Under the pieces are notes generated by a model. It saw only the letters and a program-made list of their open reading frames with translations. It had not been told where the DNA came from and did not search any database. From Crocinitomicaceae bacterium (GTDB lineage Bacteria; Bacteroidota; Bacteroidia; Flavobacteriales_D; Parvicellaceae), in assembly GCA_002716065.1 (NCBI GenBank), contig PAZE01000048.1:13-64012 (forward strand): DNA of 64,000 nucleotides. The letters are read 5' to 3'. Positions 1 through 64,000 of this stretch are shown here, piece by piece. Position 1 is the stretch's first letter; each line of letters opens with the position of its first letter. The translations under genes and the position numbers were made by a program.

Positions 1-930
1 GATCAATTGAATTTAACTTCATACAAGCCATGGGATACCCAAGTAGATGCTGAAAATAAACCCCCATTAGCTCCATTTACAACAAGTAGTGAGCTCATTG
101 ACAAATCTATAGATTGTTTTAATAAGCTTGATTTCTACTTTGGGAAATGTCTTAAAACTATGTCTGAGATGAATCACCTGGATTTGGAATCTAAACAGGG
201 AAAAGCACCTGGAGGTTTTATGTATCCGCTTTATGAAATAGGAGTTCCATTTATTTTCATGAATGCTGTGGGTTCTCAAAGAGATGTAGTTACCATGCTT
301 CATGAAGGTGGGCATGCAGTGCATTCTTTTTTGAGTAAACATTTAACTCTGACTGAATTTAAAAGTACACCATCTGAAGTTGCAGAATTGGCTTCTATGT
401 CAATGGAGCTTTTGACAATGGACTTTTGGGATGTCTTTTACCAAGATAAACAAGACTTAAAAAGAGCTAAAATAGAACAATTGGAGAAGGCTCTTGAAGG
501 TTTGCCATGGATTGCAGCAATAGATAAATTTCAGCACTGGATTTATACCACTAAACATACTGCTAAGCAGAGAAAAGAAAAGTGGGTTGAAATTAATAAC
601 CAGTTTGGCAATCAAATTGTAGATTGGACCGGTTATGAGATGGCTTTAGAAAATCAATGGCAAAAGCAACTTCACTTGTATGAAGTGCCATTTTACTACA
701 TTGAATATGGTATGGCTCAGCTTGGTGCTATTGCCGTATGGCAAAATTATAAGCTTAATGGTTTAGAAGCTATTGAAGATTATAAACAGGCTTTAAAGCT
801 GGGTTATACTAAAACTATTTCTGAAATTTATAAGACAGCAGGTATAGCTTTTGATTTCTCAGGCAATTACATTGAGGAACTGGCAAAATTTACTCTAAAT
901 CAATTGGATGTAATTAATCAAACTGATTAA
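1..930 (+). CDS. M3 family oligoendopeptidase (PepF-like), C-terminal part; 5' end lies outside the window
   Basis: Frame is open from base 1. HEGGH zinc-binding motif (MLHEGGHAVHS) and overall M3/oligoendopeptidase F-like C-terminal sequence. Confidence 0.8.
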   Translation, partial: DQLNLTSYKPWDTQVDAENKPPLAPFTTSSELIDKSIDCFNKLDFYFGKCLKTMSEMNHLDLESKQGKAPGGFMYPLYEIGVPFIFMNAVGSQRDVVTMLHEGGHAVHSFLSKHLTLTEFKSTPSEVAELASMSMELLTMDFWDVFYQDKQDLKRAKIEQLEKALEGLPWIAAIDKFQHWIYTTKHTAKQRKEKWVEINNQFGNQIVDWTGYEMALENQWQKQLHLYEVPFYYIEYGMAQLGAIAVWQNYKLNGLEAIEDYKQALKLGYTKTISEIYKTAGIAFDFSGNYIEELAKFTLNQLDVINQTD

Positions 931-1606
931 ATGGTTTACTTTCTTTTTTAGGTTCCCTTTTTTTAATATAGCTAATGTAATAGGGCATAAGAACCCATGT
1001 TGTTTTTGGATTCCAATACACCCATTGTTTTTCTCGAATGATGTTCAGACCAATTTTTCCTTTTTTTGAAATTTTGTATTCACCTGAAAATGTCCATCTG
1101 TATTTATTGAAGCCATTAAGTGCCCCAGTTTCAAAGTGCTGAAAAAACTCCAATGCAACTGAAGATTTAAATTTGGTGTCAGGAACATTAAGCTTAACTT
1201 TTAAGCGATAACGTAAATCATTGTCAAAGTAGTCTCCTTCACTTTTTTTGATTCCAAGTTGATTTTTTGTTTGATAACGAATTCTAAAAGAAATATCAGA
1301 ACCAATACTATAGTCAATGTGATATCTGAGATGATTTTCAATGGAATTATTAAATTCCTGAATTAGTCTAATTCCTGAAGATAATCTTGTTTTTTTGGAT
1401 TTGTATTTAATAGAAGACTGAGTGAAAAATTGATTTAATTCGCCTGTGCTAACATTTGCTCTAAGCTGATTTTCAACATCAATTTTAAATTGTTTATTTA
1501 GCTTAAACCGAAATGTATGTGCTGGCCATAATTCCATTGTTCGGGTTTGTGCAGTAAAAATTGTGCTCAAAAACATTAATGGTAGTATGAAATAAAATCT
1601 ATTCAT
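914..1606 (-). CDS. hypothetical secreted or outer-membrane beta-barrel-like protein (possibly DUF2490-like)
   Basis: N-terminal signal peptide (MNRFYFILPLMFLSTIFTAQT) and alternating beta-strand-like pattern rich in Y/F/R/K. Family assignment is from memory only. Confidence 0.4.
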   Translation of the reverse strand: MNRFYFILPLMFLSTIFTAQTRTMELWPAHTFRFKLNKQFKIDVENQLRANVSTGELNQFFTQSSIKYKSKKTRLSSGIRLIQEFNNSIENHLRYHIDYSIGSDISFRIRYQTKNQLGIKKSEGDYFDNDLRYRLKVKLNVPDTKFKSSVALEFFQHFETGALNGFNKYRWTFSGEYKISKKGKIGLNIIREKQWVYWNPKTTWVLMPYYISYIKKREPKKESKPFNQFD

Positions 1607-1611
1607 TTAGA

Positions 1612-2967
1612 TTAATTGGTACATTTAGTTAATGGCTCATCGCTCCCTGAAGGGATCCCTTCAATTAGAAGAGATTCAATGACACTTTTTCGGTTAAGAA
1701 TCCATGAAGTTAGTTTAGCTAATTTATCTTGATATTGAGTATCGTTTTGAGCGGTTTGAACTTGGCTTGCTGCATTGGTTATAAATGAGCTTAATAGCGC
1801 ATCGTTCCATACATCATCAATTAATCGTTGCATTTCGATATTGAATTTTATTGCGGTTTCATCAATTCTAGAGAGTCTTCTTGGAAGCTCTGCAGTAAGA
1901 TAATTCTCGAAAGAGTTATCATCTCCATAATAATCTAATCCCCATGGAATAAAAGTGGCTCTGTTGTTGTCATTAGGGTCGAAATAGATGAAAAAATTAT
2001 TTCTATTAGCACAATAGCCGTCATCACTTGCAAGAAGTGCTTCAAGTGCCCAGAATGTAATAAACCTGTCAATATTCAAGTATTGGTTTAATTCATTAAC
2101 TAATTGATCATCTGGTAGTTCTAAAGCTTCACAGATTGCTCTAATTGGATTACCAATCGGATCTGTAGATTCGGTTTTAGCGTCCCATCTAGGAAGCCAA
2201 TCTTTATGAAAATCAATTACTTGACCCTCGTATAAATGTCCATTGGAGTTTCCAAATGCTCGTTCTAAGAATTTTTCATCCATACTTTCTATATGGGTGT
2301 AAATTCCAAAAGATTCACTATTAATGGTAACATTAGCCATATTTGCTCTTGGGGCTGGGTAGTTGGCCAGTTCATAAATTTTAAGTGCTAAGGAGGTCCA
2401 AATTCTTGTTCCATCTTGTGAATTGTTGTTCAATGTTACACTGTTGGTTAAGTTAAAGCTTGTATTTTGATTATTTCTGTTGGTTTCAATTTTTACTGAG
2501 GGAGCAGTTGAAAATATTGAACCTAGAAATCCTTTTTTTCGAATGCCTACATTTTGTATTTCAATGTCATCTATTTCAATATTAGCGGTGTACCAATTGT
2601 ATTCATTTGGGAAAGGAACATCACACTGTGTTGCATATTGAAGAAGTACTGCACAAGCTGTGTTTCCTTGGTTATCGTATATGTCAGGTCCAAATCTGGA
2701 TTCATTTCGCATAATTTGAAAATCATTCTCATTCATTTGAATATTTACACAGAAAAGATGATTGTTGTCAAAAGATAGCTCTCCATTTTCAAATGTTCCG
2801 TTGGAAGTATTTTGAGTACACGGAATCCCTGGAGGACGATCTTCCCATAGGTCAAAGGCATCCATAATTGCATTAGCAGTGATATTGAGAATTAATTTTC
2901 TGCAAGAAAAAGTCAATAAAGCTACAATTATCAGTAAGGAAAATAGAACTGTTTTTTTATATTTCAT
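1612..2967 (-). CDS. CotH kinase family protein, probable lipoprotein
   Basis: ATG at 2967 (MKYKKTVLFSLLIIVALLTFSC, lipobox-like Cys). CotH-like segments (NFFIYFDPNDN...FIPWGLDYYG). The TTG at 2997 on the track is probably an over-extension. Confidence 0.6.
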   Translation of the reverse strand: MKYKKTVLFSLLIIVALLTFSCRKLILNITANAIMDAFDLWEDRPPGIPCTQNTSNGTFENGELSFDNNHLFCVNIQMNENDFQIMRNESRFGPDIYDNQGNTACAVLLQYATQCDVPFPNEYNWYTANIEIDDIEIQNVGIRKKGFLGSIFSTAPSVKIETNRNNQNTSFNLTNSVTLNNNSQDGTRIWTSLALKIYELANYPAPRANMANVTINSESFGIYTHIESMDEKFLERAFGNSNGHLYEGQVIDFHKDWLPRWDAKTESTDPIGNPIRAICEALELPDDQLVNELNQYLNIDRFITFWALEALLASDDGYCANRNNFFIYFDPNDNNRATFIPWGLDYYGDDNSFENYLTAELPRRLSRIDETAIKFNIEMQRLIDDVWNDALLSSFITNAASQVQTAQNDTQYQDKLAKLTSWILNRKSVIESLLIEGIPSGSDEPLTKCTN

Positions 2968-3072
2968 AGGATAAATACTTATCAAATATAATACCAAATA
3001 CAGAAAAAATAGATGAACATAATCTATTGTTAGTTACGTTTGTTTATCTTCAGACTCCAAAATTTCCCTCTG

Positions 3073-5136
3073 ATGAAAAACATCTTCTTTTTTACCTTAG
3101 TTCTTTTATTTAACTGTTCATTTTTATCTCAGGTTAATCCAGAAAATATTGAAATTGTAAGGGGTCAATATGGAACTCCACACATTTTTTCTAACTCTGA
3201 CAAGGAGGCCTCTTTTGGTTTAGCATGGGCTCATGCAGAAGATGATTTTAAAACCATTCAACAAACATTTTTGCCTGTAAAAAGTTTGTTGGGTAAATAT
3301 CAAGGAGCAGAAGGGGCAAAATTAGACTACATTGTTTATTTGTTAAAGTGTAAAGAAACTGTTGAGGCCAATTATCATAAGTTATCTGAAGAAGTATTGG
3401 AGGTAATTGACGGATATGTTCAGGGCATCAACGCCTATGCTAAAGCCCATCCCGAAGAAGTGTTGGTGAAAAATACATTTCCAATTACCGTTAAGGAGTA
3501 CCTAATAGGTTATAATTTGGTTATTCATTTTTTTTCTGATACTGGAGATATTTTAAGAAAGCTTTTTGGCAATAAGATTGCACCATTGGACGATGTGTCA
3601 TTAAATCCTACAGGCTCTAATGGTTTTGCATTCAGAAAGCAAAAAACAGCTGATAGTAAAACCTATTTAAATGTTAATACTCATCAACCATTGGAAGGTC
3701 CATTTGCATGGTATGAAGCTCATGTGGTTTCAAATGAAGGTTGGAATATGTTAGGAGGACTTTTTCCTGGCTCACCATTTCCATTTATTGGCACAAATGA
3801 ACATCTTGGATGGACTCATACGTATAATTATCCTGATTTAATTGATTTGTATCAGCTAGAAATGCATCCTAGAAATAAGCGTAAATATAAATTTGATGAT
3901 CAATGGGTAAAACTAATTAAATCAAAAGCTAAGCTAAAAGTGAAGCTAAAAATGGGAATTACGATTCCTGTTCGAAAAAAAGTTTTTTGGAGTAAGTACG
4001 GTCCTGTAGTTAAAAATGATAGTGGTGTATTTTCTTTTCATTTAAATGCATTGGAGAATATATCGTCAATTGATCAATGGTATCACATGAACAAATCAAC
4101 CAATTTTGATGAATTTAGCAAGGCGCTTAATATTATGGGAATTCCACGGTTTAATATTGTTTATGCTGATAGAGCGGATAATATTTATTATTTAAGTAAT
4201 GCTCAGCTTCCTGTTAGAGATTCGTCAATTAATTGGAATACTTTACTTCCAGGTAACACTTCAAAAACACTAACCAATTCCTACCATAAAATAGAAGATT
4301 TGCCTCAAGTTTTTAACCCATCTTGCGGATACATCTTTAATACCAATAATAGCCCATACAATTGCACACACAAAGACGACAATCCTAATGAGCTACTGTA
4401 TCCCTCTACTTTTTCATTTAGGGAAGACATTAACAATAGAAGTATTCGCTTTGAAGAGCTCATTGCCCAATACGATAAAATTTCTTACGAAGATTTTATT
4501 GCCATTAAATACGATCAACAATATCCTACACCTATTTTTTGTCCTTTTGAGATAAATGGAGTGTTTAATTTAAATCCTGATGATTACCCACATATTAAAG
4601 AGCTAATTAACTTATTTATTAACTGGGATAGAAAGGCGGATGTTAACAATAAAGCTGCTGCACATTGGTATGTCTATTTTAAACACTTAAGAAAAAGCGT
4701 AAAAAAATTAAAGCTGGATGTTCAGCTTCCTGTAGAAGATTCTATTTTGGTGAAATCTTTAGAGTATACCCAAGATTTTTTCATGCATAATTTCGGAACC
4801 TTAGATGTATTACATGGAGATTTTCAAAAACACATCAGGTCAAATGTGCAACTGCCAGTTCCTGGATTAATGGATATGATAGCTGCTACATCATCAAATA
4901 AGTACGATTCTACAAAAATAAAGGCTGTCTCTGGCGATTCGTACATTATGTTGATTCGGTATTCTGAGGATAAAGTTGAAATTGAAACTGTTTTACCTTA
5001 TGGAATTAGTAACCACGAGGATTCACCACACCACACCGATCAGATGCACATGTATGTAAATCATCAACGAAAAAGAATGACTTTAGATAAAGATGAAATC
5101 TACAAAACAGCAAAGAGTATTTATCATCCTAAATGA
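3073..5136 (+). CDS. penicillin acylase / acyl-homoserine-lactone acylase family protein (Ntn hydrolase)
   Basis: Signal peptide from ATG 3073. Internal G-S-N (PTGSNGFAF) in the position of the autoproteolytic Ser nucleophile. Size is about 690 aa. Confidence 0.8.
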   Translation: MKNIFFFTLVLLFNCSFLSQVNPENIEIVRGQYGTPHIFSNSDKEASFGLAWAHAEDDFKTIQQTFLPVKSLLGKYQGAEGAKLDYIVYLLKCKETVEANYHKLSEEVLEVIDGYVQGINAYAKAHPEEVLVKNTFPITVKEYLIGYNLVIHFFSDTGDILRKLFGNKIAPLDDVSLNPTGSNGFAFRKQKTADSKTYLNVNTHQPLEGPFAWYEAHVVSNEGWNMLGGLFPGSPFPFIGTNEHLGWTHTYNYPDLIDLYQLEMHPRNKRKYKFDDQWVKLIKSKAKLKVKLKMGITIPVRKKVFWSKYGPVVKNDSGVFSFHLNALENISSIDQWYHMNKSTNFDEFSKALNIMGIPRFNIVYADRADNIYYLSNAQLPVRDSSINWNTLLPGNTSKTLTNSYHKIEDLPQVFNPSCGYIFNTNNSPYNCTHKDDNPNELLYPSTFSFREDINNRSIRFEELIAQYDKISYEDFIAIKYDQQYPTPIFCPFEINGVFNLNPDDYPHIKELINLFINWDRKADVNNKAAAHWYVYFKHLRKSVKKLKLDVQLPVEDSILVKSLEYTQDFFMHNFGTLDVLHGDFQKHIRSNVQLPVPGLMDMIAATSSNKYDSTKIKAVSGDSYIMLIRYSEDKVEIETVLPYGISNHEDSPHHTDQMHMYVNHQRKRMTLDKDEIYKTAKSIYHPK

Positions 5137-7147
5137 TTTTTTGCAATTCAACAATAGCCTCTTCTGCAGAGTAAATAGTGTTTAAACAAGTGTTCCCTTT
5201 ACAAATATAGATTCCTGTTTTATCTTCCAAAAATTTACCCTTTAAAATAGGTATTTTTGACTTTTTAGTACTTCCTGAGATGATACAATTGGGTAAATAA
5301 TTTTTACTCAGTTTGTTTTTAAAATCAATAGCGTTATCACCTGAAACAACAAGTTGAATGGGTTCCTTAGCAATCCAATTAATTAGCTTTCCCCAATTGG
5401 CATAATACCCAGCTGAGTTCTTGTAGTAATCAATTATGTGTCCACACATGTTCTTAGCTTGATTAATGTAATCGTTATTCAGATACAGCACACCTAAAAT
5501 ATATAGATTAATTGCCATTTGAGAATTCGAGCTTGGAATTACATTATCTGTTAGTTCCATTTTTTTTGCAACTAATTTATTGGATTCATTGTTGCAGTAA
5601 TAAAATAAATTGTTGTCTTTTTCTTTGAAATTATTTAGTGTGTAGTTGGTTATTTCCAATGCTGTAGTCAACCATTTTTCATCGAAAGTAGCTTGATATA
5701 GTTTAATAAAGGCTTGAATGGTAAATGCATAGTCATCTAAAAAACCATCAATAGAATTAGATGTGTAATTCATGGTTCTGTTTAGACTGTAGTTATTATT
5801 TAATGAGTTAGAAAGTAATAGATTTCCTAGTTCAGTTGCTTTTTCAAGGTATTCATTAGTAGCTAAGGCGTTATATGCATGAGTTAATCCAATTGTTGTA
5901 AGGGCATTCCAAGAAGTAAGAATTTTACTGTCTAATGATGGTTTAGTCCTTTTGTTTCTTTGATTAAGTAATGTTTTTTTGTGCTCAATAAGTTTAGATT
6001 TAAATGAATTTGAATCAATTGAGTTGTTTTCGCAATATTCTTCAATAGATGAATTTATATGAATTATATTCTTGTTTTGTTCCCAATTACCCTGCTTTTC
6101 AATCTTAAAATAGTCTAAAAAACTGATGTCAGAAATTAGACTTCTTACCTCATCATAAGTCCAGGTGTAAAATTTACCTTCTTCACCTTCAGAATCTGCA
6201 TCTAATGAGCTAAAGTAACCAACGTTTTTACAGTATAATTCTGAGGTTAAAAAGGAAATAGAATCTTCAATAATTTCTTTGTAGGCTATGTTTTTTGTTT
6301 GCAGATAGGCGATAGCGTAAGAACTTATTAGCTGAGCATTGTCGTAAAGCATTTTTTCAAAATGAGGTGCAAACCATTTTTTATCTGTTGAATATCTTGA
6401 AAAACCACCTTGTAAATGATCATAGATTCCACCATTATACATCTTTGTTAGCTGTTTAGTTGCAGCCAACAGAAGGGTGTTGTCTTTTAAAAGGTATTGA
6501 CAATGCAGTAAATAATTTATTGCTGCTGGCATGGGGAATTTAGGTGCTCCTACGTTTCCACCGTAAATAGGGTCAATGGTTGTTTTCCATTTATCTACAG
6601 CACTTTTAATGAAATCTATGTTAATAACAGAAATGGTTTGGCTATTTGAAAATTCATTATTGGTTAAAGCTTGAAGAATTTTATGGGCTTGTGAAATCAA
6701 TCTTTTTCGATCTTTTTTATATAAGTCTACAATCTGATTTAATAGATATGTCCATTGTTTTTTATTAAAATAAGTTCCGCCATAAAATGGTTTGCCATCA
6801 GGAAGGGCTATACAATTCAATGGCCAACCACCTTGACCAGTAAGCAATTGAACAGCTTCCATATAAACCATATCAATATCTGGTCTTTCTTCCTTATCTA
6901 CTTTAATGCATATAAAGTTGTCGTTCATTAAGCTGGCAACATGGATATCTTCAAAAGATTCTTTTTCCATAACATGGCACCAATGGCATGCGGAGTATCC
7001 AATGCTTATAATAAGAAGTTTATCTTGTTGTTTTGCTTTTTCAATAATAGCATCACTCCAAGGAACCCAATTAACAGGGTTGTAAGCATGTTGTTGTAAG
7101 TAAGTGCTTTTTTCATTAATAAGTGAATTATGAGAATTTTTCTTCAA
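5129..7147 (-). CDS. thioredoxin domain-containing protein, YyaL/DUF255 family
   Basis: N-terminal thioredoxin-like CxxC (YSACHWCHVME) followed by a long alpha/alpha-toroid-like region. 672 aa is typical for the family. Confidence 0.8.
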   Translation of the reverse strand: MKKNSHNSLINEKSTYLQQHAYNPVNWVPWSDAIIEKAKQQDKLLIISIGYSACHWCHVMEKESFEDIHVASLMNDNFICIKVDKEERPDIDMVYMEAVQLLTGQGGWPLNCIALPDGKPFYGGTYFNKKQWTYLLNQIVDLYKKDRKRLISQAHKILQALTNNEFSNSQTISVINIDFIKSAVDKWKTTIDPIYGGNVGAPKFPMPAAINYLLHCQYLLKDNTLLLAATKQLTKMYNGGIYDHLQGGFSRYSTDKKWFAPHFEKMLYDNAQLISSYAIAYLQTKNIAYKEIIEDSISFLTSELYCKNVGYFSSLDADSEGEEGKFYTWTYDEVRSLISDISFLDYFKIEKQGNWEQNKNIIHINSSIEEYCENNSIDSNSFKSKLIEHKKTLLNQRNKRTKPSLDSKILTSWNALTTIGLTHAYNALATNEYLEKATELGNLLLSNSLNNNYSLNRTMNYTSNSIDGFLDDYAFTIQAFIKLYQATFDEKWLTTALEITNYTLNNFKEKDNNLFYYCNNESNKLVAKKMELTDNVIPSSNSQMAINLYILGVLYLNNDYINQAKNMCGHIIDYYKNSAGYYANWGKLINWIAKEPIQLVVSGDNAIDFKNKLSKNYLPNCIISGSTKKSKIPILKGKFLEDKTGIYICKGNTCLNTIYSAEEAIVELQKII

Positions 7148-7211
7148 AAGGTTTAGGGTTTTAAAAGATTAGCAAGTAATTGTAAGAAGCGTTCACTTTT
7201 TTTAAAAATAG

Positions 7212-7622
7212 GTAAATTCAAAAGATATCAATATATTCGCAGCAAAATTAGAAATTCTGCAAACCTCTAACAATTCAAATATTAGTTTTTCATCAATAGT
7301 CTATTTACTGAAAAAGGCTTCATTTTGTATTGTATTTCTTCTTTTTCTTTCAAACTTTTTATTTCCTCAGTTTGTAAATAAATTCTTTGAAAATCCAGTA
7401 GAGTTTTCCGAAAATTACGTTGAAACAGATTTTGAAAGTGAAAACTCTGAACAAGAAAAAGAAACAGAACAGGTTGAAGATGCTGAATCAGACGATTTTT
7501 TTCAAGAGAATTTTTGTTCTAAATCTATTGATAATTTAATTTGCTCTGCTGATTTTTTATCTAATGTTATTTTTGCAAATTCATTTGGTGATATTCATAC
7601 GCCTCCCCCTGAATTTTCTTAA
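7212..7622 (+). CDS. candidate unannotated small protein (hydrophobic N-terminus, acidic C-terminal half) lacking a canonical start codon; could be a pseudogene
   Basis: My own translation gives 136 sense codons between the TAG at 7209 and the TAA at 7620, with no in-frame ATG/GTG/TTG. Includes ...SIVYLLKKASFCIVFLLFLSNFLFPQF... then ...ETDFESENSEQEKETEQVEDAESDDFF... Followed by two hairpins. Confidence 0.25.
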   Translation, partial: VNSKDINIFAAKLEILQTSNNSNISFSSIVYLLKKASFCIVFLLFLSNFLFPQFVNKFFENPVEFSENYVETDFESENSEQEKETEQVEDAESDDFFQENFCSKSIDNLICSADFLSNVIFANSFGDIHTPPPEFS

Positions 7623-7627
7623 TATTG

Positions 7628-7677
7628 GTCAACTTTATTTCTAGTTGACTTATGGTTCCTATTGTGTGGAACCATAA
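7628..7677 (+). terminator. two consecutive perfect hairpins downstream of the candidate ORF (possible terminator or RNA element)
   Basis: GTCAAC (7628-7633) pairs with GTTGAC (7644-7649). TTATGGTTCC (7650-7659) pairs with GGAACCATAA (7668-7677), a 10-bp perfect stem with an 8-nt loop. There is no clean U-tract after it. Confidence 0.35.
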
Positions 7678-7744
7678 TTGCTAATAAATCAAATTAAAAA
7701 TAAAAGTTTAATAAGTTGGTTTTCCAACAAATTGCATAAAAATT

Positions 7745-9373
7745 ATGTTTAATAAAAAAAGTAAAAATTTTAGTTTATCACATTTTAAAAGTGATATTCC
7801 AGCGGCTATCGTAGTTTGGTTAGTTGCCCTTCCATTATGTATTGGAATAGCTCAAGGTTCAAATGTTAATGCTTTCTCTGGTCTAATTGCAGGAATTATT
7901 GGAGGTATTGTAGTTACCTTTTTTAGTGGGTCAAAATTTGGTGTTAGTGGTCCTGCTGCGGGACTTATTACCATTGTTCTTGCAGGGATTGTTACTTTAG
8001 ATGGTGATGTAAAACCTGATGATGTTTCTATATTCTTTCTTGCAGTATTTCTTTCTGGAGTTATTCAGTTTCTGCTTGGTCTTTTTCGCTTAGGTGTAAT
8101 TGGCTATTTTGTACCTACTTCTGTTATAAATGGTATGCTAGCATCCATTGGTTTGATTCTAATGCTAAAACAAATTCCATCAATAATAGGTGGTTACAAA
8201 GATTTAAATCCAGATGCTTATTCAAATTATACAGATGCAGAGAAGTTAGATTTACATTTTTTAACAAAAATTTGGATAGATACCCAATCTGCGATTATGA
8301 ATCCTACTTATGGTGCAGTTATAATTTTTACAATTTGTTTAGGAGTTATGTTGTTATGGGAGCTTAAATTTTTTAAGTCTAGAAAATTATTTCAATATTT
8401 ACCTGGATCTTTAGTGGCCGTTATTTTAGGTGGTGTATTGGCGTATTTATTTTCCTCAATGGGAACTGATTCTGGTTCTTCATTAGCATTAGTTGCTGAA
8501 CAAAAAGTCGGTTTGCCACAAGCAGTAAAAGATTGGGATTTTAAAAATCTAATAAAATTTCCTGACTTTTCACATCTTTCAAATCCACAAGTTTGGCTTG
8601 TGGGATTAACTATTGCAATTGTTGGAAGTATAGAAACTCTACTTAGTGTTGAAGCAACAGATAAGTTGGATCCAGATAAAAATATTTCCCCAACCAATAA
8701 AGAGCTTAAAGCTCAAGGCATAGGAAATGCCATTTCAGGATTGATTGGAGGATTACCAATTACGATGGTAATAGTAAGAAGTTCTGCCAATATAAATGCA
8801 AAAGCAAAAACTCAACTTTCTGCAATATATCATGGTATTTTATTGCTTGTTTCAGTTTTCACTTTTCCATGGTTATTGGAAATGATTCCAACAGCATCAT
8901 TAGCTGCAATACTTTGTATTTTAGGTTTTAAATTATTGAAATTGAAGAAGGTAATTGAAATGTTTAAAACTGATATTCAGGGTGCAATTGTAATATTGAC
9001 GACTATTTCTGCTGTTTTGGCTACCGACCTTTTGAAAGGGGTAGGTATTGGATTTGCATTGGCTATGTTCTTTATTTTAAGGAAAAATTATGAGCTTGCT
9101 CTAATCTCTCATACTGATGAAAAAGAAAATGAAACGGTTATTTCTTTTGCTCAAATTGTTTCTTTCTTAAATAAAGGTGCATTAATGCAAACACTTCAGG
9201 AAATTCCATCGGGTTCAAAAGTTAAAATGAGTGCTGTTAAGTGCCATACTATGAGTAAAGAAATTCAAGAAGTTATTGTTGATTTTCGTGATATCTCCAG
9301 CAAGAAAAATAACATTGAGCTTGAGTTGATAGGTTTTGAAAAGTTTGATTTCATAAATAAAACTAACAGTTAG
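7745..9373 (+). CDS. SulP family inorganic anion transporter with C-terminal STAS-like domain
   Basis: Multiple TM segments, SulP-like glycine-rich helices (GIAQGS..., GLIGGLPITMVIVRSSANI) and a soluble C-terminal domain. Confidence 0.85.
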   Translation: MFNKKSKNFSLSHFKSDIPAAIVVWLVALPLCIGIAQGSNVNAFSGLIAGIIGGIVVTFFSGSKFGVSGPAAGLITIVLAGIVTLDGDVKPDDVSIFFLAVFLSGVIQFLLGLFRLGVIGYFVPTSVINGMLASIGLILMLKQIPSIIGGYKDLNPDAYSNYTDAEKLDLHFLTKIWIDTQSAIMNPTYGAVIIFTICLGVMLLWELKFFKSRKLFQYLPGSLVAVILGGVLAYLFSSMGTDSGSSLALVAEQKVGLPQAVKDWDFKNLIKFPDFSHLSNPQVWLVGLTIAIVGSIETLLSVEATDKLDPDKNISPTNKELKAQGIGNAISGLIGGLPITMVIVRSSANINAKAKTQLSAIYHGILLLVSVFTFPWLLEMIPTASLAAILCILGFKLLKLKKVIEMFKTDIQGAIVILTTISAVLATDLLKGVGIGFALAMFFILRKNYELALISHTDEKENETVISFAQIVSFLNKGALMQTLQEIPSGSKVKMSAVKCHTMSKEIQEVIVDFRDISSKKNNIELELIGFEKFDFINKTNS

Positions 9374-10032
9374 CTTTTACTTTTCTTTAAGCTCATTAGT
9401 GTTTCAAGGGCAGTGCTTACTTGTTGCTCTTTAAGAATTATGGTAAGCTCATTGGTGGTTGATATTACTTCAATTAGATTTATTCCTTTGTAGGCAATTA
9501 TTCCCAAAAGAGAGTAGTACAGACCAGTTGTTTGTGTATTTTCTTTTGGGAGTTCTATGGTTATACTTGCAAGATTCTCTGTTTTGGTTCTATAAGGAAT
9601 GTCTTTTAGTTTTTTCTCAAAAATAGCTTTTAGATTTTCACTTATAATAATAGTGGTTTCATTTATTCCTTTAGAAAGGGTATGAAAACCTTTAGTATTG
9701 GTAAGAAGACTTATGTTGAATTTTGATTTTAATTTTTCAAATTCTGCACTATTGTTGAAATTGTAGTCTATTAATCCAGATCTAACAGTAATATCACCAA
9801 TTTTTCTAAGCTGTTTTTTGAGTATTCTAGTTTTATTTATTTCCTGTATTTCCATTCTTTTTATGGACATTACAATAGCATTGGTGTTTATTTTTCTGCC
9901 TACTAATTCTGAAATTTTAGGTTCTATTTTTCTTGCTAAGGAAGAAATATTGATTAGTCCATTGTTAATGTTTTCTAGAAGAAATGGCTCTTTCTTTAAT
10001 TCATTTTCAATATGAGTCTTAATAGAAATCAT
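9370..10032 (-). CDS. hypothetical protein with ACT-like C-terminal domain
   Basis: 220-aa ORF. The C-terminus (GLYYSLLGIIAYKGINLIEVISTTNELTIILKE) resembles ACT small-molecule-binding domains of aspartokinases. Divergent from lysA. Confidence 0.45.
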   Translation of the reverse strand: MISIKTHIENELKKEPFLLENINNGLINISSLARKIEPKISELVGRKINTNAIVMSIKRMEIQEINKTRILKKQLRKIGDITVRSGLIDYNFNNSAEFEKLKSKFNISLLTNTKGFHTLSKGINETTIIISENLKAIFEKKLKDIPYRTKTENLASITIELPKENTQTTGLYYSLLGIIAYKGINLIEVISTTNELTIILKEQQVSTALETLMSLKKSKS

Positions 10033-10124
10033 GTTAAATTTTTAACAAAAAGTTAAATTTATGACAAATATACTTCAATTATTTGTACAGCGAGATTATA
10101 GGGCTATGTTCGTTGAAAAAAAAG

Positions 10125-11333
10125 ATGACAACACCATACTATCTCTACGATTTAAAATTGCTTGAGAAAACATTGCAAAATTTAATTTTTCATGCAGCTG
10201 ATTATCGAATACATTATGCGATTAAGGCCAATACAGATTATAAAATAAATAAATTAATTACTTCTTATGGTCTAGGGGCTGATTGTGTGAGTGGAAATGA
10301 AATTTTACATGCGCTAAAATGTGGATTTTCTAGCGATAATATTGTATTTGCTGGTGTGGGTAAAACTGATCAGGAAATTAGTATAGCATTGGAAAATAAC
10401 ATTGGCTGTTTTAATATTGAATCTTTTCAAGAATTAAAGGTTATTCATTCTATTGCTCAACAAATGAATAAACATGCTAATATCGCTATTCGTGTTAATC
10501 CAAATGTTGATGTAGATACTCATCAATACATTAAAACAGGAATAAATGAAAACAAATTTGGTGTTTCAATAGAACAAATTTTAGAGTTGGTAGATTATAT
10601 TGAGGATACGAATTGCCTTTCTTTAACTGGATTGCATTTTCATATTGGGAGCCAAATAACCAATTTTCGAAATTTTGAATTTTTAGCCAAAAAAGTAAAT
10701 TTCATAATTGATTATTTACATAACGAAGGAGTCGAAATTAATCATCTTAATTTAGGTGGAGGATTGGGCATTGATTACGAAAACCCTACTGAAAATCCTA
10801 TTGCTGACTTTAAAAATTATTTCGATGTTTTCAGAAATAACCTATCTGTAAATTCCAATTGTAAAGTTCATTTTGAACTTGGAAGATCTATTGTAGGTCA
10901 ATGTGGTGAACTTCATACTAAAGTGGTGTATATAAAAGAGGGAATTAACAAAAGATTTGCGATAATTGACGCTGGAATGACGGATTTGTTAAGACCTGCA
11001 TTGTACCAGGCAAAACATAAAATAGTAAAGCAAAGTAAAACCCATCCATTTTCCAAGTTGAAGTACGATATTGTAGGTCCAATATGTGAATCTAGTGATG
11101 TCTTTAGAAAAGACTACTTTATAGAAGAGTTAAATAGGGGAGATTTACTTGTAATTAAGTCCTGTGGTGCATATGGTCAAGTAATGTGTAGTTCATACAA
11201 CTTAAGAAGTCAGCCTAAGAGTTATTATATCGAAACAGAAAATAAATCTTCATTAAATGAGGAAATTAAATTGGCTTTACCAACCTATCTATCATTGAAA
11301 AACTTAGTAAGCAACAACATTATTTTACAATAA
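10125..11333 (+). CDS. lysA: diaminopimelate decarboxylase
   Basis: PLP-lysine motif (HYAIKAN), GGGLGI motif and CESSD motif. ATG at 10125 is preferred over the TTG at 10083. Confidence 0.9.
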   Translation: MTTPYYLYDLKLLEKTLQNLIFHAADYRIHYAIKANTDYKINKLITSYGLGADCVSGNEILHALKCGFSSDNIVFAGVGKTDQEISIALENNIGCFNIESFQELKVIHSIAQQMNKHANIAIRVNPNVDVDTHQYIKTGINENKFGVSIEQILELVDYIEDTNCLSLTGLHFHIGSQITNFRNFEFLAKKVNFIIDYLHNEGVEINHLNLGGGLGIDYENPTENPIADFKNYFDVFRNNLSVNSNCKVHFELGRSIVGQCGELHTKVVYIKEGINKRFAIIDAGMTDLLRPALYQAKHKIVKQSKTHPFSKLKYDIVGPICESSDVFRKDYFIEELNRGDLLVIKSCGAYGQVMCSSYNLRSQPKSYYIETENKSSLNEEIKLALPTYLSLKNLVSNNIILQ

Positions 11334-11361
11334 AAAAAAGCTCCTATTAGGAGCTTTTTTT
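11334..11361. terminator. bidirectional rho-independent terminator between convergent lysA and the T9SS cargo gene
   Basis: AAAAAAA-GCTCCT-att-AGGAGC-TTTTTTT: the stem is flanked by an A-tract and a T-tract. Confidence 0.7.
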
Positions 11362-11376
11362 ATGAAATTAAGGTAT

Positions 11377-13518
11377 CTATTTGGATACAATGAATTTTTT
11401 AGACTTAGATTTCTTGTTGTTTCTTAGAACAATAGTGTAATTTCCTGCAGGTAAGTTTTCAATATTTATACAACTTAACCTCGCATTTTGGTGAAGATTA
11501 CCACTTATTACATTTTCTCCTAGAATAGTATAGATTGAGTATTCTTTGAAATCTTCATTTGAAGTTACAAATAATTGATCTGTTGCAGGATTGGGATATA
11601 TGTAAAACAATTCATTGAAATTAACCTCAATCGAAGAGATATTTCCATAAAACCAATCGTGAGCAACTTTTACAATTTCATCTTTAATGGAATTATCAGC
11701 AATCATTTCAAGTGAAACACCAATGTATACCATTTTATAGTTGTTGTTTTCAAATCTAATTGCCCCAACTTTACTGACATCATTGTTGTAATTGTAAATA
11801 GCTGTTGCCCCATTAATTGGGTCAAATTGATCAGGGTACATATATCCACCATAAGCATCAACAATGCTAGAGCCTCCTACTGAACCATATATCGGATCTG
11901 TGGTTACTGTAGAATATTGTGAATTAGAAGTGCTCCCATCATCTACATAGGAAGCATTGATGTAATTTGAGTAGAAGTTTTGAGTGGTTGCAGTTCCATA
12001 ACCACTACCAGATTCAATATCCCAACCTATATCTTGGCCTGCTATAAAAAGGTTTCCTCCATTGTCCATAAATGACATTAAAGCAGTTGCTTCATCATCT
12101 GCTAGGGAAGGGAATGTCCAACCAATATTGTAATAGATGTTATTTACACCCGTAAGAGCTAGATTATTGGAAAGTAAATTCATAACCTCAGCGGAAGTAG
12201 CATCAAATGAGGTGTTATTGGCATATGTTAAACCATCAATAAACTCTCCCTGAAAATCTATAGCTCCATTTCCAGTGCTTGCTCCATTATTTCCAGATCC
12301 ATTTACAATTAAGTCAGTTATTCCACTAATAACATATACTTTTTGTGTTTGTACTGCATTTGAATCTGAAGCCATAGTCATTGTAAGAGTATAGCTGGAA
12401 ATAGATGGAGTTATACCAGGGTTTACATCGATGCTAATAGAAGATGTTACCCCATTAGTTAGACTAATTGTCTGAGAAGTATTGTAAGTGTTACCATTAA
12501 CAGAATAATTAGATGTCCAATCATTTGGATGATCTGATGTTAATTCGAAAATATAGTCGTTGCTTCCAGCAATTAACGGGTTTATTTCAAAAGAAAATGT
12601 TGAGGTGTTCCCATTTGATCCTTCAACTGCTTCACTAGATAAACCAGTAAAGTCACCTAAAAATTTAGCGTGATCTCCATTATCATATCCACCTATGGCA
12701 GGTATAGATATTCCTGTATAAATTTCCTGATATGATTCAGAAATAAATACAGCTAAATGGCAGTTGTTTACATCAATAGGAACACCGTTGACATCTGAGG
12801 GTAGTGTATATATATATTGATTTTGGTATAAGCTTCCTTGAGTTGTTGTTGAAATTACATCTCCCCACTGACCAGTAATCATGTCTCTTAGCATATGACT
12901 GTGAACATAATCAGGCCCAACATAATTGTTAGGATTAAAATTAGCTCCACCAGATTGTGGTCCTAATAAAGAATCTTGTAATAAGACAACATTAATATAA
13001 TTGGTTGATAACGCACTGTTGGAAGTGTAGAATGCTTCAACATCAATAGTTAATTCATTAGTGCTGGAATTATATGAAGAGGATGCTCCGATATTCACTG
13101 GAGAAACTTCTTGCATAATCTGGTTTGACATTGTAGTCCATGTGCTTCTTCCATTAGCAGTACCTCCAGGAGTTTGAGCAGTAGAAAAAACATGTCTATT
13201 TACTGTGCCAGCTGGATAGCCTGTTAACCCTGTTTGATTGGCAATAGCATCACCCCATGAAGTTCTAAAATCAGGCTCTCCAGTTCCAGGAGAAGCAAAA
13301 CTTCCCTGATGAATGTTTATTAAAATTACACGATTAGGATTTGCATCATACATTCCACTTGCAATAACATGACCATCAGGACAATATCCACAATGTATTC
13401 CAGTAAACTCTTCAAGAATAGTGCTTTTGTATTGAGGGTTAACCGTAACGATGTTTTGGCTAATTAGTTGAAATATACAAGTAAAATAGAGGGTAGTCGA
13501 AAGTAATAATTTTTTCAT
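11377..13518 (-). CDS. secreted protein with Omp28-like/thioredoxin-fold N-terminal region and T9SS type A C-terminal sorting domain
   Basis: Signal peptide from ATG 13518. EEFTGIHCGYCPDGH motif. C-terminus (YIYPNPATDQLFV...LPAGNYTIVL...) is typical of Por_Secre_tail CTDs. Confidence 0.8.
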   Translation of the reverse strand: MKKLLLSTTLYFTCIFQLISQNIVTVNPQYKSTILEEFTGIHCGYCPDGHVIASGMYDANPNRVILINIHQGSFASPGTGEPDFRTSWGDAIANQTGLTGYPAGTVNRHVFSTAQTPGGTANGRSTWTTMSNQIMQEVSPVNIGASSSYNSSTNELTIDVEAFYTSNSALSTNYINVVLLQDSLLGPQSGGANFNPNNYVGPDYVHSHMLRDMITGQWGDVISTTTQGSLYQNQYIYTLPSDVNGVPIDVNNCHLAVFISESYQEIYTGISIPAIGGYDNGDHAKFLGDFTGLSSEAVEGSNGNTSTFSFEINPLIAGSNDYIFELTSDHPNDWTSNYSVNGNTYNTSQTISLTNGVTSSISIDVNPGITPSISSYTLTMTMASDSNAVQTQKVYVISGITDLIVNGSGNNGASTGNGAIDFQGEFIDGLTYANNTSFDATSAEVMNLLSNNLALTGVNNIYYNIGWTFPSLADDEATALMSFMDNGGNLFIAGQDIGWDIESGSGYGTATTQNFYSNYINASYVDDGSTSNSQYSTVTTDPIYGSVGGSSIVDAYGGYMYPDQFDPINGATAIYNYNNDVSKVGAIRFENNNYKMVYIGVSLEMIADNSIKDEIVKVAHDWFYGNISSIEVNFNELFYIYPNPATDQLFVTSNEDFKEYSIYTILGENVISGNLHQNARLSCINIENLPAGNYTIVLRNNKKSKSKKFIVSK

Positions 13519-13671
13519 TTTTTTTGTCAATTATTTTTAATGGCCTAAAAGTAGGTATAATACAACGTGAAATTGTTGCCCATTTTTGGTGGATTATTGT
13601 AATCCTAAACTTGTTATAGTCTACTGTTAAGTAGTTAATAACTTGTTAATAAACTGTTAGTAATGTGTTGA

Positions 13672-14076
13672 TTAGTCCTTGAATATTCTGTCAATTCCTT
13701 TGAACTCAGGAGATTGAATGGAAATGACTCTTAAGGGGTTTGAGGAGATAACATCAACTCCATGCCAAGTATTCTTTGGAACTATAATAAGATCTCCAGG
13801 TTCTACATGATAGGTGGTGCTTCCTAAATGAAATCTTCCTTCACCTTGAGTAATGTAAATGTGTTCGACATGATTTTCATGCTTATGAATTTTAACCTTT
13901 CTTTTTACCCAAATCGCAAAAGTTGTTGAGTTGGGGTTCGTAGAGATTTGATGAACATGTATATTTTCAGAAGCAGAATCTGGACGTACTTTATTGAACT
14001 CTCCAACAAATTCTTGAGAATACATCAACATTGTTAAAAAACAAAATAAGATGGTTGTAGTAGCTTTCATAAACAT
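13672..14076 (-). CDS. cupin domain-containing protein (secreted)
   Basis: Signal peptide, and a cupin motif region (HKHENHVEHIYITQGEG...GDLIIVPKNTWHG). An alternative ATG at 14070 would give an ATGA overlap with the fmt stop. Confidence 0.7.
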   Translation of the reverse strand: MFMKATTTILFCFLTMLMYSQEFVGEFNKVRPDSASENIHVHQISTNPNSTTFAIWVKRKVKIHKHENHVEHIYITQGEGRFHLGSTTYHVEPGDLIIVPKNTWHGVDVISSNPLRVISIQSPEFKGIDRIFKD

Positions 14077-15002
14077 TGATTATTTGTAAACCTTGCTCCT
14101 TTAATAAACTCTTCAGCAGACATTCTTTTTTTTCCTTCTAGCTGAATTTCTGCTAATTTAAGACATCCATCTGAACAACCAATATGAAGTTCATTATTAT
14201 TTACAGATATTTCACCAGGATGTAATTGTCCTTCAATACATTTTGCACTATAAATTTTAAAAATAAGAGATTTAGCATCTATTTCTATTTTTGTCCAAGC
14301 TCCAGGATAGGGAGAAAGTCCTCTTATTAAATTATTGATGGAAGATTTAGAGTTATTCCAATGAATTTTGCCGGTCTGTTTGTTGATTTTTGGGGCATTA
14401 TTGAGCTTATTGGAAATTAAGTTTTGTTGATCTATAAAAGGGTTAGTTCCATCTTCAATACTGCTGATGGTTTTAAGTAATAAATTAGCTCCTTTTATCA
14501 TTAATTTATCGTGTAAACTTCCAACAGTATCATCCTCTAAAATAGCCACTTTTTGTTGGTGAATTATTTTACCAGTATCTATTTCTTTTTCAATGAAAAA
14601 GGTAGTTATGCCAGTTTCTTTCTCTCCATTTATAATTGCCCAATTAATGGGAGCTGCTCCTCTATAGTTTGGTAATAAAGAGGCATGTAGGTTAATGGTA
14701 CCTTTTTTGGGCATTGACCAAACAATTTCTGGAAGCATTCTAAAAGCAACAACAACAAATAAATCTGCATTAATTTCCTGAATTTCTTTTATGAATTCAG
14801 GATCTTTTAAATTGGTTGGTTGTAAAACAGGAATTCTGTTTTCTATAGCAAAATTTTTAACAGCTGATCTTTTTAGCTTTTTACCTCTTCCTGCTGGTCG
14901 GTCAGGAGCTGTTACCACAGCAGCTAATTCTGCTCTTAAAGAATGAATTTTGCGTAAACTTTCAACAGCAAAATCTGGTGTGCCCATGAAAATAATCTTC
15001 AT
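14067..15002 (-). CDS. fmt: methionyl-tRNA formyltransferase
   Basis: MKIIFMGTPDFAV N-terminus and the HASLLPNYRGAAPINWAI formyltransferase motif. 311 aa. Confidence 0.9.
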   Translation of the reverse strand: MKIIFMGTPDFAVESLRKIHSLRAELAAVVTAPDRPAGRGKKLKRSAVKNFAIENRIPVLQPTNLKDPEFIKEIQEINADLFVVVAFRMLPEIVWSMPKKGTINLHASLLPNYRGAAPINWAIINGEKETGITTFFIEKEIDTGKIIHQQKVAILEDDTVGSLHDKLMIKGANLLLKTISSIEDGTNPFIDQQNLISNKLNNAPKINKQTGKIHWNNSKSSINNLIRGLSPYPGAWTKIEIDAKSLIFKIYSAKCIEGQLHPGEISVNNNELHIGCSDGCLKLAEIQLEGKKRMSAEEFIKGARFTNNQCL

Positions 15003-15013
15003 CTATATAAAAT

Positions 15014-16204
15014 TTAAAATACTTGAATTACCAATCCTTTTAAGTATTCACTTTCAGGATGAAATATATTTATCGGATGATCTGCTGGTTGGTGAAGCTG
15101 ATAAAGAATTTTAATTTCTCTTTCAGCTGCAATACTTGCAGATAAAATGGTGTTTCGAAACAATTCTTTACTAATTACTTGAGAGCAAGAAAAAGTGAAA
15201 ATAATACCTCCAGGTTTTATTTGTTCTATTGCTCTTGCATTTAATCGCTTGTATCCCTGAATTGCTTTGTGTCTTGCCTTTTGGTGTTTGGCAAAAGCAG
15301 GAGGATCTAAGATAATAATATCGTAATCATCATTCAGATTTTTTATGTACTCCATGGTGTCAGCAACGATAGATTTGTGCTTACTATTTTTAGCTTTAAC
15401 AAGAGCAATGTTTTCTTCTAAAAGAGAGATGGCTTTTTTTGAGCTATCCAAAGAATGAACTTCTTTTGCTCCGTTGTTTAAAGCATAAATAGAAAAACCA
15501 CCAGAATAGCAAAAGGTATTTAATATCTTTTTTCCTTTAGAAATTTCCCCCAACAGTTTTCTGTTTTCTCTTTGGTCTATGAAAAAACCAGTTTTTTGCC
15601 CATTAATCCAATTAATTGAAAACAAGTTGTCGTTCTCTTTGCCAGTTTTATCCGATGGGTCACTGCCAAATAGATAGGCATTTTTGATAGGGTAGGATTG
15701 GTGGTATTTATCTGGAAGAGTTTCTGCACTTTTATCGTATACACAAGTGATATTTGGAAGTAATTCTGTGATTGCTTCACAAAAAACATCTTTAAGTCTC
15801 CACATGCCAATTGAATGACATTGTATAACAGCGGTTGTATTGTATACATCTACAATTAATCCAGGAAGATCATCTCCTTCTGCATGAACTAATCGATAAA
15901 TTGTTGTTGAGGAGTTATTGGTTAAATTGAGGTTTTCTCTATTAATAAACGCTTTTTTGATTTTGTTTTTCCAATAGTTGTCATCTATGGTTTGTTGTTT
16001 AAATTCAAAAACTCTGATATTGATAACACCATCTTGGAAATGCCCAGTGCCTAAATATTTTCCTTTATTGGATTCAATTTCAACCACATCACCCTCTTGA
16101 ATAGTTTGCTCAATTGTTTTAATAGCCCCTGAAAATATCCAAGGATGAAATCGTTTTATTGATTTATCTTTTGCAGGTTTTAATATAACTTTTGGAATAC
16201 TCAT
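15014..16204 (-). CDS. class I SAM-dependent rRNA methyltransferase (RlmI/RlmK-like, PUA + MTase)
   Basis: N-terminal PUA-like region, SAM-binding region (LNTFCYSGGFS) and ILDPPAFAK motif. 396 aa. Confidence 0.75.
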   Translation of the reverse strand: MSIPKVILKPAKDKSIKRFHPWIFSGAIKTIEQTIQEGDVVEIESNKGKYLGTGHFQDGVINIRVFEFKQQTIDDNYWKNKIKKAFINRENLNLTNNSSTTIYRLVHAEGDDLPGLIVDVYNTTAVIQCHSIGMWRLKDVFCEAITELLPNITCVYDKSAETLPDKYHQSYPIKNAYLFGSDPSDKTGKENDNLFSINWINGQKTGFFIDQRENRKLLGEISKGKKILNTFCYSGGFSIYALNNGAKEVHSLDSSKKAISLLEENIALVKAKNSKHKSIVADTMEYIKNLNDDYDIIILDPPAFAKHQKARHKAIQGYKRLNARAIEQIKPGGIIFTFSCSQVISKELFRNTILSASIAAEREIKILYQLHQPADHPINIFHPESEYLKGLVIQVF

Positions 16205-16225
16205 GTCATTTTATTCTACTTGGCA

Positions 16226-16275
16226 AAATAACAATTATTAATTCAAAGAAGATTACATGTAAATAACAATTATTA
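16226..16275. repeat. 15-bp perfect direct repeat AAATAACAATTATTA (16226-16240 and 16261-16275) in a divergent promoter region
   Basis: Read directly. Each copy is followed, immediately or after 5 nt, by ATTCAAA. Confidence 0.8.
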
Positions 16276-16307
16276 GTTTTATTCAAATTTGAATTAAAGC
16301 GTAACTA

Positions 16308-17201
16308 TTGAAATTTGGATTTTTAGATAGTCTTGATCAGGTTGATTTTACTCTACCTAATTTGAAAAATGATTTTCAAACCTTTACTTCTGTTCCTAGA
16401 AGTCAACTAAAGGTGTTTATTGGTGCTCCTGTTTGGTCTGATAAGAATTATTTAGCTCGTTTATATCCTCAAAAGACTAAACAAAAGGATTTTCTTTCTG
16501 CATATGCTAAGCAGTTCAATAGCATTGAGGTAAATGCCACACGTTATGGTACACCAAAACCCTCAGTTATTCAAAAATGGTACGATTCTGTTGGGCCAAA
16601 TTTTAAATTTTCATTAAAAGTGCCTCAAGTTATTACCCATAGAAAAGATATTAACGATAAGGTTTCAAGAGAAAGATTCGATCAATTTTTACTTGCTGTT
16701 GATGGATTAAAAGAAAAATCAGGAATGAGTTTTGCGGTTATGGCCAATTACTTTAAAGCTAATAATTTCAATGGTCTAGTTGATTTTGTTGAAAATATTC
16801 CTTTTGACTTACCCCTGGCAATTGAATTTAGAGATTCAAGCTGGTTTGAACCTTCTATTTTGGATCAGTGGCAAAAGTTATTTGCAGAAAATAATATAAC
16901 CACTGTTAAAACTGACACACCTGGAAGAAGAGATGCTGCTCATTGCAGGTTAGTGGGCGAAAATTTATTTGTTCGTTATGTAGGAGACTATTCTCATCCA
17001 ACTGATAGTTTTAGAATTAAAAATTGGGTTTCTAGTTTTGATAGGGCCTTAAGTTTGGGAGTGAAAAACATTTGGTTTTATGTTCATCAACCAGGTGATA
17101 CAAGAGGAAAAGTATTGGATTTCTTTAATTCATTTATTGTTGAGTTAAATGAAAAACAACAAATGAATTTTCCTAAGCTTATAGATTATAGTTTGGTTTA
17201 A
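16308..17201 (+). CDS. DUF72 domain-containing protein
   Basis: DUF72-like pattern (FIGAPVWSDKNY...LYP...FLSAYAKQFNSIEVNATRYG). TTG start as on the track. Confidence 0.7.
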   Translation: MKFGFLDSLDQVDFTLPNLKNDFQTFTSVPRSQLKVFIGAPVWSDKNYLARLYPQKTKQKDFLSAYAKQFNSIEVNATRYGTPKPSVIQKWYDSVGPNFKFSLKVPQVITHRKDINDKVSRERFDQFLLAVDGLKEKSGMSFAVMANYFKANNFNGLVDFVENIPFDLPLAIEFRDSSWFEPSILDQWQKLFAENNITTVKTDTPGRRDAAHCRLVGENLFVRYVGDYSHPTDSFRIKNWVSSFDRALSLGVKNIWFYVHQPGDTRGKVLDFFNSFIVELNEKQQMNFPKLIDYSLV

Positions 17202-17246
17202 CGTTGCGTGTAAAATGCGTTTTAATGTAGTTTAGGTTTTGTTGGC
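17196..17246 (-). repeat. attC-like site C (weak hairpin): GCCAAC ... GTTAAAC read on the minus strand
   Basis: Plus-strand GTTTAAC at 17196-17202 overlaps the DUF72 stop codon. GTTGGC is at 17241-17246. Internal pairing is AT-rich and weak. Confidence 0.3.
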
Positions 17247-17265
17247 AAAAGTATTTTTCCATTTT

Positions 17266-17919
17266 TCATTCCGAAATTACGGTTATTTGTCCAATCAATT
17301 CATCTCTTTTTAGAGCATTGACCATAAATTTCGCCACATTTTTTCTGCTGATTGTCAGTTTTGGTTTTGGCTCGTTATTATAACTTTCGATTATTTTCTT
17401 CTCCTTTTTAAAGTTTGTCAATCCAGTTGGTCTTACGATTGTCCAGTCTAATTTTGATGTTTTTAATTCGTTTTCTTGTCTTTCGTGGTCTTTGTATGCA
17501 ACTCCGATGTTGCTGTTCTTTATGAACCACCTAAACCAAACAGGAATTTCCTTTTCAGTTTCGCCAACTCCCCAAGCGGAACAAACTACAATTCGTTCAA
17601 GTCCGTTTTTATCAGCCAATGAAATTATGTTCTTAATTACGTTTGAGAGGAAAGTTGACGGTGTCCTTAATTTTGACCAAGGAAAATCCGATTTTCGAGA
17701 AATGTTCAATGCGCTGATTATTCCTTCACATTCTTTTATTGCGTTTTCTAAGTCTGAAATTTTTTCAGGCGAGCCTTTCAGGATTTTTAGGTTTTTGTGA
17801 TTTTTCTTTATTTTTTTCGGCTCCCTGACCAAACAATTTACTTCGTAATCTTGATGCAGAGCTTCTTCCAGAATTAATTTTCCCGTTCTTCCAGTTGCTC
17901 CTAATATCAATATTTTCAT
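17266..17919 (-). CDS. NAD(P)H-binding protein (NmrA / atypical SDR, flavin-reductase-like)
   Basis: Rossmann N-terminus MKILILGATGRTGKLILEEAL. 217 aa. Confidence 0.75.
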   Translation of the reverse strand: MKILILGATGRTGKLILEEALHQDYEVNCLVREPKKIKKNHKNLKILKGSPEKISDLENAIKECEGIISALNISRKSDFPWSKLRTPSTFLSNVIKNIISLADKNGLERIVVCSAWGVGETEKEIPVWFRWFIKNSNIGVAYKDHERQENELKTSKLDWTIVRPTGLTNFKKEKKIIESYNNEPKPKLTISRKNVAKFMVNALKRDELIGQITVISE

Positions 17920-17947
17920 TGTTGAATTTCGTTTTTTTTATATTGTA

Positions 17948-18009
17948 GCCAACGTTTAGTGTATGGTGCGTATCCCGCATGGTATGCACTATACACCGTG
18001 TTGGGTGCT
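17948..18009 (-). repeat. attC-like site B: about 60-nt imperfect hairpin, ACCCAAC ... GTTGGCT on the minus strand
   Basis: CCAAC (17949-17953) pairs with GTTGG (18000-18004), then an asymmetric internal loop (5 nt vs 3 nt). Next come 16 consecutive pairs (17959-17974 with 17981-17996, three of them G-T wobbles) and a 6-nt loop. Confidence 0.45.
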
Positions 18010-18015
18010 GTTTTT

Positions 18016-19338
18016 TTATTCTTTCGTAAATTCAATTCGTCCACCGCCTTGAAATAATATCATTTTCTTGTCTGTTAGATTAAATTCAAATTTTGCTCCT
18101 GCTTGGTCAAACTTAAATTTGTCTTTGTCAGTTGCATCAAGTGGAAATGCTGGCTGTCCTGTTCCTTGTGCAATTAAAGTATTTCCGTCTTTTGTAATTG
18201 TAATTTTCAACGCAATTTGTTTAGAAGAATAAACTCCTAAATACTTGTCTAAGTCTTCCGAAGTTAAGTTATATGTTGTGAAAACAGGAATTTCGTATGG
18301 CTTATCGTAAACCGCACTTAAAACTGCAATAGAAATATCATTATTATTCATATTTGTTCCGTTAGAAACCAAAGCATATGAAATATTGTCGTCTGGAAAA
18401 TGTGAATAAACTGAACTAAAACCATCAATTCCGCCTGTGTGTCCGTAACCAATACTTCTGTAGAAAGGAATTTGAAATAAACCAATTCCGTAACCATCTT
18501 TAATGGTTTTCATTATTTCAATACTTTGTCTTGTCAAAAGCTTACCATCAAATAAAGCGTCTGAAAATTTTGTCAAGTCGGTTGGAGTAGAAATTATCGC
18601 ACCCGCACCTAATGGAACAGTAAAATCTGTTTCAGGCTCTACTTTCCAAGTCCCTGCGAATCTGTATGATTTAGATTCATTGTTATTTGGATTGATTTTC
18701 CCAAAAACATAAGTGTTTGACAACCCAATTGGTTTCGCAATATATTCTTCGAGTAAATCAGAGTAAGAATTTCCATATGTTTTTTCAAGAATGTAGGTTA
18801 ATAACACAAAATTTGAGTTGCTGTATTCTGCTTTGCTATCGGGGTTGAAGTCACTACCACCTTTTGCAATAATTTCAACCATTTTTTCTTCTGTCTTTGG
18901 TTGTGTGTTCCAACTCAGGTAATCTTTATCGTTTGTGAAGTTATGTATACCACTTCTGTGTCTTAGCAAATGTTCTATGGTTATTTTTTTGGCGTTTTTA
19001 AATGTCGGAAACCATTTGTCTATAGTCTGGTTTAGGTTTAATTTTTTTTCTTCAACTGCTTTTAGTATTAAAACTGCTGTAAATGTTTTAGAAATTGAGC
19101 CAATCCTATATTTAGAGTTGTCGGTAGCTTTTACATTGTTTTCGAAATCTGCAAATCCGACTGATTTTGTGTAAATAACCTCTCCGTTATTGGATACTGC
19201 AACACTTCCCATAAACTTGTTGTTTTGTTCAAGAGCATTGAAATAGTTGTCCAACTTAGTTTTGTCAAAGTTCGTTTGAGCAAGTCCGATCTGACTTATT
19301 GCAAAAGTTAAAAAGGTTATTAAGATTGTTTTAATCAT
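18016..19338 (-). CDS. serine hydrolase, class C beta-lactamase / DD-peptidase family
   Basis: Signal peptide, SxxK active-site motif (GSISKTF) and a beta-lactamase-family layout with a C-terminal extra domain. 440 aa. Confidence 0.8.
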   Translation of the reverse strand: MIKTILITFLTFAISQIGLAQTNFDKTKLDNYFNALEQNNKFMGSVAVSNNGEVIYTKSVGFADFENNVKATDNSKYRIGSISKTFTAVLILKAVEEKKLNLNQTIDKWFPTFKNAKKITIEHLLRHRSGIHNFTNDKDYLSWNTQPKTEEKMVEIIAKGGSDFNPDSKAEYSNSNFVLLTYILEKTYGNSYSDLLEEYIAKPIGLSNTYVFGKINPNNNESKSYRFAGTWKVEPETDFTVPLGAGAIISTPTDLTKFSDALFDGKLLTRQSIEIMKTIKDGYGIGLFQIPFYRSIGYGHTGGIDGFSSVYSHFPDDNISYALVSNGTNMNNNDISIAVLSAVYDKPYEIPVFTTYNLTSEDLDKYLGVYSSKQIALKITITKDGNTLIAQGTGQPAFPLDATDKDKFKFDQAGAKFEFNLTDKKMILFQGGGRIEFTKE

Positions 19339-19361
19339 TATGGTATTTCTTAGTTCTAAAT

Positions 19362-19403
19362 AGCACCCAACGTAACGATAAACGTATTACGTTTATTCTT
19401 GTT
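19362..19403 (-). repeat. attC-like site A: AGCACCCAAC followed by a short hairpin
   Basis: AGCACCCAAC (19362-19371) is the exact reverse complement of GTTGGGTGCT (18000-18009). ATAAACGTA (19378-19386) pairs with TACGTTTAT (19388-19396). GTT is at 19401-19403. Confidence 0.4.
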
Positions 19404-19482
19404 ATGTATTTAGTTAAATAATCAAAGCTAAAAGTAATTCAAAAGTTCAGATAGTTTAACTGATTTATAAAACATTTTAGAA

Positions 19483-20232
19483 TTAAATATATCCCACACA
19501 TTTATAAGTGTAATAACCAATTATTTCATGCAGTAACACCCTCCATTTTCTTAAAATATGTGATTGAGGAACTAAATAATCTTCTATTGAAATATGTTTT
19601 TGTTCTAGTACTTTTAAATAGGGGTCAACTTCTAATGATGTTGTTTTAAAACAAGCTATAGCTCTTCTATAATGGTAGTCTGAGGTGATTAATAAACAAG
19701 TTGGAGTAGATTTGTTTTCTGATAAAACAATTTTTGATGTATATAGCGCATTTTCATAGGTGTTTTGAGATTGAGTTTCACAAATAATATCTTCAGGATT
19801 GATTCCTGTATTTACTAAATACGATTTAATGTACTCAGATTCAATAATGTCTGATTGTATACTTCCAGAAGCTCCACTAATTATTATTTTATTTATGCTA
19901 TGTTCTTTATACAACTTAACAGTGTAAAGTAGACGGTCAGCACTTTCACCAAATTTCAAATTGTATTCAGTGGAGTTTAAGCTTATCATCCCGCCAAGAA
20001 GAATCCCAAAGTCGTAGTTGTTTTTGAGTTCAACAGCATCTACGTTCCATTTTTTAAATATTGTTTGATAAATAAATCCATTGGAGAAAAAAAGTAACAA
20101 AAAGAAGCTAAATAGAAGATACCTACGTCTTTTGTATTTTTTTTTCATAAACAAGCCAAGTATGAAAAACCCTGTAATAAATACTAGAGGATCCGCAATA
20201 AAGCCAACTATTTTGGAAAGAATAAAAAACAA
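19483..20232 (-). CDS. YdcF / DUF218 (ElyC/SanA-like) family protein
   Basis: N-terminal TM segments followed by a DUF218-like core (LITSDYHYRRA). TTG start; there is no nearby ATG. Confidence 0.65.
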   Translation of the reverse strand: MFFILSKIVGFIADPLVFITGFFILGLFMKKKYKRRRYLLFSFFLLLFFSNGFIYQTIFKKWNVDAVELKNNYDFGILLGGMISLNSTEYNLKFGESADRLLYTVKLYKEHSINKIIISGASGSIQSDIIESEYIKSYLVNTGINPEDIICETQSQNTYENALYTSKIVLSENKSTPTCLLITSDYHYRRAIACFKTTSLEVDPYLKVLEQKHISIEDYLVPQSHILRKWRVLLHEIIGYYTYKCVGYI

Positions 20233-20281
20233 CTTTTAATTTTTTTATAAATCTATTTATTTTCTATTAAATCAAATTGTA

Positions 20282-20312
20282 TTTGACAACCTAAATCAAA
20301 ACTGTATTTTTG
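20282..20312 (+). promoter_or_regulatory. Bacteroidota-type promoter upstream of icmF
   Basis: TTTG (20282-20285), a 19-nt spacer, then TATTTTTG (20305-20312). This matches TTTG-N19-TAnnTTTG and ends 17 nt before the ATG. Confidence 0.5.
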
Positions 20313-20329
20313 TTTTCAAAGAAAAGTTA

Positions 20330-23300
20330 ATGGATTCAACAATATATCAACCTAAGAATAAGATTAGAATTGTTACTGCGGCCTCTTTATTTGATGGTCA
20401 TGATGCTGCCATCAATATAATGAGAAGGATAATTCAATCTACTGGATGTGAGGTAATTCATTTAGGTCACGATAGAAGTGTAAAGGAGGTGGTGAATTGT
20501 GCTATTCAAGAAGATGCCCAGGCTATTGCTATGACTTCTTACCAAGGTGGTCATAATGAGTATTTTAAATACATGTACGATTTGTTGAAAGAAAAAGGAG
20601 CTGATGATATTAAGATTTTCGGAGGTGGTGGAGGAACAATTCTACCTTCAGAAATAAAAGAATTGCACGATTATGGTATAGAAAGAATCTATCATCCTGA
20701 TGATGGTCGTTCAATGGGCCTACAGGGAATGATTAATGATTTGGTTAAAAGATGCGACTTTCCTACTGGGAAGAATCAACAAAAGCAACTTTCTAAAATA
20801 AACTTCGATAAAAATCCATTAACTCTTGGTAAGATGATTTCTGCTGCAGAGAACTTTATGGACGAAAACAAAAATGAGCTTAAGGCTATTCAAGAAGCTG
20901 CAAAAGATATAAGTATTCCTATTTTAGGAATTACAGGTACTGGTGGTGCCGGAAAGTCGTCTCTTGTAGATGAGCTGGTTCGAAGATTTTTAGCAGATTT
21001 CCCAAAGAAAGAAATTGCTATTGTTTCTGTTGATCCTTCTAAAAGACGTACTGGTGGAGCATTGCTTGGAGATAGAATTCGAATGAATTCTATTAACGAC
21101 TCTAGAGTGTATATGCGATCATTGGCTACTAGACAAAGTAATCTTGCACTTTCTAAGTATGTTTCCAATGCGCTAGACATATTAAAATTGGCTAAATACG
21201 ATTTAATTATTTTGGAAACTTCTGGTATTGGCCAATCAGATACTGAGATTTTAGATCATAGCGATGTTTCTTTATATGTAATGACACCTGAATTTGGAGC
21301 TGCTACTCAGCTAGAGAAAATAGACATGCTTGATTTTGCAGATATTGTTGCCTTAAACAAATTTGACAAAAGAGGTGCATTAGATGCCATTAGAGATGTT
21401 AAAAAGCAATACAAAAGAAATCACAATTTATGGGATACACCCGATGAAGATATTCCTGTCTTTGGAACTATAGCCTCTCAGTTTAATGATCCTGGTATGA
21501 ATACGCTTTACCGATCAATAATTGACAAAGTACAGCAGAAAACCAAAGCTGGTCTAATTTCTTCTTTTACCATTTCTAAAGAGATGTCTGAGAAAGTTTT
21601 TGTTATTCCTCCTAATAGATTTCGTTATCTTTCTGAAATTTCTGAAAACAATAGAGCATATGACAAATGGGTAGATGCTCAGGTTTTAGTTGCCGATAAA
21701 CTAGATGCTGTTTCCAAAGCGGTAGAAATAGTTTCTGATTCAAAAGTCGAACAGGACTTACAATCAACCTATGAAAAGTTGAAAATGGATATCGATCCTC
21801 ATAATTTCCAAATTTTACAAAATTGGGATAAAAAAGTAGGGCAATACAGATCAAGTGAATTTAAATTTACTGTAAGAGATAAAGAGCTCTCTGTTAAAAC
21901 ACATTCTGAATCCCTCTCTCAGCTTTCCATTCCAAAAGTTGCCGTTCCTAGATATTCTAGTTGGGGAGATCGATTAAGATGGTCTTTGCAAGAGAATTTC
22001 CCTGGAGAATTTCCCTTTACTTCAGGACTTTTTCCTTTTAAAAGGGAGGGAGAGGATCCTACAAGAATGTTTGCTGGTGAAGGTGGCCCTGAAAGAACCA
22101 ACAGAAGGTTCCATTATGTAAGTTTAGGAATGCCAGCAAAGAGATTATCTACTGCTTTTGATTCAGTTACCCTTTATGGGAACGACCCAAATGTTCGTCC
22201 AGATATATACGGAAAAATTGGAAATGCAGGGGTGTCCATATGTTGCTTGGATGATGCCAAGAAATTGTATTCTGGATTTGATCTTTCTTCACCATCCACA
22301 TCTGTAAGTATGACTATAAATGGACCTGCTCCAATGCTGCTAGGTTTCTTTATGAATGCAGCAATTGATCAAAATTGTGAGAAATACATCAAAGAAAATG
22401 GATTACAGAAGCAGGTTGAAGCTAAAATCAAAAAAATATACAATAACCAAAATCGACCATCTTACCAAGGTGATCTTCCTGAAGGTAATGATGGATTGGG
22501 CTTAATGCTTCTTGGAGTTACTGGTGATCAAGTATTAGATGATGCTACATATCAAAAAATAAAGGCTGAAACACTTACTAAAGTTAGAGGAACAGTACAG
22601 GCAGATATTCTCAAAGAGGATCAAGCGCAAAACACTTGTATCTTCTCTACCGAATTTGCTTTAAGGTTAATGGGAGATGTTCAACAGTATTTTATTGAAA
22701 ATAAGGTAAGAAATTTTTATTCAGTTTCCATTTCAGGCTATCATATTGCAGAAGCAGGTGCAAACCCAATTTCTCAACTAGCATTTACTCTTGCAAATGG
22801 TTTTACTTATGTAGAATACTATTTAAGTAGGGGTATGGACATAAATAAATTCGGTCCTAACTTATCATTCTTCTTTTCTAACGGAATAGATCCTGAATAT
22901 GCTGTTATAGGTAGAGTGGCAAGAAGAATATGGTCCAAAGCGCTAAAGAATAAATATGGGGCTGATAAAAGAGCTCAAATGCTTAAATATCATATTCAAA
23001 CATCAGGTAGATCATTACATGCTCAAGAGATTGATTTTAATGATATAAGAACAACCCTTCAAGCTTTGTATGCCATTTACGACAATTGTAATTCGCTACA
23101 TACTAATGCTTATGATGAGGCTATCACTACACCTACGGAAGATTCAGTAAGAAGAGCAATGGCAATTCAACTGATTATTAACAAAGAGCTTGGATTGGCT
23201 AAAAATGAAAATCCACTTCAAGGGTCGTTCATTATTGATGAGTTAACTGATTTGGTTGAAGAAGCGGTATTAATGGAATTCGACAGAATCAATGAAAGAG

Positions 23301-23686
23301 GCGGTGTTCTTGGAGCAATGGAAACGATGTATCAGAGAAGTAAAATTCAAGAAGAATCCCTTTATTATGAAACGTTAAAACACACTGGTGAATTTCCAAT
23401 AATAGGGGTAAATACTTTTTTAAATTCTAAAGGTTCACCTACAATTATTCCTTCTGAAGTTATTCGCGCAACTATTGATGAAAAAGAATATCAAATTTCT
23501 ATGTTAGAAGATTTACATAAAAATAAAGATAAGGTTGCCCAAGAGTCTTTAAACGCTATTCAAAATGCAGCCATTGAAAATGAAAATATTTTTGATGTTA
23601 TTATGGAGGCTAGTAAGCATTGTTCATTGGGTCAGATAACAGACTCTTTGTTTAAAGTTGGTGGTCAATATAGAAGAAACATGTAA
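20330..23686 (+). CDS. icmF: fused isobutyryl-CoA mutase (B12-binding domain + MeaB-like GTPase + mutase catalytic domain)
   Basis: N-terminal B12-binding region ([14 protein letters not shown]), P-loop GTGGAGKSS with NKFD, and a large methylmalonyl-CoA-mutase-like C-terminal domain. 1118 aa. Confidence 0.9.
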
Positions 23687-23692
23687 TCCTTA

Positions 23693-24295
23693 ATGACTGA
23701 AAAGAATCATCTTATCATTTTTGCTAGAAACCCTCAGCTTGGAAAAATTAAAACTCGGCTAGCAGAATCAGTTGGAGATAAAAATGCGCTTAAGGTATAT
23801 CTTCACCTTTTAGAACATACTGCTCATGTTGTTGGTAAGGTTAGTTGTGTTAAGCATGTTTATTACGATTCTTTTATTGAAAAAGACGATATATTTCCTG
23901 AGGAAAATTTTCACAAAAACATTCAAGTTGGTGACGATTTAGGCTTAAAGATGTACAACTCTATTAAAGATGTTTTTGGCCAGTGGGCTGAAAAGGTACT
24001 TATTATTGGAACAGATTGTTTCGAATTGGATAACTCAGTTATTGAAGAAGCATTTTCTAAACTTAATGATTTTGATGCAGTTGTTGGACCGGCTTTAGAT
24101 GGCGGATATTATTTATTGGGTATAAAACAGCTTAAAAAAGAATATTTCATCAATAAATCATGGAGTAAAGAAAATGTTTTATTAGACACTCTATTGGATT
24201 TCAAAAGCCTTGGATTAAGCTACTACTTACTTCCTCAGTTAAATGATGTAGATATAAGAGAAGATTTGGGTGATTTAGAAAAATTAATTGAATGA
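23693..24295 (+). CDS. DUF2064 / TIGR04282-like glycosyltransferase-fold protein
   Basis: N-terminus LIIFARNPQLGKIKTRLA and DGGYYLLG motif, typical of the family. Confidence 0.6.
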   Translation: MTEKNHLIIFARNPQLGKIKTRLAESVGDKNALKVYLHLLEHTAHVVGKVSCVKHVYYDSFIEKDDIFPEENFHKNIQVGDDLGLKMYNSIKDVFGQWAEKVLIIGTDCFELDNSVIEEAFSKLNDFDAVVGPALDGGYYLLGIKQLKKEYFINKSWSKENVLLDTLLDFKSLGLSYYLLPQLNDVDIREDLGDLEKLIE

Positions 24296-25110
24296 ACCTA
24301 ACCAAAATTAAACAGACGGTTGATTTTTTAATTTTAAAAGGCTTTGTTGAGTGTGAAAATGCCGTCATTTTAGGAACTGGATTAGGTAGTTTAGTAGATG
24401 CTGTAGAACATAAAATTTCAATTCCTTATTCACAAATTCCACATTTTCCAATAAGCACAGTTGAGACACATTCTGGCAACTTGATTTTAGGAAATATTGA
24501 AGGTGTAAAAGTACTTGTATTTCAGGGTAGATTTCACTTTTATGAAGGCTATTCAATGCAACAGGTGGTTTTTCCAGTTCATATTATGAAGTTTTTGGGT
24601 ATAAAAAACCTGTTGATTTCAAACGCTGCTGGTGCAATTAATCTTGGCTTTAAAAAGGGCTCTTTGATGCTTATAAAAGATCATATTAACCTTTTCCCAA
24701 AACATCCTCTTGTGGGGCCAAACAAAGATGAGATAGGTGTTCGATTTCCGGATATGAGTTCTGCTTACAATTCACACTTTAATGAAATTCTTACTACTGT
24801 AGCTAAAAATTTAAAGATCCCTTTGGAAAAAGGGGTTTACATATCTGCTCAAGGTCCCATGTTAGAAACCCCTTCGGAATACAGGATGCTTAGAAGATTT
24901 GGTGCTGATGCTGTTGGTATGAGTACTATTCCAGAAGTTATTGCAGCAAATCATGCAGGTATTAAGTGTTGTGCTTTATCTGTTTTAACAGATGAATGTG
25001 ATCCAGATGATTTAAAGCCTATTGATATTCAAGAAATTATAACTATTGCTAAAAAGGCAGAAAAAAAGCTAGTTCTTCTAGTAAAAGAATTTTTTAAATC
25101 AATTGCTTAG
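24292..25110 (+). CDS. purine nucleoside phosphorylase (trimeric PNP family)
   Basis: GRFHFYEGY, VGMSTIPEV and LTDECDP motifs. ATGA overlap with the upstream gene. Confidence 0.85.
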   Translation: MNLTKIKQTVDFLILKGFVECENAVILGTGLGSLVDAVEHKISIPYSQIPHFPISTVETHSGNLILGNIEGVKVLVFQGRFHFYEGYSMQQVVFPVHIMKFLGIKNLLISNAAGAINLGFKKGSLMLIKDHINLFPKHPLVGPNKDEIGVRFPDMSSAYNSHFNEILTTVAKNLKIPLEKGVYISAQGPMLETPSEYRMLRRFGADAVGMSTIPEVIAANHAGIKCCALSVLTDECDPDDLKPIDIQEIITIAKKAEKKLVLLVKEFFKSIA

Positions 25111-26102
25111 CACAATTTTTTATTATTCAATTCAACAAGAGGCAATATTTCATTAATTAAAGCTTTAGCCACTTTAAAATCTATTTGCTGATCTGCATCA
25201 GAAAGTGCGCTATTAGGATCAGGGTGAACTTCAATTAATAATCCATCTGCACCCATGGCAACAGCTGCTTTGCTTAGGTCAATAATTCCATATCGTTTTC
25301 CAAGAGCATGACTAGGATCAATTACTATTGGTAGATTAATGTGTTCTTTTATCCATGCTACTGAGCATAAATCTAAAGTGAACCTTGTTTTAGGTTCAAA
25401 TGTACGTATTCCTCTTTCACATAGAATAACGTTTTCATTTCCACCACACAATATGAATTCTGCAGCTTGAATAAACTCTTGTAATGTTGAACTAAAGCCA
25501 CGTTTTAACAACACTGGTTTATTTGTTTTGCCAAGAGCTTTAAGCAATGCTTGATCATACATTGATTTGGTCCCAATTTGAACAACATCCGCTTGATTGA
25601 TAACCTGGTTAATGTGCTCAGCATTTTTTGCTTCGGAGAAGGTGATTAATTGCTTTTTTTTGGCCGTTTCTTGTAAAATATCTAGGCCTTTCTTTTCTAA
25701 ACCTTGAAAAGAGTAGGGAGATGTTCTGGGTTTAAAAGCTCCAGCTCTAATACAACTTAATCTATTTGTGGTCAAAAACTGGGCAACCTGATTTATTTGC
25801 TCAGTGCTTTCAACAGAACAAGGTCCCATAATTAAGGGGAGTGAAGGGGAATTTCTTCCAATTGAAATGTGTTTAATTGGAATTTCTCTATGAGTTTTAT
25901 ATTGAATTGAAGCTAGCTGAATATCATTTTCAAAAACAAATTCTTGAAGTACAAATGGAGAAAGTTCTTTTGGGAAGTTTTTGTTTACAGAGGAGTTTAC
26001 CAGCTGTATATATTCCTGTTTAACATTGACAAAAGAAGATGTGTTTTCAACATAGGAATTGATTATCTTGTTGGGTGTGTTTTTATCTAAATGAAGAATC
26101 AT
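25107..26102 (-). CDS. 3-deoxy-7-phosphoheptulonate (DAHP) synthase, type I-beta, with N-terminal extension
   Basis: MGPCSVES, KPRTSPYSFQGL and DPSHA motifs of the DAHPS/KDO8PS I-beta family. Confidence 0.8.
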   Translation of the reverse strand: MILHLDKNTPNKIINSYVENTSSFVNVKQEYIQLVNSSVNKNFPKELSPFVLQEFVFENDIQLASIQYKTHREIPIKHISIGRNSPSLPLIMGPCSVESTEQINQVAQFLTTNRLSCIRAGAFKPRTSPYSFQGLEKKGLDILQETAKKKQLITFSEAKNAEHINQVINQADVVQIGTKSMYDQALLKALGKTNKPVLLKRGFSSTLQEFIQAAEFILCGGNENVILCERGIRTFEPKTRFTLDLCSVAWIKEHINLPIVIDPSHALGKRYGIIDLSKAAVAMGADGLLIEVHPDPNSALSDADQQIDFKVAKALINEILPLVELNNKKLC

Positions 26103-26104
26103 AG

Positions 26105-27523
26105 TTAAATATACTCATAGCATCCAAGATCATTGCCGTTTGTTCTTGGATTTCCTAATAAGTCAATAGTAATGGTTGATGGTGCTCCTTTATCAATAAC
26201 AAATGAACCAGAAGAAATGGTAAAATCCCAAGATGCTGGAGAACTAAACATTGGGTCTATGTTGTTGTAACAATTGTTAAAGAAAATAGAGTTGTTAATG
26301 GAATCTTCAAGTTTAAAAAGTGAATTGGTAAAATTCATGATTGGTATTTCACCTGAGAATTCTCTTCCCAATGTATCAATGAATACTTCATTGTCATTGC
26401 TGCCATAAAATATGCAATTGGTGAAGTTAGCAGTAGTAAACGGTCTATACTGTGGAATGTTTAAATAGTCATAATAATCTTTAAAGACAAACAAAGCTGA
26501 ATTTCGCTGTCCTTGCCAATAATTTCCAAAAGTGCATTGCTCAAAGTTAACATTACCACCAAGGCTAATGAAGCCACAGTATTGAGATGAATTACTAAAA
26601 AGACAATTTTCAGCATTGACATTAGCTCCCTGAGTAAGAATACTAGCGTATAATGAATTTTGAATAGAAATACTATTAAGCTCAACTTGATTTCCGCTCT
26701 GGCTGGTATCTATTTGAATTCCTATTATGGCGTTACTGATTTGAGCATATTCAATGGTGCTGTTTAAAGGTTGATAAAACCATATTCCTCTCCATTGTCC
26801 ACTGGTGCTATCGGCATCATAAAGCAAGAAATCTTCCATTCTATCTTGTTTAAAAATTACCGGCTGCCCTAAAGTTCCATTTACTTGAAGAGCACTTTTG
26901 TATATGTAAAGAATAGCATTAGAATGTCCATGAATTGTAGTTCCAGCTTCAATAATAAGGGTTTTGTTAGAATCTAATGATGGATAGCCAACGGCAGCAA
27001 CACCATAAATAACATGAGGTTTATCATTAGACCAAGTTCCTTCAACCAATTCATTGACATGGAAATAGGCATCTTGTCCCCAGGCATTGAGTACTACTTT
27101 TTGTTGGTTTCCATTTGTAAGAAATAGTATGGAATCTTCGACAACTAAAGGATTATTGGAATTGTTTGGGTCTATGGTTACCTCTACAAAAACAAACATG
27201 CTATCACCAGTTTCAAGCTCTATGTTTTCAAAATTCACACCAGCATCTCCATTTACGTTGATTCTAAATGGTGAATTGGTGCCATTAGCAAGTTGAATTG
27301 AGCTAACATTTATTTTTCCGTTATTGTTGTTGTAGATTTTAAAATATTTCGTTGTAGAGCCTATGGTAGTAAAAATGGTGTCGAAAAGTATAGTGTCATT
27401 AGAAAAATCTAGTCTTGCACTTGAACTAGTGAGTAAGTTTTGCTTTCTACAATTGACAAAATTTAGACAAATTGCAAGGGTGCATAAAACAAGAATATAG
27501 GTGTATATGTTTTTAATTGACAT
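26105..27523 (-). CDS. hypothetical secreted protein or lipoprotein, probable right-handed beta-helix repeats
   Basis: Signal/lipobox-like N-terminus from ATG 27523 (MSIKNIYTYILVLCTLAICLNFVNC) and repetitive N/G/S-rich beta-strand pattern. Confidence 0.4.
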   Translation of the reverse strand: MSIKNIYTYILVLCTLAICLNFVNCRKQNLLTSSSARLDFSNDTILFDTIFTTIGSTTKYFKIYNNNNGKINVSSIQLANGTNSPFRINVNGDAGVNFENIELETGDSMFVFVEVTIDPNNSNNPLVVEDSILFLTNGNQQKVVLNAWGQDAYFHVNELVEGTWSNDKPHVIYGVAAVGYPSLDSNKTLIIEAGTTIHGHSNAILYIYKSALQVNGTLGQPVIFKQDRMEDFLLYDADSTSGQWRGIWFYQPLNSTIEYAQISNAIIGIQIDTSQSGNQVELNSISIQNSLYASILTQGANVNAENCLFSNSSQYCGFISLGGNVNFEQCTFGNYWQGQRNSALFVFKDYYDYLNIPQYRPFTTANFTNCIFYGSNDNEVFIDTLGREFSGEIPIMNFTNSLFKLEDSINNSIFFNNCYNNIDPMFSSPASWDFTISSGSFVIDKGAPSTITIDLLGNPRTNGNDLGCYEYI

Positions 27524-27598
27524 CTGTTGGTGATAATGCTGCAAGTTTATTAACTATTTATCATTTAAAATATTTTATCGCATTATTTTATTTGTTCT

Positions 27599-27629
27599 TT
27601 TGAAACAAGAAAAAGAAAATATATATTTG
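27599..27629 (+). promoter_or_regulatory. Bacteroidota-type promoter upstream of the L31 gene
   Basis: TTTG (27599-27602), a 19-nt spacer, then TATATTTG (27622-27629). Confidence 0.55.
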
Positions 27630-27657
27630 CACGCTCGAAAGTTAAAGAACTAGATTA

Positions 27658-27915
27658 ATGAAAAAAGGAATACACCCAGAGAATTACAGATTAGTCGTTT
27701 TTAAAGATATGTCTAACGATTATTCTTTTTTAAGTAAAAGCTGTGCAAATTCTAAAGATACCGTAAAATGGGAAGATGGTAATGAATACCCTCTTATTAA
27801 ATTAGAGATTTCTCATAAGTCTCATCCATTTTTTACTGGAAAACAACAACTTATTGATACTGCTGGTAGAATTGACAAATTTAAAAGCAGATACTCTTCT
27901 CAAAAGAAGAAATAA
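27658..27915 (+). CDS. rpmE: 50S ribosomal protein L31, type B (lacks the zinc-ribbon cysteines)
   Basis: [10 protein letters not shown]... N-terminus and HPFFTGKQ motif. 85 aa with no CxxC pair. Confidence 0.9.
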
Positions 27916-27936
27916 AAATTTTATAACATCTTTTAA

Positions 27937-27964
27937 CCCTCGGCATTGTTCGGGGGTTTTTTTT
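27937..27964 (+). terminator. rho-independent terminator after the L31 gene
   Basis: CCCTCGG-cattgtt-CGGGGG imperfect GC stem followed by TTTTTTTT. Confidence 0.6.
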
Positions 27965-27997
27965 ATCCGTACATTTGATAATTAACATTCAAGTTCA

Positions 27998-29185
27998 ATG
28001 AAAAAGATTGTTTTATTTGATGGTCAGTGTCATAAATCTTTATTGCCCTTATCATTTACTCGTCCTGTAGCTCATTTAAGAGTTGGCATTCTAACCATTC
28101 TTGAAAAATGGGAATATTATTTAGATCAAAAGGTTGATGTTCGATGTAAGGACTTTTTAAGCAGTAAATTTTCTTCTTTTGAGAATGTTGCTGATATTGG
28201 AATTTTAGCTGGTTTGTTGCCGGATGCTGATTTGGTAGAAGTAATTCTAGGACTAGACTCCAATACTATTCTTCTATGTAATGAAGACGTTCTTGCTATT
28301 AGCCCTCTTCCAAAAAATGATGGTAATATGGAGAAATTGCTGGCTAAATATTCAGTTGTTCAATACGACTTACCAGTTTCAATAATTAAAAGACCATCAG
28401 ATATTTTCCTTAAAAATGGTGATCAGTTGGAAGTTGATTTTCCTCTTTTAACAGCTGGTAAATCTTCTTTGAATATTGATCAGTCAAATACATTAATTGG
28501 AGATTCAATCTTTGTTGAAGAAGGTGCAAGGGTTTCAGCTAGCATTATCAATGCTGAAGATGGTCCAGTTTATATCGGTAAAAATGCACAAGTTATGGAG
28601 GGTTCTCTAATAAGAGGTCCTTTTGCTTTAATGGATAATTCTACTTTAAAAATGGGAGCTAAAATCTATGGACCAACTACTTTTGGTCCTCATTGTAAGG
28701 TTGGTGGTGAGGTAGGCAATTCCGTTATTCAAGGGTATTCAAATAAAGCTCATGATGGTTATCTAGGTAATAGTGTTATTGGTGAGTGGTGTAATTTAGG
28801 TGCTGACACCAATACTTCCAACCTAAAAAATAATTACAGTTCAGTAAAGACATGGAATTATGCAACTGAAACTATGGAAGATTCAGGTACGCAGTACTGT
28901 GGTTTAACAATGGGTGATCATTCAAAGTGTGGAATCAATACCATGTTTAATACAGGTACTGTGGTTGGAGTTTTTGCTAATGTTTTTGGAGGAGGGTTTC
29001 CGGCAAAATTTATTCCTTCATTTAGTTGGGGAGGTGCAACTGAAAGTGTAGATTATGAGCTAGAAAAAGCATTAAATCTTGCTGATGTTGTAATGAAAAG
29101 AAGAGGCTTGGAATTGTCTAAAGAAGATCAACAGCTATTGGAAAATATTTTTGAATTGACTGCCAAGTATAGATTCAAATCTTAG
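27998..29185 (+). CDS. GlmU-family-like protein (nucleotidyltransferase-like N-terminus + left-handed beta-helix)
   Basis: Hexapeptide-repeat region (IGKNAQVMEGSLIRGP..., GGEVGNSVIQGYSNKAHDGYLGNSVIGEWCNLGA). A TACATTTG -7 box lies at 27970-27977. Confidence 0.6.
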   Translation: MKKIVLFDGQCHKSLLPLSFTRPVAHLRVGILTILEKWEYYLDQKVDVRCKDFLSSKFSSFENVADIGILAGLLPDADLVEVILGLDSNTILLCNEDVLAISPLPKNDGNMEKLLAKYSVVQYDLPVSIIKRPSDIFLKNGDQLEVDFPLLTAGKSSLNIDQSNTLIGDSIFVEEGARVSASIINAEDGPVYIGKNAQVMEGSLIRGPFALMDNSTLKMGAKIYGPTTFGPHCKVGGEVGNSVIQGYSNKAHDGYLGNSVIGEWCNLGADTNTSNLKNNYSSVKTWNYATETMEDSGTQYCGLTMGDHSKCGINTMFNTGTVVGVFANVFGGGFPAKFIPSFSWGGATESVDYELEKALNLADVVMKRRGLELSKEDQQLLENIFELTAKYRFKS

Positions 29186-29258
29186 TTTATTTTATTTTTT
29201 CTCTTTTGGCATTTCTATTGATGTATACTTATTGCAGTTAGTTCTGAAAAATTATTTT

Positions 29259-29291
29259 AACACCTGTAAATCAGTTGTTTAGGTGTTTTTG
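29259..29291 (+). terminator. possible terminator after the GlmU-like gene
   Basis: AACACCT (29259-29265) pairs with AGGTGTT (29281-29287), followed by TTTTT. The 15-nt loop is large. Confidence 0.45.
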
Positions 29292-29363
29292 ATGAGTTTA
29301 TTGCTACTTATTTTAACCTTTTGAGTTATTAGTTAAATGTCAAATTGACAATTATTAGATAAT

Positions 29364-31784
29364 ATGAGTGACTTTTTTGCAGAATCCAATTGGATAGATT
29401 TTTCTAGCGTAGTTGATCAGGAAACAGAATTTATTCCCTTAATATCTCCTGAAGAAGAGGATAGGATGAATACAGAAAAGGTTCCTGAGAAATTACCTAT
29501 TCTACCTTTAAGGAATAACGTGCTTTTTCCAGGAGTAGTTATGCCCATTACCGTTGGAAGAGACAAAAGCATTAAACTTATTCAAGACGCTTATAAGGGC
29601 AATAAGATTATTGGTGTTGTTTCGCAAAAAGATTCTTCTATTGAAGAGCCCAAATATGAAGATTTATACAGAGTAGGTACAGTTGCTCAGATTGTTAAGC
29701 TACTAAAAATGCCCGATGGAAGTAGTACTGCTATTTTACAGGGTAAAAAGAGAATGAGTTTGCTTGATCTTGTTCAGCCGGAACCTTATCTGATAGCTAA
29801 TGTTAAGCCTTTTGATGAAAAAAGAGAAAAGAAATTCAGTAAGGAATCATTAGCTCTTTTTGATTCGTTAAAAGACATGGCTTTAAGCATTATAAAGCAG
29901 TCTCCCAATATTCCTTCAGAGGCATCATTTGCAATTAAAAATATTGAAAGTCCTACCTTTTTGGTGAATTTCATTTCCTCACATATGCAAGCGGATGTTG
30001 CCGACAAACAAAAAATGCTTGAAAAGCCCAATGTACTAGACCGCGCAAATGCATTGCTAAAGCACTTAGATAAAGAATTACAGCTTTTAAAGCTAAAAAA
30101 TGACATTCAGTCTAGAGTTAGAGTGGATATGGACCAACAGCAAAAAGAGTATTTTCTTCATCAACAAATGAAGGAGATACAAAATGAGCTTGGAGAAAAT
30201 CCAATTCAGCAGGAAATAAATGAGCTAAGAGCAAATGCTAAAGAAAAAAAATGGGTTGATAAAGTAAAAAAGACGTTTTTAAAAGAGGTAGATAAGTTAG
30301 AAAGGATGAACCCATCTGGAGCTGAATATGGAGTTCAACTCAATTATTGTCAACTGTTATTGGATTTACCTTGGGGTGAGTATTCTAAGGATAAATTTAA
30401 CTTAAAGAGAGCGCAAAAAATTCTTGATCGAGATCACTTTGGATTGGATAAAGTTAAGGATAGGATTATTGAATACCTGGCAGTTTTGAAATTAAAAGGA
30501 GATATGAAATCTCCAATATTGTGTTTGTACGGCCCTCCTGGTGTTGGAAAAACTTCTTTGGGTAAATCTGTTGCAGAAGCAATAGGTAGAGAATACATTC
30601 GAATGTCTCTTGGTGGTTTGCATGATGAGTCAGAAGTAAGGGGTCATAGAAAAACCTATATTGGGGCAATGCCAGGAAAAATTATTTCAAACATTAAAAA
30701 AGCTGGTAAGTCAAACCCCGTTTTTGTTTTGGATGAAATTGATAAGGTTGGTCGTTCTGGTCACGGAGATCCTTCTTCGGCTTTATTAGAAGTTTTGGAT
30801 CCTGAACAAAACGATTCATTCCAAGATAATTTTGTAGACATTGAGTACGACCTTTCTAAGGTATTGTTTATAGCTACTGCCAATGAACTTTCAACCATAC
30901 AACCTGCTTTAAGGGACAGAATGGAGATTATTGAAATTAACGGCTATACCATTGAAGAGAAGCTAGAAATTGCTCGTAAGCATTTAATTCCTAAGCTGTT
31001 GTCTGATCTTGGTTTAATTGCTGGACAAATTAAATTTTCTAAGTCTGTAATTGAGAAGATCATATCTTCTTATACTAATGAGAGTGGAGTAAGAGGTTTG
31101 GAAAAACTAATAGCTAAAGTAATTCGAAACAGGGCAAAGCAAATTGCTTTTAACGAAACTTATAATGTTAACATTACGCTTTCTGATTTGCCACTTGTTT
31201 TAGGTCCAGCATTTGATAAAAACAAGTATAAAAACAATGATGTGCCTGGTGTGGTTACTGGATTAGCCTGGACACGAACAGGTGGAGATATTCTATTTAT
31301 TGAATCTTCACTTACTAAGGGGAAAGGTAAGCTTACCCTTACAGGAAACCTTGGGGATGTAATGAAAGAGTCTGCAGTAATTGCATTAGAATTTTTAAAG
31401 TCTCAACATCATCTATTAGCTATGACTCAAGATCAGATGGATGCGTTTAATATACACGTTCATGTCCCTGAAGGTGCAACTCCTAAAGATGGTCCTTCTG
31501 CTGGTGTTTCCATGCTTACTGCTTTAGCGTCATCATTTTCTAAGAAGAAAGTAAAGAAATATCTTGCTATGACTGGAGAGATAACTCTTCGAGGTGAAGT
31601 TCTTCCAGTTGGTGGAATTAAAGAGAAGATTTTAGCTGCTAAAAGAGCAGGTATTAAAGAGATTATATTACCTGCATCCAATAAAAAAGATGTTGATGAC
31701 ATCAAACCACTTTATATTAAAGGGTTAAAATTTCATTTTCTTAAAACGATGACGGAAGTTCTTCAGGTTGCTCTTGTTAATTAG
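29364..31784 (+). CDS. lon: ATP-dependent Lon protease (endopeptidase La)
   Basis: LON N-domain, Walker A GPPGVGKTS and catalytic PKDGPSAG. Confidence 0.95.
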   Translation: MSDFFAESNWIDFSSVVDQETEFIPLISPEEEDRMNTEKVPEKLPILPLRNNVLFPGVVMPITVGRDKSIKLIQDAYKGNKIIGVVSQKDSSIEEPKYEDLYRVGTVAQIVKLLKMPDGSSTAILQGKKRMSLLDLVQPEPYLIANVKPFDEKREKKFSKESLALFDSLKDMALSIIKQSPNIPSEASFAIKNIESPTFLVNFISSHMQADVADKQKMLEKPNVLDRANALLKHLDKELQLLKLKNDIQSRVRVDMDQQQKEYFLHQQMKEIQNELGENPIQQEINELRANAKEKKWVDKVKKTFLKEVDKLERMNPSGAEYGVQLNYCQLLLDLPWGEYSKDKFNLKRAQKILDRDHFGLDKVKDRIIEYLAVLKLKGDMKSPILCLYGPPGVGKTSLGKSVAEAIGREYIRMSLGGLHDESEVRGHRKTYIGAMPGKIISNIKKAGKSNPVFVLDEIDKVGRSGHGDPSSALLEVLDPEQNDSFQDNFVDIEYDLSKVLFIATANELSTIQPALRDRMEIIEINGYTIEEKLEIARKHLIPKLLSDLGLIAGQIKFSKSVIEKIISSYTNESGVRGLEKLIAKVIRNRAKQIAFNETYNVNITLSDLPLVLGPAFDKNKYKNNDVPGVVTGLAWTRTGGDILFIESSLTKGKGKLTLTGNLGDVMKESAVIALEFLKSQHHLLAMTQDQMDAFNIHVHVPEGATPKDGPSAGVSMLTALASSFSKKKVKKYLAMTGEITLRGEVLPVGGIKEKILAAKRAGIKEIILPASNKKDVDDIKPLYIKGLKFHFLKTMTEVLQVALVN

Positions 31785-31910
31785 ATCTTTAGATCGCTAT
31801 TTTTAACAATTTTGTTGTAATTCATTAATCGTTGTTAATAAGTCATTTTCATCTTTTTGTTACTTACAGAAGGATTTGCATATTTTTACCCTTAACCCAA
31901 CTATTTTTTA

Positions 31911-33773
31911 ATGGCAGAAGAAAAAGTACAATATACCGAGGATAATATTAGATCCCTTGATTGGAAAGAGCACATTAGGATGCGTCCAGGAATGTATATT
32001 GGAAAATTAGGAGATGGTTCTGCTCCTGATGATGGTATTTATGTATTGGTGAAAGAGGTTATGGATAACTCTATTGATGAGTTTGTGATGGGTAATGGGA
32101 AAAAAATCGAAATTAAAATAGACGGAGAAGAAGTTGTTATTAGAGACTATGGAAGAGGAATTCCATTGGGTAAAGTAAAAGACGTAGTTTCTAAGATGAA
32201 TACTGGTGGAAAGTATGATTCTAAGGCATTTAAAAAATCTGTTGGTCTTAATGGAGTTGGTACCAAAGCGGTTAATGCCCTTTCTACATTTTTTAAGGTT
32301 GAGTCCATTAGAGATGGTAAGTTGAAAGGGGTGGAGTTTAAAAGAGGTGAAGTTATTGAGGATTCAAAACTTGCTGATACTGAGTTATCTAACGGAACTT
32401 ATGTAAAGTTTATTCCTGACAATGAGGTCTTTAAAAAGTTTAGTTTTAGACACAACTATTTAGAGCAAATGTTTTGGAATTACTGTTATCTAAACAGGGG
32501 GCTTACTATTGATTTTAACGGAAACAAACTCATTTCTAAAAATGGATTAAAGGATTTATTAGAAAATAATATGGATGGAGATCCACTCTATCCAATAATT
32601 CATTTGGAGGGAGATGACATTGAGGTTGCTTTTACTCATGCTAGAGGATACGGTGAAGATTATTCCTCTTTTGTTAATGGGCAACATACCACTCAAGGTG
32701 GAACTCATTTAAGTGCTTTCAGAGAAGCTGTTGCCAGAGTTATTAAGGACTTTTTTAACAAATATGAACCTGTTGATATTCGACAGGGAATTGTTGCTGC
32801 TGTAAGCATAAAAGTGATTGAACCTGTTTTTGAATCTCAAACCAAAACAAAATTGGGTTCCCTGGAAATTGAACCTAATGGTAAATCTGTTCGTGCATTT
32901 GTGATGGATTTCTTAAAAGAGAAATTAGATAATTTTCTTCACAGAAATCCAGGACTGGTTCAAGATTTAGAAAATAAAATAAAGCAATCGGAAAAAGAGA
33001 GAAAAGAGCTGGCTGGAATTCGAAAAATTGCTCGAGAAAGGGCTAAAAAGTCAAGCCTTCACAACAAGAAACTTAGAGATTGTAAGATTCATTATAACGA
33101 CATAAAAAATGATAGAAGAGCAGAAACATCCATTTTCATCACTGAGGGTGATTCTGCAAGTGGATCTATCACTAAATGCAGAGACGTAAAAACACAAGCT
33201 GTTTTTAGTCTAAGAGGAAAACCTTTAAATTCCTTTGGTTTAACAAAAAAAGTTGTTTACGAAAACGAGGAATTTAATCTTATTCAGGCTGCTCTGAACA
33301 TTGAAGAAGATATGGAATCCTTACGTTATAATAAAATAATTATTGCTACCGATGCTGATGTTGATGGTATGCACATTAGGCTATTGTTACTTACCTTTTT
33401 TCTTCGCTTTTTTCCTGATTTAGTAAAGAAAAAGCACGTCTACATTTTACAGACACCTTTGTTTAGAGTTCGTAATAAAAAAGAAACTAGATATTGCTAT
33501 TCTGATGAAGAAAAGAAAAAGGCTTTAAAAGAGCTAGGTGCTAAACCAGAAATAACAAGATTTAAAGGTTTAGGAGAAATTTCTCCAGATGAATTTAAGT
33601 TTTTTATTGGTGAGGATATGCGATTAGAGCCTGTTCTTTTAACTAAAGAGCACTCAATTGAAGAAATTCTCACCTTTTATATGGGAAAAAATACTCCAAA
33701 TAGACAGGATTTTATTATAGAAAATCTTAAAGTTGAAGAAGATATAATTGAAGATCAAGTGATAGAGGAATAG
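31911..33773 (+). CDS. parE: DNA topoisomerase IV subunit B (type IIA topoisomerase ATPase subunit)
   Basis: GHKL ATPase motifs, Toprim (EGDSA) and PLRGK-like motif. At 620 aa it is short for GyrB, and it sits directly upstream of the A subunit. Confidence 0.8.
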
Positions 33774-33775
33774 TT

Positions 33776-36514
33776 ATGAGTAATGAAGATTTAGAGGCAA
33801 ATAAACTACCAAACGAAAGTGTGCATAATGACGGGCAGGATTTTTTAAATCCTGATCAAATTATTTCGCTTTCAGGAATGTATAAAGAATGGTTTTTAGA
33901 TTATGCTTCATACGTGATTTTAGAGAGAGCTGTTCCTGCTCTGGAAGATGGGTTAAAACCTGTTCAACGTAGAATATTACACTCCTTAAACGAATTAGAT
34001 GATGGTAGATACAATAAAGTTGCCAATGTAATTGGTAATACAATGAAATACCATCCTCATGGTGATGCATCAATAGGGGATGCAATGGTTCAAATCGGCC
34101 AAAAAGACTTGCTAATTGACTGTCAGGGTAACTGGGGAAATACATTAACTGGTGATGGTGCTGCAGCTCCAAGGTACATTGAGGCCAGATTAACAAAATT
34201 AGGTAAGCATATTTTATTTAATCCTAAGACTACTACCTGGCTTAGTTCATATGATGGTAGAAATAAAGAACCACAACATTTACCTGTTAAATTTCCTTTG
34301 CTTTTAGCTCATGGTGGTGAAGGTATTGCAGTTGGGTTAGCATGTAAGTTTTTACCGCACAATTTCATTGAAATTATTGATGGATGTGTTAATTACCTGA
34401 GAGGCAAAAAAGTTGAGCTGTATCCAGATTTCATTAATGGAGGAATGGCTGATTTCACACAGTATAATGATGGTTTAAATGGTGGTAAGGTAAGAGTTAG
34501 AGCTTCTATTAAAAAAGTTAACAATAAAACATTAATGATTGATCAGATTCCTTATGGAACAACAACTGATCAGTTAATAGAATCTATTGTAAAAGCCACT
34601 GAAAAAAATAAAATTAAGGTTAAGAAAATTGAAGATAATACTTCAGCTGTAGCTGAGATATTAATTCACTTGCCAACAGGTGTTTCTCCTGATAAGATGA
34701 TTGATGCTTTATATGCATTTACCAATTGTGAAATGTCTATATCTCCGAATTCATGTATAATTGAGAATAATACACCTGTATTTTTAGGAGTTTCAGAGAT
34801 CTTAAAAAGGTCTACCGACAGAACTGTTGATTTGCTTAAGCAAGAATTAGAAATTAAGCTTAAAGAATTAGAGAATTCTTGGCATTGGCTTTCTTTAGAA
34901 AGGATTTTTATTGAAAATAGAATCTATAGAGATATTGAGGAGGAAGAAACATGGGAAGGTGTAATTAAAGCAATAGATAAAGGATTGAAGCCTCATCTTA
35001 AAATTTTAAAAAGACCTGTTGTTGAGGATGATATTATTCGTCTAACAGAGATTAAAATCAAACGAATATCTAAGTTTGATAGCTTTAAGGCAGATGAAAA
35101 TATTGCTAAAATAGAATCTCAAATTAAAGAAGTTAAAAACCATTTAGATAACCTTATTTCTTATGCTATTGACTATTTTAAGGACCTAAAAGCTAAATTT
35201 TCAGAAGGTAAAGAACGAAAGACAGAGATTAGAGTTTTTGATAGTATCTCTGCATCTAAAGTTATTGTTTCCAATAAGAAGCTCTATGTAAACAGAGATG
35301 AAGGTTTTATTGGTTGGACATCACGTAAAGATGAATTTATTTCTGAATGTTCAGATTTGGACGATATTGTGCTGTTTTTCTCCACTGGAAAAATGATGGT
35401 AACCAAAATAGCAGATAAGAAATTTGTTGGAAAAGGAATTATTCATGCTGCAGTTTGGAAAAAAGGTGATCTCAGAACAATCTATCATATGATTTATCAG
35501 CATTCTAAAGGTGGTCCTTCATATATGAAGCGATTTGCTGTAAATGCTGTAACAAGAGATAAAGAATACGATTTAACTAGTGGTGGTAAAGAGCCTAAAA
35601 TTCATTATTTCTCTGTTAACCCTAATGGTAGAAGAGAAATTGTAGCTGTTAAATTAAGACCTAGACCTAAGCTTAAAAAATTAAAATTTGATGTTGATTT
35701 TGGCGATTTAATGATAAAAGGAAGAGCATCAAAAGGAAATTTAACTACAAAGCATTTTATTTCTAAAGTTGAGCTTAAAGAAACTGGAGGTTCAACCTTA
35801 GCAGCTAGAGAAATATGGTGGGATGATGTTGTTAGAAGATTGAATAATGAGAGTAGAGGAATTTCTCTAGGCACTTTCAAGGGAGAAGATAAAATCCTAA
35901 CAATTTACCAATCAGGTCATTTTAAACTTTCTGGTTTTGAGCTGTCTAATAAATTTGATGATGATCTTATACATATTGAAAAATGGCACCCTCAACATCC
36001 TCTAGCTTGTGTTTATTACAATGGTAGTAAAGACATTTATTATGTGAAACGTTTTTTAATTGAGTCTACTTCTAAAAAAACACTCTTTATTCCTGACGAT
36101 GATAAAAGTGAGCTGACTGTTGCTTCCACTCAATATTTGCCTAAGGTTAAAATTGAGTTCAACAAAAGATTAAAAGAGACAAAAGATTTACAAGATAAAA
36201 CTGAAGAGTTAAATAAGATAATTGATGTTAAGGGTTTAAAAGCTCAAGGAAATCAATTAACCAAATTAAAAGTGAAAAGTATTTCTCTTTTACCTACAAT
36301 TGAAGGTGAACAATGGCCAAATGATGAAATTAATGATGATCAGCGGCAGTTAATTGATGATGTTTCTGATGCTGAAAATACTGTTGTCGACAAAGAAGTT
36401 ATCGGAAGTGTAAATGATGATAAAAAAGTTGAAATTGAATTGGATTTACCCCCTGAAGCTAACTCAGGTGCATCTAATGATGAGAATACTGATGGTCAAA
36501 TAAATTTATTCTAA
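33776..36514 (+). CDS. parC: DNA topoisomerase IV subunit A
   Basis: GLKPVQRRIL, HPHGD and an AAPRYIEARL-type catalytic Tyr region. 912 aa. Confidence 0.8.
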   Translation: MSNEDLEANKLPNESVHNDGQDFLNPDQIISLSGMYKEWFLDYASYVILERAVPALEDGLKPVQRRILHSLNELDDGRYNKVANVIGNTMKYHPHGDASIGDAMVQIGQKDLLIDCQGNWGNTLTGDGAAAPRYIEARLTKLGKHILFNPKTTTWLSSYDGRNKEPQHLPVKFPLLLAHGGEGIAVGLACKFLPHNFIEIIDGCVNYLRGKKVELYPDFINGGMADFTQYNDGLNGGKVRVRASIKKVNNKTLMIDQIPYGTTTDQLIESIVKATEKNKIKVKKIEDNTSAVAEILIHLPTGVSPDKMIDALYAFTNCEMSISPNSCIIENNTPVFLGVSEILKRSTDRTVDLLKQELEIKLKELENSWHWLSLERIFIENRIYRDIEEEETWEGVIKAIDKGLKPHLKILKRPVVEDDIIRLTEIKIKRISKFDSFKADENIAKIESQIKEVKNHLDNLISYAIDYFKDLKAKFSEGKERKTEIRVFDSISASKVIVSNKKLYVNRDEGFIGWTSRKDEFISECSDLDDIVLFFSTGKMMVTKIADKKFVGKGIIHAAVWKKGDLRTIYHMIYQHSKGGPSYMKRFAVNAVTRDKEYDLTSGGKEPKIHYFSVNPNGRREIVAVKLRPRPKLKKLKFDVDFGDLMIKGRASKGNLTTKHFISKVELKETGGSTLAAREIWWDDVVRRLNNESRGISLGTFKGEDKILTIYQSGHFKLSGFELSNKFDDDLIHIEKWHPQHPLACVYYNGSKDIYYVKRFLIESTSKKTLFIPDDDKSELTVASTQYLPKVKIEFNKRLKETKDLQDKTEELNKIIDVKGLKAQGNQLTKLKVKSISLLPTIEGEQWPNDEINDDQRQLIDDVSDAENTVVDKEVIGSVNDDKKVEIELDLPPEANSGASNDENTDGQINLF

Positions 36515-37263
36515 TGAAAAAAAAATTCCTATTAAGTAGTTTGCTTTTGTTTTTTAGCTATGTTTTTTGCGCTCAGGATGATTACCAAAATGATACTATT
36601 TTGTTGGAAGAAAATAGAAATTATTTAGGTTCCAATATATCACCTTTATTAATGGGAGTTTCTGCTGGTAAAGATAATTTTAACGTAAAAGTGAATTTAA
36701 GCTATAAAAGAAATTTTCGTGATAAAAATTTAAGATTTAGTTTGAATTATCTAACTGAAGGTAATGTGTCGCTTTATGATTATTTCGAACCTGTTTCTAG
36801 TACAGATACTACCTTAGTAAACCGATATTTCGACAATTCTTACAATCATTATGATTTTAGATTTGGTTTTGAGGAGCTAAGAGGCTATAATGGCACTAGA
36901 GTTCATGTTGGTGTTGATGCAATTTTGGGATATGGAACCAATAATTCCAATTATTTTGATAGGAAGTTCAATTTCGTAGATTCTACAGGGAACTATATAT
37001 TGGATACCACTTCTAACCTTATTAATTTACGTCAGGGTAGTAGAAGTTCAAATTTTCTTATAACTGGTCTAGATGTTTCTTTTGGTATTGACTGGATGTT
37101 AAATGAAAGATTCACTTTCACTTTTCAAGTTACACCACAATTTAATTATTACATCTTTTTAGACGAGAATACTCAAGATTTTCAAAATGAGTATTCAGCG
37201 TCTAAAAATTATGCAGACTTTAAACTAGGTTATTTTGATTTAATGCTTTTTTATAGGTTTTAA
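36514..37263 (+). CDS. hypothetical outer-membrane beta-barrel-like protein
   Basis: Signal peptide, C-terminal aromatic residue (…FYRF) and alternating strands. TAATG overlap with parC. Confidence 0.4.
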   Translation: MKKKFLLSSLLLFFSYVFCAQDDYQNDTILLEENRNYLGSNISPLLMGVSAGKDNFNVKVNLSYKRNFRDKNLRFSLNYLTEGNVSLYDYFEPVSSTDTTLVNRYFDNSYNHYDFRFGFEELRGYNGTRVHVGVDAILGYGTNNSNYFDRKFNFVDSTGNYILDTTSNLINLRQGSRSSNFLITGLDVSFGIDWMLNERFTFTFQVTPQFNYYIFLDENTQDFQNEYSASKNYADFKLGYFDLMLFYRF

Positions 37264-38873
37264 GCGTGTTGCTTAAGCTTAGGAGCTGCAGCTAGTATTT
37301 CCTGATTCGCATTATCAGCAAACTGATCAAAATTCTTAACAAACTGTTCAGCAAGATGATAAGCTTTTGTATCATAAGCATTTTTATCTTCCCAAGTATT
37401 TTTAGGGTTTAAAACATCGGATGGTACATTTGGGCAGGTTGTAGGCATCTGAAGACCAAAAATCTCATGCTTTTGATATTCAACGTTTTCAAGGTCACCA
37501 TTTAAAGCAGCCGTTATCATTGCTCTAGTATATTTAAGACTCATACGTTCTCCAACACCATAAGATCCTCCAGTCCAGCCAGTATTAATAAGCCAAACAT
37601 TTACATTGTTTTGAGTCATTTTTTCCCCAAGCATTTCAGCATATTTAGTTGGGTGCAAAGGTAAAAATGGAGCGCCAAAACATGCTGAAAAAGCAGTAAC
37701 TGGTTCAGTTATTCCAGCTTCAGTTCCAGCAACTTTAGCTGTGTATCCGGAAATAAAATGAAACATTGCCTGTCCTTTATTTAATTTTGAAATTGGAGGC
37801 AAAACACCAAAAGCATCTGCAGTTAAAAAGAAAATATTTTTTGGGCTAGTTCCTTTAGACCCTTCAGCAATATTGTCAATATGATTAATAGGGTAGCTAA
37901 CTCTGGTGTTTTCAGTTTTAGATTTGTCTGCAAAATCAACAGTTGACGTATTTTCAAAGAAGTTGATGTTTTCTAAAATAGCTCCAAATTTTATGGCATC
38001 CCAAATTTGAGGTTCTTTTTCTTTGGATAAATCGATGCATTTTGCATAGCATCCACCTTCAAAATTAAAAACTGAATCGTCAGCCCAACCGCGCTCATCA
38101 TCCCCAATTAATTTTCGGTTGGGATCAGCAGAAAGTGTAGTTTTACCCGTGCCAGATAAACCAAAAAATACAGCAGTATCTCCCTTTTCACCAACGTTGG
38201 CTGAGCAGTGCATTGATAAGATGTTTTTTTCGTGAGGAAGGATAAAGTTAAGTACAGAGAAAATACCTTTTTTAATTTCTCCTGTATATCCAGTTCCACC
38301 AATAATAATTAATTTTTTAGTGAAATTAATGACTGCAAAATTGTGTTGTCTTGTTCCATCTTTATCTGGATCAGCATAAAAGCCAGGAGCATTTATTATG
38401 TGCCAATCAGGATTAAAGTTTTCTAGGTCTTCATTTTTCGGAGAAATGAACATGTTGTCTGCAAAATGATTCGACCATGGATATTCATTTACAACTCTTA
38501 TATTTAGTTTAAATCTTTCATCTGAGCAAGCGTATGAATCTCTTACGAAAATATCTTTATTCTGAAGGTATGAAGTAACTTTATCATATAAGGAGTCAAA
38601 GTTCTCACTTGAAAACTTAATGTTTATATCTCCCCACCATACAGCATTTTCTGTATAGCTGTCGCAAACAATAAATCTATCTTTTGGAGATCTACCAGTA
38701 AATTCACCAGTGTCAATTGCTACTGCACCAGTATCAGAAAGAACACCCATTCCTCTTATTACTGTTTCTTCAACAAGTTCTGCAGGAGTTAAATTCCAAT
38801 AAGCGTTAGTTATATTCGAAAGACCTAATTGGTCTAAATTAGCGGTTTTGGGTCTAAGACCATATTCATTCAT
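37260..38873 (-). CDS. pckA: phosphoenolpyruvate carboxykinase (ATP)
   Basis: GLSGTGKTTLS kinase-1a motif and a full-length PckA-like sequence of 537 aa. Confidence 0.95.
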   Translation of the reverse strand: MNEYGLRPKTANLDQLGLSNITNAYWNLTPAELVEETVIRGMGVLSDTGAVAIDTGEFTGRSPKDRFIVCDSYTENAVWWGDINIKFSSENFDSLYDKVTSYLQNKDIFVRDSYACSDERFKLNIRVVNEYPWSNHFADNMFISPKNEDLENFNPDWHIINAPGFYADPDKDGTRQHNFAVINFTKKLIIIGGTGYTGEIKKGIFSVLNFILPHEKNILSMHCSANVGEKGDTAVFFGLSGTGKTTLSADPNRKLIGDDERGWADDSVFNFEGGCYAKCIDLSKEKEPQIWDAIKFGAILENINFFENTSTVDFADKSKTENTRVSYPINHIDNIAEGSKGTSPKNIFFLTADAFGVLPPISKLNKGQAMFHFISGYTAKVAGTEAGITEPVTAFSACFGAPFLPLHPTKYAEMLGEKMTQNNVNVWLINTGWTGGSYGVGERMSLKYTRAMITAALNGDLENVEYQKHEIFGLQMPTTCPNVPSDVLNPKNTWEDKNAYDTKAYHLAEQFVKNFDQFADNANQEILAAAPKLKQHA

Positions 38874-39018
38874 CTATTTTTGATTTGAATTATGGCGTAA
38901 AAGTAAATAATATAGATGGTTAATTAGACAATAATTGTTCTATTTATTCACATATTTTTTACTTATTAAAAAATTCTTATAAACTAATCTTTAATTTAAC
39001 ATTAATTAATTTTAATTT

Positions 39019-39999
39019 ATGAATTATTCCAATCTATTTAGAAAAGAGGTTTTTGTAAAACCTTCTACTTTTAAGCTTTCGCATAAAGACAAAATTCTTC
39101 TATTGGGTTCCTGTTTTACAGCAAATATATCTTCATTTTTGAACAACTTTGGTTTTGGCATTTCCTACCCATTTGGAACAATCTATAATCCTATAACTAT
39201 TGGAAATAATCTACAAAGAATACTACGTAAGAACCATTTTAATGAAACAGATGTTGTTGAAAATAATGACCGTTTTTACAGCTGGAATCATTCTAGTAAC
39301 TACAGTGCAGATAATAAGAAAGAGTTTGTTCGTTCTATAAATGATGAAATGACATCTTTAAATAGCACTCTTAAAGAATCTTCAACTATTATAATTACTC
39401 TAGGAACATCTTTTGTTTATGAGCACATCAATTATGGATTGGTAGGAAACTGTCATAAACTACCTTCAAGAGATTTTATCAAAAGAATGCTTTCTTTGGA
39501 AGAGATGCTTCACTGTTGGACAGATGTGCTTTCATCTTTAGAAAACAAAAACATTATTTTTACTGTTAGCCCTGTAAGGCATTGGTCTGACGGTGCAATT
39601 GATAACACAAGAAGTAAATCTCAACTTCACCTTTTAATTTCTAAATTGGAGGCTGAGTTTGATAACATAGCATATTTTCCAAGCTATGAGCTAATGATGG
39701 ATGAACTTAGAGATTACAGATTTTATGAAAAAGATATGTTGCACCCTTCCTACCAGGCAGTTGAGTTTATTTGGGATAAATTTGTTAATTGCTATTTTAA
39801 TACATCTACTAAAGCTGTTTTAGCTGAAGTGACAGCCATTCGTAAATCTCTTTCTCACAAGCCTTTTAATCCTAAATCAAAAAATCACCAACGATTTTTA
39901 AAAAAATGTCTTCAACAAATAAAAAATATTCAAAAGAAAACACCTCATTATTACTGGGATAAAGAAAGCAGTACAATTAAAGATCAATTAGATGATTAA
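39019..39999 (+). CDS. GSCFA family protein
   Basis: Eponymous GSCF motif (ILLLGSCFTANI). 326 aa. Confidence 0.7.
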   Translation: MNYSNLFRKEVFVKPSTFKLSHKDKILLLGSCFTANISSFLNNFGFGISYPFGTIYNPITIGNNLQRILRKNHFNETDVVENNDRFYSWNHSSNYSADNKKEFVRSINDEMTSLNSTLKESSTIIITLGTSFVYEHINYGLVGNCHKLPSRDFIKRMLSLEEMLHCWTDVLSSLENKNIIFTVSPVRHWSDGAIDNTRSKSQLHLLISKLEAEFDNIAYFPSYELMMDELRDYRFYEKDMLHPSYQAVEFIWDKFVNCYFNTSTKAVLAEVTAIRKSLSHKPFNPKSKNHQRFLKKCLQQIKNIQKKTPHYYWDKESSTIKDQLDD

Positions 40000-40636
40000 T
40001 TGTAAATTTTTCTAGAGAATTTAATTTTAAATTGGCTTTTTTACTCCATTTTGGATTGGTTCCTTTTTCAGGAATAACAATAACTTTCATTCCTGCATTT
40101 ATAGCTGCCTGCATTCCATAATTTGAATCTTCTAAAACAATACACCTGTTTTTATTCACTTCAAGCATTTCTGCAGCTGAAAGAAATACATCAGGATGTG
40201 GTTTTCCATTTTTTTCTTTTTCAGCTGAGTGAATAACACTGAAATAATCTTTAATAGACAATTTGTGAACTACAGCTTCTATGATTTTAGCTGATGATGA
40301 TGAAGCAATCGCTATTGGAATATTATTTTTTTTCAAAAGTTCAATGGTTTCAATAACTCCATTTAAAGGTTTTCCATGCTTATTAACCAATTCAATAACT
40401 TGATTTTCAATACTATTAATAACGGAGTTTACTGTGGGTTTTTTCCACTGCAATTTTTGATGCCAATAATTTACTACAGCATCAATTCTCATTCCCATGG
40501 TTTGAATACACATCTGCTCACTAAATTCAAACCCAATAGATTTGAAAACAGTCATTTCAGCTTCTCTCCATAGCGGCTCAGAATCTATTATTAAGCCGTC
40601 CATATCAAAAATGACAGCCAACTGATTTGATTTCAT
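39977..40636 (-). CDS. HAD family hydrolase (beta-phosphoglucomutase / sugar-phosphatase subfamily IA)
   Basis: DMDG motif I (IFDMDGLIIDSE), KPHPD and EDSNYG motifs. Confidence 0.8.
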   Translation of the reverse strand: MKSNQLAVIFDMDGLIIDSEPLWREAEMTVFKSIGFEFSEQMCIQTMGMRIDAVVNYWHQKLQWKKPTVNSVINSIENQVIELVNKHGKPLNGVIETIELLKKNNIPIAIASSSSAKIIEAVVHKLSIKDYFSVIHSAEKEKNGKPHPDVFLSAAEMLEVNKNRCIVLEDSNYGMQAAINAGMKVIVIPEKGTNPKWSKKANLKLNSLEKFTINHLIDL

Positions 40637-42264
40637 TATCCTAGAAAAGGGTAGCGATAATCTGTAGCAGGAACTAATGCTTCCTTAATTGTTCTTGGAG
40701 AAACCCATCTTATAAGATTAAGGTAAGAACCGGCTTTATCATTAGTACCAGATCCTCTGGCACCTCCAAAGGGTTGTTGTCCAACTACTGCCCCAGTGGG
40801 TTTGTCATTAATGTAGAAGTTTCCTGCCGCATTTTCCAATTTTTTCATAGCATTAACAATAGCGTATCTGTCTTGAGAATAGATAGCTCCGGTTAATGCA
40901 TATTCAGATGTAGAATTAACAATGTCTAGAGTCTTGTTAAAATCATTTTCATCATATACATATATTGTGATTACAGGCCCAAAGATCTCTTCACACATGG
41001 TTCTAAATTGTGGGTTTGTTGTTTTAACAACCGTAGGTTCAATGAAGTATCCCTTGGATTTGTCGTAACTGCCACCTGCAACTATTTCTGCGTCATCTTG
41101 TTGTTTGATGTAATCAATGTATCCAGAAATTCTATCAAAAGCAACTTCTGAAATAACTGCGTTTATAAAGTTCGAGGGATCTTCTGTGGAACCCATTTTA
41201 AATGAAGCAACATCTTCCTTAACTCTATTAATTACCTTATCGGCAATATTTGAAGGTAGGTATGCTCTTGATGCAGCAGAACATTTTTGCCCTTGAAACT
41301 CAAAAGCTCCTCTAGAGATTCCGGCTGCAACTTGCATTGGATCTGAAGAAGGATGAGCAACAATAAAATCTTTACCACCAGTTTCTCCAACAATTCTAGG
41401 GTAAGATCTGTATTTATCTATGTTGTTTCCTATTGTTTTCCAAAGGTGTTTAAATACTCCTGTTGAGCCAGTAAAATGAAGTCCAGCGAAATCTTTATGA
41501 TTAAAAACAACTTCTCCCGCTTCTGGACCATCAGCAACAACCATATTGATTACTCCATCAGGAATCCCTGCTGCTTTAAATAATTTCATAATTACTTGAG
41601 CAGAGTACATCTGACTTTCTGCTGGTTTCCAAACTACTACATTGCCCATTAATGCTGGGGCTGCACAAAGATTTGCAGCAATTGCAGTAAAATTAAATGG
41701 GGTAATGGCAAAAATAAATCCTTCCAGTGGTCTATATTCTAATCGGTTAATTATGCCGTCTGAAGAGTCAGGTTGTTCATCGTAAATTTGTTGTTGATAA
41801 GCAACATTAAACCTTAAAAAATCAACCAATTCACAAGCAGCATCTATTTCTGCTTGAAATACATTCTTGGATTGTCCAAGCATAGTTGCTGCATTCATTT
41901 CATCTCTAAATGGTCCAGCAAGTAAATCTGCGGCTTTCAAAAAAATGGTAGCTCGATGTTCCCAAGGCATACTTGACCATTTCTCTTTTGCAGCAAGTGC
42001 AGAGTCAATGGCTTTTTGAACATGGTCTTTAGTTCCCATACTAAAAAAACCTAAAGTATGCTTATGATCGTGAGGAGGAGATATTCTGAGTTTATTGTCA
42101 GTTTCAATTTCATCAGCTCCGATATATAATGGCACATGAATAGGCTCTTGATTATACATCTGTTGGTATTTGTTTAGAAGCGATTCCCTTTCGCTTGTAC
42201 CAGGTGCGTAAGAATTTACTGGTTCATTTGAAGGGTAGGGCATTGAATATATTCCTTTAGGCAT
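40636..42264 (-). CDS. pruA: L-glutamate gamma-semialdehyde (1-pyrroline-5-carboxylate) dehydrogenase
   Basis: Aldehyde dehydrogenase motifs (VGETGGKDF, GQKCSA). 542 aa is typical of PruA. Confidence 0.85.
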   Translation of the reverse strand: MPKGIYSMPYPSNEPVNSYAPGTSERESLLNKYQQMYNQEPIHVPLYIGADEIETDNKLRISPPHDHKHTLGFFSMGTKDHVQKAIDSALAAKEKWSSMPWEHRATIFLKAADLLAGPFRDEMNAATMLGQSKNVFQAEIDAACELVDFLRFNVAYQQQIYDEQPDSSDGIINRLEYRPLEGFIFAITPFNFTAIAANLCAAPALMGNVVVWKPAESQMYSAQVIMKLFKAAGIPDGVINMVVADGPEAGEVVFNHKDFAGLHFTGSTGVFKHLWKTIGNNIDKYRSYPRIVGETGGKDFIVAHPSSDPMQVAAGISRGAFEFQGQKCSAASRAYLPSNIADKVINRVKEDVASFKMGSTEDPSNFINAVISEVAFDRISGYIDYIKQQDDAEIVAGGSYDKSKGYFIEPTVVKTTNPQFRTMCEEIFGPVITIYVYDENDFNKTLDIVNSTSEYALTGAIYSQDRYAIVNAMKKLENAAGNFYINDKPTGAVVGQQPFGGARGSGTNDKAGSYLNLIRWVSPRTIKEALVPATDYRYPFLG

Positions 42265-42370
42265 AAGCTAGGTTTTAAATTTTTACGAATTTATAATTAA
42301 TGTTCAAATTAAATCAATATGAATGAATTGTTTTTAAGTATAGAAGAATTTTCTTTCCTATATTTAAAAT

Positions 42371-44722
42371 ATGCAAAAGTATCTTCTAAAACTCATTTTA
42401 CTTTTTTCTTTCATTTCAACTTACAATTCTCAACAAAATTTTGATTCACTTTTTAATATTTGGAAAAATACTTCTTTTTCTGATTCTATTCGTTTAAGAG
42501 CTTTAAATTCGATTATATGGGATAAGTATATGTTTTTGGATCCCGATAGTGCATTACACTATTCTCAATTACAATATAATTTTCTTCTCAAGAATAACTT
42601 AACCAATAAAATTGGAGATGCAATTAATAACCGTGCATCTGCATTTTATTATAAGGGATTTTTTAAAGAATCACTAAATGATTATCATAAATGTTTGGAG
42701 TGGTCTTTAAAAAACAATGATTTAGAATTAATAAATGGATCCTATATAAATTTATCTGCAATTTATAATCTCTTAGGTAATTATGATGAGGCTTTTCATT
42801 ATAATCAAAAAAGTTTTCAGCTTATAGATAAAAAAAAAGATAGTGCTCAATTAGCTCACAATTATTTTAATTCAGCATCCATATATACAAATACAAAAAA
42901 ATTCAATGATGCTATAGAGTTCTACTTAAAAGCATTGTCTCTTTCCAAAGAAAAAAACAATACTAACTTATCTTGTATGATTTTAGGTCATATTGGAGGT
43001 GTTTTGATAAAACAAAAAAAATATTCTGATGCTTTGATTTACTTTCAAAAAAAATTAGAACTGGCTCAATCAATAAATAATTCCAAATATATTTCAAGTT
43101 CTTACACTAGTCTAGGAGAAGTATATAAATTGTTAGAAGACTATGAATTGGCAATCAAATATTTATACTTATCAATAGATCTAAATAGAAATTTCCATAT
43201 TTCCATTGACAATGAGGCAAATTACAATTATTTATATCAAATTTATAAAGCATTAGGTGATCAACTTAATGCTCTTAAAATGTTTGAGTTATACACCTAC
43301 ATTAAAGATTCAATCAATTTAAATGAAAATTTTAATGAATCCATAAGGTTAGAGGAAAAAAGAAAGTATAATGAAATTAAATATAGAGATAGCATTGTAA
43401 ATCATCAGAAGATGATATACAATACTCAAAGAATTAAACAAAAAGAAAAGGAATCAAATTTTCTTCTTCTAATAATTCTTCTTTTTATCATCTTTTCAAT
43501 TTTACTTATAAGCAGGTTGTTGGTCATTAGAAGACAAAAAAAAGTTATCGAAAAACAACGACAAACAACAATTGAAAAAAATAAAGAATTAGAGCGGCTT
43601 TCAATAGTTGTTAGTGAAACAGAAAATGTTATTTTGATTTTAGATCCAATGGGGAATGTACAATGGGTAAACGATAGCTTTGTTCGTTTAAATAACCTGA
43701 CATTAAATCAACTTATTGAACAAAGAGGTGAAAATATAACTACTATTAGTAATAATAGAAATATGGCTGAAATCTTGAAAAAATGCAGTCAGAGTAGAAA
43801 ACCTTTTAGATATGACGCCTTAAATATTACAGATCAAGGGCTTAGAGTCTGGGAATCTTCCACCATAACTCCAATATTCGATCAAAAAGGAAGACTTAAA
43901 AATTTCATAATAATTGATACCGATATTACCAAACAGAAAGATGCTGAGGATTTAATTAGTCAAAAAAATAAAGATATTACCGATAGTATTAATTATGCAA
44001 AACGATTGCAAAATGCTATACTTCCCTCATTAGATTATTTAAATAAATTACTCCCAAACTCTTTTATATATTTTCATCCAAAAAGTATTGTTTCTGGAGA
44101 TTTTTATTGGGTTGAAAGTTTTGATCATAAAGTATTTTTTGCTGTTGCCGATTGTACTGGTCATGGTGTTCCTGGTGCTATGGTTTCAGTAATTTGTTCT
44201 AATGTTCTGAGTAAAGCATTTTTGGAAGAAAAAATTACTCAGCCTGATAAGATTTTAAACAGAGCAAGAGAGTTGGTTGTTGAGAGGTTTGCAAAGTCTG
44301 GTGATGATATACACGATGGAATGGATATTTCATTATGTTGTTATAATGAAAAATCTGGTTTAATTGAATGGTCGGGTGCAAATAACCCCTTATGGATTAT
44401 TCGAAATAACAATATGTTACTAGAAGAGTTTGTTCCAGACAAGCAGCCTATTGGAATGTATTCGAATAAAAGATTATTTACGAATCATAAAATTAAATTA
44501 AATAAAGGAGATCAAATATTTCTTTTTTCAGATGGTTTTGCAGATCAGTTTGGCGGAAAATCTTCAAAAAAATATAAGTCTGCTAATTTTAAGAAGTTTC
44601 TACTTTCTATATTTGAAAAACCTATGGATCAACAAAAGAAACTGTTGTCCAAAGAATTTGATTCTTGGAAAGGAGATTTAGAGCAAATAGACGATGTTTG
44701 TGTAATGGGGGTTCGAATTTAG
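42371..44722 (+). CDS. TPR-repeat / TM / PAS / PP2C (SpoIIE-type) serine phosphatase signalling protein
   Basis: N-terminal signal peptide and TPR-like repeats, one TM segment (LLLIILLFIIFSILLISRLLVI), a PAS-like region and a C-terminal SpoIIE/PP2C domain (VSGDFYW...ADCTGHGVPGAM...FSDGFADQ). Confidence 0.8.
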   Translation: MQKYLLKLILLFSFISTYNSQQNFDSLFNIWKNTSFSDSIRLRALNSIIWDKYMFLDPDSALHYSQLQYNFLLKNNLTNKIGDAINNRASAFYYKGFFKESLNDYHKCLEWSLKNNDLELINGSYINLSAIYNLLGNYDEAFHYNQKSFQLIDKKKDSAQLAHNYFNSASIYTNTKKFNDAIEFYLKALSLSKEKNNTNLSCMILGHIGGVLIKQKKYSDALIYFQKKLELAQSINNSKYISSSYTSLGEVYKLLEDYELAIKYLYLSIDLNRNFHISIDNEANYNYLYQIYKALGDQLNALKMFELYTYIKDSINLNENFNESIRLEEKRKYNEIKYRDSIVNHQKMIYNTQRIKQKEKESNFLLLIILLFIIFSILLISRLLVIRRQKKVIEKQRQTTIEKNKELERLSIVVSETENVILILDPMGNVQWVNDSFVRLNNLTLNQLIEQRGENITTISNNRNMAEILKKCSQSRKPFRYDALNITDQGLRVWESSTITPIFDQKGRLKNFIIIDTDITKQKDAEDLISQKNKDITDSINYAKRLQNAILPSLDYLNKLLPNSFIYFHPKSIVSGDFYWVESFDHKVFFAVADCTGHGVPGAMVSVICSNVLSKAFLEEKITQPDKILNRARELVVERFAKSGDDIHDGMDISLCCYNEKSGLIEWSGANNPLWIIRNNNMLLEEFVPDKQPIGMYSNKRLFTNHKIKLNKGDQIFLFSDGFADQFGGKSSKKYKSANFKKFLLSIFEKPMDQQKKLLSKEFDSWKGDLEQIDDVCVMGVRI

Positions 44723-44759
44723 TGCTTACATTTACTTTTGAATTTCTTTGACCTTTAAG

Positions 44760-45926
44760 ATGTTAAATAATCCATTAGCATATACCACACCCTATCCAAT
44801 GGGAATTGAAATAGTTTCTGCAGATGGAATACATTTGATTGACTCAAATGGAAAAATATACACAGATTTAATTTCGGGTATAGCTGTTTCTAATTTAGGT
44901 CATAATAATCACACCATTAATCAAGCAATTAAACAGCAGGTAGATAGGCACCTTCATGTAATGGTTTATGGAGAGTATAAACAGTCTGTACAAAATAAAT
45001 TAGCTTCTAGGTTGTGTAATCTACTTCCTGATGGTTTAGATGTTTTGTATCCAGTTAATTCTGGTACTGAGGCTAACGAAGCAGCGCTTAAACTAGTAAA
45101 GAGAGTTACTGGAAGAAAGGAAATAATTTCTTTTAATGGGGCGTATCATGGCTCTACGCATGGATCGTTGAGTGTTACTGGAAATACTCAAAAGAAAAGT
45201 GCTTTTTATCCTTTGCTCCCAGAAGTTAGATTTATTGATTTTAATGCAATTAATCAGCTAAATACAATATCTACTAAAACAGCTGGCGTAATTGTAGAAC
45301 CTATTCAGGGTGATGCAGGTGTTAGAATACCATCAAAAGAATTTTTACAAGCCTTAAGAGATAGATGTAGTGAAGTAGGGGCCATGCTTATTTTTGATGA
45401 GATACAAACTGGTTTTGGTAGAACAGGAAAATTGTTTGCTTTTGAGCATTATAACGTTATTCCCGATATTTTAACTATTGGTAAGGCATTTGGAGGGGGA
45501 ATGCCCATAGGTGGTTTTATATCCTCCAACGAAAATATGAAATCCCTTACCTATAACCCTAAGCTAGGACACATTACCACTTTTGGTGGACACCCAGTTT
45601 GTTGTGCTGCAGCTTTAGCTAGTTTGGAGCTAATTTCTGATAAAAACTTGTTGTCTAAAGTTGAGATTAAGGGGAGATTATTCGAAGATTTACTTACGCA
45701 TCCTTTAATCAAAGAGATTAGAAGAAAAGGGATGTTTTTTGCTATTGAATTGGAAAATGAAGATGTAGTTCAACAAGTAGTTCAAGGATGTAAAGAAAAG
45801 GGAGTGCTTACTTTTTGGTTTTTATCAAATCCACAAAGCTTTAGAATTGCACCTCCACTTACAATAACTGAAAATGAAATTAAAATAGCATGTGAAGTGA
45901 TTATTCAGGTAATGGATGCCATTTAG
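44760..45926 (+). CDS. class III (aspartate aminotransferase family) PLP aminotransferase, ornithine/acetylornithine aminotransferase-like
   Basis: NSGTEANE, the DEIQTGFGRTG motif and the TIGKAFGGG PLP-lysine region. ATG at 44760 is preferred over the TTG at 44748. Confidence 0.8.
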   Translation: MLNNPLAYTTPYPMGIEIVSADGIHLIDSNGKIYTDLISGIAVSNLGHNNHTINQAIKQQVDRHLHVMVYGEYKQSVQNKLASRLCNLLPDGLDVLYPVNSGTEANEAALKLVKRVTGRKEIISFNGAYHGSTHGSLSVTGNTQKKSAFYPLLPEVRFIDFNAINQLNTISTKTAGVIVEPIQGDAGVRIPSKEFLQALRDRCSEVGAMLIFDEIQTGFGRTGKLFAFEHYNVIPDILTIGKAFGGGMPIGGFISSNENMKSLTYNPKLGHITTFGGHPVCCAAALASLELISDKNLLSKVEIKGRLFEDLLTHPLIKEIRRKGMFFAIELENEDVVQQVVQGCKEKGVLTFWFLSNPQSFRIAPPLTITENEIKIACEVIIQVMDAI

Positions 45927-45927
45927 T

Positions 45928-47187
45928 TTATTGCCAAATTTTATCTGTTATTTTTTTAAATTCAGCTATGGTGGTGGTTTTAAAGTTTAAATTAGAAACT
46001 ATTTGATCAACACCTGTTTCTAACTCACTTATTGACCAAATAATTTGTTTTTCCCCTTTAATTAATTGATATACAAGTAAAGATGCATTTCTTGCTGTGG
46101 GAAGATTTGAAAATAGAACATGGTCTCGCTTGTTGTTGGTGTAATATCCGGGAAGTACTGATTTTATATCATGAAATATTAATCTAAAAGCGGTAGTTCC
46201 TGCTACTTTTTCTGCCATATTAACACTTAATTGAGTTCTTGGACCTTTATCATTTACAAAAGCATCGCAGTTAATCCATCCAAATTTATCTGTTAGTACT
46301 TTTAGCCCACCCATTTCTTCAGTTTCTTCATTAAACTCTAAAGGGTTTAGTATTGTTTCTATATCATTATCCAGCTTCCAATCTATTAACCCATCTTTTT
46401 GTTTTCCAAAGAAAATCCCAAATGATTCATAGATAGTATAAAAATTTATTTCTGCTCTAGTCCCCTTTTTTAGTGCTACTTGTTTGCCATCGCAATAACT
46501 CATTATGTATATCATGCCTCCGGTCATTAACATTTTATCTGAACTTGTTGTGGTAAGACCAGCAAGAAGAATTTCAGAAGGGCTGAAGAATTCTTTTAAC
46601 TCTATTGTTAGCTCATTACAATTGCAATCATAGGAACCTGAAGGCACATATACACTTGTGTATTTTCCGTGAAGGTAGGCTCCGTAAGTGGAATCGTATG
46701 TTGCTTTAAAAACTCCGTTAATTGTGTCGTTGATGTATCCTGTGGCAATACGTTTTTCTTGCTTTTTAACCACTAATTGATAGATTCCTTTTCTTGTGGT
46801 TATATTTTTTATGTTTTCTCTTGTCCAAGTAACTCCTGTTAATGGGTGTCCATTAGATGATTGCCTTTTGTTTTGAAATGGTTTGAATTGAATTAGTAGA
46901 TTTTGTGCTTCAATGCCAATTGAATCTTTATAAAAGGCTGCTAATTTTTTAACACGAACTTTAGAGTAATTAATTTTGTCTTGATTGCTTAGTTTTTTGT
47001 TTTCTTTTTTTGTTAAAACATTTAAAATAAGTTCATTACCATTATTTATTTCACTATATAGTTTTAATGCTTGTATTTCTACATTGTTAGATATTTGTAC
47101 AGACTTTTCTTCAAATATTATTGTCGATTGACCAAAATAAAAAAGGTTCATTGACAAACTAACTGCAATAAGGGAAAGCTTATTCAT
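45928..47187 (-). CDS. hypothetical secreted protein
   Basis: 419-aa ORF with a signal peptide. I recognise no motif. Confidence 0.35.
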   Translation of the reverse strand: MNKLSLIAVSLSMNLFYFGQSTIIFEEKSVQISNNVEIQALKLYSEINNGNELILNVLTKKENKKLSNQDKINYSKVRVKKLAAFYKDSIGIEAQNLLIQFKPFQNKRQSSNGHPLTGVTWTRENIKNITTRKGIYQLVVKKQEKRIATGYINDTINGVFKATYDSTYGAYLHGKYTSVYVPSGSYDCNCNELTIELKEFFSPSEILLAGLTTTSSDKMLMTGGMIYIMSYCDGKQVALKKGTRAEINFYTIYESFGIFFGKQKDGLIDWKLDNDIETILNPLEFNEETEEMGGLKVLTDKFGWINCDAFVNDKGPRTQLSVNMAEKVAGTTAFRLIFHDIKSVLPGYYTNNKRDHVLFSNLPTARNASLLVYQLIKGEKQIIWSISELETGVDQIVSNLNFKTTTIAEFKKITDKIWQ

Positions 47188-47260
47188 TTTTATAACTAAA
47201 GTTCTGTAAGTATAACTTCAATTACATAAAAAGATACAAATGGGAAACTTATATTGGAAT

Positions 47261-47294
47261 AAAAAAATGCTGCTTCTAAAAAGAAACAGCATTT
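47261..47294 (-). terminator. rho-independent terminator after ndk
   Basis: On the minus strand, AATGCTGTTTC-loop-GAAGCAGCATT (11 bp, one mismatch) is followed by TTTTTTT. Confidence 0.6.
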
Positions 47295-47315
47295 AAGAAT
47301 TTAGTTTGGTAGTAA

Positions 47316-47735
47316 TTATACTAGTTCAGCTACACCAAAATGAAAATTACATTCTATTTGAGCGTTTTCATCGCTATCTGAGCCATGAACAGCATTTCTT
47401 CCTTTAGATTCTGCATATTTCTTTCGAATTGTTCCTTCAGCTGCTTCTGCAGGGTCTGTTGATCCAATTAGTGCTCTAAAATCTGCAACAGCATTTTCTT
47501 TTTCTAGTATTGCTGCTACAATAGCTCCAGAGGTCATATAGTTTACCAATTCACCGTAAAAAGGTCTTTCAGCATGAATTGCATAAAATTCTTCAGCTTG
47601 CTCTTTAGAAAGATTGGTAAGTTTCATTGCTTTAATGCTAAATCCAGCATCTGTAATCATTTGTATAATATTCCCAATATTACCAGCTTCAACCGCATCT
47701 GGCTTTATCATTGTAAAAGTTCTGTTTCCTGACAT
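47316..47735 (-). CDS. ndk: nucleoside-diphosphate kinase
   Basis: [10 protein letters not shown]-like N-terminus and the NAVHGSD active-site His motif. 139 aa. Confidence 0.95.
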
Positions 47736-47785
47736 TGCTTAAATTTTTTTGGCAAATTTAATAAAGTTATTTACATATAATGCAA

Positions 47786-48217
47786 TTAACTTGAATGATC
47801 AGAAATTATTACCCATTGGTTGTTTTTCTTTTGCCAAATAAGAGAATAATAGCCATTTAAATCTATAAGGTTTTCTCTTGAAAGTTCCCATTTCCCAAGA
47901 ACTGTTATGGTATTTAGGTCTATTTGTTGAATACTTATAGTAGTAAATTTTAGAGTTCCCATTTGAGCTTTATCAGGGTATGATTTTAAGTAATTGTCTA
48001 GGGTGTTTTGCCATCCATATTGAACGCCATTTTTTCCAGTAAATGTTAGTGAATCGGATTTCCAGTAATGATTCATAAATTCATTGATACTGCCTTTGTT
48101 CCAAGAGTTTTCCTGTTGGCTCATTTTAGCATTAACAATGGAGATGTCTAATGGTTTCTGGGTATAGCCCAAAAGATTGAAAAACAGAAATATCCAAAGG
48201 GAGTGTTTAAAGTTCAT
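47786..48217 (-). CDS. DUF4440 / SnoaL-like (NTF2-fold) protein, secreted
   Basis: Signal peptide and an NTF2-like size and pattern ending ...WQKKNNQWVIISDHSS. Confidence 0.5.
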   Translation of the reverse strand: MNFKHSLWIFLFFNLLGYTQKPLDISIVNAKMSQQENSWNKGSINEFMNHYWKSDSLTFTGKNGVQYGWQNTLDNYLKSYPDKAQMGTLKFTTISIQQIDLNTITVLGKWELSRENLIDLNGYYSLIWQKKNNQWVIISDHSS

Positions 48218-48219
48218 AT

Positions 48220-50820
48220 TTAGTTCTTTTTTTCTTTTCTAAAAACAATTGAATTTTCGAAAGAATCTATTAAAATTTCATCTCCATTTTTAATCTCTGC
48301 ACTTATTAATTTTCTGGATAAAGAATTTAAGATTTCTTTCTGAATAACTCTTTTTATAGGTCGTGCTCCAAATTGAGGTTCATATCCTTTTTTAGAAAGG
48401 TATTCAATAGCATAGTCTGTGGCTTTAATGGATATGTCTTTTTCTTTAAGCAGTTCAGCTACTTTGCTTAGGTGAATTTCTACAATTTTAGCTATGGCTT
48501 CTTTATTTAAGGGGTTAAACATAATGGTTTCATCAATTCTATTTAGAAATTCAGGTCGAACACTCTGTTTAAGCACTTCGAAGACCATTGCTTTTGTTTT
48601 AGATTGAATTTCCAAATAATTTTTTGAGGTTAATCCTTCTAAATTTTCTTGAATAATGTTTGCACCAATATTGGAGGTCATAATAATTATGGTGTTTTTA
48701 AAATTTACTACTCTTCCTTTGTTATCGGTAAGCCTGCCATCATCCAATACTTGCAATAGAATGTTAAATACATCTGGATGTGCTTTTTCAATTTCATCTA
48801 ATAAAACAATGGAGTAGGGTCTTCTTCTTACAGCTTCAGTTAGTTGACCACCTTCTTCATAACCTACATAGCCGGGAGGAGCACCTACCAATCTTGAAAC
48901 AGCATGTTTTTCTTGGTATTCACTCATGTCTATACGAATCATAGCTTGTTCATCATCAAAAAGCGCTTCACTTAGTGCTCTTGCTAGCTCAGTTTTTCCA
49001 ACGCCAGTAGTCCCTAGAAAAATAAATGATCCAATTGGTCGATTAATATCTTGAAGTCCAGATCTGCTTCTTAAAACAGCATCTGCAACTGCACCAATAG
49101 CCTCCTGTTGACCGATAACACGATTAGATAGCTCGCTGTCTAAACGTAATAGTTTAGCTTTTTCTCCTTCTAACATCTTATTCACAGGTATTCCTGTCCA
49201 CTTAGATACTACATCAGCAATTTCTTCAGCATCAACATCTTCTTTTATCATCTTGGATTCACTCTGAGCAGAGATTAAATTATTTTTTTCCTCAATAATT
49301 AAGCTTTCAAGCTCTTTTAGCTTTCCGTATCTTATTTCAGCTACTCTACCAAAGTCTCCATTTCTTTCAGCCTGTTCTGCTTCAATTTTTAATTGTTCAA
49401 TTTCTTTTTTTGCAGATTGAATTTTTTCAACGATTTCTTTTTCATTTTCCCATCTTGCTTTAAACTCATTTCTTTTTTCAGAAAGTTCTGCTAGTTCTTC
49501 TTTAAGAAGATTTATTTTCTTTTTGTCATTTTCTCTTTTAATGGCCTCTTTTTCAATCTCTAATTGCATTATCTTTCTTTCCAATTCATCTAGCTCTTCA
49601 GGTTTACTATTGATTTCCATTCTTAGTTTTGAGGCAGCTTCATCCATTAAATCAATAGCTTTGTCTGGAAGGAAACGGTTGGTAATGTATCTTGTTGATA
49701 GCTCAACAGCGGAGATAATTGCTTCATCTTTAATCTGAACCTTATGATGATTTTCGTACTTTTCTTTAATGCCTCTTAGTATACTAACAGCATCTTCAAA
49801 ATCAGGTTCGTCAACAACTACTTGCTGAAATCGTCTTTCAAGAGCTTTGTCTTTTTCAAAATATTTTTGGTATTCATCCAGTGTAGTTGCTCCAATTGCT
49901 CTTAATTCACCTCTAGCAAGAGCAGGTTTTAGAATGTTAGCTGCATCCATTGCCCCTTGACCACCGCCAGCTCCAACAAGGGTATGGATCTCATCAATAA
50001 ATAGTACAATTTCACCATCTTCACTAACAACTTCTTTAATTACTGCTTTAAGACGTTCTTCAAATTCTCCTTTGTATTTTGCCCCTGCAATTAACGCTCC
50101 CATATCCAATGAAAATATAATCTTAGATTTGAGGTTTTCAGGAACGTCCCCACTAATTATTCTATGAGCTATACCTTCAGCAATAGCTGTTTTTCCAACT
50201 CCGGGCTCACCAATTAATATTGGGTTATTCTTTGTTCTTCGAGTTAAAATCTGTAATACTCTTCTTATTTCTTCATCTCTTCCAATAACTGGGTCTAACT
50301 TTCCGTCTTTAGCCAGCTGATTTAAATTTCTTGCATATTTATTAAGTGAATTAAAATTGTCCTCATGGTTAGATGAGCTCACTTTTTCTCCTTTTCTAAG
50401 TTCATTGATTACTTCAACAAGCTCTTTTTTAGCTATCCCATTGTCCTTAAGAAGTTGAGAGATTGAATCATTTGATTTTAACAACCCAATTAATAAATGT
50501 TCTAGTGATATATAATCATCTTTTAATTTTGATGCTTCAACAAGGGCTTCATTTAGTGTTTTCTGAAGATTTCTACTCATTTGAGTATCCGCTCCACTAA
50601 CTTTAGGATAGGATTTGACAATGCTATTTACTGTTTCTTGAAAAACACTAGTATTCACACTAAATTTTTTAAGTAAATGAGGAACAACATTTTTATCGAT
50701 TTCAAGAATAGCTTTTAGTAAATGACCATTTTCAATCATCTGATGACCTTGTACTAGCGCAAGGTTTTGCGCATTACTAATTGCTTTTTGCGCTTTGTGT
50801 GTAAATTGATTAAAATCCAT
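48220..50820 (-). CDS. clpB: ATP-dependent chaperone ClpB
   Basis: Two AAA+ modules (GEPGVGKTA and GTTGVGKTE), a long coiled-coil middle domain and a Clp N domain. 866 aa. Confidence 0.95.
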
Positions 50821-50940
50821 ATTAATAGCTTTATAAGGATTTAACCATCAATTTTTAATCCGAAGGGGTTAAAAAGCCATTTTTACAGAAAATAAAGGGT
50901 TTATTTTAACCAAAAAGGACATTTTGTCTGATTATATTAG

Positions 50941-51705
50941 TTAAAAAAGTCTTTTTATTAGACAAAGATTGTGTGAAATTGAATTTGATTCGCTAACATA
51001 AATTCCTTGCTCTTTAAGAATATCTATTCTAACTTTTCCTGATGAATGAATAATTCTATTGTCATCTAAAACAATACCTACATGGTTTATTTTACCTTCT
51101 TTATTTTGAAAAAATGCCAAATCTCCTTTAACTGTTCCTTTAAAGTCTACTTCAAATCCTTCATCTGCCTGCTGATAGGCATCTCTTGGTAATTGAATTC
51201 CACATAAGCGAAAAATCAATTGGGTGTACCCAGAACAATCAATTCCAAAATTGCTTCTTCCTCCCCAAAGGTAAGGTGTATTAAGAAGGCTTAAAGCATA
51301 CTCTTGAAGATGCTCAACATTTAAACTAGCGAGTGCTACTTTTGCTTTGTATTTGCTAATTCTAATTTTTAATGTTTCTTTATGGAAAAAGGGTAGAATA
51401 CTTCCCATAGGAATTGGCGTAATTTCATTTGTATTTAGCTCTATTAATTCTGCATTTTTTGAACTATTTATAGGAAACTGGTTAATTGAAAGATTATCAT
51501 AATCCTCATAGTTGATTTCTTTGTATTGCTTAGCACATATCCAACCTTTGTAATTATCATGATAAGTTAAAATCTCTACCCATTTTTTTTTGATTTGGAC
51601 GATTTTGAAATGTTCACCAAATAGTAAAAAGGATACTATTTCTGACTGATCTTTTGGTTCGCTTCTTAAAGGAACATTTCCTAAATTACAAATTCCGTAT
51701 TCCAT
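50941..51705 (-). CDS. C40 family (NlpC/P60) peptidase with N-terminal SH3-like domain
   Basis: Catalytic Cys motif (DCSGYTQLIFRLCG) and a downstream His (NHVGIVL). Confidence 0.8.
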   Translation of the reverse strand: MEYGICNLGNVPLRSEPKDQSEIVSFLLFGEHFKIVQIKKKWVEILTYHDNYKGWICAKQYKEINYEDYDNLSINQFPINSSKNAELIELNTNEITPIPMGSILPFFHKETLKIRISKYKAKVALASLNVEHLQEYALSLLNTPYLWGGRSNFGIDCSGYTQLIFRLCGIQLPRDAYQQADEGFEVDFKGTVKGDLAFFQNKEGKINHVGIVLDDNRIIHSSGKVRIDILKEQGIYVSESNSISHNLCLIKRLF

Positions 51706-51711
51706 AGTTTA

Positions 51712-52638
51712 TTAGTCTAGATGCTGCATTAAATACTGGTACAATTTAAGCATAGCTTCTATATCTTTTTTATGTACTTTTTCATCTGGTGAATGCACAT
51801 AGTTTTCAGGAGCGCCAATAAAACACCAATCAAATGGATAGGGGGATTTTTGAAGCTGATTACCATCACTTCCTCCTGATGCTTCAACCTCTATCTGATA
51901 ATTAATACCAGAATTTTCAGCAAGTTGAATTATTTGGTCAACATAAGAGCGTCTTGGTATCCCAGAGTCTCTTCTAGAGATAGCAACTCCATTACCGTGT
52001 TTCACTCCTTCAGTTACCCAAGTAATATCAGAAATAAGCGCTTTTTGAACGCCCCATCTTTCATAAATGTATTTAGCAAGGTAACCAACAGCTCCTCCAC
52101 CAACTTCTTCCCAACAAGAAAAACAAATTATTCCATTTTCAAGTGTTTTTGCCAATTCTAAGGCATTCCAAACACCTAATCGGTTATCCATGTAGCAGCA
52201 TTGAACATAATCTTTAGTTTCTCTCCAATTGGGTTTAAATACTAGCTCAGTTCCTCTGTCAATATCTCTATGGAAGACATATTCTATTCGTTTGTTGTCA
52301 TTTTCGTCTTCAATAATTAACATTCCAGCATCTATGTCACCTTTAGAATCCTTTCCAATAAGTTGATAGCTGTCGTCAATTTTAGGACCTCCTATTTTAA
52401 TAAGCTCCTTATTGTATTTAACAGAGAATCCAATGGAATCCATGTGAGCAAAAACAGCCACCTTTGGATTACCAAATTTAAGTATAATACAATCTTGGAT
52501 TTCATTACCAGTTATAATTTGAGGAGTACAGGTAAAAGAACTTACATTTTCATTAATGTAGTTTATTATAAATTCCTTCATTTCAACTTCATTTCCTGAA
52601 GGAGCATGAATACTGCAAAGCTGTTTTAGTAGTTCCAT
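51712..52638 (-). CDS. M42-like (or M20/M28-related) metallopeptidase
   Basis: N-terminus LLKQLCSIHAPSGNEVEMKEFI is typical of M42/FrvX-like aminopeptidases. HMDSIG and EEVGGG metal-ligand-like motifs are present. Confidence 0.6.
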   Translation of the reverse strand: MELLKQLCSIHAPSGNEVEMKEFIINYINENVSSFTCTPQIITGNEIQDCIILKFGNPKVAVFAHMDSIGFSVKYNKELIKIGGPKIDDSYQLIGKDSKGDIDAGMLIIEDENDNKRIEYVFHRDIDRGTELVFKPNWRETKDYVQCCYMDNRLGVWNALELAKTLENGIICFSCWEEVGGGAVGYLAKYIYERWGVQKALISDITWVTEGVKHGNGVAISRRDSGIPRRSYVDQIIQLAENSGINYQIEVEASGGSDGNQLQKSPYPFDWCFIGAPENYVHSPDEKVHKKDIEAMLKLYQYLMQHLD

Positions 52639-52702
52639 TTTTCAAAAATAGAAGAATTAAAAGTTTTAGATTTAAAAAAAAATAAATTTTGAAATAAATA
52701 TA

Positions 52703-52710
52703 TATATTTG
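52703..52710 (+). promoter_or_regulatory. -7 box (TATATTTG) upstream of tRNA-His
   Basis: Matches TAnnTTTG and lies 13 nt before the tRNA 5' end. No TTTG sits at the canonical 19-nt spacing. Confidence 0.4.
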
Positions 52711-52722
52711 CAACCCTAATAT

Positions 52723-52799
52723 GGTGGATGTAGCTCAGCTGGTTAGAGCATCGGTTTGTGGTACCGAGGGTCGCGGGTTCGAATCCCGTCTTCCACCCA
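52723..52799 (+). tRNA. tRNA-His (anticodon GTG)
   Basis: Hand-folded cloverleaf. G-1 plus acceptor GTGGATG, D arm GCTC/GAGC, anticodon stem TCGGT/ACCGA with loop TTGTGGT, T arm GCGGG-TTCGAAT-CCCGT, and discriminator C. The acceptor stem has one U-U mismatch. Confidence 0.9.
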
Positions 52800-52800
52800 A

Positions 52801-52827
52801 AAAGCCTGAATTTTCAGGCTTTTTTTA
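52801..52827 (+). terminator. hairpin plus T-tract directly after tRNA-His
   Basis: AAAGCCTGAA/TTCAGGCTTT complementary arms (core GCCTG/CAGGC) followed by TTTTTTT. Confidence 0.65.
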
Positions 52828-52838
52828 GTTTTTTAAAT

Positions 52839-53204
52839 ATGTTTTGGTCCAAGCAAAAGAAGTCTGATTTTAATTGGAATTACTTAAAATCTATTGATGA
52901 TTTTAATTCGGCTGTTGAAGCATCTTTTTCAGCTGATATTTTACTTTTTAAACATTCAACAAGATGCTCAATAAGCACACTAGCAAAATCTAGAATTGAA
53001 AACTCTTGGAAAACTTCACTTTCAATTAAGCCTTATTTAATTGATGTATTAAATTTTAGAGAAATATCTAATGAAATAGCCCATAGGTTTGATGTTGTCC
53101 ATGAGTCTCCTCAAGTTCTAGTGATTTCATCAAATAAGTGCCTTGGATATCTATCACATTCAGCAATAGAAATGGATGAAATTGAAGTGATAATTAATGG
53201 ATGA
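52839..53204 (+). CDS. ytxJ: YtxJ-like bacillithiol-system redox protein (DUF2847, monothiol thioredoxin fold)
   Basis: ATG at 52839 and an FKHSTRCSIS motif characteristic of YtxJ. The GTG-extended track ORF (52758) overlaps the tRNA and is rejected. Confidence 0.7.
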   Translation: MFWSKQKKSDFNWNYLKSIDDFNSAVEASFSADILLFKHSTRCSISTLAKSRIENSWKTSLSIKPYLIDVLNFREISNEIAHRFDVVHESPQVLVISSNKCLGYLSHSAIEMDEIEVIING

Positions 53205-54491
53205 TTATCTTTTTTCTAATGGGATGTAATCCCTTTCGTTTTCACCAGTATATACCTGCCTTGGTCTGCCAATTGGTTGACCTTCCTCCATCATTTCTTT
53301 CCATTGAGCAATCCAACCTGGAAGACGTCCAAGAGCAAACATAACCGTAAACATCTCAGTTGGAATACCTAAAGCTCTATATATTATACCAGAATAGAAG
53401 TCTACATTTGGATAGAGCCCTCTATCTACAAAATATTGGTCGCTTAAAGCAACTTCTTCCAATTGTTTTGCTATGTCTAGTACTGGATCTACAACTCCTA
53501 ATTTATTAAGCACATCATCAGCAGCTTTTTTAATGATTTTTGCTCTAGGATCAAAGTTCTTGTAAACTCTGTGCCCAAATCCCATTAATCTAAAAGGATC
53601 ATTTTTGTCTTTTGCTTTTTGAATCCACTTATCCAATTTTCCACCATCATTTTTTATAGCTTCTAGCATTTCTATAACTGCTTGATTAGCACCACCATGC
53701 AATGGTCCCCAAAGAGCAGAAACGCCAGCAGAAATTGATGCGTATAAATTGGCCTGAGATGAACCTACAATTCTTACAGTAGATGCAGAGCAATTTTGCT
53801 CATGATCAGCATGAAGTATAAGAAGCTTGTTTAATGCATTAACAATTACAGGATCTGCATAGTATTTTTCAGATGGGTTAGCAAACATCATGTACAGAAA
53901 ATTCTCGCAGTAATCAAATTTATTTAAAGGATACATTAAAGGATGTCTCATTGCGTTTTTATACGCCCAGGCAGCTAGAGTTGGTGTTTTGGCGATTAAT
54001 CGATGAATTGTAAGATCTATAGCCTCAGTTGGTCTAGTTGGGTCTTGAGATTCTGGATAGAAAGTAGAAAGTGTACATAAAGAAGCAGCCATAATTCCCA
54101 TGGGGTGAGCTTTTGCTGGATAGGCTTCTAAAAATTGCCTCATATCTTCATGAACAAGGGTATGATGGGTTATACTTTCTTTAAACGCTAAAAATTCTTC
54201 TTTCGAAGGTAAATTTCCATATACAAGAAGATAGGCAACCTCCAAAAATTCGGCTTGATCTGCAAGTTGCTCTATTGGATAACCTCTATATCTTAAAATT
54301 CCCTTTTCACCATCTAAAAAAGTAATTCCACTTTTAGTTGAACCAGTATTTTTAAAACCAGTGTCAATTGTAATGTATCCGGTTTGGGCTCTTAACTTAG
54401 AAATGTCAATTGCTTTTTCATTTTCTGAACCTGTAATGACAGGGCACTCATAGGTTTTACCTTCTAAAGTAATATTGGCTATCTCACTCAT
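53205..54491 (-). CDS. gltA: citrate synthase
   Basis: GFGHRVYK and HADHEQNCS motifs. 428 aa. Confidence 0.95.
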   Translation of the reverse strand: MSEIANITLEGKTYECPVITGSENEKAIDISKLRAQTGYITIDTGFKNTGSTKSGITFLDGEKGILRYRGYPIEQLADQAEFLEVAYLLVYGNLPSKEEFLAFKESITHHTLVHEDMRQFLEAYPAKAHPMGIMAASLCTLSTFYPESQDPTRPTEAIDLTIHRLIAKTPTLAAWAYKNAMRHPLMYPLNKFDYCENFLYMMFANPSEKYYADPVIVNALNKLLILHADHEQNCSASTVRIVGSSQANLYASISAGVSALWGPLHGGANQAVIEMLEAIKNDGGKLDKWIQKAKDKNDPFRLMGFGHRVYKNFDPRAKIIKKAADDVLNKLGVVDPVLDIAKQLEEVALSDQYFVDRGLYPNVDFYSGIIYRALGIPTEMFTVMFALGRLPGWIAQWKEMMEEGQPIGRPRQVYTGENERDYIPLEKR

Positions 54492-54571
54492 ATTCTCCTT
54501 TGTATAAAATTTGGAATTTAACTCCGTAAAGATAACAACTTTACAGAGAGAGCAAAATATTTAAAGTCAAA

Positions 54572-56257
54572 TTATCTTAATATTTTTCGAACAAAAGCAA
54601 CTGTGAAGTAAGACATTAGAAAAACTCCTGTAAAGCCTTCAATTGGAGAAACTATTTTAAGAATTCCTGTGGGTACACATTCACCATATCCAATGGTGAA
54701 AAAGGTGATGGCACTAAAGTAAAAAGAATCTAAAACCTTCTGAATTAAGCTCATGTTATTGTCAATACATGAAATGTGTCCAAAACCAACTAATAGACTA
54801 AATAAATAAAAGCAGGTGTAAAGAAAATTTGCAATTACAATGCTAAATAAAACACGAATTGGACTTGTTGCATATAAACCTAAAAAGTCAAAAACAATTT
54901 TTTGAAATAAAACGTAAGGGTAATTCCAGAAAATGTTGAGTTTATTATCAATAATTCTGTTTGATGAAATGTATTTTAATTCGTATCTCTTAAACGAAAC
55001 GTAAGCTTTGTCTTCATCAGCATAATTTCCAGAGCTCCTAAAATCTTCTTTTAATACTCTAAATTGTTCCGCTTTTTCTTGGTCGTTAGTGTCTTTCTGG
55101 TTGGAAATTAGCTTTTCAACATTATTTTGCTGCCATGATATAAAAAGCTTTCCAAGAATACGAATCCCCTGTAAATAAAGCCTATTTATTTTAACTGGTG
55201 CTATACCTGGTTTCAAGTCTATAATATCTCTAATGATACAATAGGATAAATCAATGTGTTGACATCTGTATACTCTTAGGTCCAAATAGTTGGAAAGTAT
55301 ACACTTAGAAAAGGAAAATGATTTCGCTCTTGCATTTAACAATGATATTTTTCCAGTACTAAATTCAGCTTCATCAAATTGAACATCAACATCTCCAAAA
55401 AGTGCCTGTTGAAAATTAATTGTTCTTTTCCCAAATTTTGCTCTTTTGAAATTTACTTTTTCATGACCTGAATGTTCAATTTCTTGAAAATTTACTTCAG
55501 CATTTCCAAAATCTACTCTTCTGAAATCAAGTTTTCCACTTCCGAATTCAACTTTGGAAAAATCAATGTATAAGCCGTTAAAAATGCATCGATCAAATAA
55601 TTTTGTTCCTTTTCCAAAAGTGGCGAATGAAAACATTACATCACCATTGCCGAAATTAATGTTTTTGAAGTTGGAAGCACCATTGCCAAAATTGGCATTA
55701 ATGAATGAAATGTTTCCATTAATAAAGCAGGCGTTTTCAAAACTTAGATTTCCATTTCCGAATTGAGTGTATTGAAAAATATTATTTCCTTCACTATAAC
55801 TCGTATTGCTAAAATCAACATTTAAATCAGCGAAAATAGAACTGTAAAAAGATAAATTACCATTTCCAAAATGAGAATTTGAAAAATCAACTTGATTGCC
55901 AGTAAATTTACAAAATGAAAAATCAACAAGTGAATCGGCCTCAAAAATAGAATCGTTAGCTTTAAAATCTTTTAATTCTATTAATGATTCATTGGATAAG
56001 TTATGAGCAGTTCTGTATTTACTCGCTGAAAAATTATTTATGTAGCAATTGGAAAGATTAATCGATTCATTAGTAGAGATTTTTTGGTAGAGATCATCTA
56101 TTTCTATAACGCCATATTTTTTTCGCTCAATTATGTTTTTGTTAATATCTCTAAAAGTAATTCTTGCCGTAGATTTAAGCTTAACCCCAGAAGATAGTTC
56201 ATATGGCTCATCAGTAATTTTTACTGCATAGGAATGTATAACTCTATTTACTTTCAT
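54572..56257 (-). CDS. pentapeptide-repeat protein fused to a C-terminal 2-TM potassium-channel pore domain
   Basis: About 250 aa of pentapeptide-type repeats (…FGNGNLSFENACFINGNISFINANFGNGASNFKNINFGNGDVMF…). Then TM1, a pore helix with the TIGYG selectivity filter (encoded at 54683-54697), and TM2. Confidence 0.8.
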   Translation of the reverse strand: MKVNRVIHSYAVKITDEPYELSSGVKLKSTARITFRDINKNIIERKKYGVIEIDDLYQKISTNESINLSNCYINNFSASKYRTAHNLSNESLIELKDFKANDSIFEADSLVDFSFCKFTGNQVDFSNSHFGNGNLSFYSSIFADLNVDFSNTSYSEGNNIFQYTQFGNGNLSFENACFINGNISFINANFGNGASNFKNINFGNGDVMFSFATFGKGTKLFDRCIFNGLYIDFSKVEFGSGKLDFRRVDFGNAEVNFQEIEHSGHEKVNFKRAKFGKRTINFQQALFGDVDVQFDEAEFSTGKISLLNARAKSFSFSKCILSNYLDLRVYRCQHIDLSYCIIRDIIDLKPGIAPVKINRLYLQGIRILGKLFISWQQNNVEKLISNQKDTNDQEKAEQFRVLKEDFRSSGNYADEDKAYVSFKRYELKYISSNRIIDNKLNIFWNYPYVLFQKIVFDFLGLYATSPIRVLFSIVIANFLYTCFYLFSLLVGFGHISCIDNNMSLIQKVLDSFYFSAITFFTIGYGECVPTGILKIVSPIEGFTGVFLMSYFTVAFVRKILR

Positions 56258-56290
56258 TACCTATAATATAATCAATTTCTAAGGGGTTTA

Positions 56291-56854
56291 CTAATTCTGA
56301 GAATTGTTTTTTAGGGATTTATTCCATGCTTCATTTAAGTAATTGTTGTAGTATTTATATTGGTCACTTGCAAAAAAAAGTAAAATACCCAAAAGTTTTT
56401 CGGTGTCTTTAAAGCCTTTATAAATCATTAACCTTGTTAGGTTTTCATCTAGAATGACATAACTTGGATAGGAAAGTTTTCCATCTAGAATGGAATGAGC
56501 AAACCAATGAGATTTTCCTCTTGAGGAATTGGTTGATTTGACAAAGCTTGGATCTGAATTAATAAATTGGTGCCCATTAAAGACAATAGTATCTTTTGTC
56601 TCTGCATCAAATTTAACACAGTAGTATTTAGAATTCATGTAATTAACAATAGTTCTATCACTAAAAGTAGTTCCATCCATCCTTTTGCACCACCCACACC
56701 ATGAGGTGAACAAATCAATAAACACTTTCTTTTTAATACTGTCGTTTTCTCTTTCTTGGATCATTTGATCCCAATTTATCCAGTTGATTTTTTCTTGTGA
56801 ATAAGAAAATAATCCACTAGCTAAAAAAAACAGGCATAAACAATAGCTTTTCAT
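56291..56854 (-). CDS. thioredoxin-fold protein (DUF255 / thioredoxin_7-like), secreted
   Basis: Signal peptide and an SWCGWCKRM CxxC motif. Confidence 0.65.
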   Translation of the reverse strand: MKSYCLCLFFLASGLFSYSQEKINWINWDQMIQERENDSIKKKVFIDLFTSWCGWCKRMDGTTFSDRTIVNYMNSKYYCVKFDAETKDTIVFNGHQFINSDPSFVKSTNSSRGKSHWFAHSILDGKLSYPSYVILDENLTRLMIYKGFKDTEKLLGILLFFASDQYKYYNNYLNEAWNKSLKNNSQN

Positions 56855-56856
56855 TC

Positions 56857-59043
56857 TTATAAGTTTTCCATTAGGTAGTTAGTCATCATATCATACAAAT
56901 GCCATCGAGTATTTCCACCATATATACCATGATTTTTATTGGGATAGGCAAAGAAATCAAATTGTTTATTTGCTTTTATTAAAGCATCAACCATCTCTAC
57001 TGCATTTTGGTAATGAACATTGTCGTCTGCCATTCCGTGAATAAGCAAGTAATTACCTTTTAATTTATCTACATGATTAATAGGGGAGTTGATGTCGTAA
57101 TTTTCTCCATTTTCTTGAGGAGTTCTCATGAATCGCTCTGTATATATATTGTCGTAAAATCTCCAGTTGGACACAGGCGCTACAGCAATGGCCGTTTTAA
57201 AGACATCTGCTCCTTTTGTTATGCATAGAGATGACATATATCCCCCATAACTCCAACCAAAAATTCCAATTCTATCAGCATCAATGTAATTTAGACTTCC
57301 TAAGTACTTTGCAGCAGCTATTTGATCTTCAGTTTCGTATTTTCCAAGTTGCAAATAGGTGGAATGTTTAAAATCTCTGCCTCTGTATCCAGTTCCCCTT
57401 GCATCAACAGAAACTACAATATAACCTTTTTGAGCAAGCATTTGCCACCAGAAATAGTTCATCCATTCCCAAGAGTCATTAACTGTATTTATTCCAGGTC
57501 CACCATAAACAAACATTAATACTGGATACTTTTTATTTTTTTTGAAATTTGAGGGTTTAATCATCCAAGCATTTAATTCCTGCTTGTTGTTATTCTTAAT
57601 AGTAAAAAATTCTTTTTGTGAAAGATCAAACTTACTCATTCTCTCTTTTAAAGCGCTATTGTCTTTAAGTACCTTGATTAATTTTCCAGATTTATTGTGA
57701 AGGGTAATGTAATGAGTTGTATTGGCAGTGGTATTATAGTGAATGTAGTAATCAAAAGTAGAGCTGAATTCAGCTTCATTAGTTCCGCTTTGTAGACTGA
57801 GTTTTCTAAGCTGATTATTAGAAATATTTAATGAGTAAACTTCTCTTTTAGTAGCATGCTCTTTTGCGGCTTGAAAGTAAATTGTACTAGTTTCATTGTT
57901 ATAACCATATACTTGAGTTACCTCCCATTTACCTTCTGTAAGTTGAGTTTCTTGATCAGAATTAATTAAATAAATATGATTGTAACCGTCTTTTTCTGAA
58001 GTCCATAAAAATTTGGATGACCCATCTAAGAATTTAAGATTGTCGTGAATGTCAATATATGTTTTAGCCGTTTCTTTATAGATTGCTTTGGTTTTAACTC
58101 CCTGACTATTAGGACGATCTTGAGCAAATTCACCTATTAAAATTTCAAGTTCATTTTGAAGTCTATTCATTTTTTGAACCGAAAGTATATCTGGATCTTT
58201 TGTCCATTTTATTCTCGGAATATAAATGTCTGGATTGGTTCCTATGTCAAAAGGTGTTGTTCTTTGCTGATTTAGCTCATATACAAATATAGAAACAACA
58301 GAATTAGCTTCTCCTGCTTTGGGGTATTTGAACTTGTAATGATTTGGATATAGATTACCGTACATTTCCATTTGGAATTCTTTTACATCTCCTTCATAAA
58401 ATGAGTAGTAGGCTATTTTTGAACCATCAATAGACCATTCAAATCCTTTATGAAAACTAAATTCTTCTTCATATACCCAATCGGTTGCGCCATTGATCGT
58501 TTCATTGATTTTTCCACTTGTTGTTACTTGAATTTCAAGAGTGTCATTTAGTGATCTAATAAATAAATTATTATCTCTGACATAAGCAATTTTATCGCCA
58601 GTTGGAGAGAATTCAGCAAGGCGTTGTTTCCCTTTTTTAAAATCTGTTAACGGTTTAATCTCCTTTGATTTAAGATCGTATATGTAATAATTTGATTTTG
58701 AAGAATGTCTGTATATGGGTTCTGTGTTAGTAGAAATTAATAATTTTGTTTCATCGTGATTAAATTGATAGTCACTAAAGCTAATGCCGTCAATTTCTTT
58801 GGATGATAATAGGGTTCCTATTTTTGAATAATCTTGGTAGGAATATTTGTTAAGTTCAGTATCCCCAGTTTTGTAGTTAACATCTAAAGAAGTAAAAGAT
58901 TTACCATCATTTAGCGAATTAACTGAATTAATTTGTTCGGGATAAAATGTTCCGCTATACCATATGATTTGATTGTCTATTACTTTTTGTGAAAATGAAT
59001 AAAGACAAATGAAAATTGAAAATACTAAGGTTGATTTTTTCAT
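56857..59043 (-). CDS. S9B family dipeptidyl-peptidase IV
   Basis: N-terminal beta-propeller region and the GWSYGGY nucleophile elbow, with C-terminal D and H residues (HGMADDNVH; NHGI). Confidence 0.9.
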   Translation of the reverse strand: MKKSTLVFSIFICLYSFSQKVIDNQIIWYSGTFYPEQINSVNSLNDGKSFTSLDVNYKTGDTELNKYSYQDYSKIGTLLSSKEIDGISFSDYQFNHDETKLLISTNTEPIYRHSSKSNYYIYDLKSKEIKPLTDFKKGKQRLAEFSPTGDKIAYVRDNNLFIRSLNDTLEIQVTTSGKINETINGATDWVYEEEFSFHKGFEWSIDGSKIAYYSFYEGDVKEFQMEMYGNLYPNHYKFKYPKAGEANSVVSIFVYELNQQRTTPFDIGTNPDIYIPRIKWTKDPDILSVQKMNRLQNELEILIGEFAQDRPNSQGVKTKAIYKETAKTYIDIHDNLKFLDGSSKFLWTSEKDGYNHIYLINSDQETQLTEGKWEVTQVYGYNNETSTIYFQAAKEHATKREVYSLNISNNQLRKLSLQSGTNEAEFSSTFDYYIHYNTTANTTHYITLHNKSGKLIKVLKDNSALKERMSKFDLSQKEFFTIKNNNKQELNAWMIKPSNFKKNKKYPVLMFVYGGPGINTVNDSWEWMNYFWWQMLAQKGYIVVSVDARGTGYRGRDFKHSTYLQLGKYETEDQIAAAKYLGSLNYIDADRIGIFGWSYGGYMSSLCITKGADVFKTAIAVAPVSNWRFYDNIYTERFMRTPQENGENYDINSPINHVDKLKGNYLLIHGMADDNVHYQNAVEMVDALIKANKQFDFFAYPNKNHGIYGGNTRWHLYDMMTNYLMENL

Positions 59044-59110
59044 GAATTAAATTTTGAGTCTCGAATGTACCCAAAACAATTTTCAGACCAAAATATAATT
59101 TACTCCTTTT

Positions 59111-59563
59111 TTAATCTTCAAGAGCCTTTAGTGCATCATATATGTGTTTGTTCATGTTTGTTCCTGAATTAATTATTTTGACAATTACTCCTTTTTTATT
59201 GATTACGAATGTTATTCTTCCAGGAACTAGACCCAAAAAATCAGAAGGAAGCTTAAGTTTTCTTCTTATTTTACCATCCTTATCTGAAAGTAATGTGAAG
59301 GGTAGTTGGTGATTTTCTATGAATGATTTGTGACTTTCGGGTGTGTCATTACTAATGCCAATTACTTTGCAGTTTAAGTTTAAAAACGCTCCAAATTCAT
59401 CTCTGAATTTACAAGCCTGTTTAGTACAACCGTAAGTTTCATTTTTAGGGTAGAAATAAATAACAAGTTGTTCTTTGCCTAAAAATTCTAATAAGTCAAA
59501 ACTATTTGAGTTTTGGTCTAATAATTTGAATGTTGGGAATAAGTGGCCTTCTTTAATTTCCAA
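59111..59563 (-). CDS. bcp: thioredoxin-dependent thiol peroxidase (peroxiredoxin Bcp)
   Basis: FYPKNETYGCTKQAC peroxidatic-Cys motif. 150 aa, TTG start. Confidence 0.85.
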   Translation of the reverse strand: MEIKEGHLFPTFKLLDQNSNSFDLLEFLGKEQLVIYFYPKNETYGCTKQACKFRDEFGAFLNLNCKVIGISNDTPESHKSFIENHQLPFTLLSDKDGKIRRKLKLPSDFLGLVPGRITFVINKKGVIVKIINSGTNMNKHIYDALKALED

Positions 59564-59579
59564 TTATTAGATTTTGAAA

Positions 59580-60377
59580 TTAATAGTGAGTAATAACAGC
59601 AGTCTTAGAATTAATAATAATTGATGGAAGGCTTTGATTGTTAAATATAATAGACTGAGCGAATTTATCATTGGATGCGAAAAATCGATCAGAGTCGTTA
59701 GAATATGCTATAAGATCTGCTTTGGTGTTTTTACAATATTCTGAAATTGAATCAAAGTAATCTTTTTCACTATCAACTAGGTCTAGCTTACATTTCACAT
59801 TCATTTTTTCAAGTCTCTTGGCTAAGCCCATAAGATTAGCCTTTATCTTTTTTACCTTGCTTATTTCAGATTCTTTTTGGCCAATTATGTGTATGGTAGA
59901 GTTAAACATTTTGGCAATATTCCCTGCAAGAGAAACAATTTGAAGACTTTCCAAGGTTGTGTGAATTGGAAAAACAATATTTTCAATATTTTTTATTTCA
60001 GAATCATCTTGAACAATCATAAATGGAACACTAGTGCTTATAATGACTTTCATTGCAAAACTTCCAAAAACCTTTTGCATACCCTTAGATCCATGAGTGC
60101 CCATTATTATTGCAATTGCATTATTTTTCTCAGCAAATTTCCCAATGTCGCTGAATATGCTTCCATGAATACTTGTACATGAAATATGAGCATCTGGAAA
60201 ATTGCCTGCTATTGTATTTAATTTTTTTTCTGTTGAACTAATCTCATCTTCTTTTGAAACAATATGAATTAGCTCAATTTTAGCATCGACTTGACTAGCT
60301 AATTTTATGGCATAATCCAATGCATTATCAGCAGTAAATGTGAAATCGTGAGGGACAACAAAAGTTCTTTTAGACAT
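59580..60377 (-). CDS. universal stress protein, tandem Usp domains
   Basis: Two Usp-like halves (…IIMGTHGSKG…). ATG at 60377 is preferred over the TTG at 60398. Confidence 0.75.
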   Translation of the reverse strand: MSKRTFVVPHDFTFTADNALDYAIKLASQVDAKIELIHIVSKEDEISSTEKKLNTIAGNFPDAHISCTSIHGSIFSDIGKFAEKNNAIAIIMGTHGSKGMQKVFGSFAMKVIISTSVPFMIVQDDSEIKNIENIVFPIHTTLESLQIVSLAGNIAKMFNSTIHIIGQKESEISKVKKIKANLMGLAKRLEKMNVKCKLDLVDSEKDYFDSISEYCKNTKADLIAYSNDSDRFFASNDKFAQSIIFNNQSLPSIIINSKTAVITHY

Positions 60378-60454
60378 TTTAATGGGTTTTGACTGCAATA
60401 TTAAATATACGAAAAATTAAAACGAAATAAAAGTACCCAATATTGTCGAAAAAA

Positions 60455-61492
60455 TTAAAAAACTGGACAATAGATTACTCGGTATTTATCAGATTTGTTT
60501 ATTTCTTTTTGTGGAAGATCAAAAGTAATGGATATTTCATGAGATCCTGCAGAGGAACCAATAAGATTAGATAAATTTAAATCATACGAATAGCCAATTC
60601 TCATTTTGGTAGTTTCAATACCTCCCATGAGTACTAAAGCATCTTGAAGTTTAAAGATTTCATTAGTTGGGTTTAGGAAATTGGTGTGTCTATACCAAAT
60701 TCCAAAGCCTAAAATTCCATCTAAAAAATAGGCGCCAAAATTAAATTGCTTAAAATTATTTTGTAAATCGAATAATAGGTTAGGAGATATATATAATGGT
60801 TTGTGAAATAATCCGTTTTTAAGAATCGTTATCTGTTTTCCTGCATGAAGAGTATATCTTACGGGAAGTTTATTGTTTTCACTGCCATTAACAATAAATG
60901 ATTCTTGTGGTCTAGTAAGGTGATGAACAGCAAACCCAACAAATGAATTGGGTAAAAATGAAGCAAATTCAGAGGAAAAAAATACACATCCAGCACCAGC
61001 ATCAAAATAACTTGATGTTGGATTGTTAATGGTTTGATTGGTAGAATAAACAAAACCTCTTATTTCATCAATTTGATCACCAAATTGAGCAAGGCTAGTA
61101 TTGAAGCTTTTTTGCTGAAAAGCTCCTTTAAGACTAAAAGAGGAAGACCATCCTTTAGTTAATTTTATATGATACGCATAGCTTATACTTAATAAATTGG
61201 TGTTAAGTACTCCATTAGCAGTTTTATCGTGTAAAAATTGAAATCCCAGACCACCATGAATTTTTTCAATAAAATCATCGTATTCAAGATTATAGGTAAC
61301 GTATGCATTTTTTATTTCAGGCCATTGATTTCTGTAACCAGAATGAAATCTGGGGCTTAAATCTTTTCCAGCAAGAGCTGGATTAAGATGTAATGAATTA
61401 GCATAAAACTGAGTAAACTGAGGGTCTTGAGCGTACAGAAAGTAGGTTAAAAAAACACAAGGAAAAAGAAAAGTATATTTTATAAACCTCAT
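60455..61492 (-). CDS. PorP/SprF family type IX secretion system membrane protein
   Basis: Signal peptide followed by QDPQFTQFYANSLHLNPALAG, the hallmark N-terminal motif of PorP/SprF proteins. Beta-barrel-like; 345 aa. Confidence 0.85.
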   Translation of the reverse strand: MRFIKYTFLFPCVFLTYFLYAQDPQFTQFYANSLHLNPALAGKDLSPRFHSGYRNQWPEIKNAYVTYNLEYDDFIEKIHGGLGFQFLHDKTANGVLNTNLLSISYAYHIKLTKGWSSSFSLKGAFQQKSFNTSLAQFGDQIDEIRGFVYSTNQTINNPTSSYFDAGAGCVFFSSEFASFLPNSFVGFAVHHLTRPQESFIVNGSENNKLPVRYTLHAGKQITILKNGLFHKPLYISPNLLFDLQNNFKQFNFGAYFLDGILGFGIWYRHTNFLNPTNEIFKLQDALVLMGGIETTKMRIGYSYDLNLSNLIGSSAGSHEISITFDLPQKEINKSDKYRVIYCPVF

Positions 61493-62260
61493 TTATTTAA
61501 AGTTTGCAAGAACATCCATTAGAAGCTCTTTTTTCCTAACGGAAACATCTACATGAGAGTCATTACTTAAAACAACATACCCACCTTTACCTTTTATGTA
61601 TTTTTTGATATGACCTAGGTTAACCATATTAGATTTATGAACTCTGAAAAAATTACATTCACTTAGCAGTTCTTCAAATTCTCTTAACGATTTTGAAACT
61701 GTGATTTTTTGACCATTAGTAAGGTAAAAATTACAATATGCACGATCTGCTTCACATCTTAAAATTTCATTTATTTCATAAAACTCTATGCCTTCTAATG
61801 AGGGTAAAGCAATTTTCTTAAACTCAAAGCCTTCATTTTTCTGGTTATCTTTAAGAATGTCAAATCGCTGATCAACAGATTTATTTGTAGAGTTAACTAT
61901 ACTATTTATAGCTTTTTCTACAGCAATTTTAAGTTCATTTACATTTATAGGTTTTAATAAATAGTCTAATGCAGCAAATTTTATTGCTTTAATTGCATAG
62001 TCTGCATGTGCTGTTGTGAAAATCAATTGAAAAGAGGGGTTGTCAAACTTTTCCAACAAGGTGAAACCATTTCCACCAGGCATTTCAATATCCAAGAAAA
62101 TGATTTGTGGATTGTGATTGTCTATAAATTCTTTTGCAGACTGAACATTCTCTGCCTGTCCAATAACTTTGACCCCGTAACAAAACTGTTCAATTAATTT
62201 AGCTAAAGTTTCTCGATTTTTGTGTTCATCATCAACAATAAGGGCGGTAACATCTTCCAT
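61493..62260 (-). CDS. LytR/AlgR-family response regulator (receiver + LytTR DNA-binding domain)
   Basis: Receiver domain (LIVDDE…FLDIEMPGGNG…) and LytTR domain (…FFRVHKSNMVNLGHIKKY…). Its stop directly abuts the PorP/SprF start. Confidence 0.9.
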   Translation of the reverse strand: MEDVTALIVDDEHKNRETLAKLIEQFCYGVKVIGQAENVQSAKEFIDNHNPQIIFLDIEMPGGNGFTLLEKFDNPSFQLIFTTAHADYAIKAIKFAALDYLLKPINVNELKIAVEKAINSIVNSTNKSVDQRFDILKDNQKNEGFEFKKIALPSLEGIEFYEINEILRCEADRAYCNFYLTNGQKITVSKSLREFEELLSECNFFRVHKSNMVNLGHIKKYIKGKGGYVVLSNDSHVDVSVRKKELLMDVLANFK

Positions 62261-62298
62261 CTTTAAATTATTTACTTAAAGATAATAGAATAAAGATA

Positions 62299-62751
62299 TT
62301 ATCGTATAAGAACTACAGACCCTTTTTTAACAATAATGTTTTCACCAGTTATATTTACAGCTTTTACTTGATAAACATATGTTCCAAGTGGTGCAGGAGT
62401 TCCTCTGTAATCTCCATTCCATTGCTCATTTAAATCATTAGCTTGAAAAACTAGTTGTCCCCATCTGTTGTAGATTTCTAACGAATAATTTTCAACTCCC
62501 TGTCCTTTAAATGCAAAATAATCATTAGTTCCGTCACCATCTGGTGAAAATACGTTTGGAGCATACAATGTTAATGGCTTGTCTACAGCTATTGTATTTG
62601 ATACACTTACTATTTGTTCATTTTGATTTTGAACAGCAACAATTCTGTATATGTCTAAATTTTCATTATATACATTTTGAGTGTTCTGTCCAATAAAGGA
62701 TAAACTCATAATTGAGAATAGGGCTGTTAGTATGGTGTTTTTTACTTTCAT
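62299..62751 (-). CDS. small secreted protein: signal peptide + short linker + T9SS type B (gliding-motility-associated, CHU_C) C-terminal sorting domain
   Basis: ATG at 62751 (MKVKNTILTALFSIMSLSFIGQ). PNVFSPDGDGTNDYF … YRGTPAPLGTYVYQV … GSVVLIR are the hallmarks of type B CTDs. The TTG at 62769 lies inside the -7 box. Confidence 0.75.
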   Translation of the reverse strand: MKVKNTILTALFSIMSLSFIGQNTQNVYNENLDIYRIVAVQNQNEQIVSVSNTIAVDKPLTLYAPNVFSPDGDGTNDYFAFKGQGVENYSLEIYNRWGQLVFQANDLNEQWNGDYRGTPAPLGTYVYQVKAVNITGENIIVKKGSVVLIR

Positions 62752-62766
62752 ATCTAAATGATTACC

Positions 62767-62774
62767 CAAATTTA
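62767..62774 (-). promoter_or_regulatory. -7 box TAAATTTG of the small-CTD / LytTR RR / PorP-SprF operon
   Basis: Minus-strand TAAATTTG matches TAnnTTTG and lies 15 nt upstream of the ATG at 62751. Confidence 0.4.
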
Positions 62775-62807
62775 AGTAGAGGTAGTCATTTGTATAAAAG
62801 TGCTTTT

Positions 62808-62837
62808 CCTAACGTTACATTTTACTTTTCTAACGTA
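62808..62837 (-). promoter_or_regulatory. pair of LytTR-type direct repeats with 21-bp phasing
   Basis: On the minus strand, TACGTTAGA (62837-62829) and AACGTTAGG (62816-62808) give a 9-mer + 12-nt spacer + 9-mer. They match [TA][AC][CA]GTTN[AG][TG] at 8/9 and 9/9. Confidence 0.5.
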
Positions 62838-62849
62838 ACTTTTACAGAA

Positions 62850-64000
62850 TTATGGGTCAATTAAGGTATTGTTAATATCTGGATTTACAACTTTTAGCAC
62901 TTCCCATTGACCGTATTCATTGAGCTTTTGAATTTCATATCTATTTACACCTTTATCCCAATTTTCGTAGGAAGACCATCTTAGAACTGTTTGAAATTCA
63001 TTGGGTTTCTCATAACCTAAAAGAACAGAGCTGCTTATATTTGATGCATTAGATGGAACATTACATTTATTTATGGATACAACATAATACGTGTAGTTTT
63101 GATTAAACACGTCTACATCAGGATCAATGTAGTTGTCTACTGAAATGTCAAATGTTCCTAAGTATTCATAATTTAATTGATCAATAGATTTGAACAGCAC
63201 ATATTCCTTGACTTCATTAACTGCATTTTGTTTAGGGGCCCACTCTGTGTATACATCCTGATCATTAATAACTGTAGAGCGGATAATCTCAGGTGCTGGT
63301 AGTGGGGTTGTGTCATAAACAACTAAAGATTCATTAATATTGGCTCTCAATTTACATCCATATTCATTGATGATTTCTACAGTGAAATCATACCCGCCTA
63401 ATTCAAGTGTAAATGATGGACTTGGAGAAGTTGAAACTAATGAATCATCAATGAACCACTGATAATTTTCATTGTCAATAGAAGAAGAATTGTTGATTAT
63501 GTTGATGTCACTACCAATACAATGGGTAGGATTTTCAAATTCAAAATCTAATATTGGATTAGGTTGAATATAGAGGTAAGTACTGTCAGTATCGTAGCAT
63601 AAACCTGAAGTTTGATAGGTTATAACATAAGTTCCAGCAGAAAGATTAGAGGTGTTAAATACGCCAATAGCATTATTGTTAATTCCAGTTCCACTCCAAG
63701 TTCCACCCGTATTTATAGTATTTAAATTAATTAGTTGATTTGATTCACAAACAGCAATGGGTTGTAAAATAGTAGCATCAAGAAATTCTGTAACCTCAAT
63801 TTCAATTGTATCAGATGAAGGACAATCTCCTTCAATAGAATAAATGTAATTGTGAAAACCTACATTTAAGTTGTTAATTGATATTTCTCCTGTTGAGCTA
63901 TTAATACTACTACCCATCCAAATACCTGAAGGGTAATTTGCTGATAGTGTAGTTGATTGAAGATTACTACAGATTAAGCCAGGATCTGTAATGGAAATAA
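62850..64000 (-). CDS. large cell-surface adhesin-like protein (Ig/PKD/FN3-like repeats), C-terminal part; 5' end lies outside the window
   Basis: The frame stays open upstream of the listed Met to the window edge (translated by hand). Repetitive beta-rich domains typical of Bacteroidota gliding-associated surface proteins. It ends without a recognisable T9SS CTD. Confidence 0.65.
   Translation of the reverse strand, partial: ISITDPGLICSNLQSTTLSANYPSGIWMGSSINSSTGEISINNLNVGFHNYIYSIEGDCPSSDTIEIEVTEFLDATILQPIAVCESNQLINLNTINTGGTWSGTGINNNAIGVFNTSNLSAGTYVITYQTSGLCYDTDSTYLYIQPNPILDFEFENPTHCIGSDINIINNSSSIDNENYQWFIDDSLVSTSPSPSFTLELGGYDFTVEIINEYGCKLRANINESLVVYDTTPLPAPEIIRSTVINDQDVYTEWAPKQNAVNEVKEYVLFKSIDQLNYEYLGTFDISVDNYIDPDVDVFNQNYTYYVVSINKCNVPSNASNISSSVLLGYEKPNEFQTVLRWSSYENWDKGVNRYEIQKLNEYGQWEVLKVVNPDINNTLIDP

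Follow-up and report, generated by a model that had tools for sequence, protein, structure and literature searches.

To our knowledge, a protein currently counts as a T9SS substrate by its covalently attached C-terminal sorting domain (CTD), a rule that all cargo censuses and secretion models apply, and all characterised T9SS type B cargo carries its passenger and its CTD on one polypeptide. The closest described systems are SprB/SprF of Flavobacterium johnsoniae and PG1035-PorP of P. gingivalis, in which a giant, repeat-rich, adhesin-like cargo ends in a type B CTD and a PorP/SprF gene lies downstream. Type B cargo needs, and stays bound to, the PorP/SprF-like protein of the neighbouring gene (PMC9143113; PMC12618676). 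In another system of P. gingivalis, PorA-PorXY-SigP, a small CTD-bearing T9SS cargo, PorA, is tied to a two-component system; its CTD is of type A, and its target is the membrane kinase PorY, on which it acts from the periplasmic side. A third point of comparison is given by the Firmicute autoinduction circuits agr, com and pln and by LytS/LytR and BtsS/BtsR, which share with the present locus a REC-LytTR regulator, 21-nt direct repeats before the promoter of its own gene and a PF06580 kinase. We know very little of LytTR regulons in Bacteroidota. Here, we analysed a locus at one end of a 64,000-nt stretch of DNA (the window) from a Crocinitomicaceae bacterium, in which a small CTD protein, judged by its sequence and that of its relatives, looks like the detached, secretion-tag-bearing tail of an upstream giant surface protein and not like a signalling peptide.

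Three genes of the locus run in the same direction on the minus strand and encode the small CTD protein, a REC-LytTR response regulator and a PorP/SprF protein. The original prediction had described them in this arrangement, with the PorP/SprF start abutting the regulator stop, and both statements hold: the PorP/SprF ATG directly follows the TAA of the regulator. The three genes are real, but the gene immediately upstream, which encodes a 1954-aa PKD-repeat protein, had been omitted, and this big gene is the key to understanding the locus. The genes and the parts of the small protein are as follows.

60455-61492, minus strand: outer-membrane protein of the PorP/SprF family, 345 aa, presumed to shuttle and anchor the type B CTD as its cognate partner.
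61493-62260, minus strand: response regulator of REC-LytTR type, 255 aa, lying between the small gene and PorP/SprF.
62299-62751, minus strand: small protein gene, ATG start, 150 aa, signal peptide and type B CTD.
62689-62751, minus strand: signal peptide of the small protein, residues 1-21, with a hydrophobic N-terminus and predicted cleavage before Q22.
62572-62688, minus strand: 'linker' or hairpin of the small protein, residues 22-60, QNTQNVYNENLDIYRIVAVQNQNEQIVSVSNTIAVDKP.
62299-62571, minus strand: type B CTD (CHU_C / TIGR04131) and stop codon, from profile matches, AlphaFold2 and Foldseek.
62850-64000, minus strand: 3' end of the big cargo gene, with its stop codon at 62850-62852 and the frame open to the window end.

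The small protein can be described as a signal peptide, a linker and a type B sorting domain, as had been proposed. Its N-terminus, MKVKNTILTALFSIMSLSFIG, which precedes Q22 and ends in ...SFIG, reads as hydrophobic; in all homologues the signal peptide is variable in sequence, hydrophobic throughout and closed by (A/S/G)Q. The CTD lies at the extreme C-terminus and exceeds the curated cut-offs of PF13585 (CHU_C; E=8.8e-21, 74.3 bits, cut-off 27) and of TIGR04131 (type B sorting domain; E=4.4e-16, 58.8 bits, cut-off 35), with the profile matches spanning residues 70-154 of the 156-aa TTG form of the protein. Public gene callers choose an internal ATG as the start, which yields 136 aa and loses the signal peptide, and the exact 150-aa protein is without a public record for this reason. 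In the AlphaFold2 model of the isolated protein, the CTD is a β-sandwich with pLDDT values of 54-89 in ten-residue blocks, which Foldseek matched to Ig/Fn3-like sandwiches, one of them a T9SS CTD (8gl8_D). The hairpin is unstructured in this model (pLDDT <50) and is not packed on the CTD; a segment that is disordered alone beside a folded CTD would be expected if it folds on a partner. These 39 residues are the only passenger that the small protein has ahead of its CTD, the PKD passenger-like protein being a separate ORF. Eight hairpin residues are invariant in the alignment of homologues (Y35, R36, N44, I47, S49, S51, N52 and P59), and the dN/dS of the hairpin, 0.05-0.10, is similar to that of the CTD. 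For the signal peptide, the ratio is 0.44-0.80 in four of five comparisons and 0.14 in the close pair L108/L109.

The big gene is complete on a TARA scaffold (L001:3547-9411). Its product comprises a signal peptide, about 14 PKD repeats, one complete and one truncated Fn3-like domain, and no CTD; Pfam recognises PKD_4, PKD and PKD_3 only. It has a Sec signal and neither a CTD nor a lipobox. The C-terminus, ...NRYEIQKLNEYGQWEVLKVVNPDINNTLIDP, is followed by the stop codon at a point that is the same in all relatives: down to 35% identity, the big proteins end in ...RYE(I/V)QKLN..G.WE......(I/L)I(D/N)(E/P). AlphaFold2 modelled the last 175 residues too poorly (pLDDT 44) to reveal an incomplete sandwich.

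The mature small protein begins exactly at the stop of the big protein and supplies two missing strands and the CTD. Its residues 22-60 correspond to F and G, the final strands of the Fn3-like domain that the big protein leaves incomplete. A profile HMM was built from five chimeras, each made of the tail of a big protein and the mature small protein. It matched single-chain proteins across the junction as one domain, in L029 (1652 aa, E=1e-38), L018 (655 aa), L071, L028 and L032, and the indels at the junction relative to these intact proteins amount to a few residues at most. The small protein is collinear with the final ~130 residues of ordinary giant type B cargo. A scan of contigs with the small-protein alignment returned mostly generic CHU_C tails, with L017 the one true orthologous locus among the matches listed; among the same matches, many giant CHU_C proteins align from residue 20-27 of the small protein, just past the signal peptide, and a profile search agrees on this starting point (e.g. 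P0103, P0144 and P0179). The search with a fused big and small query gave no protein covering both halves, only two separate families. The label 'Fn3-like' is used at the level of motifs, since the matches of the reconstituted split domain are weak: Pfam fn3 matched one of ten members (E=0.052), the PDB profile search gave FN3con at E=0.028 together with a spurious match to protein A, and the hhalign comparison with the neighbouring complete domain was not significant, its register being right over the N-terminal half only.

Across about 30 related loci, the conserved unit consists of the ~1950-aa PKD-repeat protein without CTD, the small CTD protein and PorP/SprF, in this order. In all 30 metagenomic loci with a relative of the big C-terminus (34-100% identity), the small gene comes directly after the big stop codon, and PorP/SprF comes next wherever the sequence extends far enough; the order is also found in L011-L017. 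The big and small genes are always adjacent in related loci. The small-gene ATG overlaps the big stop codon (gaATGA) in L014 and L015, and the frames overlap in L017, so that the two genes are predicted to be often translationally coupled. We rejected a fusion of the two ORFs by read-through or frameshift, because the frames differ, stops occur in all frames within the 80-nt spacer, and the signal peptide would end up buried inside a domain.

Our preferred reading, which we hold with moderate confidence, has two layers: a T9SS type B cargo split in two, with the CTD provided in trans, and a LytTR regulatory add-on. It builds on architecture, collinearity, conservation, selection and the joint occurrence of boxes and regulator, and from these we infer complementation, co-export, activation and the pairing of kinase and regulator. 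The first layer is shared by the whole clade. The big protein has a Sec signal peptide without a CTD and ends in the middle of an Fn3-like β-sandwich, after a '..T-L-I-D-P' loop. The small protein would be exported separately and, after cleavage, would start where the big protein stops, bringing the missing strands (Y-R-I-V-A ... S-V-S-N) and then the type B CTD. In the periplasm, the hairpin would complete the truncated domain by β-strand complementation, which is probably the means by which the CTD is supplied in trans. The non-covalent complex could then be recognised via the CTD, exported folded by the T9SS and passed to the PorP/SprF-like protein encoded downstream, which would keep it on the cell surface as SprF does with SprB. 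Such strand donation would resemble donor-strand complementation or exchange in chaperone-usher pili and in Bacteroidota type V pili, where an incomplete Ig/Fn3-like sandwich is completed by another polypeptide, and the carriage of a signal-less partner by a signal-bearing one would resemble the 'hitchhiker' export of folded complexes by Tat. However, two strands would be donated here instead of one, the machine would be the T9SS, and no homology is claimed. In the literature searched, we found neither T9SS export of a non-covalent heterodimer via a CTD in trans nor a published description of trans-CTD cargo.

The PorP/SprF protein is presumed to be the cognate shuttle. It matches PF11751 (E=1.1e-51) and TIGR03519 (E=2.1e-63, 214.5 bits, cut-off 90.55) over residues 3-325 for the latter, and its N-terminus, MRFIKYTFLFPCVFLTYFLYAQ, has the features of a signal peptide. 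As in SprB/SprF, the CTD would be expected to stay on the shuttle and so anchor the cargo at the surface (PMC9143113; PMC12618676). The gene follows the small gene in all related loci, and only the regulator-bearing lineage has a gene in between. Canonical single-chain pairs of cargo and PorP occur in L052 and L094, among the loci analysed. Unlike in SprB/SprF, the CTD here belongs to a second polypeptide of 150 aa that has a signal peptide of its own, the cargo body ends truncated, and in this sub-lineage the LytTR regulator gene separates the CTD gene from the shuttle gene. The C-terminal tails also differ. SprF uses a Cys-X-Cys in its periplasmic C-tail to bond GldK, while the shuttle here ends in ...YRVIYCPVF, with one cysteine (CPxF) that is invariant in all orthologues.

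The strongest alternative is that the small protein acts alone, capping or occupying the PorP/SprF barrel or serving as a minimal surface protein, with the hairpin as an extended type B sorting signal and the big protein functionally unrelated, or exported or retained otherwise. Mini type B CTD proteins with the same YR(V/I)xA...SxSN hairpin are in fact widespread: many distant ones are encoded by stand-alone genes with no CTD-less neighbour, and the remote mini proteins do not lie behind CTD-less giants, as seen in one good locus (L099/L100) and two short contigs. Since these stand-alone proteins share the hairpin, it may have a role of its own, for example in an extended sorting signal, and PG1035 has been proposed as a cap for PorP (PMC9143113). 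One mini protein, P0041, on a 554-bp contig, combines the hairpin of this clade with a different CTD. Two candidates for small ORFs, L068 and L077, look like frameshifted larger genes and were rejected. Solitary action would leave unexplained why the big protein has a fixed mid-domain end that the small protein continues exactly, and the constant adjacency and frequent predicted coupling of the two genes also speak against it. Furthermore, with a Sec signal but no CTD or lipobox, the 1954-aa PKD protein has no other evident route to the surface. We consider this alternative rather unlikely.

The second layer of the preferred reading concerns the regulator. It matches Response_reg (PF00072, E=1.3e-22) and LytTR (PF04397, E=6.2e-15), and its receiver residues can be read from the sequence as DD at 10-11, D57 in FLDIEMP, and K103. 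The gene is present only in the subclade of L001-L010, L097/L098 and L103-L109 and is absent from L011-L017 and L112-L133; it is a lineage-specific insertion in one sub-lineage of marine Flavobacteriales. The original prediction had treated the three genes as a co-conserved module and had proposed gene neighbourhoods as a check. In those of the relatives the three genes are not co-conserved, an outcome that it had named as refuting: most keep the small gene and PorP/SprF without the regulator. The regulator had also been called an orphan, which it probably is not. No histidine kinase adjoins it, but a kinase gene lies 6.5 kb upstream, ahead of the big gene and just past the window end (L001:2348-3436), with REC and LytS-type His_kinase (PF06580) domains (and HATPase_c). 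It is a candidate for the missing partner that the original prediction had sought elsewhere in the genome: L001, L097 and L098 have it, and the loci that lack the regulator lack it as well. LytTR regulators are usually paired with PF06580 kinases (LytS/LytR, BtsS/BtsR), and the pairing of this kinase with the regulator would agree with that. Its input domain is a receiver, and it has no transmembrane or periplasmic part; no hydrophobic segment was found in it (maximum of 1.06 in a 19-residue Kyte-Doolittle window).

The promoter of the small gene carries two direct repeats 21 nt apart (62805-62822 and 62826-62843), as well as a Bacteroidota -7 box, in line with the proposed LytTR-box promoter. 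The elements are the following.

62825-62836, minus strand: distal LytTR-type box, ACGTTAGAAAAG, from direct repeat and pattern search; kept in all regulator-bearing lineages.
62804-62815, minus strand: proximal LytTR-type box, ACGTTAGGAAAA, 21 nt downstream of the distal box.
62767-62774, minus strand: putative -7 element TAAATTTG, 29 nt past the proximal box and 15 nt before the ATG.
61531-61542, minus strand: copy of the box with one mismatch, CCGTTAGGAAAA, 40 nt ahead of the PorP/SprF start codon and within the 3' end of the regulator gene.

LytTR target promoters have two imperfect direct repeats ~21 nt apart, and the -7 consensus of Bacteroidota sigma-A promoters is TAnnTTTG, which TAAATTTG fits. 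This element is kept in seven of the eight regulator-bearing lineages, with TATATTTA instead in the L107/L110 lineage. All eight distinct lineages have a spacer of ~80-90 nt with two ACG(T/A)TAGAAA / ACGTTNGGAA boxes 21 nt apart, while the remainder of the spacer has diverged among them; in the regulator-free lineages, the spacer is at most 40 nt or an ATGA overlap and has no boxes. The co-occurrence of the regulator with ACGTTAGRAA boxes at the small-gene promoter is perfect, and the tandem pattern has no other occurrence in the 1.69 Mb of loci analysed. In the window and its extension, there are just two exact copies of the 12-mer. An identical ACGTTAGGAAAA stands before the big gene (L001:3473-3484), likewise 29 nt from a TAnnTTTG, and is conserved in L097; the upstream half-site of this promoter is degenerate. 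The significance of CCGTTAGGAAAA is doubtful because no -7 element follows it. A scan for sigma-70 promoters and terminators gave background level only. The predicted control of the small gene by the co-encoded regulator is borne out as far as the boxes co-occur with the regulator in eight lineages, binding itself being a prediction, and the small gene is very probably controlled in this way together with the regulator and PorP/SprF genes. Positive autoregulation is plausible, because the boxes track the regulator across lineages, and with a second copy of the box before the big gene the regulon looks like the cargo itself. In the window's subclade only, the LytTR regulator was inserted between the small gene and PorP/SprF, and the soluble REC-LytS-type kinase ahead of the big gene; the junction of the big and small genes grew from an ATGA overlap or short spacer to ~80 nt with two boxes and a -7 element. 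The phosphorylated regulator would then activate both promoters, so that the adhesin-like cargo, its CTD piece and the shuttle would be made in response to a signal and under positive autoregulation.

The same boxes, which precede an operon containing the regulator itself, had led to a different proposal, that the small protein is a T9SS-exported signal whose LytTR-driven gene has a dedicated PorP/SprF exporter, as an analogue of agr, com and pln. PorA-PorY of P. gingivalis, with a small CTD protein as ligand of a kinase, offers a precedent (PMC12152298). In contrast to PorA, the small protein here is conserved without any regulator, and PorP/SprF with it, in most relatives, and the kinase lacks a periplasmic part. 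As the collinear tail of an upstream giant cargo, the small protein completes a domain that is truncated in the 1954-aa protein, which does not agree with an exported signal. The one kinase in the vicinity is a soluble protein with REC as its input, so direct sensing of an exported protein would be impossible for it, while the agr/com/pln type has a membrane sensor; the kinase also does not adjoin the regulator. Unlike in agr, com and pln, the 20-kb locus has no gene for a peptide precursor, for processing (AgrB) or for ABC export or peptidase. Finally, the box also precedes the big gene, and the regulon looks like a T9SS cargo module. We regard an autoinducing loop as improbable. Decay of an ordinary giant type B cargo gene, broken by mutation or insertion into pseudogene remnants or by assembly artefacts, would account for two ORFs that jointly rebuild the canonical single-chain architecture, and the long-read contigs L097 and L098 do contain frameshifted genes, but it is scarcely credible given the same break in >30 independent contigs or lineages down to 35% identity, a 1950-codon ORF that stays open in an AT-rich genome, a small-gene dN/dS of ~0.05-0.1, and a proper signal peptide gained and retained by the small gene in every lineage.

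If the complex forms, the T9SS can export hetero-complexes, and proteins without a CTD can be genuine cargo. The pair would also be a natural split domain for engineering T9SS secretion in trans. The LytTR-bearing sub-lineage is a clean comparative case, in which a two-component switch and its binding sites were grafted onto an existing secretion-cargo operon. More broadly, and on the same condition that the complex forms, the many unexplained ~150-aa 'gliding motility-associated C-terminal domain' proteins of Bacteroidota may be adaptors. We tentatively suggest, as a possibility, that mini type B CTD proteins, with signal peptide, 'YRVxA...SxSN' hairpin and CTD, are widespread trans-acting adaptors that dock on CTD-less partners with truncated Fn3-like ends and carry them via the T9SS to a PorP/SprF anchor. 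Were this true, the adjacent, coupled pair described here would reveal the rule and the stand-alone minis would serve partners encoded elsewhere; T9SS cargo would need no CTD of its own, and censuses based on the CTD would miss such passengers.

The three co-directional genes of the original prediction, encoding a small protein with a T9SS type B sorting domain, a LytTR regulator and a PorP/SprF-like protein, are real, with open reading frames and family matches found for all of them on the minus strand. They follow the gene of a big PKD-repeat protein. The features are listed here in order of transcription within the window, and then the kinase gene seen on L001, an 89-kb scaffold that contains this locus together with sequence past the window end.

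62850 to window end, minus strand: big ORF, open to the window end, with its stop at 62850; first in transcription order
Between the big stop and the small ORF, minus strand: spacer of 80 nt
62299-62751, minus strand: small ORF, 150 aa from its ATG; CHU_C / T9SS type B sorting domain, E=8.8e-21
61493-62260, minus strand: regulator ORF, 255 aa; Response_reg and LytTR (Pfam/NCBIfam)
60455-61492, minus strand: PorP/SprF ORF, 345 aa; TIGR03519, 214 bits
Ahead of the big gene on L001: kinase gene, 362 aa; receiver, PF06580 His_kinase (LytS/YehU-type) and a weak HATPase_c

The small protein also scored 58.8 bits against TIGR04131 of NCBIfam (cut-off 35). The ATG of the 345-aa PorP/SprF ORF comes immediately after the TAA stop of the regulator, and Usp, PrxQ and DPP-IV-like genes lie downstream on the minus strand. 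In public annotations, the small gene begins at an internal ATG (62707-62709, against 62749-62751), which gives a 136-aa form that has lost the signal peptide; the 150-aa form is therefore missing from the protein collection, and with the public start the protein would be wrongly predicted to be cytoplasmic. Separating the small gene from the regulator is a gap of 38 nt (62259-62297), which holds an AT-rich imperfect inverted repeat with 19-nt arms, 74% complementary; this repeat was not scored as a terminator.

Seventeen public contigs, most of them from TARA Oceans assemblies, encode the identical regulator protein. On L001, the big protein is complete; its 1954 aa comprise a Sec signal peptide and roughly 14 PKD repeats, and it contains no CTD of any kind. 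LytTR regulators are usually partnered by PF06580 kinases, as in LytS/LytR and BtsS/BtsR, and since one such kinase is encoded ahead of the big gene, beyond the window end, the regulator is probably not the orphan that it was taken for. Directly upstream of the module there is also a gene for a secreted protein of about 170 aa, which has no Pfam or NCBIfam match. It is located upstream of the kinase and outside the window in L001 (1807-2319), and immediately upstream of the big gene in relatives (L011:3554-4078, L016:3507-4019 and L017:~3608-4036). This protein is kept in lineages with and without the regulator and may belong to the module as well.

Judged by sequence, the small protein is a tail that has been split off the big protein. 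A fused query, made of the last 153 residues of the big protein and the mature small protein, matched no protein spanning both halves, and its matches formed two separate families. The first consists of C-termini of large proteins with the common end point ...RYE(I/V)QKLN..G.WE......I(D/N)(E/P)*. The second consists of proteins of 155-164 aa, in which a variable signal peptide ending in (A/S/G)Q is followed by the motif Y.E...(I/T)YR(I/V)VA..N.N.QI.S.SN...VEKP and then by the CTD. In a 15-sequence alignment, the segment previously described as a linker is as conserved as the CTD, with Y35, R36, N44, I47, S49, S51, N52 and P59 invariant. Among the 80 genome loci listed, the match of giant canonical CHU_C proteins to the small protein often starts at residue 20-27, directly after the signal peptide, and a profile search of 1.8 billion representatives found the same start past the signal peptide in large proteins such as P0103, P0144 and P0179. 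Moreover, a profile HMM built from five chimeras of the big tail and the mature small protein matched single chains in one unbroken domain over the junction, in L029 (1652 aa, E=1e-38), L018 (655 aa), L071, L028 and L032. The alignment places the break after 't.Y.D' in a W...Y...Y.I...G...t.Y.D...Y.YR(I/V).A...S.SN domain, the first part of which is on the big protein and the last two strands of which are on the mature small protein. The latter starts at Q22, exactly at the break, and indels at the junction with respect to the single-chain proteins amount to a few residues at most. The pattern of this domain is a textbook signature of the Fn3-like sandwich, with weak HMM support for the label: Pfam fn3 matched one of ten members (E=0.052) and PDB FN3con gave E=0.028. 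Comparison of the split domain with the neighbouring complete domain using hhalign was not significant.

About half of the top 150 profile hits belong to a large and diverse family of mini proteins of 140-160 aa (P0044-P0125; L099:8001-8438), composed of a signal peptide ending in (A/S/G)Q, 5-15 residues, YR(V/I)xA...SxSN and a type B CTD. The one mini locus seen in full, L099:8001-8438, is stand-alone and adjoins an intact cargo-PorP pair and a two-component system.

In the AlphaFold2 model of the small protein (pLDDT 64), residues 61-150 form a β-sandwich while residues 21-60, though highly conserved, are unstructured and unpacked. Among the generic Ig/Fn3 sandwiches that Foldseek matched to it is a T9SS CTD from the structure of the SprA translocon complex (8gl8_D). 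The AlphaFold2 model of the tail of the big protein was too poor to use. We infer that the small hairpin would physically complement the big tail. Sec would export both polypeptides, the hairpin would complete the truncated sandwich in which the big protein ends, and the type B CTD would then take the complex, already folded, through the T9SS and on to the PorP/SprF-like protein. In the lineage of the window, the REC-LytS-type kinase and the LytTR regulator would make production conditional and self-reinforcing. Type B cargo is known to need a PorP/SprF-like protein for secretion and to stay bound to it (PMC12618676; PMC9143113). The architectural statements on the locus alone are close to certain; the whole chain, from Sec export and complementation to T9SS/PorP-SprF delivery and LytTR control, seems to us a little likelier to hold than to fail. 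The main rival, which we consider unlikely, gives the unit of hairpin and CTD a function of its own; in its favour, stand-alone genes encode distant mini proteins with the same hairpin.

The PorP/SprF C-termini (window 60455-60484; orthologues L011-L133) all end in ...(Y/F)RV(I/V)xCPxF; the one cysteine of this periplasmic C-tail is invariant. SprF has a Cys-X-Cys tail that forms a disulfide with GldK (PMC12635249), whereas the protein of this locus has the single cysteine, through which, by analogy, this shuttle may be similarly tethered to the track.

In the spacer between the big and small genes are two direct repeats with a spacing of 21 nt and the cores ACGTTAGAAAAG and ACGTTAGGAAAA. They are followed, after exactly 29 nt, by TAAATTTG, which agrees with the -7 consensus of Bacteroidota, TAnnTTTG; a generic sigma-70 and terminator scan gave background level only. 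Only one subclade (L001-L010, L097/L098, L103-L106, L108 and L109), with small-protein identity of at least 68%, has the regulator placed after the small gene and before PorP/SprF. The contigs of L107, L110 and L111 have the boxes and end before the regulator position, and from L112 downward PorP/SprF directly follows the small gene. The REC-PF06580 kinase is present ahead of the big gene in L001, L097 and L098 and absent in L011-L013, L016 and L017. In all eight regulator-bearing lineages, the spacer is 80-90 nt long and reads ACG(T/A)TAGAAA, 12 nt, ACGTTNGGAA and, about 29 nt on, the -7 box, which is TAnnTTTG in seven of them and TATATTTA in the L107/L110 lineage; positions outside the boxes have diverged. 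Regulator-less lineages have AT-rich spacers of at most 40 nt, without boxes. In 1.69 Mb of fetched loci, a tandem-box regular expression matched this spacer only. Within the window and its extension, the exact 12-mer ACGTTAGGAAAA has one further copy, ahead of the big gene and again 29 nt from TATGTTTG; this copy is kept in L097. Because boxes precede both the small gene and the big gene, the regulon likely comprises the cargo, the CTD piece, the regulator itself and the shuttle. Judged by its distribution among these loci, the LytTR layer is a lineage-specific add-on.

A one-mismatch box, CCGTTAGGAAAA, lies in the last codons of the regulator (window 61531-61542, minus strand), at a distance of 40 nt from the start of PorP/SprF downstream; it has no -7 element after it and may be a coincidence or a weak internal site. 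Upstream synteny differs between the lineage types (L001:1-1784 versus L011:928-3444), with a CotH/β-helix protein in those bearing the regulator and a Rieske oxygenase and a Na+/H+ antiporter in those lacking it, while the downstream Usp, PrxQ, DPP-IV, thioredoxin, K+ channel and citrate synthase genes are common to both.

The original prediction was of a small T9SS-exported protein acting as an autoinducer-like signal under the co-encoded LytTR regulator. Comparative evidence favors the link between promoter and regulator, and autoregulation. The secreted signal is unsupported, because the three genes are not conserved together, an obvious structural partner of the small protein exists in the big protein, the 362-aa kinase has no hydrophobic segment and cannot see the periplasm, and genes for peptide processing are absent. 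Among small CTD proteins with a part in signalling, the closest precedent is PorA, which binds the membrane kinase PorY through its type A CTD (PMC12152298), but its architecture is unlike that of this locus and the precedent does not fit.

Syntenic loci of relatives (L011-L017 and the P0012 locus; 41-64% identity) have the order 170-aa protein, big PKD protein (1951-1974 aa), small CHU_C protein, PorP/SprF, Usp and PrxQ, followed by further genes. Scanning metagenomes with the alignment of big tails gave 31 loci; in 30 of the 30 analysable ones the small gene is directly 3' of the big stop codon, and PorP/SprF comes next wherever the sequence allows. In L014 and L015, the start codon of the small gene and the stop codon of the big gene overlap (gaATGA), as is classic for translational coupling, and in L017 the two frames also overlap. 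Between regulator-bearing lineages, dN/dS (Nei-Gojobori) of the hairpin is 0.05-0.10 and that of the CTD 0.05-0.19; the signal peptide has values of 0.44-0.80, except in the closely related L108 and L109 (0.14). Since the split is conserved, coupled and under selection, decay or an assembly artefact as its cause is ruled out for practical purposes.

In L108 (679-1727), the box-bearing promoter and the small CTD gene behind it occur twice in tandem, as identical copies, after the big gene and before the regulator; this is either a true duplication that raises the dosage of the CTD piece or an error of assembly. P0041 (149 aa), from the contig L134 of only 554 bp, joins the signal peptide and hairpin of this clade to a different CHU_C-type tail, which could have come about by exchange of the CTD or by chimeric assembly.

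In the literature searched, coverage of which was incomplete, we found no description of a cargo with its CTD on a separate polypeptide, nor of a LytTR regulator embedded in a cargo-shuttle pair. The finding puts a twist on the T9SS type B cargo with its shuttle that can be tested and may be general.
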